Shown: positions 1 through 13,634 of the stretch, in pieces
Position numbering within the stretch: position 1 is the first letter of the stretch
Layout of the letters: each line of letters begins with the position of its first letter
Assembly: GCA_019634095.1 (NCBI GenBank)
Contig: JAHQVY010000357.1
Coordinates: forward strand, 1 to 13,634
Source: Cellvibrionaceae bacterium
GTDB taxonomy: Bacteria > Pseudomonadota > Gammaproteobacteria > Pseudomonadales > Cellvibrionaceae
DNA: 13,634 nt
Reading direction: 5' to 3'
Notes under the pieces: model-generated
What the model saw: the letters and a program-made list of their open reading frames with translations, nothing else
Databases searched by the model: none
Told to the model about the DNA's origin: nothing
Made by a program: the position numbers and the translations under genes

Positions 1-1
1 A

Positions 2-100
2 AACCAGATTCAAGTGTTGAGTGGTTTGAAAGCCGACGATCGGATTATTGTCTCGGACAGCTCCGCCTATGCCGAGCATGAAACAATTTTAGTTAACTAG
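2..100 (+). CDS. 3' end (partial) of an efflux periplasmic adaptor / membrane-fusion protein (HlyD/MacA family)
   Basis: Frame 2 reads NQIQVLSGLKADDRIIVSDSSAYAEHETILVN, with a TAG stop at 98-100. The ...V.SGLK.GDR+IV... motif is the typical C-terminal beta-barrel end of MFP adaptors. It lies directly upstream of an ABC ATPase and an FtsX permease, which fits a tripartite efflux operon. It is truncated by the window edge. Confidence 0.5.
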   Translation, partial: NQIQVLSGLKADDRIIVSDSSAYAEHETILVN

Positions 101-115
101 TAAAAATTGCTTTGT

Positions 116-145
116 AACTTGGTAAATATTAAAACTTGGTAAATA
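116..145. repeat. Perfect 13-bp direct repeat AACTTGGTAAATA x2, separated by TTAA (17-bp periodicity), in an AT-rich intergenic region
   Basis: Read directly: aacttggtaaata (116-128), ttaa, aacttggtaaata (133-145). It may be a regulator-binding half-site pair or overlapping -35-like boxes (TTGGTA). Confidence 0.6.
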
Positions 146-159
146 AAAAATAATCGCCA

Positions 160-348
160 ATATACCCGTAGCGTTTGATATTTAGGCCTTATGAGCACAG
201 CCCTAAGTGCCCTTGGCGGTGTTGCTCCGCCTTAAAAAGAATGGCTATTCTGCATTGCCCTAATACCTCACACCTCTGTGAGTAACGCCTTGCCAAGAAC
301 CTTAATTGATGCACTCCTACACCTAAATCTCAAACGCTTTGGGTATAT
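160..348 (+). mobile_element. MITE-like non-coding repeat element, copy A (~189 bp) with 8-bp terminal inverted repeats ATATACCC...GGGTATAT
   Basis: About 90% identical to 13275-13468 in the same orientation. The termini are reverse complements (160-167 atataccc; 341-348 gggtatat). It contains conserved hairpins GGCGG-tgttgct-CCGCC (215-231) and CTCACA-cctc-TGTGAG (267-282). It has no ORF and is inserted between the adaptor gene end and the ATPase gene. Confidence 0.6.
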
Positions 349-400
349 CAAACACTAGGGGTATACATTTGAAAATTCTGTTGGAACAGGACATAAATTT

Positions 401-1162
401 ATGGCTAAAACACTGCTAGATCTAAATAATATTTCTAAGTCATTTTTCACTGAGGATATCGAAACCAAAGCGTTGAAAAATATTGACCTGGTGGTAAGCC
501 AAGGTGAGTATGTTTCCCTGACTGGCCCCTCTGGTTGCGGTAAGTCGACATTGTTATCTATCCTCGGCTTGCTCGATGAAGCGAGCGCTGGAGTGTATAA
601 ACTGTGCGATATTGACGTGACAAATTTATCGCGAGATCAACGAGCTGCGGTGCGCAATAGAGAAATTGGTTTTATTTTCCAGTCGTTTAATCTTATCAGT
701 GATTTAACAGTGGAAGAAAATGTGATGTTGCCTCTCACTTACAACAAGGCGCACCAGAATATCGATATGAAAAACCTTGCTAAGGAAATGCTCGCCAAGG
801 TGAATATGGGGCACCGCATCAAGCACTATCCCGCTCAGCTTTCCGGAGGGCAGCAGCAGCGTGTCGCAATTGCGCGCGCGCTGGTCAATCAGCCGTCGTT
901 GATTCTGGCGGATGAACCCACAGGAAACTTAGATAGCGAGAACGCGACGGCTGTACTCGAGATTCTCGACCAGCTTCATCGCGATGGGACAACTATTTGT
1001 ATGGTCACCCATGATTCGCGCTGTGTTGAACGGGTGAATCGTGCGGTTTACATCCTCGACGGTGAAATTTGCCCATCGCCGCCATCGCCGCCATTGTTGC
1101 CAAACACAGGCGCAGCACCCAAGCCGGCAAAGGCTTGCAAACAAGCTGCAACCTTAGATTGA
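401..1162 (+). CDS. ABC transporter ATP-binding protein, MacB/LolD/YbbA-type NBD, with a Pro-rich C-terminal tail
   Basis: Walker A GPSGCGKST, Q-loop, ABC signature LSGGQQQRVAIARAL, Walker B LILADEPTGNLD, H-loop VTHD. A weak AGGA lies 9 nt upstream of the ATG. The last ~28 aa (PSPPSPPLLPNTGAAPKPAKACKQAATLD) are low-complexity and contain a 9-bp tandem duplication. The TGA stop (1160-1162) is 11 nt before the permease start. Confidence 0.92.
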   Translation: MAKTLLDLNNISKSFFTEDIETKALKNIDLVVSQGEYVSLTGPSGCGKSTLLSILGLLDEASAGVYKLCDIDVTNLSRDQRAAVRNREIGFIFQSFNLISDLTVEENVMLPLTYNKAHQNIDMKNLAKEMLAKVNMGHRIKHYPAQLSGGQQQRVAIARALVNQPSLILADEPTGNLDSENATAVLEILDQLHRDGTTICMVTHDSRCVERVNRAVYILDGEICPSPPSPPLLPNTGAAPKPAKACKQAATLD

Positions 1163-1173
1163 GGCGGAGGATA

Positions 1174-3597
1174 ATGATGACGCACTTAATTTTAGATATG
1201 GCTTATTCGCTGCGCTTGTTAAGAAAATCACCCAGCTTTACTGCCTTGTGTGTATTGGTGTTGGCCGGTGGTTTGGCGGTGAGTTTATTTACTTTCGCTT
1301 TTTTGTATACCTTAACTAACAAGCCCCTGCCACTGCCGGATCAAAGTTCGCTGTACCGCGCTTCGCGGGATTGGTATGGCGAAGCCTTTGGTGAAAGCCG
1401 CTATTTGCCCGCCTACGAGGCCGCAGCCATTCGCCAGCAGGCCACGGTATTCAAAGAGCACGGTATCTGGCAAAACAAAACTGTGTACCTGTCTCAAGGT
1501 GAAAATAATTTGGTGGTGTCGGCGGTGCGCAGCACAGCGAATATTTTCGATATCAGTCGCAGCGGGCCATTGCTAGGGCGTTTGTTGCATCCGCGCGACA
1601 GCCAGCCCGACCAAACGCCGGTGGCGGTGATTAGCTATGCCATCTGGCAAAGCCAGTTTGCCGGCAATGACGAGGTGATTGGCAAACAGATTTATATTAA
1701 CGACGTCGCCACAGAAATTGTTGGTGTGATGCCAAAGGGCTACCGTTTTCCGATTTCCCACGATCTTTGGTTGCCCATTTCCCAGCAGCTACTCCACCCA
1801 CTCAGCACTCAGCGCGAAAAAGTGGAGTTGTTTGGCCGTTTAAAACCGGGAGTGTCGCGGGAACAGGCGCAGCAGCAGGTTTTGTCCCTGGCCGAGCAGT
1901 CATTTTCCCAGCGTGCAGAAACCTGGCCAGGCGTGGAGTTGATTCGAGCCAAGGTGGATATTTTTCAGCGTTTTGATGTAAGCACCGAGATGAAAATATT
2001 TTCCTACGCCATGAACATGCTTGCGTTTTTTATTCTGGTTTTGGCGGCAATTAATGTTGGCAATTTATTGTTTGTGCGGGCCATTCAACGCAATAGAGAG
2101 TCGGCCATTCGCATTGCCCTAGGCGCCCCGCAATGGCGCTTGATTAGTCAGTTGATGTGGGAGGGGGTAATAATTACTGTGCTCGGCACAAGCATCGCGG
2201 TGTTTATTTCCAGTGTGCTGCTCCATGCCGTGAATATTTATTTCCGCTCATTAATGAATAACGAACTGGCGTTTTGGTATATCTGGGAAATGGATGTCAC
2301 GGTGTTTAGTGCAGCCCTGGCGTTTGCCGTGGCGACAATTGTCATCGCCTGTTTTTGGCCCGCATTCCGCGCCGCTCGGCAAGATTTTAATAGGGTACTG
2401 CGCGACGGAACCCGCGGCGCCCAAAGCAAACACGCTGGGTTTATGTCGCGCCTTTTAGTCACCCTGCAAATTTCGGCCATTTCCATCATTATGGTGCTCG
2501 GTGCGGTCATCTCCACCAAGGTGCACAATCTTACCGACATGGACCTTGGTTACGATGTGAAAGGAATCAGTTTTTCGATTGTTGAATTGCCCGAGAGCGC
2601 CTACCCCGAAAATACCGACAAATCCTTGTTTTTCGAGCGGCTGCAGCGCGCGCTGTTTAACAGCCAGGCGTTTTCCGGTGCGACGGTGCGCTTTAATCAC
2701 AGCCAATTGCCGGTTGCTGTTGGTGGCGTGGAATATCAGCGCGACGCCGATAAACCCAAGGTACAGGTGTTTAGCATGATTGGTAGCAGCGAATTTATGG
2801 GGCCGACGCTTGTGGCAGGGCGTGAATTAGATAGTCGAGATGGCAGCGGTCGGGCGCCCGCAGTGCTAGTCAGTAGCTCCATGGCCAAGCGTTATTGGCC
2901 CAACGATTCACCCATAGACAAACAAATTGAAGTGAGCTTGCAAGCTAAAGTATTGCGGCTAAATATTGTTGGCGTGGTATCTAACACTACAAATAATCCC
3001 TTCCATAAAAAAGAAAGTTATCACGAAATTTACCTGTCTGGCCTTCAGTTTCCAATGCAGCGGGGCACGGTGTTCTTTGAAAAGACCTCTGCGGGAGTAC
3101 TGGTGGAAGATAATTTTTTTCGCGCCATCAACGCCATCGACAGTAAGCTGGATATTCTCACCATTGAAGACTGGGAGCTGGAAGCTGACGCGATTGGCAA
3201 GATGACGGTGACTTTCCGCGATACCATTGTGATTTGCGGCGTATTTTCACTGATTCTGGCTATGAGCGGTATTTACGGAATCACCGCATTTTCGGTGGAA
3301 AAGCGCTCCCAGGAGGTGGGGGTGAGGCGCGCCCTGGGGGCCACCGACCGTAAAATCATGGGGCTGTTTGTAAGGCAGGGGAGTCGTCAGTTGATTATTG
3401 GTCTGCTGTGTGGGTGCCTGATTTCGGGGCTGATGATGTTTGGCCTCTCCAGCATTATGGCCATTCCCTCTGTGGTTTACCTGGTGATTTACGCGTCGGT
3501 GATAGTCTCTTTGACGTTGATTGTGTTGGCTGCGGTGATTATTCCCGCGCGCCGGGCGGTTAATTTGCTGCCAGCTGTTGCACTGCGTTACGAATAG
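1174..3597 (+). CDS. ABC transporter permease with duplicated FtsX/MacB-type domains (YbbP-like, 807 aa)
   Basis: A GGAGG RBS (1166-1170) precedes ATGATG at 1174. The layout is an N-terminal TM helix, a large periplasmic domain, three TM helices, then a second periplasmic domain and a C-terminal four-helix FtsX bundle, which is the ~800-aa YbbP architecture. The ORF-track start at 1069 is an in-frame upstream extension without an RBS, so 1174 was chosen. Confidence 0.88.
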   Translation: MMTHLILDMAYSLRLLRKSPSFTALCVLVLAGGLAVSLFTFAFLYTLTNKPLPLPDQSSLYRASRDWYGEAFGESRYLPAYEAAAIRQQATVFKEHGIWQNKTVYLSQGENNLVVSAVRSTANIFDISRSGPLLGRLLHPRDSQPDQTPVAVISYAIWQSQFAGNDEVIGKQIYINDVATEIVGVMPKGYRFPISHDLWLPISQQLLHPLSTQREKVELFGRLKPGVSREQAQQQVLSLAEQSFSQRAETWPGVELIRAKVDIFQRFDVSTEMKIFSYAMNMLAFFILVLAAINVGNLLFVRAIQRNRESAIRIALGAPQWRLISQLMWEGVIITVLGTSIAVFISSVLLHAVNIYFRSLMNNELAFWYIWEMDVTVFSAALAFAVATIVIACFWPAFRAARQDFNRVLRDGTRGAQSKHAGFMSRLLVTLQISAISIIMVLGAVISTKVHNLTDMDLGYDVKGISFSIVELPESAYPENTDKSLFFERLQRALFNSQAFSGATVRFNHSQLPVAVGGVEYQRDADKPKVQVFSMIGSSEFMGPTLVAGRELDSRDGSGRAPAVLVSSSMAKRYWPNDSPIDKQIEVSLQAKVLRLNIVGVVSNTTNNPFHKKESYHEIYLSGLQFPMQRGTVFFEKTSAGVLVEDNFFRAINAIDSKLDILTIEDWELEADAIGKMTVTFRDTIVICGVFSLILAMSGIYGITAFSVEKRSQEVGVRRALGATDRKIMGLFVRQGSRQLIIGLLCGCLISGLMMFGLSSIMAIPSVVYLVIYASVIVSLTLIVLAAVIIPARRAVNLLPAVALRYE

Positions 3598-3682
3598 CCT
3601 TGGGGTGTTTCGGCGGCGGCGGGTGGGCCCTGGAATCTCGGCCAATAGGGTTTACTATGTATAAGTTGAGGTTGTTTTTTGA

Positions 3683-3724
3683 TCTATAAAAATTACAGGT
3701 AATATTACCTGTAATTTTTATAGA
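3683..3724. promoter_or_regulatory. 42-bp perfect palindrome TCTATAAAAATTACAGGTAAT|ATTACCTGTAATTTTTATAGA; candidate operator overlapping a promoter, and/or bidirectional terminator hairpin
   Basis: Read directly. Both 21-nt arms are exact reverse complements with no spacer. It ends 33 bp before the ATG of the first gene of the PspA/flotillin block. It contains TATAAA/TTTATA -10-like hexamers, and a possible -35 TTGATC at 3679-3684. The ACAGGTA/TACCTGT stem, flanked by A- and T-runs, could also terminate the upstream permease transcript. Confidence 0.6.
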
Positions 3725-3756
3725 CTGGGGGCACAAACTGGATTACAGTTCTGTGT

Positions 3757-4410
3757 ATGAACAAGAAAACATCCGCACATTATCAGCGAGAGTATCGACG
3801 CCGGTTGCGTGAGCAGGGCTTGGTAAAGAAAGAAGTTTGGATAAACCAAGACCACGCGAAAACCCTGCATCGGCTCGAGTTGCAACTTCGTCAACCCGGC
3901 AGCGAATCGTTGCCTGCTAGCAAAGGCGCCGAGCTGACGCAGGCGGGCCTCCTCGCTACCTGGACCACGCAGAGTCTGTTTGACGCCCTCGCCGCGCAGC
4001 CAGATTTTAGCGCCAATAACACCTTGGAGCTTATCGATGATGCCCAGCCCTCCATACACCTTGATATGAAGCAGTATGGCGACCTGCCGGTTTATTTGGC
4101 GGTGTGTGGCGAGCAAATTATTGTAGAGTCGCTGCTGTGGCCCCTCAGCGAGGTTAAGAACTCGGCCCAATTTAATGAGATGCTTTTAAAAACGCACAAG
4201 TTTATACCGCTTTCCAGCGTCGGTTTGGAAACCTTTGAAAACGGCGCCACTTACTATTATATGTTCGGTGCCCTCAGTGCCGGCTCGTTGCTGGCGAATA
4301 TTATTTTTGAAATTGACTGCCTGGGGAGCAACGTTATTCAAGCCACGCAGGCTTTCTCCGAGTTTTTGAAAAGTGCCATACCGCTCGATACCGATGTGGC
4401 AGCGCCGTGA
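3757..4410 (+). CDS. DUF2170-family protein (E. coli YjfI-like) with a ~80-aa N-terminal basic, ribbon-helix-helix-like extension
   Basis: Residues ~85-217 (…MKQYGDLPVYLAVCGEQIIVESLLWPLS…KFIPLSSVGLETFENGATYYYMFGALSAGSLLANIIFEI…) match the YjfI/DUF2170 pattern as I remember it (…MNDYGDLQINI…MPLSSVGIS…YYIVFGALS…). The N-terminus is KTSAHYQREYRRRLREQG, followed by KEVWINQDHAKTLHRL, which is a beta-strand plus helix of RHH type. It is the first ATG after an in-frame stop. It has no clear SD sequence, which is a weakness. Confidence 0.7.
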   Translation: MNKKTSAHYQREYRRRLREQGLVKKEVWINQDHAKTLHRLELQLRQPGSESLPASKGAELTQAGLLATWTTQSLFDALAAQPDFSANNTLELIDDAQPSIHLDMKQYGDLPVYLAVCGEQIIVESLLWPLSEVKNSAQFNEMLLKTHKFIPLSSVGLETFENGATYYYMFGALSAGSLLANIIFEIDCLGSNVIQATQAFSEFLKSAIPLDTDVAAP

Positions 4411-5117
4411 GTAATTGGGCAAAAGTATTTAGCTTACTCAATGCACACCGGGTGAGTTACGCAGAAAATGTCGAGGAAAACCCGGCCTTTGCGTTGATCA
4501 GCGCCGAGCTTAAGCAATCGCTTAGCCAGTTGAGCACAATGCAACAGGCGTTTAAGGCATTGCAATCGCAGCAGAAATTGGCGCGAGCCAAAGTCAGTCA
4601 ACTGGCCGCAAGTATCGAAGAATACGAAGGGTACGCGGCCAGCGCGCTTAATAAGCAGCAGTCCGAATTAGCGTTAGAAGTGGCGGCGAAAATCGCCGAA
4701 TTCGAAAGCCAACGGAAAACCGAGCAAAACGCCATACAGCAGCGACAAGGCGATTTAAGCTTGCTGCAGCAGAGCATGCCTCTGTGCGAGCAGCATCACA
4801 AACGCTTAAAGCATCAGCTGGACACCCTCAAAGCGGTCGTCAATGTGTTACACGCGCAAGCCACCGTCGCGGTTCGCGAAGGGGGGGAGGTGCCTAAGCA
4901 CCGCACCGCTTTAGATGCCCTAAAAAAAATCCGCGACAAAAATGCGGCCGAGCAGGCCCAGTTGCAAGCGGCGAGCGATTTAGCGGCCGATGTGGATGCG
5001 CAGTCGCTGCGGGAAAAGCTAAAGGCGGCGGGCATTATTGATAGTGGCCACAGCGCCGAAACGGTGCTGCAACGCATAGCGGCGCAAGTGAATGCCGCGA
5101 GTGAACCTGGCAATTAA
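4407..5117 (+). CDS. PspA/IM30-family protein (phage-shock protein A / Vipp1 / ESCRT-III superfamily; YjfJ-like)
   Basis: Its GTG start overlaps the upstream TGA (GTGA), so the two genes are translationally coupled. The N-terminus is NWAKVFSLLNAHRVSYAENVEENPAFALISAELKQSL, which resembles PspA [35 protein letters not shown]. The remainder is a ~230-aa Q/A/E/L-rich coiled coil typical of the family. Confidence 0.75.
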   Translation: MSNWAKVFSLLNAHRVSYAENVEENPAFALISAELKQSLSQLSTMQQAFKALQSQQKLARAKVSQLAASIEEYEGYAASALNKQQSELALEVAAKIAEFESQRKTEQNAIQQRQGDLSLLQQSMPLCEQHHKRLKHQLDTLKAVVNVLHAQATVAVREGGEVPKHRTALDALKKIRDKNAAEQAQLQAASDLAADVDAQSLREKLKAAGIIDSGHSAETVLQRIAAQVNAASEPGN

Positions 5118-5158
5118 AGCCGATAATTAAAACCGATAATTAAAGCCGGCAATTAAAC
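5107..5158. repeat. Four imperfect tandem copies of a 12-13-nt unit C(C/G)G(A/G)(T/C)AATTAAA(G/A)C spanning the PspA-like stop codon and the intergenic region
   Basis: Read directly: ctggcaattaaagc / cgataattaaaac / cgataattaaagc / cggcaattaaac. The first unit encodes the C-terminal PGN residues and the stop codon. Confidence 0.55.
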
Positions 5159-5175
5159 TTAAGGGAGTCAAACTT

Positions 5176-5820
5176 ATGGAAACATTTTTAGCAACCATTA
5201 CTGCGTTTCCAACTGTAATTTTTACCAGTTTATTTATTTTTTGTATTTTTTATTGGCTAATGGCACTTATCGGTTTGGTGGATTTAGACGTTCCCGGTGC
5301 GGAGGTGCCTGATGCCGCTGGTGATAGTATGAGTAGCCTCAGCGCTTTTACCGGGTTAATGGTAAAGCTCGGCCTGCAAGGGGTGCCGTTTCCGCTAACG
5401 CTGTCGCTTATTACTGTAATGGGGTGGGCCTGTTGTTATTTTTCATGTTTATTGTTGCTGCCATTTATTGCTACGGGGCTTACTAAATATTTATTGGGTA
5501 TTCCGGTTTTTTTGCTGTCATTTTTTGCCGCTATTTATATTACTTCAAAAATCATTAATCCCTTGCGGCCAATGTTTCTCTCTGCGGAGCAAAGAGCCGA
5601 ACACACGCTGATTGGTAAAACTGCCACGGTGCGCAGCTCGCGCGTTGACAGCGAATTTGGCGAGGCTAATGTAAAAAGCGCCGGTGCCGAACTCATTATT
5701 AACGTGCGCGCTTGCCAGGAGGCGGTTTTTGAAAAAGGCGATCGAGTGGTTTTGCTGGAACATGTGAAGCCGGGTAATTTTTACAAAGTTATTTCTGAAG
5801 AAGAATTTAACCTAAACTAA
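5176..5820 (+). CDS. YqiJ-like inner-membrane protein with a C-terminal NfeD-type OB-fold domain (flotillin partner)
   Basis: RBS AAGGGAG with 8-nt spacing. The protein has ~4 N-terminal TM helices, then LIGKTATVRSS…GEANVKSAGAELIINVRAC…FEKGDRVVLLEHVKPGNFYKV, an NfeD/YqiJ-type beta-barrel tail. It sits immediately upstream of an SPFH/flotillin gene, the canonical NfeD-SPFH operon arrangement. Confidence 0.7.
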   Translation: METFLATITAFPTVIFTSLFIFCIFYWLMALIGLVDLDVPGAEVPDAAGDSMSSLSAFTGLMVKLGLQGVPFPLTLSLITVMGWACCYFSCLLLLPFIATGLTKYLLGIPVFLLSFFAAIYITSKIINPLRPMFLSAEQRAEHTLIGKTATVRSSRVDSEFGEANVKSAGAELIINVRACQEAVFEKGDRVVLLEHVKPGNFYKVISEEEFNLN

Positions 5821-5832
5821 TTTGTTGGATTG

Positions 5833-5861
5833 TTGCGAGGATGTTCGCAGTAGATTCTAAT
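5833..5861 (+). promoter_or_regulatory. Candidate sigma70-type promoter TTGCGA-N17-TCTAAT upstream of the flotillin gene
   Basis: Hexamers read directly: -35 at 5833-5838 and -10 at 5856-5861, about 44 bp upstream of the GTG start. It lies inside the segment that recurs inverted at 13486-13525. It is weak by itself and was not scored. Confidence 0.3.
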
Positions 5862-5879
5862 GGTTAATTTAGGTTTAAA
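5840..5879 (-). repeat. Inverted copy of the segment at 13486-13525 (15/15 + 18/25 matching positions)
   Basis: The reverse complement of 5840-5879 is ttaaacctaaattaa+ccattagaatctactgcgaacatcc. The segment at 13486-13525 is ttaaacctaaattaa+tcagttggatctactgcggacgccc. Confidence 0.45.
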
Positions 5880-5905
5880 CACGCTATAGGGTAAGGAGAA
5901 TTGCT

Positions 5906-7876
5906 GTGAACCAAGTTGATTATATTGCTTATTTAACCGGGATTGCTGTAGTAATTGGTGCGCTTTTTGTGATTGCATTGGTTATTATTTCGATATTTAA
6001 AGCGTTTTATGTGAAGGTAGAGCAGGGTGTTGCTTTGATAAAAAATGATACCGGTAATACACCCAAGGTGGTGTTTACCGGCACCTGGATTATTCCGGTG
6101 ATTCATAAAAAAGAGTTGATGCGTATTTCCCTGATTACCATGGAAGTGGACCGTCGCGGCAAAGACGGTTTGATTTGTGCCGACAATATGCGAGCCGATA
6201 TTACCGTGGCTTTTTACTTGCGGGTGAATGAAACCCCCGAGGATGTGCTGCAAGTCGCCAAATCTTTGGGTGCCTCGCGGGCCTCGGATAAAGATGCAGT
6301 GCACGAGTTGTTCAATGCTAAATTTTCTGAAGCCCTAAAAACAGTGGGCAAGCAAATAGAATTTGTAAAGCTATTTGAAGATAGGCAAACCTTCCGTGAA
6401 AAAATTAAACGCGTGATTGGCGATGATCTCAACGGTTATATTCTCGAAGATGTGGCGATTGATTACCTGGAGCAAACACCCAAATCGTCCCTCGATCCCA
6501 GTAATATTCTCGATTCCCAAGGCATTCGCAAAATTACCGAACTTACCGCAACCCAGAATGTGCGCACCAACGAGTTAGAGCGCGATGAAGAGTTGGCGAT
6601 TAAAAAGAAGAATGTCGAAACGACTGAAGCCAGGCTGGAGTTAGAGCGGCAACAAGCCGATGCCGAGGCGCGTCAGCAACGGGAGATTCTGAGTATCCAA
6701 GCCAGAGAGGAAGCCGAAACCAAGCGCATTCAAGAGGAAGAGCGCAAAAAATCTGAGGAAACCGCCATTGCGGTTGAGCAAGAATTGTCGGTGCAGCGAG
6801 AAAATCAACAGCGAGAAGTGGAAGTGGCGCAGCAAAATCGACAGCGCGCAGTGGCCATTGAAGTAGAGCGGGTGAGCAAAGCGCGCGATTTAGAAATTGT
6901 CGCCCGGGAGCGCGAGGTGGAATTGCAGCGAATTGGCGCAGAAAAAGATATCGAAAAAGAGCGCAAAGAAATTGCCAATGTTATTCGCGAGCGGGTAACC
7001 GTGGATAAATCTGTGGCGGTGGAAGAGGAAAAAATTAAAGAAGTGCGCGAAATCTCTGAAGCCGATCGCGCCAAACAAGCCGCAGTATTGCAAGCCGAGG
7101 CCGATGCCGAAACCGAAAAGGTGAAGCAGGTGCAGCAGGCTGAAGCAGAGGGCTTAGCCGCGAAATACCGCGCTGAAGAAGTGGTAACGATGGCTCAAGC
7201 TAAGTTGGAAGCGGCGGCAAAAGATGCCGATGCCAAGAAAAAACTCGCCGAAGGGGTGGAGGCGGAAGAGGCGGCCATGGGAATCGCCGAAGCCAAGGTC
7301 AGAGAAGCCCAGGCGATGGCCTTAGAAAAAGAAGGTTTGGCGGAAGCCAAAGTGATTACTTCCAAAGGCGAAGCCAATGCCACAGCCTTGGAAAAAGCCG
7401 GCACTGCCGAAGCCAATGTGCTGGCATTTAAAGGTGAGGCGCAAGCCAAGGCGGTGCGTGACACCGGGTTATCGGAAGCCGACGTAAGCCGGGAAAAACT
7501 CCGCGCGGAAGCGGAAGGGCTAGTCGAAAAATTCGAGGCGATGAGCAGCTTGAGCGGCGATGCACGCGACCACGAAGAATTTCGTATGTCTTTGGAAACG
7601 GCCTTGGAAGAGGCCTTGGCTTCCATAGAAGCGGGCAAAGTGGTTGCCAAGGAAAATGCCGAAGTACTGGCTACCGCTTTGCAAAATTCCAATATCGATA
7701 TTGTTGGTGGGGAAGAGCATTTCTTTAACAACTTCGCTAAATCTTTGTCGATTGGCAAAGCCATAGATGGTTTGGCAGCAAAGAGCGGCACTGTGGAAGC
7801 CTTGCTGCATAAATTTATGTCGATGCAAAAACCTTCAGAAAAAAGCAATGGTGCGGCTGTTGATCCCCAGCACTAG
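5906..7876 (+). CDS. SPFH/band-7 flotillin-like protein (YqiK-like), 656 aa
   Basis: GTG start with an AAGGAG RBS (5893-5898). It has an N-terminal TM helix and an SPFH domain (KVVFTGTWIIPVIHKKELMRISLITMEV…DNMRADITVAFYLRVNE…). This is followed by ~350 aa of E/A/K/R/Q-rich coiled coil with flotillin-type EA repeats (AEAKV…AEANV…AEADV). The antisense Ala/Ser-rich ORF 7195-7848 is its compositional shadow. Confidence 0.88.
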   Translation: MNQVDYIAYLTGIAVVIGALFVIALVIISIFKAFYVKVEQGVALIKNDTGNTPKVVFTGTWIIPVIHKKELMRISLITMEVDRRGKDGLICADNMRADITVAFYLRVNETPEDVLQVAKSLGASRASDKDAVHELFNAKFSEALKTVGKQIEFVKLFEDRQTFREKIKRVIGDDLNGYILEDVAIDYLEQTPKSSLDPSNILDSQGIRKITELTATQNVRTNELERDEELAIKKKNVETTEARLELERQQADAEARQQREILSIQAREEAETKRIQEEERKKSEETAIAVEQELSVQRENQQREVEVAQQNRQRAVAIEVERVSKARDLEIVAREREVELQRIGAEKDIEKERKEIANVIRERVTVDKSVAVEEEKIKEVREISEADRAKQAAVLQAEADAETEKVKQVQQAEAEGLAAKYRAEEVVTMAQAKLEAAAKDADAKKKLAEGVEAEEAAMGIAEAKVREAQAMALEKEGLAEAKVITSKGEANATALEKAGTAEANVLAFKGEAQAKAVRDTGLSEADVSREKLRAEAEGLVEKFEAMSSLSGDARDHEEFRMSLETALEEALASIEAGKVVAKENAEVLATALQNSNIDIVGGEEHFFNNFAKSLSIGKAIDGLAAKSGTVEALLHKFMSMQKPSEKSNGAAVDPQH

Positions 7877-7952
7877 GCATACCTCAGATAGCCACTGTGT
7901 TACCGGCTGATAAAACCTTAGGGTTCAGTGATTAGGAGAAAAAGGAATACGT

Positions 7953-10900
7953 ATGGCTGATACCGCTTCTGAACCACCCAGCTCCATAGACAGCGCTGTT
8001 GCTGAAGGTGGCGCCTACGATGTTTTACGCAGGCGCCTAAACGAGCAGGGCCAAGCATTAAATGAACAAGTTAAGAACATTAATAGCGCCAGACTCGCCG
8101 AGTTTGGCCAGTCTGATCTTAAAATAGCCACCCGCACCCGAGTGCGCACCGCAAATAACTGCGTTGCGCGGGATATTGTGCAAGTGGGTGAGCTGTTGCT
8201 GTTTTCTTACAACGTATTTATTGGCTTAAAAAAAGCCACGCAAATTAACGATGTGTTTGCGGTATTTAAATTGCAGCACAGTGGCGATCAATACGAGTTA
8301 CTGAGTGTCGATATCGATACCAGTTTTCTCAACGATAGTCGCTTTCAGAAAGATTTTAACGAGCTGTACCACTACTATAAAAAAACCCACCTCAAAGAAA
8401 CCCGCGTGGTTAACGGGCTCTTGCTGATGGGCTTTCAAATTAGTGAGCGCGAGGAAGATATCCGCGTATTTCGCTGGTCGCTATCTGCCGATGGCACTGT
8501 GCTTAAGTACATCGATAATCGTGGCGAGCGCGACTTAGTATTGCCGCCAAGCTTTGATTTTGACTGGCAAGAAGCCACCCGAGAAGACACGGTGCAAGGG
8601 CGTTATCCCCATGTGAATATTCTCGATACGCTGTTCGTCGAAACCATTAACGGCGATTTGACCATAAAAATAGAGGACAATACCGAAGATGGTCAGGGCA
8701 TTTACCGAGAGGCGGTGGAGGATGGCAACCAGAGTATTGATGACGCCGCATTTTGCTACGCCCGCTTGGGCGGCTTAATTTTACTTAAGGTGCTGCCTTA
8801 CAAAGAAAAACACTATCGCCATTTTGTTTACAATACCCTCACCGAACAGGTGCTGCGTCTGGATGCGATTGCCAGCTCCTGCGTGCAACTGCCGGAAGAT
8901 CACGGCATTATTTTTCCGGGCGGTTATTTTTTGCAAGATGGTGAGCACAAAGACTTTGCCGGCGATGTTGCCGGTATGCGCTTTCAACGCAAAATTCGCT
9001 CTCCCAATGGCGAGGATTTTCTCTATGTTTTTTATGAGCCGATTAGCGGAACCTCGGTACTGCTAGCTTATAATTTAATAGAAAAACGCCTGCAAAACCC
9101 CTTGTACTGTCACGGTTACGCCCTGGGAGACGATGGCAAAATTGTGATGTTTGTCGCCGAAGAGGAAGCGACGCGGGTGCACCCGATGCAAATTTGGCAA
9201 ACTCCCTTTGTCGGCGATGACTACGCCAGTCAACAGCCGAAGAGCCAGTCCTTTTTTAGCCGTATTGGCAACGCTTCCCTGGTTCGGGGCATATCCGATG
9301 TGTTTAGTATTTGCCGATCGGTAAATAATCAGTCGGTAACATTAAAAGTGTATGAAGAGTTGGCTGGGCAAAGCAAAAAAATCTTTGATAACCATTATTG
9401 GATTGATAGCGATGAATGCCACGGGATTGCCAATTTAATTCGCAGTATTGCGGAAACCGCCGAGTTAACCATCGACGAGTTTCAAAAAGTTCAGAGTATT
9501 CAGCAGCAGTCAAACCAAGCTCTGGAAAAGGCCAAACAACAGCAGCAAGCACTGTTGTTAGAGATACGCAACAGCGCCTGGCAACAAGCCTTAGACTATG
9601 TTAACGCCCTGGGTGACTTAAAAAAGTTACGCGGCCATTTGGCCAGTATTCGCCAGTTGCGCTATATCGATGTGGCGCAAATTGCGCTGCTAGAAAGCGA
9701 ACTGTTGCAAAGCCAAGAGGATTTAAATACGCGTACCGCCGAGTTTCTCAGCCAAGATAAGGCCTTTGAGCCCTACCAAGAAACCATTGCTAATTTGGAT
9801 AAGGCGGTGGAAAAAGCCGACAGCAACATAAGCCTGTCGCCGTTGTTGGAACAAATGGATCAGCTCGCTGAGGGGCTGGATATGTTAACCGATATGATGT
9901 CGACATTGCAGGTGGCGGATGTCAACGTGCGCACCCAGATTATCGATGCCACCACCTCGGTGTATGCCAAGCTTAACCAGAGTCGCGCCCTGGCAAAACA
10001 CAAGCAAAAGAACTTGGGCTCGAAAGAGGCCACGGCGCAATTCGCCGCGCAATTTAAGTTGTTTTCGCAAAGTGTCACCAATGCCTTGGGTTTGGCGGCA
10101 ACGCCCGAAGAGTGCGACAAACAGATGTCGCGCCTGCTGGTGCAGCTTGAAGATTTGGAAAGTCAATTTGGTGAATTTGAACAGTTTCTCGGCGATATTA
10201 TTAGTAAACGCGAAGAAGTGTACGAAAGTTTTGAAGCGCATAAGCAGCAATTACTGGATGCACAACAACGTAAAGCCCAGAATATTTTCGATGCCGCTGA
10301 ACGGGCACTGGCGAGCATTGAACGCCGAGTGAATAAGTTTAAAGACATGGATGCGCTCAACACCTATCTGGGTTCCGATGCCCTGGTATTAAAAATTAAC
10401 GACTTTGTGGAACAGCTTAGGCAACTCAATGCCTCGGTGCAGGCCGAAGATGTGAGCAGTCGTTTAAAAGGGATTAAAGATCAGGGCTTGCGCCTGCTGC
10501 GCGATAAAGCCGAGATCTACGAAGGCGAGGGCAATGTGATTAAGCTGGGCCCGCGGCATAAATTTAGCGTAAATACCCAAAGCTTAGATTTAACCATTAT
10601 TCCACGGCAGCAGGATCTTTACCTACATTTAACGGGCACCGACTTTTTTGAGACTATCAACGATTCCCCCTTAAGTCAGTTAAGCGCGTATTGGGACGTT
10701 GCCCACGAAAGTGAAAGTCCATTTTTTTGCCGTGCAGAGTTTTTGGCGGCCTCGGTTATGCAGCAGGCGCAAACTGCGCCCCAGCAACCCTTAATGGACC
10801 TGCTTAAATCGGAAAACGCCTTGCTGGAGCGGGTGCGAGATTACGCGGCGCCGCGTTACAAAGAAGGTTATACAAAGGGCATACACGATCACGACGCCGC

Positions 10901-13259
10901 AAAAATTCTCAGCCAGCTGATCCCCGCCCTGGCGCAGGCTGGGCATTTAAAGTACGACCCGCTATGTCGGGGCTTGGCCCAGGTTTTTTGGGCAAATATC
11001 GAAAAGATTGCCTCGCAACTGGCGAGTTTGCGACTCAGCTACAGTACCTGGCCGGAACGGGCACAATCGGCGGCAAGGCTGGCGAATTTATTGTCCAGTT
11101 TGGAGGCGAAACAGCAGTTGGCCACAGAAATTGAAGTCGCGCTTACTGAATTTGTTAAACATCACCCAATTGTTGCCACGCCTCTGGTGTTAAAACGCAG
11201 TGCCGCTTACTTGGTGGATGAACTGGGCAGCGAAACTATCCGTTTTGTGTGCAGCAAACATGGAATGGAACTCGCCGAAGCGCTGAAGCGCACCTTAGAC
11301 CAAGACAGCTGGCGCCATTTTCAAGTGGCCTTAGAGCGCATGTTAGGCTGGCCGGCGGAACGCTGGCAGCTGAGTGAAAGTTGGTTTAAAGCCTTAGTTG
11401 AGAATAAGTCGCTGGCTCACCTACAACACTATATTCCCGAAGCGGTGGCAATTGTTAACACCGAAAACCGCTTAGAGCGCGAACTGTCCCAGGCGGAATT
11501 GGAGCTGCACATCGACGGTTTACTCAGCGAGCACTCGCGTATTGAAAACCGCTGCTTGGCTTTGTCTATCGACGATTTTCTTACCCGCTATTCAGACCAT
11601 TGCGGCGAATTTATTCCCGAATATCATCGCTACCAAGCACTGCGCAAACAGACGATTCAAGAAAAGCGCGAACAATTGCGTTTAGAAGAGCTGAAACCGC
11701 GCCCGCTGAGCTCGTTTGTACGCAACCGTTTAATTAATGAAAGCTACCTGCCGATTATTGGCGATAATTTAGCGAAACAAATGGGCACCATTGGCGATAA
11801 CAAGCGCAGCGATTTAATGGGCTTGTTAATGATGATATCGCCGCCGGGTTACGGGAAAACCACTTTGATGGAATATGTGGCCGACCGCTTGGGTTTGATT
11901 TTTATGAAAATCAACTGCCCCAGCCTGGGGCATGATGTGCTGTCGCTCGACCCCAGCCAAGCGCCCAACGCGACGGCGCAACAAGAGTTAAAAAAGCTTA
12001 ATCTGGCGCTGGAAATGGGCAATAACGTAATGTTGTACCTCGATGATATACAGCATACCGACCCAGAATTTCTGCAAAAATTTATCTCTTTGTGTGATGG
12101 CACGCGGCGTATTGAGGGAGTGTGGCAAGGCCAATCGCGCACCTATGATATGCGCGGTAAAAAGTTTTGTGTGGTGATGGCGGGTAACCCCTACACTGAA
12201 TCTGGCGAGCTGTTTAAGGTACCCGATATGTTAGCCAACCGCGCCGACATTTATAATTTGGGGGATATTTTAGGGGGGATGGATGAGCAATTCGCCCTGA
12301 GCTATATCGAAAATAGTTTAACCTCTAACCCGGTGTTGGCGCCGCTGGCCACTCGCGATATGCAAGACACGTATTTATTAATTGCTATGGCCGAGGGCAA
12401 AGAGGTGGCCAGCTCAGATTTAAAACATCAATACAGTGCCGCGGAAGTTAAAGAGATTTGCGATGTGCTGAAAAAACTATTTGTGATTCGCGATATTGTG
12501 CTAAAAATTAATCAGCAGTATATCGAGTCTGCCGCCCAAGATGAGCAGAATCGGGTTGAACCGCCGTTTAAGCTCCAGGGCAGCTACCGCAATATGAATA
12601 AAATGGCAGAGAAGGTAGCGGCGGTGCTGAACGCGGCGGAATTGCAGCAGCTGATTGACGATCATTATCGCGGTGAATCGCAATTGCTGACCCAGGGTTC
12701 TGAAGAAAACCTCCTTAAGTTGGCCGAATTGCGCGGCACTCTTAGCCATGCGCAACAACAACGCTGGCAGGACATTAAACAGCGCTTTGTGCGCAACCAA
12801 AAACTGGGGGGTAAAAATAGCGATGCTGCAAGCCAAGTGGTGGCGCAGCTGGGGGACATTGCCGGTGTTTTAACGGCGTTACAGCACAATATGCAGGCGG
12901 GTGTGGAAAACGCTTTGCATACACCACAGCCCGCCGCGAAAAGCGATACCGACAGCGTTATTCTCGGCGCTTTAGACAAAATTCAAGGCTCTATTAGCGC
13001 ATCGTTGGCGAAGGTGCAAGTGGTGAATCAACCGGTGCCGGGTATGGATAAAGTGCTGCGCGTATTGGCGAACACCCTTGAGCAAAGTATTTTTCCGCTG
13101 ATGAAAAACATGGATAAAAAGTTTGAAATAGATTTGAGTACTCACAATAAAATAAGCGATCTGTTTCAACAGCTTAAAAATTTAGAAATGCAAATAAAAA
13201 TGGAAAACGCAGAGAGTACGGTGAGTGTGAGAGAAAACGTGGTGAAGAATAAACCTTAA
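7953..13259 (+). CDS. Giant (1768 aa) multidomain protein with a C-terminal-third AAA+ ATPase module; uncharacterised family
   Basis: A single uninterrupted ORF, with an AGGAG/AAGGAA RBS region upstream of the ATG. AAA+ motifs: Walker A SPPGYGKTTL (aa ~1296-1305, nt ~11838-11867), Walker B VMLYLDDIQH (aa ~1360-1367), and sensor-1-like VVMAGNP (aa ~1407-1413). The N-terminal ~450 aa are mixed alpha/beta. Residues ~500-850 are Q/L/E-rich coiled coil. Residues ~850-1290 are helical. About 350 aa follow the ATPase. There is no sigma54-activator GAFTGA motif and no N-terminal P-loop. Confidence 0.85.
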   Translation: MADTASEPPSSIDSAVAEGGAYDVLRRRLNEQGQALNEQVKNINSARLAEFGQSDLKIATRTRVRTANNCVARDIVQVGELLLFSYNVFIGLKKATQINDVFAVFKLQHSGDQYELLSVDIDTSFLNDSRFQKDFNELYHYYKKTHLKETRVVNGLLLMGFQISEREEDIRVFRWSLSADGTVLKYIDNRGERDLVLPPSFDFDWQEATREDTVQGRYPHVNILDTLFVETINGDLTIKIEDNTEDGQGIYREAVEDGNQSIDDAAFCYARLGGLILLKVLPYKEKHYRHFVYNTLTEQVLRLDAIASSCVQLPEDHGIIFPGGYFLQDGEHKDFAGDVAGMRFQRKIRSPNGEDFLYVFYEPISGTSVLLAYNLIEKRLQNPLYCHGYALGDDGKIVMFVAEEEATRVHPMQIWQTPFVGDDYASQQPKSQSFFSRIGNASLVRGISDVFSICRSVNNQSVTLKVYEELAGQSKKIFDNHYWIDSDECHGIANLIRSIAETAELTIDEFQKVQSIQQQSNQALEKAKQQQQALLLEIRNSAWQQALDYVNALGDLKKLRGHLASIRQLRYIDVAQIALLESELLQSQEDLNTRTAEFLSQDKAFEPYQETIANLDKAVEKADSNISLSPLLEQMDQLAEGLDMLTDMMSTLQVADVNVRTQIIDATTSVYAKLNQSRALAKHKQKNLGSKEATAQFAAQFKLFSQSVTNALGLAATPEECDKQMSRLLVQLEDLESQFGEFEQFLGDIISKREEVYESFEAHKQQLLDAQQRKAQNIFDAAERALASIERRVNKFKDMDALNTYLGSDALVLKINDFVEQLRQLNASVQAEDVSSRLKGIKDQGLRLLRDKAEIYEGEGNVIKLGPRHKFSVNTQSLDLTIIPRQQDLYLHLTGTDFFETINDSPLSQLSAYWDVAHESESPFFCRAEFLAASVMQQAQTAPQQPLMDLLKSENALLERVRDYAAPRYKEGYTKGIHDHDAAKILSQLIPALAQAGHLKYDPLCRGLAQVFWANIEKIASQLASLRLSYSTWPERAQSAARLANLLSSLEAKQQLATEIEVALTEFVKHHPIVATPLVLKRSAAYLVDELGSETIRFVCSKHGMELAEALKRTLDQDSWRHFQVALERMLGWPAERWQLSESWFKALVENKSLAHLQHYIPEAVAIVNTENRLERELSQAELELHIDGLLSEHSRIENRCLALSIDDFLTRYSDHCGEFIPEYHRYQALRKQTIQEKREQLRLEELKPRPLSSFVRNRLINESYLPIIGDNLAKQMGTIGDNKRSDLMGLLMMISPPGYGKTTLMEYVADRLGLIFMKINCPSLGHDVLSLDPSQAPNATAQQELKKLNLALEMGNNVMLYLDDIQHTDPEFLQKFISLCDGTRRIEGVWQGQSRTYDMRGKKFCVVMAGNPYTESGELFKVPDMLANRADIYNLGDILGGMDEQFALSYIENSLTSNPVLAPLATRDMQDTYLLIAMAEGKEVASSDLKHQYSAAEVKEICDVLKKLFVIRDIVLKINQQYIESAAQDEQNRVEPPFKLQGSYRNMNKMAEKVAAVLNAAELQQLIDDHYRGESQLLTQGSEENLLKLAELRGTLSHAQQQRWQDIKQRFVRNQKLGGKNSDAASQVVAQLGDIAGVLTALQHNMQAGVENALHTPQPAAKSDTDSVILGALDKIQGSISASLAKVQVVNQPVPGMDKVLRVLANTLEQSIFPLMKNMDKKFEIDLSTHNKISDLFQQLKNLEMQIKMENAESTVSVRENVVKNKP

Positions 13260-13274
13260 GGTGAAGCGCACTTA

Positions 13275-13468
13275 ATATATACCCAAAACACTTGTGATTT
13301 AGGTCTCATGAGCACGACCCTAAGTGCCCTTGGCGGTGTTGCTCCGCCTTAAATAGAATGGCTATTCTGCGTTGCCCTATTACCTCACATCCCTGTGAGT
13401 ACCGCCTTGCCAAGAACAAAAATTGGCGCACGCCTAACACCTAAATCTCAAACGCTTTGGGTATATAT
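13275..13468 (+). mobile_element. MITE-like non-coding repeat element, copy B (~194 bp) with perfect 10-bp terminal inverted repeats ATATATACCC...GGGTATATAT
   Basis: About 90% identical to 160-348. The termini 13275-13284 and 13459-13468 are exact reverse complements. The GGCGG-tgttgct-CCGCC hairpin is conserved (13332-13348). In the second hairpin, CTCACA-tccc-TGTGAG (13384-13399), the stem is preserved but the loop differs from copy A. Confidence 0.6.
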
Positions 13469-13485
13469 CCGCTGGCGGTGCAGGC

Positions 13486-13525
13486 TTAAACCTAAATTAA
13501 TCAGTTGGATCTACTGCGGACGCCC
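13486..13525 (+). repeat. Partner of the inverted repeat at 5840-5879
   Basis: See feature 5840-5879. It lies just downstream of MITE copy B, presumably in the upstream region of the next gene, which is outside the window. Confidence 0.45.
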
Positions 13526-13634
13526 AATGAATTGAAATTAAAGCGTTTTTTCAGTTTTGCGGCTGCACCCGTAGAGTGACTACGAATTTGCCTCAAAACT
13601 TAAAAAATTCACTCTAATTTCAGCCCCTTGAACG

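Follow-up and report, generated by a model that had tools for sequence, protein, structure and literature searches.

A probable IS630-derived MITE in two direct copies on a Cellvibrionaceae contig and its relatives in other gammaproteobacterial genomes

The locus and its two non-coding repeats

The window, by which we mean the whole 13,634-nucleotide stretch of DNA analysed here, is a contig of a Cellvibrionaceae bacterium. It opens on the end of a gene (stop codon at 98-100), from which a gap of 300 nt leads to the start of an ABC ATPase gene (401-1162), followed by a gene for a MacB/FtsX-type permease (stop at 3597). Beyond these lies a block that runs from a DUF2170 gene (start at 3757) through a PspA-family gene (stop at 5117) to a DUF3686/AAA ATPase gene (stop at 13259). 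One copy of a non-coding repeat, copy A, sits inside the 300-nt gap, and the second, copy B, starts 19 nt past the stop of the DUF3686 gene; the last 169 nt of the contig, after copy B, contain no open frame. GC content stays between 0.43 and 0.52 throughout the window with no compositional break. Rfam and tRNA scans of the whole window were empty (Rfam 15, E up to 1), and the 13.6 kb hold no transposase gene.

The original prediction placed copy A between an adaptor gene and its ATPase. The position in a gap between genes holds, but the identity of a MacA-type adaptor is unconfirmed, as the upstream 32-codon fragment had no match in Pfam or PDB and could not be assigned to the MacA/HlyD family. 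The flotillin label given to the ORF at 5906-7876 (656 aa) has no Pfam support either, no flotillin domain being found in it. This ORF and that at 5176-5820, both in the PspA/DUF3686 block, are without any Pfam match, and homologous unannotated ORFs occupy the same positions in two relatives. Three further sequence features were seen in this part of the window. A perfect 42-nt palindrome with 21-nt arms and no spacer (3683-3724, 100% complementary, TCTATAAAAATTACAGGTAAT/ATTACCTGTAATTTTTATAGA) lies between the permease stop and the DUF2170 start; it may serve the PspA-type operon as an operator or else as a terminator in both directions. A 13-nt unit, AATTAAAGCCGAT, is repeated head-to-tail at least three times at 5112-5157, between the PspA-family stop and the ORF that starts at 5176. 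A second short repeat of ~36-40 nt occurs in inverted orientation at 5843-5878 and 13486-13521 (31/36 identical), 28 nt upstream of ORF 5906 and 21 nt after copy B, respectively; it contains ACCTAAAT, which is like the core of the terminal repeat described below, and it was absent from all 112 fetched loci.

Two same-orientation repeats had been noted near 160-348 and 13275-13468. They are real and far above chance, and their limits could be refined to those in Table 1. Global alignment of the two copies gave 160 identical columns out of 184 (87%), so that the ~90% identity first reported was slightly high. When the flanks were included in the alignment, similarity began and ended sharply at the element boundaries, the 60 nt on either side showing 16/60 and 15/60 matches (~25%), which is the chance level. 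The 24-nt terminus of the family described below occurs three times in the window at up to three mismatches, against 0.00 expected from 200 shuffles, and a profile of the family found exactly two full members, which are strongly polar (107-111 bits in one orientation versus 40-43 in the other), together with a right-end fragment of 16-18 nt next to copy A. Neither copy contains a credible ORF, as had been stated from the outset; the longest chance ORF is 46 aa.

Table 1. Positions of the two repeats, their parts and an adjoining fragment in the window
Feature	Position	Strand	Evidence
Copy A, probable MITE, 183 nt, TACCC...GGGTA	163..345	+	nhmmer family profile, E 2.5e-33 on +, 1.2e-12 on -
Copy B, probable MITE, 184 nt	13280..13463	+	family profile, E 1.7e-34
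Putative TA target-site duplication left of copy A	161..162	.	flank logo of 159 termini
Putative TA target-site duplication right of copy A	346..347	.	flank logo and sequence
Putative TA target-site duplication left of copy B	13278..13279	.	flank logo and sequence
Putative TA target-site duplication right of copy B	13464..13465	.	flank logo and sequence
Left 24-nt terminal inverted repeat of copy A, TACCCGTAGCGTTTGATATTTAGG	163..186	+	1 mismatch to family consensus
Right 24-nt terminal inverted repeat of copy A	322..345	-	0 mismatches to consensus
Left terminal inverted repeat of copy B, degenerate, TACCCAAAACACTTGTGATTTAGG	13280..13303	+	4 mismatches to consensus
Right terminal inverted repeat of copy B	13440..13463	-	0 mismatches to consensus
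~26-28-nt insertion private to the contig's subfamily	258..285 (A), ~13375-13402 (B)	+	family alignment columns filled only by copies A and B
16-nt right-end fragment of such an element, TCAAACACTAGGGGTA, then TA at 364-365, abutting copy A	348..363	+	repeat search, profile search

Inverted termini bound each copy, as originally described, but they are longer than the 8 and 10 bp then assigned to them: each comprises 24-27 nt, with 89% complementarity over 27 nt. Nor do the elements end where they were first drawn (ATATACCC/ATATATACCC). The true ends read TACCC...GGGTA with the TA duplication outside them, and the outer ATA or ATATA is target DNA, namely the duplicated TA and the neighbouring target base. 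This inclusion of target DNA explains why the earlier termini differed in length between the two copies. The right terminal repeat is better conserved than the left, both across the family and in the window, where the right ends of copies A and B are identical at 30 of 30 positions and the left ends differ at 6 of 24. Given the four mismatches in its left repeat, copy B may perhaps no longer be mobile. The flanks predicted for the sites before insertion are TAATCGCCAA-TA-TCAAACAC for copy A and GCGCACTTAATA-TA-TATCCGCTGG for copy B.

The 16-nt fragment listed in Table 1 follows immediately on the right-hand TA of copy A and is 90% complementary to the left repeat of that copy. By profile alone it is weak (E 3.6 with the full-family profile, at positions 143-160, and E 0.33 with a profile of the terminal repeat only), and the far side of copy A holds no further part of an older element. 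The fragment may have been left by an earlier insertion or have arisen in an aberrant event.

A family of TA-flanked elements and its partner insertion sequence

The original prediction proposed a search for further copies and a comparison of the termini at their boundaries. The terminus pattern ACCCNNAGCGTTTGANATTTAGG matched at least 90 genome blocks, in 17 species-representative metagenome-assembled genomes (MAGs) among the matches listed, and the 24-nt terminal inverted repeat TACCCnnAGCGTTTGAGATTTAGG is found at ~160 termini across these 17 species-level gammaproteobacterial MAGs, again among the matches listed. Exilibacterium sp. Spart_141 accounts for 38 of the listed blocks; further carriers among the matches listed are a Cellvibrionaceae MAG, a Porticoccaceae MAG, Candidatus Endobugula, a Pseudomonadales MAG, Chromatiales, Chromatiaceae and Thiohalomonadales MAGs and several unclassified Gammaproteobacteria. 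With up to five mismatches allowed, the matches listed gave 163 termini, including the four in the window, and 50 plus/minus pairs. Leaving out the two pairs of the window and one false pair (2.8 kb of host genes between two solo ends), there are at least 47 complete elements of 69-282 nt outside the window, plus one of 681 nt. Neither of the two outcomes named beforehand as refuting the prediction was seen: among the matches listed, dozens of elements spread over 17 other genomes have these termini, so that the element is confined neither to copies A and B nor to duplicated 5' regions, and the termini are conserved exactly at the boundaries of these other copies as well as at the ends of an IS630-family insertion sequence (IS), described below. 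In 43 aligned elements the outer columns of the terminal repeat are invariant or at least 90% conserved.

Element lengths have modes near 157, 172 and 205 nt among the matches listed. Copies within single other genomes are up to 96-99% identical, which indicates recent amplification. The window copies, two on a 13.6-kb contig of their host, are each other's nearest relatives and at most 69% identical to any other member among the matches listed. As the core 21-mer of their subfamily (CCTTGGCGGTGTTGCTCCGCC) is absent from the genome, metagenome and viral collections, this exact subfamily is known only from these two copies on this contig. Copy A had no match in plasmids, where the family consensus gave only a 19-nt match at chance level (E=4, a Vibrio plasmid), and the terminus pattern had no match in viral contigs. 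No paper came up when the literature was searched by text with the terminal sequences, and a model is lacking in Rfam; the family appears to be undescribed, yet it is an ordinary kind of element. [quoted passage not shown]

Two variants of the family were seen in addition to the complete elements. About a dozen solo units of 26 nt (TACCCAAAGCGTTTGAGATTTAGGTA), each flanked by TA, occur in loci L002, L005, L012, L015, L030, L038, L056, L070, L071, L072 and L088. In a subfamily from Pseudomonadales MT5bin.1 (L018, L027, L042, L058 and L078), the right arm contains 14-nt tandem repeats (TGCCATRAACAACT) in varying number, which account for element lengths of 172-240 nt.

The flanks of the family are highly regular. 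Among the matches listed, the three bases outside ACCC (positions -1 to -3) are T, A and T in 153-154 of 159 termini, position -4 is A (93) or C (45) in 138 of the 159, and TA is present on both sides in 43-44 of 48-49 element pairs. A direct repeat longer than 2 bp fits at no boundary offset. The simplest reading of these flank statistics is a 2-bp TA target duplication at a symmetric (A/C)TA(T/G) site, with the element itself running TACCC...GGGTA, although a TATA target with duplication of AT would fit them equally well. TA flanks match the TA duplication of IS630/Tc1-mariner elements (PMC2170065). An orthologous empty site was not found among the 90 fetched loci (all-against-all blastn, no shared segment of at least 280 nt); the nearest relative of the host is ~60% identical at the protein level.

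A transposase gene between matched ends was found in none of 90 genome blocks, which share no long repeats. Remnants of a partner IS are present in MITE-bearing MAGs (L040, L043 and L079). Two of these, L079 and L043, come from different MAGs and share the terminus and ~75 nt next to it, the reverse strand of which reads ...FFKKIxxYxDEITSLMxGxFExxYT with the stop inside the repeat; by inspection, 7 of 14 codon differences in this peptide stretch are synonymous. A protein search with the 59-aa C-terminal peptide of L043 gave no match, nor did tblastn against plasmids. Scanning metagenome contigs with the DNA of the conserved C-terminus reached 13 loci, 11 of which carry this end, and among them was an intact IS of 1,130 bp (contig L104, 1017-2146), identical over its whole length to 285-1414 of contig L103, where its flanks are different. 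It is flanked by TA on both sides in both contigs, which are unrelated to the host of the window. Its single ORF of 344 aa (L104, 1093-2127) contains the Pfam domains DDE_3 (6.8e-32) and HTH_33 and scores 204.8 bits against the NCBIfam model NF033545 for IS630-family transposases (cut-off 100). Among the annotated plasmid-borne IS630 transposases searched, none exceeds 45% identity to this one, the closest being an IS630-family transposase on plasmid pALVIN01 of Allochromatium vinosum (44.5% identity), whose IS ends likewise begin TATACC.

The left end of the partner IS is TACCCATAGCGATTGAGAATTAGG and its right end, as reverse complement, TACCCGTAGCGATTGAGATTTAGG; at L104 the ends read TACCC(A/G)TAGCGATTGAGA(A/T)TTAGG. 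MITE ends match this end at 93% over 30 nt, and only these outer ~30 nt are common to the partner IS and the MITEs. The left arm of the MITEs continues AGGC(C/T)T like the left end of the IS, and the right arm AGGTGT like its right end, indicating that MITEs and IS have the same polarity. The same IS end was found, in differing flanks, in nine more contigs (95-99 nt aligned, 97-100% identity), most of which break inside the IS; this points to a multi-copy, recently active IS. Outside each of the 11 partner IS ends comes TA, with T or G next.

IS1595 was considered as the parent and rejected. In L079 a frameshifted IS1595-family transposase abuts a MITE-type terminus, but the ends of intact relatives are unrelated to it (P0121, P0124 and P0167 end in ATGCCTCTGCATTTAACTCAG). 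The IS1595 element of L079 (6386-7170) keeps its own end, ATGCCTCGGCACTTGACTCAG, near 7150, and homology to the transposase extends only to residue ~205, the point at which the IS630-type element begins with its right end; one element has thus truncated another, rather than given rise to it. As is reported for RUP (PMC2229807), MITE and IS630-type elements seem to insert beside other mobile DNA as well as into it. On its other side, the IS630-type end in L079 is abutted by a complete MITE, with one TA in common.

Taken together, these data make it very probable that both repeats are MITEs derived from, and presumably mobilised in trans by, an IS630-family (Tc1/mariner-type) IS, and they bear out the original prediction of a MITE with terminal inverted repeats in two direct copies. 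In their plan and putative mechanism they are classic bacterial MITEs, elements shorter than 200 bp that have terminal repeats and TA at their ends and give a long stem-loop transcript (PMC2229807). Copies A and B, at 183 and 184 nt, are well below the ~300 bp taken as the upper size of a MITE, carry no transposase gene, have the conserved terminal repeats at their boundaries and are flanked by TA; as expected of IS630/Tc1-mariner elements, the duplication read from the flanks is of TA at a TA target, and the terminal repeats are those of an IS that encodes an IS630-family DDE transposase. For ISY100, the transposase is the sole protein needed and binds the 24-bp repeats through its N-terminal helix-turn-helix domain, insertion is almost exclusively at TA, which is duplicated, and mini-elements with 30 bp from each end move as well as the full IS (PMC2170065). 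By analogy, the N-terminal helix-turn-helix domain of the partner transposase would bind the 24-nt repeats and the DDE domain would excise the MITE, which would reinsert at TA, with a preference for (A/C)TA(T/G), and leave TA duplicated on each side. One copy would have landed in the intergenic gap ahead of the ABC ATPase gene and the other directly behind the DUF3686 ATPase gene, where two relatives continue into a rhomboid gene within 0-12 nt. The interior of the element has no gene and is a near-complete palindrome, so that a read-through transcript is predicted to fold into a hairpin of ~180 nt. The two copies may also affect expression of the neighbouring genes.

The predicted hairpin and other readings of the repeats

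On both strands, the predicted folds of copies A and B are much stronger than those of shuffled sequence (z -6.5 to -7.3). The predicted consensus over 43 elements of the family is one long end-to-end hairpin, and 40 pairs are predicted from 23 cleaner elements that represent at least 10 species-level genomes. In 20 of these 40 pairs both sides have changed with pairing kept, some pairs occurring in three types. Within a 24-pair core, 94% of cells are paired, versus 26-49% when partners are slid by 1-3 columns, and the covariation observed was reached by 0 of 500 shuffles, although common descent of the copies makes these counts overstate the number of independent events. The need of both ends to fit one transposase can also account for pairs within the 24-nt repeat. 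However, the arms pair out to ~67 nt from either end, while complementarity between the two ends of the partner IS is lost after ~24 nt, so that something besides transposase binding keeps the arms complementary. This may be either selection on the fold or arm-to-arm template switching, a process that can homogenise the arms of a quasi-palindrome without selection. We regard it as doubtful that the whole-length hairpin, and not only its 24-nt ends, is under selection and that the folded single strand (RNA or DNA) is functional. If so, the hairpin might be a processing or insulation site inside operons, for example at the junction of the adaptor-like gene and the ABC genes, or else an intermediate needed for efficient mobilisation, and the family would be a structured module on IS630 ends.

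The original prediction drew attention to two local hairpins. Both exist in both copies as described, hairpin 1 (GGCGG-TGTTGCT-CCGCC) at 215-231 and 13332-13348 and hairpin 2 (CTCACA-loop-TGTGAG) at 267-282 and 13384-13399, with loops CCTC in copy A and TCCC in copy B, but neither is conserved across the family. In the consensus of the family, as in the minimum-energy fold predicted for copy A, the bases of hairpin 1 are paired with the other arm. Hairpin 2 is predicted in the minimum-energy folds of both copies and lies inside the 26-28-nt insertion that the family alignment shows only in copies A and B; two sequences that have the stem in common give no sign of selection on it. The pattern had been taken to hint at a structured RNA or a protein-recognition hairpin; the empty Rfam search and the fact that the family does not keep these hairpins speak against this.

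A strong fold, and compensatory changes well past the 24 nt shared with the IS, would also be expected if the element were primarily a host-selected structured RNA or recognition hairpin (a regulator, terminator or stabiliser) whose transposon-like ends are secondary. This we consider improbable. Relative to the right neighbour, orientation is the same in 20 cases and opposite in 19, and relative to the left neighbour 29 and 14, a weak bias (crude ORF calls, matches listed); elements occur between co-directional, convergent and divergent neighbours among the matches listed. Such near-random orientation in every gene arrangement makes a fixed cis-regulatory role less likely. Scans for promoters and terminators gave nothing consistent, signals in copies A and B staying within shuffle expectation: copy A has no sigma-70-like promoter and copy B one weak 9/12 match, no more than shuffles give. 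A structured RNA would further have to contend with the empty Rfam search and with template switching as another source of arm complementarity. Long hairpins are, moreover, general in bacterial MITEs (PMC2229807). All 48 complete elements checked among the matches listed (48/48) lie outside ORFs of at least 150 codons.

Much the same inverted hairpin doublets, solo units and intergenic location are seen in REPINs, and a REPIN/REP-type palindromic repeat moved by a RAYT (an IS200/IS605-like Y1 transposase) was weighed as an alternative. The inverted doublets and the dozen or so 26-nt solo units are reminiscent of REPIN doublets and REP singlets, and some termini contain GTAG. However, REPINs insert without duplicating the target and rely on a Y1 (HUH) transposase, whereas the TA flanks of this family are invariable and its termini are those of a DDE IS of the IS630 family. 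GTAG is not conserved, AAAG and ATAG being equally common (positions 6-7 are AA, GT or AT), and the solo units would fit deletion of the whole MITE interior, from TTTAGGT in the left repeat to TTTGGGT in the right end. Neither a RAYT gene with these repeats nor insertions lacking TA flanks were seen, and we consider a REPIN origin very improbable.

We give equally little credence to copies A and B being the ends of a 13.3-kb composite transposon that brought in the ABC pump and the PspA/DUF3686 block. In its favour, the outermost repeats, on the left in copy A and on the right in copy B, do form a matched inverted pair (32 nt, 84%), and the ABC genes are not adjacent to the block in two relatives. 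In these, an Alteromonadaceae genome and Exilibacterium tricleocarpae, the DUF2170-PspA-hypotheticals-DUF3686 block is conserved; the bracketed 12.9 kb is thus not a conserved unit. But the block is chromosomal and syntenic in these relatives, and goes on beyond the site of copy B to a rhomboid gene, which DUF3686 reaches after 12 nt or with a 4-nt overlap. Copy A splits what appears to be a single transporter operon, so that the left boundary of a composite element would cut an operon. The even base composition of the window also speaks against this reading, the copies are 13% diverged, and their 2-bp TA flanks are uninformative. Deletion or inversion of the interval by recombination between the copies had been proposed as well. 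As the direct copies share uninterrupted identity of 36 and 30 nt, RecA-mediated deletion of the 12.9 kb is conceivable. Inversion is unlikely, since direct repeats can give deletion but inversion needs inverted homology, which is here limited to the imperfect termini of 24-32 nt.

The remaining alternative, named with the original prediction, is that the repeats are duplicated promoter/5'-UTR regions of paralogous genes and not mobile DNA; copy A does lie upstream of the gene start at 401 and only two copies of the exact subfamily are known, but copy B lies downstream of a gene with no ORF to follow, the flanking genes are unrelated, promoter matches are absent or at shuffle level, and the dozens of elements with these termini in 17 other genomes have neighbours in all arrangements (among the matches listed), which leaves this reading with next to no probability.

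An IS630-derived MITE explains, for annotation, two otherwise puzzling conserved non-coding blocks, and relatives of the element are scattered through many uncultured marine gammaproteobacteria, in genomes labelled Cellvibrionaceae, Porticoccaceae, Chromatiales/Chromatiaceae, Thiohalomonadales and Pseudomonadales. Contigs of these bacteria break at the repeat: many family termini, and nearly all copies of the partner IS, lie at contig ends. Insertions inside operon-like gene strings offer sites for measuring the effect of a ~180-nt hairpin on polycistronic expression. To a mobile-DNA specialist none of this is surprising; of some value are the identification of a partner IS, the wide range of hosts and a hairpin that covariation supports.

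Comparison with known systems

The partner IS resembles ISY100 and other IS630 elements in being ~1 kb long, with one transposase (N-terminal helix-turn-helix and DDE_3), TA duplication and imperfect 24-nt repeats (PMC2170065); the window elements differ from these in having no transposase. RUP of pneumococcus, which is mobilised by IS630-Spn1, is like the window MITE a non-coding, intergenic, multi-copy element of ~100-200 bp that inserts at TA and whose terminal repeats resemble those of an IS630-family IS (PMC2229807). RUP was assigned to its partner by repeat similarity and the TA target (PMC2229807), the same two arguments as are used here, and in the 2008 review it was the one bacterial MITE family with a nameable autonomous partner (PMC2229807). 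It differs in its Firmicutes host, its unrelated sequence and its repeats of ~9 bp, as against 24 nt here, and the window family, unlike RUP, spans several gammaproteobacterial orders.

The Correia/NEMIS elements of Neisseria have the consensus TATAGYGGATTAAC..., to which the window termini (TATACCCnnAGCG...) are unrelated, and the likeness is architectural only. These elements have TA flanks, ends that read TATA... and repeats of ~24-26 bp, and they share the long RNA hairpins, sizes of 100-155 bp and length variants arising from internal insertions (PMC2229807). Co-transcribed Correia RNA is a substrate of RNase III (PMC2229807). IHF sites and promoters directed outward are present in Correia elements, whereas the window copies have no consensus promoter inside or at their ends. 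For Correia no partner transposase was described in the 2008 review (PMC2229807), in contrast to the window family, for which one was found. Overall, the window element is closest in its logic to RUP/IS630-Spn1 and in its architecture to Correia, and has its sequence in common with neither.

Follow-up and report, generated by a model that had tools for sequence, protein, structure and literature searches.

The window analyzed here, a whole 13,634-bp contig from a Cellvibrionaceae MAG, carries the Cellvibrionaceae orthologue of bac, the envelope-stress operon of the "CesT-PspA + YqiJ + flotillin + AAA+" type. The operon itself is already known; the new element is a perfect palindrome ahead of it that resembles an operator through which the first gene would repress itself, with transcription from an ordinary promoter. 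Taken as a whole, an account in which this bac orthologue combines a BacC-BacD-BacE core with a BacA-BacB add-on, and in which BacA represses its own operon, appears likely to us. The original prediction had not recognized the block as a described system; it is one, being the orthologue of the Pseudomonas aeruginosa bac operon, and its architecture is set out in Ravi et al. (PMC11237479).

The P. aeruginosa genes bacABCDE (PA3732–PA3728) have been studied since 2008, and as bacABCDEF the operon spans PA3732-PA3727, or PA14_16140-16200 (PMC2587700, PMC10948618). Its genes are co-transcribed in P. aeruginosa PA14 according to RT-PCR (PMC10948618) and induced by osmotic stress (PMC10948618, PMC2587700). 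The operon class described in the 2024 study by Ravi et al., which joins CesT/YjfI–PspA, YqiJ/YuaF, flotillin and a novel AAA+ protein, has a domain content exactly matching that of the window (PMC11237479).

Gene content of the Cellvibrionaceae locus

The five open reading frames, the 4-nt overlap of the first two (GTGA), the later gaps of 58, 85, and 76 nt, and the palindrome ahead of the block were all located as the original prediction had claimed (Table 1). Shine-Dalgarno sites precede bacC, bacD, and bacE, and none precedes bacA. The first five genes and their order are the same as in P. aeruginosa bac, with the differences that bacA and bacB overlap in the window and are separated elsewhere, and that the sixth gene (PLD in P. 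aeruginosa) is missing from the last 375 nt of the contig, where no ORF begins (13260-13634). Rfam and tRNA scans over the window returned no matches.

Table 1. Features of the bac locus in the 13,634-bp window
Feature	Position	Strand	Remarks
Perfect 42-bp palindrome	3683..3724	.	Two adjoining operator-like sites
Predicted sigma-70 promoter	3721..3749	+	Conserved geometry across loci
bacA orthologue, 217 aa	3757..4410	+	NF050185, DUF2170, 8q8o
bacA conserved basic N-terminal domain, residues 1-46	3757-3894	+	Then variable linker
bacA DUF2170/CesT-like domain, residues 68-204	3958-4368	+	Pfam
bacB orthologue, 236 aa, PspA/IM30-family (YjfJ-type)	4407..5117	+	GTG start overlaps bacA stop
bacC orthologue, 214 aa, YqiJ/YuaF (remote NfeD-like) type	5176..5820	+	hhalign, BLASTP
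bacD orthologue, 656 aa, flotillin-type SPFH	5906..7876	+	Band_7, YqiK
bacD SPFH/Band_7 domain, residues 37-185	6014-6460	+	Pfam
bacE orthologue, 1768 aa	7953..13259	+	DUF3686, DUF7902, AAA+
bacE DUF3686, residues 36-482	8058-9398	+	Pfam, 652 bits
bacE DUF7902, residues 603-686	9759-10010	+	Pfam
bacE AAA+ module, residues 1290-1415	11820-12197	+	Walker A GYGKTT, Walker B LYLDD

Profile searches upheld the PspA, DUF2170, and SPFH assignments of the original prediction. BacA matched Pfam DUF2170 (153.5 bits) and, over residues 1-207, the NCBIfam BacA model NF050185 (273.9 bits). It is related to E. coli YjfI (E 1e-23) and to P. aeruginosa BacA in PDB entry 8q8o (E 1.5e-33), with 46% identity across the CesT-like domain and a TM score of 0.93 to the predicted model; structure comparison of that model gave a CesT/ExsC-like C-terminal domain. 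BacB matched PspA_IM30 (PF04012; 63.8 bits, cut-off 33.9) and E. coli YjfJ (E 2e-11), in an alignment that begins at residue 1. BacD consists of an N-terminal transmembrane segment, an SPFH/Band_7 domain, a long coiled coil rich in Ala, Glu, and Lys, and a C-terminal part of flotillin type; it aligned with E. coli YqiK by BLASTP (E 2e-46), and its N-terminal 298 aa, scanned alone, matched Band_7 at 28.0 bits (cut-off 23.6). For the full-length protein, NCBIfam matched FloT only weakly (E 2e-6) and Pfam returned no match, probably because of coiled-coil bias filtering. Pfam and NCBIfam detected no PspF-type activator and no PspB or PspC gene among the ORFs of the window.

The proposed NfeD identity of the third protein held only insofar as this protein falls in the remote YqiJ/YuaF branch. 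BacC is a multi-pass membrane protein with a beta-rich C-terminal domain, and its similarity to E. coli YqiJ is a remote signal (BLASTP E 2e-4; hhalign probability 85%, E 6e-6, 142 columns); its relation to NfeD depends on the YqiJ/YuaF "NfeD2" link (PMC2636767). Pfam NfeD (PF01957) left the window protein unmatched even at E 10 and was matched by 1 of 19 BacC orthologues, at E 0.29. YqiJ_N was matched by 7 of the 19, with the window BacC itself free of any Pfam match, and a BacC profile found no match among PDB sequences.

In E. coli K-12 the homologous pairs yqiJ-yqiK (3.19 Mb) and yjfI-yjfJ (4.41 Mb) were confirmed to be separate loci, and they lack the giant ATPase. B. subtilis FloT-YuaF is a flotillin/NfeD2 pair as in the window, and the SPFH protein YdjI of PspA-YdjGHI links PspA to the membrane, but those loci have neither an AAA+ ATPase nor a CesT-like protein.

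Conserved linkage and the giant ATPase

We took a census of the 80 closest loci (at least 49% identity) and counted upstream gene order in the 68 related loci whose sequence extends 4.6 kb or more beyond the giant gene on its upstream side. The order A-B-C-D-giant was found in 51 of the 68 (P. paraeruginosa locus L032 and 50 other loci have the gene order of the window), YqiJ-like and flotillin genes lay upstream of the giant gene in all 68, and 15 had C-D-giant only, with no PspA or DUF2170 gene found within ~10 kb upstream. This indicates a conserved unit, as the original prediction had supposed; chance adjacency of the five genes was rejected on the same census data. The census also reproduces the statement of Ravi et al. 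that the abbreviated flotillin-YqiJ-AAA+ form is more widespread (PMC11237479). The sixth gene differs by lineage, being a rhomboid, a PLD or none. A rhomboid gene follows the giant gene in 23 of 80 loci.

Because bacC and bacD precede the giant gene in every locus counted and the DUF2170-PspA pair is missing from 15, the constant partner of BacE is the flotillin pair (BacC/BacD), not PspA, and nothing marks BacE as Vps4-like. PspA/IM30 proteins have an ESCRT-III fold. The original prediction had built its organizing logic on Vps4 and ESCRT-III, in which case the locus would encode a bacterial ESCRT-III/Vps4-like machine whose BacE disassembles or remodels BacB polymers with the flotillin as platform. 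The ESCRT-III fold is cited in PMC10948618 and PMC11237479, and in the latter Ravi et al. suggest that associations of PspA with AAA+ proteins remodel membranes in an ATP-dependent manner; PspA and giant genes occur together in 51 of 68 loci, and ESCRT-III/Vps4 and archaeal CdvB/CdvC likewise have an ESCRT-III-fold polymer protein encoded beside an AAA+ ATPase. However, in 15 loci with YqiJ, flotillin, and giant genes no PspA gene was found within ~10 kb upstream, and BacE is six times larger than Vps4, is linked mainly to flotillin, and gave no Pfam match to an MIT or Vps4 C-terminal domain. Nor did searches of PDB sequences with its C-terminal 568 aa or a whole-protein profile return a relative, and the best fold matches were to the MoxR-type NorQ and CbbQ, albeit from a poor model. 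We therefore regard the Vps4-like machine as unlikely and its organizing logic as weak.

BacE contains a single AAA module, separated from DUF7902 by a long helical region. The AlphaFold model of this module came from a shallow 6-sequence alignment (pLDDT 58), and Foldseek matched it to NorQ, Rca, PspF, and p97 at E ~3e-4 with TM scores of 0.25-0.35; with low confidence, the fold search tilts to MoxR-type ATPases, and BacE probably lies outside the classic AAA clade. Literature searches on DUF3686 returned nothing relevant. What BacE acts on we infer from gene linkage only. We hypothesize that BacD, as a flotillin-type SPFH scaffold, and the YqiJ/NfeD-like BacC would form a membrane assembly, and that BacE, as their invariant partner, would spend ATP to assemble, remodel or clear it, with BacB (a PspA-like, ESCRT-III-fold membrane-repair polymer) and the CesT-like chaperone BacA as an add-on module.

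A dedicated anti-phage defence system is a reading to which we give very little credence. Every phage-infected P. aeruginosa sample showed upregulated PA3728-PA3732 (PMC12041424), yet the PADLOC output for BacB was confined to coiled-coil noise (E at least 1.8e-4) and the other four proteins went unmatched, and induction by osmotic stress and in biofilms fits a general envelope-stress response (PMC2587700).

Operator-like sites and the predicted bacA promoter

The palindrome has arms of 21+21 nt that are 100% complementary with no spacer, and a simple estimate that takes 4^-21 for each position across 13.6 kb puts its chance expectation at ~3e-9. It holds TTACAGGTAA (3693-3702) and TTACCTGTAA (3705-3714), variants of a conserved site, TTACATGTAA. 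Of the loci whose BacA has the N-terminal domain described below, 50 of 50 carry sites of this type upstream of bacA, against 0 of 22 without the domain. Two or more are present in 49 of these 50 loci, and their density upstream of bacA is 423-fold over the remainder of the loci. The window palindrome is such a pair of sites, specific to its lineage.

Across loci, the sites sit within a conserved predicted sigma-70 promoter. In the window this comprises a -35 box TAGACT (3721-3726), a 17-nt spacer, and a -10 box TACAGT (3744-3749) that lies 7 nt before the ATG, so that transcription is predicted to start at or beside the start codon and to yield a leaderless mRNA. The -10 box recurs at this position in 41 of 43 loci and both boxes in 36 (21% and 4.5% in shuffles), and the closest relative (L083) retains the promoter. 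A generic promoter scan of the window did not pick up the bacA promoter, as the -35 and -10 together fit 8 of 12 positions. L032 has the same N-terminal domain and promoter geometry, together with paired TTACATGTRA sites. The window departs from P. aeruginosa bac in its adjacent sites (12 bp apart) and in a CAGG/CCTG core that replaces the CATG unchanged in 107 of 107 sites across loci; both of its sites lie upstream of the -35 box, not in the spacer, which makes the geometry of repression here less obvious.

It is very unlikely, if slightly less so than an anti-phage role, that the palindrome has nothing to do with the operon and serves as a terminator of the upstream ABC transporter, a repetitive extragenic element or a global-regulator site. 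Its position 86 nt past the stop codon of the permease gene and its capacity to form a hairpin would suit such a role, but the stem is AT-rich, a loop is absent, and no T-run follows. Furthermore, the same 10-mer sites precede bacA in 50 loci having differing upstream genes (bacA has no conserved upstream neighbour, the best being shared by 11 of 50 loci), the ABC transporter is linked to 0 of the 80 census loci, and the sites follow the presence of the BacA N-terminal domain exactly. A terminator role was rejected on census and motif data.

The published P. aeruginosa model is one of sigma-54 dependence (PMC2587700, PMC10948618). Here the operon would be a sigma-54 (RpoN) Psp-like regulon in which BacA regulates only through protein-protein contacts, like ExsC, as its CesT/ExsC-like C-terminal domain might suggest, and both papers place a putative -24/-12 site ahead of the PA3732 start as annotated (PMC2587700, PMC10948618). 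That start, however, is an internal Met, so the ~170 nt upstream of it are conserved coding sequence. No TGGCAC-N5-TTGC-like site (GG core, at most 4 mismatches) was found at 3598-3960 of the window, the sole candidates in L032 lack the GC core, and the neighbouring genes include no conserved one for an enhancer-binding protein; as noted, 36-41 of 43 loci retain the sigma-70 promoter. Sigma-54 control was rejected on these motif and census data, and the alternative as a whole has a small chance of being correct.

The BacA N-terminal domain and a model of autorepression

Residues 1-46 of BacA are strongly conserved and basic, and differences at the three codon positions (0.28, 0.17, and 0.56) indicate that the domain is coding. 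E. coli YjfI (133 aa), whose yjfI locus has no site, lacks the domain, as do the short DUF2170 proteins of three census loci, two with no site anywhere in the locus (L065 and L076) and one with a single match somewhere in the locus (L047). Neither the PAO1/PA14 gene model nor crystal structure 8q8o includes it. The domain also exists as stand-alone proteins of 46-75 aa.

The original prediction had described BacA as an RHH-DUF2170 protein, of which the DUF2170 part and a small extra N-terminal domain stood; the RHH fold is at best a candidate. The AF2 monomer model is helix-loop-helix (helix 6-19, loop 20-30, helix 31-45) at a pLDDT of only 54-76; 19 of 28 BacA N-terminal domains weakly match the MazE-like antitoxin family PF11455, all below the family cut-off (best E 1.2e-3), and a profile of the domain searched against the PDB found no match and no solved relative.

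These features suggest that BacA may repress its own operon. The sigma-70 promoter would read the operon into a leaderless bacA mRNA, and the 46-residue N-terminal domain would hold the operon repressed by binding the TTACATGTAA-type sites, found in the window at the core of the palindrome near the -35 box. Since the C-terminal domain would bind BacB, an interaction predicted by AlphaFold at 0.98 (PMC13092808), how strongly the operon is repressed would depend, in a partner switch, on whether BacB is free or occupied at stressed membrane. A bacA mutant of P. aeruginosa over-accumulates the other Bac proteins (PMC10948618); this mutant is a transposon insertion, so transposon read-out could also raise the downstream proteins.

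To a more specific version we give an even chance. BacA would be a two-part autorepressor, with the N-terminal domain on paired TTACATGTAA operators and the CesT-like domain reporting the state of BacB, and the sigma-54 assignment would be a misreading. The paired operators would straddle the -35 box and spacer of the leaderless sigma-70 promoter, and a new "chaperone-fused repressor" partner switch would couple membrane damage to transcription, replacing sigma-54 control. The window palindrome would then be a recently symmetrised, co-evolved variant, with CAGG/CCTG as its DNA core and WINQDH instead of WILPEN in the protein. As in E. coli PspF-PspA, the activity of the proposed regulator would depend on whether a PspA-type protein is free. 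PspF, however, is a sigma-54 activator, whereas BacA, with its fused CesT-like chaperone domain, would repress a sigma-70 promoter. MazE-like antitoxin autorepressors similarly place a small basic N-terminal domain on palindromic sites at their own promoter, although the window lacks a toxin gene.

Our literature searches found no mention of the N-terminal domain, of TTACATGTAA-type sites, of a leaderless promoter or of the palindrome as a site pair, and nothing relevant on the TTACATGTAA motif itself. The sections of Ravi et al. that were consulted likewise do not mention the N-terminal domain, operator sites, a leaderless promoter or the rhomboid gene (PMC11237479).

Three families of membrane-shaping proteins meet in the bac operon, which in P. 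aeruginosa has been linked to biofilm formation, virulence, and the response to phage. As BacE goes with the flotillin and its YqiJ-like partner, flotillin assemblies, rather than PspA, are its first candidate substrate. The operon appears to repress itself through a conserved operator and a BacA N-terminal domain that earlier structural and promoter studies did not include; this provides a testable regulatory model, for which the operator gives a defined DNA probe.

Gene content and relation to the bac operon

The window spans an entire 13,634-bp contig from a Cellvibrionaceae metagenome-assembled genome and carries seven ORFs on the + strand. Re-derivation of the ORFs, the 4-nt GTGA overlap of bacA and bacB, the remaining gaps of the five-gene block (58, 85 and 76 nt) and the palindrome returned the predicted coordinates throughout. 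Strong Shine-Dalgarno sequences precede bacC, bacD and bacE.

Coordinates of genes and of observed and predicted upstream elements in the window
Feature	Coordinates	Strand	Description
ABC ATPase	401-1162	+	ORF
ADOP/MacB-type permease	1069-3597	+	ORF
Palindrome	3683-3724		Perfect, spacer-free, 21+21 nt arms
Site	3693-3702		TTACAGGTAA
Site	3705-3714		TTACCTGTAA
Predicted -35 box	3721-3726	+	TAGACT; 17 nt to -10 box
Predicted -10 box	3744-3749	+	TACAGT; 7 nt to bacA ATG
bacA	3757-4410	+	ORF
bacB	4407-5117	+	ORF
bacC	5176-5820	+	ORF
bacD	5906-7876	+	ORF
bacE (giant AAA+ protein)	7953-13259	+	ORF

Profile searches upheld the DUF2170, PspA and SPFH assignments of the original prediction. BacA matches DUF2170 at 153.5 bits, and BacB matches PspA_IM30 at 63.8 bits and aligns end to end with Escherichia coli YjfJ. 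BacD has no Pfam match at full length, but its first 298 residues alone match Band_7 above cut-off; its 462-residue alignment with E. coli YqiK has 29% identity (E 2e-46). The corresponding E. coli gene pairs are indeed separate loci, with yqiJ-yqiK and yjfI-yjfJ lying 1.2 Mb apart in K-12. BacC had been labeled NfeD, and its Pfam scan is empty even at E 10, so membership in the Pfam NfeD family does not hold. A profile of 19 orthologues aligns with E. coli YqiJ (E 6e-6 at 85% probability), and YqiJ_N is matched by 7 of the 19, which makes BacC a YqiJ/YuaF-type protein; as the literature counts this type among NfeD relatives of minimal conservation (PMC2636767), the label survives as a remote relationship.

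BacA residues 1-207 match the NCBIfam model "biofilm formation regulator BacA" at 273.9 bits, narrowly missing its 300-bit cut-off, and this name led to the published literature on the bac operon. Macé et al. 2008 named Pseudomonas aeruginosa PA3729-PA3732 the "biofilm-associated cluster" and found the PspA-like PA3731 to be induced by osmotic shock and required for biofilm formation, swarming, rhamnolipid production and virulence (PMC2587700). Wallart et al. 2024 demonstrated by RT-PCR that six genes, bacA-F, are cotranscribed (PMC10948618), and PA3728-PA3732 are induced in phage-infected cells (PMC12041424). The original prediction had not recognized the block as a described system, but the bac operon was already in print (PMC2587700, PMC10948618; Ravi et al.), and the window operon is its orthologue: an interesting but published system, of which this instance is an additional member with a variant operator arrangement.

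Several features surround or punctuate the block. The upstream pair (401-3597) encodes an ABC ATPase and an ADOP/MacB-FtsX duplicated permease and is linked to the operon in 0 of 80 related loci; the listed TTG start of the permease creates a 94-nt overlap with the ATPase gene, and the true start probably lies farther downstream. The spacer between bacB and bacC contains three tandem ∼13-nt units, (A/G)CCG(A/G)(T/C)AATTAAA, immediately 3' of the bacB stop (5118-5160). The last 375 nt, 3' of bacE (13260-13634), contain no ORF, tRNA or Rfam match; two imperfect inverted repeats lie there (13264-13331 and 13546-13607), and T- and A-runs border the second, a possible bidirectional terminator.

Conserved neighborhood of the giant ATPase

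A search covering one genome for each GTDB species confirmed at least 582 relatives of BacE among the 600 pattern matches listed, and we fetched the best 80 loci with 10-kb flanks (mostly Gammaproteobacteria, with some Betaproteobacteria, one Zetaproteobacterium and Longimicrobium). Gene order was scored by tblastn with the window proteins in the 68 of these 80 loci whose upstream sequence spans 4.6 kb or more. In every one of the 68, the giant gene is immediately preceded by YqiJ-like and flotillin genes; 51 have the full bacA-bacB-bacC-bacD order, 15 have bacC-bacD only, and 2 lack one of bacA and bacB. The linkage of the operon genes is thus conserved and the adjacency not fortuitous, as had been predicted; the invariant core is flotillin-YqiJ-ATPase, to which DUF2170-PspA is an add-on. 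Ravi et al. 2024, who described this operon class (CesT/YjfI-PspA with YqiJ/YuaF, flotillin and a novel AAA+ protein), likewise note that the shorter flotillin-YqiJ-AAA+ operons are the more widespread ones (PMC11237479).

BacE, 100% identical to an NCBI entry, contains DUF3686 (652 bits) and DUF7902, with a single AAA module spanning residues 1290-1415, and PDB searches returned no sequence relative. Its database name, "DNA repair ATPase," is a mere echo of the Pfam description of DUF3686, and a DNA-repair role is without support in its conserved membrane-protein neighborhood. The AlphaFold model of the AAA+ module is poor (pLDDT 58), with top Foldseek matches to the MoxR-type NorQ and CbbQ, Rubisco activase, PspF and p97 (E ∼3e-4, TM 0.25 to 0.35); these confirm an AAA+ fold but are too weak to fix its clade. 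The original prediction drew an analogy to Vps4 acting on ESCRT-III polymers. BacE has no MIT or Vps4-specific domains, and the census places DUF2170-PspA outside the invariant core; together with the poor-model fold search, this weakens the analogy as the main logic of the operon and leaves it a less likely reading.

The gene 3' of the giant differs between lineages among the best 80 loci. A rhomboid protease gene (PF01694, 69 bits) follows in 23 of 80, frequently with an ATGA overlap with the giant's stop; it encodes a 6-TM protein (e.g., L002:15274-15837), and we did not find this link in the papers on the operon that we consulted. The P. aeruginosa group has a PLD/HKD protein gene, bacF (e.g., L032:15243-15950 in P. 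paraeruginosa), and some Alteromonadaceae have a Zn-ribbon protein gene; elsewhere the position is taken by other genes.

The BacA N-domain and the upstream sites

Residues 1-46 of BacA (MxxKSSAHYQREYRRRLREQGLVKKEVWILPENAxxLxxxEKxLR), here the N-domain, are conserved across genera more strongly than any other part of BacA. At codon positions 1, 2 and 3 they show 0.28, 0.17 and 0.56 differences per site, a coding-sequence pattern. An AlphaFold monomer of moderate confidence has helices at 6-19 and 31-45 joined by a loop over GLVKKEVWI. The MazE-like antitoxin family PF11455 is weakly matched by 19 of 28 BacA N-domains, all below cut-off. The RHH fold named in the original prediction is a putative assignment; it is a reasonable inference that the N-domain is a small dimeric DNA-binding module. 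Among 1.8 billion representative proteins, a profile search also found stand-alone N-domain proteins of 46 to 75 residues (complete examples include P0313, P0331, P0348 and P0317), some of which weakly match PF11455 below cut-off; these could be antitoxin-like regulators.

An inverted-repeat search upstream of bacA in related loci recovered a recurrent 10-mer, TTACATGTAA (TYACATGTRA in Pseudomonas). It occurs within 200 nt upstream of bacA in 50/50 N-domain loci of the census, in two or more copies in 49, and in 0/22 loci without an N-domain bacA; its density (107 matches in 10 kb versus 31 in 1.22 Mb elsewhere) represents a 423-fold enrichment, and all 107 sites keep the CATG core. E. coli YjfI (133 aa) lacks the N-domain and its locus lacks the site. 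Three loci with short DUF2170 proteins also lack the N-domain; two have no site anywhere, and the third has one match somewhere in the locus. The operator-like dyad and promoter are conserved, and the sites co-occur with the N-domain. Any one other upstream neighbor of bacA is shared by at most 11 of 50 loci.

The sites usually lie at -50 and -27 from the ATG, with a third copy sometimes at ∼-75, in a common frame of site, -35 box, site inside the spacer, -10 box, 6 to 7 nt and ATG. A TAnnnT hexamer ends 5 to 9 nt before the ATG in 41 of 43 loci (39 of these at 6 to 7 nt), with a -35 box (≥4/6 matches) 16 to 19 nt upstream of it in 36 of 43, against shuffled-sequence backgrounds of 21% and, with the -35 box, 4.5%. 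This geometry would place transcription initiation at the start codon and make the bacA mRNA leaderless, which fits the absence of a Shine-Dalgarno sequence before window bacA.

In the window, both sites lie adjacent, 12 bp apart, upstream of the -35 box and carry CAGG/CCTG in place of the CATG core. Its closest relative among the best 80 loci (L083; BacA 89% identical) has a mutated site, TTACAGGTAA, followed by a canonical one, TTACATGTAA (28-51); its -35 box is identical to that of the window, and its -10 box reads TAAAGT. As non-palindromic sequence flanks the L083 sites, the perfect 42-bp symmetry is private to the window's lineage. Both BacA proteins read WINQDH where nearly all others read WILPEN, and this change with the altered core could represent protein-operator coevolution. 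Sites are likewise adjacent, 13 bp apart, in the insect-gut genera Gilliamella and Frischella. In Lysobacterales and relatives (L044, L048, L064, L073 and L080), a variant dyad, TTTCATGTAAG...CTTACATGAAA, lies upstream of bacA and accompanies a diverged N-domain (e.g., SSTEYVREFRERMR), a second case of joint change of site and domain.

A proposed regulatory reading of the operon

The only solved relative of BacA, P. aeruginosa PA14_16140 (8q8o; E 1.5e-33) from Wallart et al. 2024 (PMC10948618), aligns from residue 68. The crystallized protein lacks the N-domain and begins at an internal Met (MTEARVW...) preceded by GGAGA, as does the PAO1/PA14 gene model; in P. paraeruginosa, the N-domain and promoter lie upstream of this start (L032:5722-5900). 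Pseudomonas may produce two BacA isoforms; the window BacA, by contrast, has no internal Met at the corresponding place. Wallart et al. 2024 also proposed a sigma-54 promoter (PMC10948618). We found no sigma-54 consensus in the bacA promoter region of the window (3598-3960), and because the gene model starts downstream of the N-domain, the published site "upstream of PA3732" may fall within coding sequence.

We hypothesize that BacA would bind the upstream sites and repress its own operon, and that BacB, predicted by AlphaFold to form a complex with BacA (PMC13092808), would modulate this repression by binding the CesT-like domain of BacA. BacD and BacC would form an SPFH assembly acted on by BacE. 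Autorepression fits the derepression in a bacA mutant, in which the other Bac proteins overaccumulate (PMC10948618), an effect that could possibly be an artifact of transposon read-out instead. What the analysis adds is this regulatory reading, which runs counter to the published sigma-54 model and highlights a BacA domain left out of structural work.

Follow-up and report, generated by a model that had tools for sequence, protein, structure and literature searches.

A perfect 42-bp palindrome precedes the bacA-bacE operon of a Cellvibrionaceae bacterium in the 13,634-nucleotide stretch of DNA that we analysed (the window). Comparison with related loci suggests that it is an autoregulatory operator of this operon, bound by the operon's own first product, BacA, and we put the probability of this at about 65%. 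A 12-bp box found twice within the palindrome also lies upstream of the PspA-like, membrane-stress bacA operon in more than 80 other bacteria, which makes it most likely that the palindrome is a switch to which BacA binds. We infer BacA as the binder, as well as the sign of the regulation in this organism and the stoichiometry.

Two abutting boxes form the core of the palindrome

The palindrome and the boxes within it, which we call bac boxes, are placed as follows in the window:

3683-3724, no strand: perfect palindrome, two abutting bac boxes with symmetric A/T-rich outer arms
3692-3703, no strand: distal bac box ATTACAGGTAAT, one central mismatch to the consensus ATYACATGTRAT, centre at about -59.5 from the predicted transcription start site (TSS)
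3704-3715, no strand: proximal bac box ATTACCTGTAAT, one central mismatch to the consensus ATYACATGTRAT, centre at about -47.5

The original prediction described a perfect 42-bp palindrome that was unlikely to have arisen by chance, and both points held up. The two 21-nt arms (TCTATAAAAATTACAGGTAAT at 3683-3703 and ATTACCTGTAATTTTTATAGA at 3704-3724) are 100% complementary with a 0-nt spacer, and no other inverted repeat of this kind exists in the 13.6-kb window. When the window was simulated 300 times with a first-order Markov model, the longest perfect arm reached 6 to 12 nt, far short of the 21 observed, and the analytic expectation for an arm of at least 21 nt is ~3e-9 per window. The predicted distance of 33 nt from the 3' end of the palindrome to the A of the bacA ATG (3757) was correct, and the palindrome begins 86 nt after the stop of the upstream permease gene (3597). 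Even with three mismatches allowed, its core, ACAGGTAATATTACCTGT, occurs just once in the window. As DNA, the palindrome is predicted to form a hairpin with a dG of -15.8 kcal/mol (z = -11). Within it, the two 12-bp sub-palindromes at 3692-3703 and 3704-3715 abut each other and are flanked by A5 and T5 tracts.

The 12-bp box is tied to bacA

The consensus ATYACATGTRAT, with at most one mismatch, occurred 154 times in 16.2 kb of bacA-upstream DNA (81 loci, 200 nt from each) but only once in the remaining 658 kb of the same 81 loci, the specificity being sampled here within 8.6-kb loci around bacA. Box starts fell into groups at -28/-29, -50/-51, and -72 to -75 from the ATG, with a modal spacing of 22 bp, and the boxes held a fixed phase around a sigma70-type -35/-10 pair. 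In the window, the boxes are at -65 and -53 relative to the ATG, and the bacA gene there has the N-terminal domain described below. The proximal box is the counterpart of the near-universal "-50" box at other loci. The claim that the palindrome is a functional cis-element of the downstream module is supported.

We defined a bac-box operator array from these 81 loci. The window has its 12-bp box (two copies, each with one mismatch) and its minimum of at least two boxes within ~80 nt upstream of a domain-bearing bacA. However, the array as defined has boxes about two helical turns (20 to 26 bp) apart with one between the -35 and -10 elements, whereas the window boxes are 12 bp apart and the promoter spacer is box-free. 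A comparably short spacing was found only at the loci L081 (12 bp) and L060 (14 bp). Both boxes were also upstream of the -35, with a box-free spacer, at L060 and in Hahella (L007, L012, and L056). The centre of the box was CATG in 153 of the 156 boxes at other loci but CAGG/CCTG in both window boxes. No other locus had a long uninterrupted palindrome, and the unit shared across genomes was the 12-bp box. Among the sequences compared, three features are specific to this lineage: the outer 9-bp arms, the spacing of 12 bp, and the CAGG/CCTG centres. The unique spacing and the altered centres of the boxes count against the BacA operator reading. Bac boxes themselves are an undescribed operator family that is ordinary in kind.

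As a control from a single genome, E. coli yjfI, which encodes DUF2170 but not the N-terminal domain, had no box upstream. We also scanned metagenomic and viral sequences with the pattern ATTACMKGTAAT-N0-14-ATTACMKGTAAT. This pattern was too permissive, also accepting CCGG centres, repeats in coding sequence, and N3/N5 pairs from gut bacteria. Among the matches listed, 9 of 135 were at bacA loci, and none was a further copy of the exact box arrangement in the window. Finally, position 3 of the box (T or C) covaries with residue 12 of BacA (E versus L). The association is real, but we did not count it as evidence because it is confounded by phylogeny and genomic G+C content.

A predicted leaderless promoter at bacA

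The original prediction had the palindrome overlapping a promoter through TATAAA/TTTATA hexamers. Instead, the geometry conserved at other loci points to these elements:

3721-3726, plus strand: predicted -35 TAGACT, its first four bases being the last four of the palindrome
3744-3749, plus strand: predicted -10 TACAGT, after a 17-nt spacer and 7 nt before the ATG
3757-3759, plus strand: bacA start codon and predicted TSS of a leaderless mRNA, from the geometry of 75 of 81 loci and a TSS in P. aeruginosa PA14

A TTGA-type -35 with a TAnnnT -10 was found at 75 of the 81 loci, 67 of which have a 17-nt spacer. The distance from the end of the -10 to the ATG at these loci is 5 to 7 nt, pointing to a leaderless mRNA. 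The base at -1 is always a pyrimidine, and an SD-like tetramer lies upstream at only 14 of the 81 loci. In PA14, Table S3 of Wurtzel et al. 2012 gives the TSS of transcription unit 841 as 1374599, and the old PA14_16140 start lies 177 nt downstream of this. The TSS falls on position 4001 of L083, the A of the long-ORF ATG. We infer a TSS at 3757 in this organism from these other loci. The arrangement in the window (TAGACT, 17 nt, TACAGT, 7 nt, ATG) corresponds to a leaderless sigma70-type promoter with a predicted TSS, as in L081 and L060. It was also suggested that the hairpin might affect translation initiation, but this is unsupported because a TSS at the ATG would leave the palindrome outside the bacA mRNA. 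By eye, no sigma54-type GG-N10-GC (-24/-12) or TGGCAC-N5-TTGC-like element was seen at the predicted TSS at 3757 or at L083 position 4001.

The closest relative is L081, whose BacA is 89% identical in amino acid sequence to that of the window. L081 retains the 24-bp two-box core, the TAGACT -35 (TTGACA in L060), the 17-nt spacer, a -10, and the 7-nt gap, while the surroundings diverge. Its distal box is identical to that of the window, with the same G. Its proximal position has the consensus ATTACATGTAAT, and its -10 is TAAAGT at the position of TACAGT. L081 does not share the outer 9-bp arms, nor does it have the T-tract, the A-tract, or the perfect pairing.

A consensus scan of 3300-4100 for promoters (at least 9 of 12 matches) and terminators (loops of at most 8 nt, maximal stem extension) found neither at the palindrome. 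The predicted promoter scores 4 + 4 of 12 and was missed. We did not use the scan as negative evidence because its thresholds miss both this weak conserved promoter and a terminator formed by the inner stem alone. A different promoter, TTGATC (3679)-N15-TAATAT inside the palindrome, was rejected: L081 does not keep TTGATC, and 15 nt separate the two hexamers.

The operon is conserved but its upstream neighbour is not

Downstream of bacA, and upstream of the palindrome, the window contains:

4407-5117, plus strand: bacB, PspA/IM30 family, its start overlapping the bacA stop by 4 nt
5176-5820, plus strand: bacC homologue, no Pfam match, downstream in 80 of 83 loci
5906-7876, plus strand: bacD homologue, no Pfam match, downstream in 79 of 83 loci
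7953-13259, plus strand: bacE homologue, 1768 aa, with matches to DUF3686, DUF7902, and AAA+ domains
3634-3680, plus strand: candidate intrinsic terminator of the upstream ABC-transporter genes, with a 9-bp outer stem (3634-3673) followed by G and U6, from RNA folding

At the other loci, bacB, bacC, and bacD follow bacA in 79 to 83 of 83 cases. The permease gene upstream in the window adjoins bacA in 0 of the same 83. The candidate terminator was undetected by the consensus scan because its loop exceeds the limit of the scan. This candidate lies outside the operator and makes a terminator role for the palindrome unnecessary.

BacA has a conserved, putative DNA-binding N-terminal domain

The first gene (3757-4410) encodes a BacA/YjfI protein with two domains:

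3757-3891, plus strand: N-terminal domain (aa 1-45), basic, predicted helix-strand-helix, putative DNA-binding module
3958-4368, plus strand: DUF2170/CesT-like chaperone domain (aa 68-204), Pfam E = 3.7e-45, alignment to PDB 8q8o E = 1.5e-33

The protein scored 153.5 bits against DUF2170/YjfI (PF09938), for which the gathering threshold is 27. It fell below the cut-off of the NCBIfam BacA model NF050185 (273.9 bits versus 300), although the match covered residues 1-207 with E = 6.6e-82. It is 53 to 57% identical to most homologues in the alignment. By these scores the homologue is complete in length but divergent, and BacA-like is the best label for it.

Conservation within BacA is highest in the N-terminal 45 residues, 18 of which are invariant. 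Standalone relatives of 45 to 90 aa also exist. Of 64 of these, 26 matched NCBIfam NF041430, "plasmid repression protein F" (best E = 3.8e-7), and 21 matched the MazE-like Pfam family PF11455 (best E = 3.9e-5). Standalone relatives match both the NF041430 and BacA models. The window domain itself was below threshold for NF041430 (E = 0.0058, 16.7 bits where the cut-off is 100, aligned over positions 18-65 of the 68 in the profile), gave hhalign E = 0.0017 with a probability of 16% against RSF1010 protein F, and matched PF11455 weakly (E = 0.036). With the standalone relatives as a bridge, the domain appears to be a distant relative of both the RSF1010 autorepressor F and the MazE-like antitoxins. 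A tblastn search of plasmids with one standalone relative (P0370) gave no match. Two standalone 46-aa relatives sit in arrays of small unannotated genes and are uninformative on operators.

The first gene product had been labelled a ribbon-helix-helix (RHH) protein, and this label found no support. An RHH domain would have a strand at its N terminus, then two helices, and would form a two-stranded sheet in the dimer. An AF2 monomer model of the domain has a helix at 6-19, an extended segment at 20-30, and a helix at 31-45 (pLDDT 70), and no RHH match was found by Pfam, by a PDB profile sequence search, or by Foldseek against PDB. The PDB profile search with this domain returned nothing significant from any family, and Foldseek returned no PDB match at all.

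Proposed control of the operon by BacA

The palindrome adjoins the -35 on its upstream side and overlaps it by 4 bp. We suggest that each of its two abutting boxes would take one dimer of the basic helix-strand-helix domain of BacA. The C-terminal DUF2170 (CesT-like) domain is a dimerisation domain on a long flexible linker, and it could bridge the two box-bound dimers. How far the boxes are occupied would then determine the transcription of bacA together with the PspA-like, flotillin-like, and AAA+ genes that follow it. The effect would most likely be repression, with sigma region 4 or the alpha-CTD blocked from the -35/UP region. The window has no box between the -35 and -10, which makes repression less obviously steric, and box centres at about -47.5 and -59.5 would suit an activator too.

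Three roles had been offered for the palindrome. Of these, the best supported is an operator at which a dimeric repressor, the product of the first gene, would bind. The evidence is the conservation of the box, the DNA-binding-like N terminus of BacA, and the published derepression in a P. aeruginosa bacA mutant. A terminator and a cruciform are unsupported as conserved functions. In the PA14 bacA::Tn mutant, the levels of BacB to BacF were 6- to 13-fold higher (PMC10948618). However, this "ΔbacA" strain is a MAR2xT7 transposon insertion, and so the rise in the downstream proteins could be read-out from the transposon.

A possible but rather doubtful extension of this model is that BacA, as a single polypeptide, serves a PspA-type membrane stress system as its feedback sensor. 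It would combine a repressor-F/MazE-like domain, a flexible linker, and a CesT-like domain that binds the PspA-like BacB, so that free BacB would set operator occupancy. This would resemble the action of PspA on PspF, but without sigma54 or an AAA+ activator. Most lineages would make two isoforms, a low-level, leaderless, full-length repressor and an SD-driven short form with only DUF2170, and the short form could titrate the long form or heterodimerise with it. In the window lineage, the internal start would have disappeared and the operator would have shrunk to a single perfect palindrome.

Comparison with known systems

The operon has the same order as the P. aeruginosa bac operon (bacABCDEF, PA3732-PA3728; Mace 2008; Wallart 2024, PMC10948618), with a DUF2170 protein, a PspA-like protein, two uncharacterised proteins, and a large DUF3686-AAA+ protein. 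P. aeruginosa BacA has been proposed as a negative regulator of its operon, with a sigma54 promoter at bacA and regulation by protein-protein contacts (PMC10948618). That publication describes no DNA-binding domain or operator; it used a short 146-aa annotation, instead of the full-length 206 aa, and a crystal structure (8q8o) that does not include the N-terminal domain. We found two bac boxes in P. aeruginosa, at -51 and -29, around a TTGAAA/TAGTGT promoter. Unlike these, the window boxes abut (12 versus 22 bp), are both upstream of the -35, and have CAGG/CCTG centres.

Protein F (UrfF) of the IncQ plasmid RSF1010 has, like the BacA domain, a basic helix, a G-hydrophobic pair, a short strand ending in W, and a helix. 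According to PMC2200642 and PMC6201506, which cite Maeser 1990, F autorepresses promoter P4 of its own operon. In the sequence of an IncQ1 plasmid, the P4 region contains two partial palindromes, separated by 24 bp or about two helical turns, that surround or overlap the core promoter. Their centre, read from the plasmid sequence itself, is GTAC rather than CATG. Also, F is a free 68-aa protein with no chaperone-like fusion, and the similarity of the window domain to it is subthreshold. MazE-like antitoxins (PF11455) and RHH autorepressors (Arc, CopG, and MetJ) are small dimeric DNA binders that repress their own operons, often as dimers of dimers on adjacent or abutting short palindromes. However, the BacA domain is predicted to be helix-strand-helix rather than the canonical strand-helix-helix of RHH proteins, and no toxin partner is encoded here.

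As proposed for bac, the Psp response (PspA-PspF) places a PspA family protein in an operon under negative feedback, and the ExsC/ExsE/ExsD/ExsA partner switch implicates a CesT-like chaperone domain in transcription control. A BacA-BacB interaction has been predicted (PMC13092808) and is also reported as unpublished data. In contrast to Psp, bac shows no sigma54 -24/-12 element at its TSS, whether mapped or predicted, and the operator has no gene for a PspF-type AAA+ activator beside it. Window BacA differs from both Exs and Psp in that it has putative DNA-binding and chaperone-like modules in one polypeptide. The palindrome also resembles REP/BIME elements, which are extragenic and lie between convergently or codirectionally transcribed units. 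Unlike them, it is single copy, at three mismatches, in the 13.6 kb of this MAG that the window covers, and is A/T rich rather than G/C rich, and the bac box is tied to one locus in the other genomes (within the 8.6-kb loci sampled).

Alternative explanations

The operator could be the same but its binder, BacA or another protein, could be an activator here rather than a repressor. The placement of both boxes upstream of the -35, with centres at about -47.5 and -59.5 and a box-free core promoter, would fit this, as would the weakness of TAGACT/TACAGT (4 + 4 of 12), a trait commonly seen in promoters that depend on an activator. Hahella and L060 likewise have no box in the spacer. We consider activation unlikely, however: the sole functional data, from P. 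aeruginosa, indicate negative control, the related proteins (RSF1010 F and MazE-like antitoxins) are repressors, and the palindrome overlaps the -35 by 4 bp. It seems improbable, too, that the boxes are bound by an unlinked transcription factor conserved in these Gammaproteobacteria, with the N terminus of BacA serving, for example, in protein or RNA binding. The link between BacA and DNA is a putative one, the predicted fold of the domain comes from an AF2 model with a pLDDT of 70, and double ATTACATGTAAT boxes appeared in unrelated metagenomic contexts among the matches listed. Nevertheless, in 81 genomes the box was found only before bacA within the sampled 8.6-kb loci, and BacA is the only always-adjacent encoded protein that resembles a DNA binder. 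Furthermore, the E. coli yjfI locus is without both the domain and the box, and relatives of the domain are autorepressors.

We consider it very improbable that the main role of the palindrome is intrinsic termination in both directions, to shield the bac operon from the upstream ABC-transporter genes. Its inner stem (ATTACAGGTA/TACCTGTAAT) has three G-C pairs and a 4-nt loop, with T5 after it and A5 before it, and the RNA hairpin, 86 nt past the permease stop, is very stable for its composition. The consensus scan was blind to this inner stem because it extended the stem to full length. However, the stem is A/U rich, U5 follows only the inner 10-bp stem, and neither the outer arms nor the T-tract are kept even in L081, where the A-tract and perfect pairing are also missing. 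The boxes stay with bacA in 83 loci whose upstream genes differ (P. aeruginosa has a divergent gene there), the permease is absent from all 83, and a separate hairpin with U6 (3634-3680) is available to the permease transcript. A secondary insulating effect of the palindrome may exist in this one organism. We give least credence to the idea that the 42-bp symmetry has a role in DNA structure or is neutral, either through a supercoiling-dependent cruciform that nucleates at the A/T-only centre TAATATTA and modulates promoter or operator availability, or as a by-product of quasipalindrome correction by template switching. The perfect arms, zero spacer, A/T centre, and hairpin stability (dG of -15.8 kcal/mol, z = -11) are compatible with it, as are outer 9-bp arms that are symmetric yet not conserved. 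However, 42 bp is short for stable cruciform extrusion in vivo, and no other locus has a long uninterrupted palindrome, the 12-bp box being the shared unit.

Implications for the bac operon family

Operons of the bac/YjfI-PspA type occur widely, and those of P. aeruginosa influence biofilm formation, rhamnolipids, and virulence. The published model, with its sigma54 promoter, protein contacts only, and truncated structure, overlooks a conserved N-terminal domain, an operator box, and a leaderless transcript. The short start in older PA14 and PAO1 annotations would remove the likely DNA-binding domain of BacA. If BacA does bind the boxes, the bac box would be a handle for finding the BacA regulon, and the regulatory logic of the whole family would become testable by simple experiments.

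A perfect palindrome built from two bac boxes

The original prediction of a 42-bp perfect palindrome upstream of bacA was confirmed. Its arms at 3683-3724, TCTATAAAAATTACAGGTAAT and ATTACCTGTAATTTTTATAGA, are exactly complementary with no spacer, and no second long inverted repeat occurs anywhere in the window. The longest perfect arm in 300 Markov simulations measured 6 to 12 nt, and the expected number of arms of at least 21 nt is ~3e-9. No further copy of the core was found in the 13.6-kb window with 3 mismatches allowed. Within the palindrome are two abutting 12-bp sub-palindromes, bordered by A5/T5 tracts plus TCTAT/ATAGA.

Features of the window
401-1162, ABC ATPase gene, upstream of the palindrome
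ends at 3597, MacB/FtsX-type permease gene, upstream of the palindrome
3634-3680, candidate intrinsic terminator of the ABC-transporter genes (9-bp outer stem with an internal stem-loop, then G and U6)
3692-3703, 12-bp sub-palindrome ATTACAGGTAAT, abutting the next
3704-3715, 12-bp sub-palindrome ATTACCTGTAAT, abutting the previous one
3721-3726, predicted -35, TAGACT
3744-3749, predicted -10, TACAGT (17 nt from the -35, 7 nt to the ATG at 3757)
3757-4410, + strand, bacA (DUF2170/YjfI protein, 217 aa)
4407-5117, + strand, PspA/IM30 protein gene
5176-5820, + strand, protein gene without Pfam hits
5906-7876, + strand, protein gene without Pfam hits
7953-13259, + strand, DUF3686-DUF7902-AAA+ protein gene (1768 aa)

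The gene order of this module is the same as that of the P. aeruginosa bac operon, and the current NCBI name of its first protein is "biofilm formation regulator BacA." On the BacA equivalog model the window protein scored 273.9 bits, close to but below the cut-off of 300, and it is only 53 to 57% identical to most aligned homologues (89% to one). Therefore, it represents a divergent BacA-like lineage. The GTG start of bacB and the stop of bacA share 4 nt (4407-4410; 740-743 in L081, the closest relative), an arrangement suggestive of coupled translation of the chaperone-like and PspA-like proteins. The permease ORF as listed opens with TTG at 1069 and shares 94 nt (1069-1162) with the ABC ATPase ORF; the true start probably lies downstream of this TTG, close to the stop codon of the ATPase.

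We fetched 80 genomic loci encoding BacA homologues, and box counts cover 81 genes. At nearly all loci a 12-bp palindromic box, ATTACATGTAAT (often ATCACATGTGAT in Pseudomonas), occurs two or three times directly 5' of bacA. Scanning with the degenerate consensus ATYACATGTRAT at no more than 1 mismatch found 154 boxes within 200 nt 5' of the 81 bacA genes, versus 1 in the other 658 kb of the same loci. Box starts are fixed relative to the ATG, at -28/-29, -50/-51, and -72 to -75, with a modal spacing of 22 bp. The half-site logo is (A)T-Y-A-C-A with mildly A-rich flanks, and its last three bases are essentially invariant, so that the centre is CATG in 153/156 boxes. Both window sub-palindromes match this box with one central change each (centres CAGG and CCTG). 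Therefore, the window palindrome is two bac boxes back to back. The window protein has INQDH just after the predicted strand of its N-terminal domain, where homologues usually have ILPEN, a difference that might relate to the altered centres and abutting placement of its boxes.

The boxes belong to bacA and not to the upstream gene, because bacB, bacC, and bacD lie downstream of bacA in 79 to 83 of 83 loci, whereas the permease adjoins it in none of the 83. The gene upstream of bacA in P. aeruginosa is divergent. L081, which encodes a protein 89% identical to the window BacA, has ATTACAGGTAAT-ATTACATGTAAT at the matching place. It keeps the 24-bp core but neither the outer 9-bp arms nor the A5/T5 tracts, and it differs at C3709, so the perfect 42-bp symmetry is specific to the window. 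The functional unit in common is the pair of boxes. Quasi-palindrome correction by template switching is one possible origin of that symmetry.

Where BacA has L12/Q15 (34 loci, Pseudomonas-type proteins), 60% of boxes have C at half-site position 3; where it has E12, the figure is 15 to 20%. This association could reflect direct read-out, but phylogeny and genomic G+C are confounders. Among the matches listed, many human-gut contigs (~0.44 G+C) carry ATTACATGTAAT-N5-ATTACATGTAAT or the pair with an N3 gap (including L091, L106, L108, L114, L118, L122, and L128-L130). Their spacers are near-identical and bacA is not nearby; here the 12-mer recurs in an unrelated role, perhaps as another regulator's site or a repeat.

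The bacA promoter and a leaderless mRNA

In canonical loci a box at -50 to -39 is followed by TTGAC(A) and then by a second box at -28 to -17; TAnnnT comes next, 5 to 7 nt from (C)ATG. A -35/-10 pair is found in 75/81 loci (spacer of 17 nt in 67), and in these the -10 ends 5 to 7 nt from the ATG. A pyrimidine occupies -1 without exception, and an SD-like tetramer lies within -20 to -4 at only 14 of the 81 loci. This geometry and the scarcity of SD sequences predict that the A of the ATG is the first transcribed base, giving a leaderless mRNA. In PA14, Wurtzel et al. 2012 (Table S3) place the transcription start of TU 841 (PA14_16140-16150) at 1374599, which is 177 nt 5' of 1374776, where the gene was annotated to begin at that time. 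We anchored these coordinates twice to our P. aeruginosa locus (L083), by the bacB end and by the old start, which is an internal ATG at 4178. Position 1374599 corresponds to 4001 in L083, the A of the ATG of a 206-aa ORF. The reported 177-nt 5' UTR is coding sequence for the BacA N-terminal domain. A sigma54 promoter (Wallart et al., PMC10948618) is supported neither by the PA14 start site nor by sequence.

The predicted window promoter shares its geometry with L081 (TAGACT...TAAAGT) and L060 (TTGACA...TACCTT). With this placement the palindrome runs from about -74 to about -33 and overlaps the predicted -35 by four bases, the last of the palindrome and the first of the hexamer. A box within the promoter spacer is absent from the window lineage, L060 (boxes 14 bp apart), and three Hahella loci. 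A GC.CAAAC-like motif occurs in the spacer of box-free loci (window 3727-3743, L081, L060, and L007/L012/L056). The lack of an SD sequence at bacA had been noted, with the suggestion that the hairpin affects translation; predicted leaderless translation explains the lack, and a regulatory hairpin does not.

The linker of 73/78 bacA homologues encodes a strong SD (AAGGAG/GGAGG) 6 to 9 nt 5' of a conserved in-frame ATG, which suggests two products per gene: a leaderless full-length protein and an SD-driven DUF2170-only form. In P. aeruginosa this start, ggagaaggaggaagacATG, is at M60 (L083, 4158-4180), the start codon of the old annotation and the first residue of the crystal construct. The internal Met is absent from the window (3900-3960) and L081 (KGAELT; ...gagCTGacg).

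BacA as the candidate box-binding protein

BacA consists of an N-terminal domain, a variable linker, and a DUF2170 domain. Its N-terminal 45 residues are the most conserved part (18 invariant; consensus SSAHYQREYRRRLREQGLVKKEVWILPENAK.L...EKQLR). Both the older short P. aeruginosa annotation and PDB 8q8o are without this domain; the crystal is the DUF2170 part only and aligns to window residues 68-206. The words "DNA-binding," "ribbon," "helix," and "palindrom" do not occur in the BacA paper (PMC10948618).

A profile search with the N-terminal domain found only 158 of 1.84 billion representative proteins, many being free-standing proteins of 45 to 90 aa. Among 64 free-standing relatives, NCBIfam NF041430 ("plasmid repression protein F") was hit by 26, at best with 3.8e-7, and Pfam PF11455 ("MazE-like antitoxin") by 21, at best with 3.9e-5. 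The window domain itself matches NF041430 over nearly the full profile (E=0.0058), PF11455 (E=0.036), and the RSF1010 F protein (hhalign E=0.0017, low probability). Passages in two papers describe RSF1010 F as an autorepressor of promoter P4 (PMC2200642, PMC6201506). For comparison, the P4 region of an IncQ1 plasmid has a pair of partial palindromes, each centred on GTAC and 24 bp from the other, around its -35 and -10. Free-standing 46-aa homologues on two contigs (L221, 1501-1641; L222, 26-166) lie within arrays of small unannotated genes, a layout typical of phage/plasmid early regions that fits the repressor F and MazE-like link.

BacB-F were up 6- to 13-fold in a PA14 bacA transposon mutant (PMC10948618), a MAR2xT7 insertion from which read-out into downstream genes is possible. 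No box was found upstream of E. coli yjfI, a DUF2170 gene without the N-terminal domain, in a control of one genome. Taken together, the domain relatives, the mutant, and yjfI make BacA the most likely, and a well-founded, candidate for the box-binding protein and putative autorepression of the bac operon the most likely outcome. The original prediction called the protein RHH. That label is unproven, because the AF2 monomer of the N-terminal domain (pLDDT 70) is helix-extended-helix, which is not the canonical RHH order; structure and PDB searches returned no matches for the domain.

Alternative roles and a proposed mechanism

The palindrome also resembles a weak bidirectional terminator, with an inner 10-bp stem, A5 before and T5 after it, and a predicted stable RNA hairpin. 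However, these stem and tract features are not kept in L081, the boxes are conserved whatever the upstream genes, and another hairpin with U6 (3634-3680) could serve the permease transcript. The latter is a plausible intrinsic terminator that the consensus terminator scan missed because its loop is large. As a REP-like element the palindrome would be repeated; the 13.6 kb of the window contain a single copy. Binding of the boxes by an unlinked transcription factor has a low probability, as does a structural (cruciform) role. Among these alternatives, the operator originally proposed is supported by the strong comparative evidence for the box. The element is most likely a lineage-specific operator of an autoregulated operon, of an ordinary class.

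We propose that one N-terminal-domain dimer would bind each box. The DUF2170 domain forms a dimer in the P. aeruginosa crystal (8q8o) and could link adjacent box-bound dimers via the 20- to 30-residue linker, which would explain why box spacings from 12 to 26 bp are tolerated. In most genomes the complex would bracket the -35 and fill the promoter spacer; in the window it would cover -65 to -42, with the palindrome extending into the -35. By default we read this as repression, in which sigma region 4 or alpha-CTD would be occluded, and activation from the window box positions is a possibility for this lineage. A BacA-BacB interaction has been predicted (PMC13092808), which suggests, more speculatively, that the PspA-like BacB might feed back through BacA.

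The family to which this element belongs, a bac box with a putative DNA-binding BacA and a leaderless bacA mRNA, appears to be undescribed. This picture of the box and the leaderless transcript corrects the current view of the studied P. aeruginosa system.

Follow-up and report, generated by a model that had tools for sequence, protein, structure and literature searches.

The closest described system is the bac operon of Pseudomonas aeruginosa, in which all six genes (bacABCDEF) are linked by RT-PCR and in which the BacB to BacF proteins rise together, 6-13 fold, in a bacA mutant (PMC10948618). In strain PA14, the gene at the bacD position is PA14_16180, whose product is known as the SPFH protein PaFlo3; PA14_16160 encodes a short NfeD (PMC13086221). 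BacE (PA14_16190/PA3728) is listed as an ATPase, and its gene is recurrently mutated in P. aeruginosa isolates from cystic fibrosis; a search of the literature found no biochemistry of this ATPase. In the passages that deal with the operon, Ravi et al. 2024 (PMC11237479) join CesT/Tir(DUF2170)-PspA to three further genes, the ATPase included, and also mention shorter flotillin-YqiJ-ATPase operons from bacteria and archaea; those same passages mention a PLD gene and no rhomboid. That paper describes both the operon and its ATPase, whose P. aeruginosa counterpart is named bacE.

The window analyzed here is a complete contig of 13,634 bp from a Cellvibrionaceae bacterium, and it carries all four partner genes of the family (DUF2170, PspA, NfeD-like and flotillin-like) ahead of the ATPase gene:

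3683 to 3724, no strand: perfect 42-bp palindrome (21+21, no spacer), a candidate operator ending 33 bp before the bacA-like ATG
3757 to 4410, plus strand: DUF2170/CesT-Tir-like protein, the BacA counterpart; its N-terminal extension is basic and about 67 residues long (Pfam, NCBIfam, PDB 8Q8O)
4407 to 5117, plus strand: PspA/IM30 family protein, the BacB counterpart, a facultative partner (63.8 bits in Pfam)
5176 to 5820, plus strand: short NfeD/YqiJ-like membrane protein, the BacC counterpart, a conserved partner (DUF1449 in Hymenobacter)
5906 to 7876, plus strand: flotillin-like SPFH protein, the BacD/PaFlo3 counterpart, with an N-terminal transmembrane segment; conserved upstream partner
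7953 to 13259, plus strand: BacE-type AAA+ protein ('DNA repair ATPase' by database name), complete ORF without a predicted transmembrane segment

This gene set and order agree with the operon as it is described in the relevant passages of PMC11237479. In Pseudomonas paraeruginosa the order is DUF2170, PspA, NfeD-like, flotillin-like, ATPase and PLDc_2 protein, and the two ATPases are 53% identical along their full length (residues 1-1744); given this six-gene bac layout and the shared order, the window gene is the counterpart of bacE. BacE of P. aeruginosa (PA3728/PA14_16190) has the same Pfam architecture, length and upstream gene order as the window ATPase. Two things set the window apart from the bac operon: it has no PLD-like (bacF) or rhomboid gene, only 375 non-coding bp lying between the ATPase stop codon and the end of the contig, and its candidate operator is a variant of the box described below.

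The ATPase ORF runs from an ATG preceded by a Shine-Dalgarno-like ribosome-binding region (GGAG/AAGGA) and encodes 1768 amino acids, as initially annotated. The gene is considered real and, judging from its sequence, the product looks like an active ATPase. No transmembrane segment is predicted (maximum 19-residue hydropathy 1.34), and an identical protein is present in NCBI nr under the name 'DNA repair ATPase'. The initial annotation regarded the architecture as unrecognized. This was wrong: the Pfam combination of DUF3686, DUF7902 and AAA covers the protein, and thousands of homologues are already catalogued. The domains are arranged as follows:

8058 to 9398, plus strand: Pfam DUF3686 (PF12458), residues 36-482, E 4.8e-196, 652 bits
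9399 to 10499, plus strand: helical, coiled-coil-like stalk, residues 483-849 (composition, heptad signal, DUF7902)
9759 to 10010, plus strand: Pfam DUF7902 (PF25472), residues 603-686 within the stalk, E 3e-25 to 4e-26, 88.6 bits
10500 to 11810, plus strand: middle domain, residues 850-1286, in which a helical domain, predicted with confidence, comes after a small beta unit
11811 to 12542, plus strand: AAA+ module, alpha/beta core at residues 1287-1440 with a helical lid to about residue 1530
12543 to 13256, plus strand: C-terminal helical region, residues 1531-1768, with an invariant EPPFKLQGSYRNMNK stretch, then a linker that varies and a terminal patch that is conserved

The DUF3686 region comprises an N-terminal helix (residues 21-51), about 27 beta-strands (residues 57-416) that can be read as six to seven four-stranded, propeller-like units, and then helices that bundle with the N-terminal helix. 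A coiled coil of about 350 residues had been proposed for residues 500-850, and this is borne out in part: the composition of the stretch (poor in Pro and Gly, rich in Q, E, L, K, R and A) and its raised heptad periodicity agree with the proposal, whereas the coiled-coil-family matches that accompany DUF7902 in the Pfam scan are weak. When the stalk, the middle domain and the C-terminal third were scanned alone against Pfam, only DUF7902 was detected. Structure was predicted with AF2 on either side of residues 530-849; the model of residues 850-1768 has a pLDDT of 77, rising above 90 in the helical part of the middle domain (about residues 880-1250), a domain for which neither a Pfam family nor a structural match was found. 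NCBIfam has no model for the 1768-residue protein.

On residues 1290-1415, the Pfam AAA, AAA_22 and AAA_5 models each score barely over the gathering threshold, and the alpha/beta core plus lid of the model matches solved AAA+ structures. Within the module, the following elements can be assigned:

11838 to 11864, plus strand: Walker A SPPGYGKTT, residues 1296-1304, with Lys1302; identical in 80/80 loci
12033 to 12056, plus strand: Walker B LYLDDIQH, residues 1361-1368; DDIQH in 80/80 loci
12111 to 12146, plus strand: predicted pre-sensor-1 beta-hairpin, residues 1387-1398 (DSSP of the AF2 model)
12177 to 12191, plus strand: sensor 1 MAGNP, residues 1409-1413, with Asn1412 at the end of strand beta4; [AS]GNP in 80/80 loci
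12231 to 12248, plus strand: LANRAD, residues 1427-1432, with Arg1430 as candidate arginine finger; invariant in 80/80 loci

The Walker A, Walker B and sensor-1-like motifs lie where they were originally placed, and their conservation goes far beyond chance. The Walker A consensus GxxxxGK[ST] is matched by GYGKTT at residues 1299-1304, with helix alpha1 following Lys1302 in the model; the Walker B pattern of four hydrophobic residues and D[DE] is matched by MLYLDD, which ends at residue 1365 in predicted strand beta3; and Asn1412 follows the predicted strand at residues 1405-1409 (beta4). The predicted hairpin lies between helix alpha3 and strand beta4, with its own strands at residues 538-542 and 545-549 of the modeled slice. 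The pLDDT is below 50 in strands beta1 and beta5 and around Arg1430, and because of this the candidate arginine finger can only be inferred from its spacing after the sensor-1 Asn-Pro, which is as in MoxR/MCM-type AAA+ proteins. Arg1546, in the invariant GSYR of the EPPFKLQGSYRNMNK stretch, is a candidate sensor 2.

Among the homologous loci, the Walker B motif is [LVI]DDIQH in 80/80, and in all of them it is therefore Asp-Asp and not the usual Asp-Glu. The same variant is carried by DnaA (LLIDDIQF); by analogy, it hints at slow or regulated hydrolysis. All four motifs (SPPGYGKTT, [LVI]DDIQH, [AS]GNP and LANRAD) are also kept in homologues from Hymenobacter, Streptomyces and Deinococcus that are about 40-48% identical overall. 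In comparison with these three, the core (residues 1251-1440) is 72-77% identical and other regions are 21-58% identical. This conservation across phyla, together with the motifs retained in every locus, points to strong purifying selection that maintains a functional nucleotide site. Degeneration of the P-loop was looked for among the homologues, and the P-loop was found intact; the module is predicted to be catalytically competent.

The family itself is large. At least 4,761 homologues were detected in a search of 5.8 billion proteins, and the best 120 are all 1718-1882 amino acids long with the Pfam set in common. A word-index-free search with residues 1240-1768 against 1.84 billion cluster representatives returned 954 clusters at E 1e-3 or better, 385 of them at E 1e-30 or better. 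Generic AAA+ proteins fall short of significance against the module, so diverged is it. Among the full-length matches listed, the proteins are 1600-2036 amino acids long and the AAA module is found at about residues 1200-1650; since this position is constant in all of them, an AAA+ module two-thirds of the way along is the fixed design of one family. The window protein has the layout of this family, with PF12458 at the N-terminus, PF25472 in the stalk and a single AAA module in that interval. Relatives are known from Pseudomonadota, Bacteroidota, Actinomycetota and Deinococcota. The window gene is a typical new member of a known, uncharacterized and mislabeled family, and the claim of novelty made for it is not supported.

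The label in question, which is also attached to DUF3686 ('ATPase involved in DNA repair'), would make the protein a DNA repair or chromosome-partitioning ATPase. Apart from database names, this very improbable reading can draw on a weak local similarity to RuvB near the P-loop: PDB sequence searches and searches with a 30-sequence profile gave nothing significant, the best matches being P-loop stretches of RuvB and Rix7 (E 0.1-0.8). However, there is no SMC/Rad50/SbcC match and no LSGG signature; the distance from Walker A to Walker B is 65 residues, with both motifs C-terminal to the stalk and within an AAA+ fold, whereas in SMC-type proteins the coiled coil comes between them; the protein lacks nuclease, helicase and DNA-binding domains; and the conserved neighbors are all membrane proteins. 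A full-text literature search found no paper with DUF3686 and none that joins 'DNA repair ATPase' to flotillin. With neither an SMC/Rad50-type head nor DNA-related domains or neighbors, and with the RuvB similarity confined to the P-loop, the 'DNA repair' label finds no support. It is a systematic misnaming of the family, and the name probably spread from coiled-coil similarity. The initial view that the protein is neither a sigma54 activator nor an SMC protein holds (no GAFTGA, HTH, LSGG or SMC_N match), and none of the searches placed it in a characterized family unrelated to membranes.

The linkage scan took one genome per species and kept 80 loci from 568 relatives found. NfeD-like and flotillin-like counterparts lie directly upstream of the ATPase in 68 of the 69 loci with enough flanking sequence. 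PspA and DUF2170 are less constant, both being present in 44 of 66 loci and neither in 18, and in loci that have no PspA the ATPase keeps its flotillin linkage. The linkage extends across phyla: in Hymenobacter the order is 'chaperone Tir'-PspA-DUF1449-hypothetical-'DNA repair ATPase', in Streptomyces it is hypothetical-'flotillin family protein'-ATPase, and in Deinococcus two hypothetical genes precede the ATPase. The suggestion that the ATPase is an ATP-driven partner of SPFH/PspA assemblies is favored by this linkage, by its occurrence in three other phyla and by the co-transcription and co-regulation reported in P. aeruginosa (PMC10948618).

The gene directly upstream had been called a flotillin gene, and the direct sequence evidence for this is weak: its product matches human Flotillin-1 at E 0.03 and the NCBIfam FloT model at E 2e-6 with a score far under the cut-off, and Pfam gives zero matches at E values up to 5 for this protein or for the NfeD/YqiJ-like one. 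What identifies it is its counterpart at the bacD position in P. paraeruginosa, to which it is 64% identical. Orthologues of the two proteins are annotated as flotillin, SPFH or DUF1449, and the SPFH/NfeD class of the window appears to lie outside the current Pfam Band_7 and NfeD models. Both products are membrane-anchored. The BacA-like protein scores 274 bits against the NCBIfam BacA model (cut-off 300) and matches PDB 8Q8O at E 1.5e-33.

Downstream of the ATPase, gene content is more varied. A gene for a rhomboid intramembrane protease (PF01694, about 187 amino acids) follows directly in 26 of 71 loci, often overlapping the stop codon (15274-15837 in L001, 15244-15810 in L030, 14907-15479 in L043, and 23 more loci), and in 16 of these 26 a PLD-like gene comes next. 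PLD-like genes are found downstream in 27 of 71 loci altogether. In 13 of 71, all Xanthomonadales (Stenotrophomonas, Lysobacter, Luteimonas), the place of rhomboid or PLD is taken by an uncharacterized protein of about 235 amino acids with no Pfam match (e.g. 15349-16056 in L052).

The PLD-like gene, a common effector type that is sometimes linked, could be taken to indicate an anti-phage or abortive-infection effector, that is, a defense-system ATPase triggered by phage membrane damage. In line with this, all phage-infected samples of P. aeruginosa show increased expression of PA3728-PA3732 (PMC12041424), and copies occur on megaplasmids such as pQBR103. However, general phage-shock or envelope-stress systems are also phage-induced, PADLOC gave no relevant match for any of the five proteins, and a scan of 50,697 phage records turned up no homologue. 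In contrast to defense islands, the system has a stable genomic position and a stable gene order, both conserved vertically from phylum to phylum, and a role in defense is considered improbable.

The flanks of the gene block contain two further features. Upstream, positions 401-3597 encode an ABC ATPase together with a permease of MacB type that has MacB_PCD and FtsX domains; the listed ORFs, 401-1162 and 1069-3597, overlap, so the permease start is probably further downstream. This transporter was considered as a member of the system and ruled out because it is conserved in 0/80 loci. An intergenic element at least 160 bp long is present on both sides of the block, at 160-319 and 13277-13436, in two copies that are 86% identical. 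In the downstream one there are inverted arms of 60 nt (13275-13334 and 13409-13468), imperfect and 70% complementary, and the element looks like a MITE or REP-type repeat; Rfam gave no match anywhere in the window, the element included.

The palindrome ahead of the bacA-like gene contains TTACAGGTAA and TTACCTGTAA. Of 46 loci with DUF2170 and PspA, 23, P. paraeruginosa among them, have one to three copies of an exact TTACATGTAA box ahead of the DUF2170 gene, at fixed offsets of about -28, -51 and -75 from its start codon (L002-L080); the background frequency of the box is 0.029 per kb. Among loci that have no DUF2170, 0 of 22 have it ahead of the NfeD-like gene. The box is probably an operator of this operon; the BacA paper makes no mention of it. 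The N-terminal extension of the BacA-like protein (residues 1-67, 3757-3957) is basic, includes HYQREYRRRLREQGLVKKEVWINQD, and precedes the DUF2170 domain. It has a weak Pfam match to the MazE-like antitoxin family (PF11455, E 0.039), and the solved BacA structure 8Q8O aligns to residues 68-206 only. The boxes, the MazE-like extension and the overproduction of BacB-BacF in the bacA mutant (PMC10948618) together suggest that BacA is a DNA-binding autorepressor that recognizes TTACATGTAA boxes.

A different regulatory arrangement is offered by the Psp system of Escherichia coli, in which PspA binds and inhibits the AAA+ activator PspF. By this precedent, the window ATPase would itself control transcription of the operon and be restrained by PspA, and a sigma-54 promoter has indeed been proposed for bacA in P. 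aeruginosa (PMC10948618). However, the protein has no GAFTGA loop, no HTH and no Sigma54_activat match, no sigma-54 promoter was found ahead of the bacA-like gene, either in the window or, with a loose pattern, in 46 loci, and the flotillin linkage is kept where PspA is absent. Of all the readings considered, this one is the least probable.

Given that NfeD-like and flotillin-like partners are nearly universal, the simplest interpretation is that a cytoplasmic AAA+ machine works under envelope stress on a flotillin/NfeD scaffold, and also on PspA in systems that have it, with the N-terminal arm as its docking part. Specifically, the ATPase would be the ortholog of BacE, or 'PspA-flotillin-associated' AAA+ protein, a soluble enzyme that energizes a membrane-stress module of NfeD/YqiJ and flotillin-like SPFH proteins; we assign this a probability of about 0.6. 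The core of the module would be the short NfeD/YqiJ membrane protein plus the membrane-anchored flotillin-like scaffold, with PspA (a bacterial ESCRT-III) and the DUF2170 chaperone or regulator as a frequent add-on and rhomboid protease or phospholipase-D-like genes as variable downstream ones. From N- to C-terminus, the ATPase consists of a propeller-like domain, then a long stalk of helices, a middle domain that is also helical, a single AAA+ module with intact catalytic motifs, and a helical tail. This layout, the conservation of the motifs and the linkage of the genes in several phyla are shown by the present analysis; co-transcription and co-regulation with the bac genes and induction by phage come from papers on P. 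aeruginosa. The propeller and stalk may dock onto flotillin/NfeD (and PspA) assemblies at the inner membrane face, and ATP hydrolysis by the AAA+ oligomer may remodel, disassemble or recycle SPFH/PspA polymers, with a logic like that of Vps4 on ESCRT-III or of FtsH inside HflK/C cages. Dynein and midasin AAA modules, alongside MoxR, are the neighbors of the module, and this, together with the lack of an aromatic pore loop, points, with some uncertainty, to remodeling of folded assemblies rather than chain threading. This functional assignment is supported by comparative evidence and is in line with the published prediction.

In itself, the window ATPase is one more typical member of its family. 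The DUF3686-DUF7902-AAA family as a whole is the most consistent ATPase neighbor of one flotillin/NfeD class and bears on the question of what energy source bacterial flotillin/PspA assemblies use. Correcting the 'DNA repair ATPase' label is useful, and the flotillin link is worth pursuing.

Comparison with MoxR-type ATPases raises a rather unlikely but more serious competitor, in which the protein is a chaperone or maturation ATPase, the flotillin platform is merely its location, and its clients, instead of the SPFH/PspA polymers, are other membrane proteins or lipid enzymes; it might, for instance, pass substrates on to the rhomboid or PLD-like enzyme where one is linked. The predicted pre-sensor-1 hairpin is one of two features of the MoxR/AAA_5 (helix-2-insert) clade, but the other, the helix-2 hairpin, is not predicted: no helix-2 insert is visible in the AF2 model, at moderate confidence, and the loop at residues 1322-1339 (18 residues) is conserved and, at the same confidence, forms no hairpin. 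MoxR-type proteins (CbbQ, NorQ, RavA) are stand-alone, of about 300 amino acids, and have a VWA-domain partner, whereas here the module is embedded at residues 1287-1530 of 1768 with a DD Walker B, and no VWA domain was found in the scanned protein-coding genes of the window. Furthermore, 24 of 71 loci have none of the three downstream genes (rhomboid, PLD-like or 235-residue), whereas flotillin and NfeD are nearly universal.

For a BacE-type machine acting on the flotillin/NfeD scaffold, the nearest parallels are Vps4 and the SPFH-associated proteases. The likeness to Vps4, which acts with ESCRT-III (bacterial homologue PspA/Vipp1), lies in an AAA+ protein encoded with the membrane-remodeling polymer PspA and in non-ATPase N-terminal domains that could recognize the polymer. 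However, the window ATPase differs from Vps4 and the classical clade in having no MIT domain (no Pfam match), no aromatic pore loop (the AAA module contains no [YFW][VIL]G) and a predicted pre-sensor-1 hairpin; PspA is also dispensable for the linkage, being absent from 18 of 66 loci. In FtsH-HflK/C and in the mitochondrial SLP2-PARL-YME1L hub, an SPFH scaffold is combined with an AAA+ enzyme, and in the latter with a rhomboid as well; here, scaffold and AAA+ protein are genetically coupled, and in 26 of 71 loci a rhomboid joins them.
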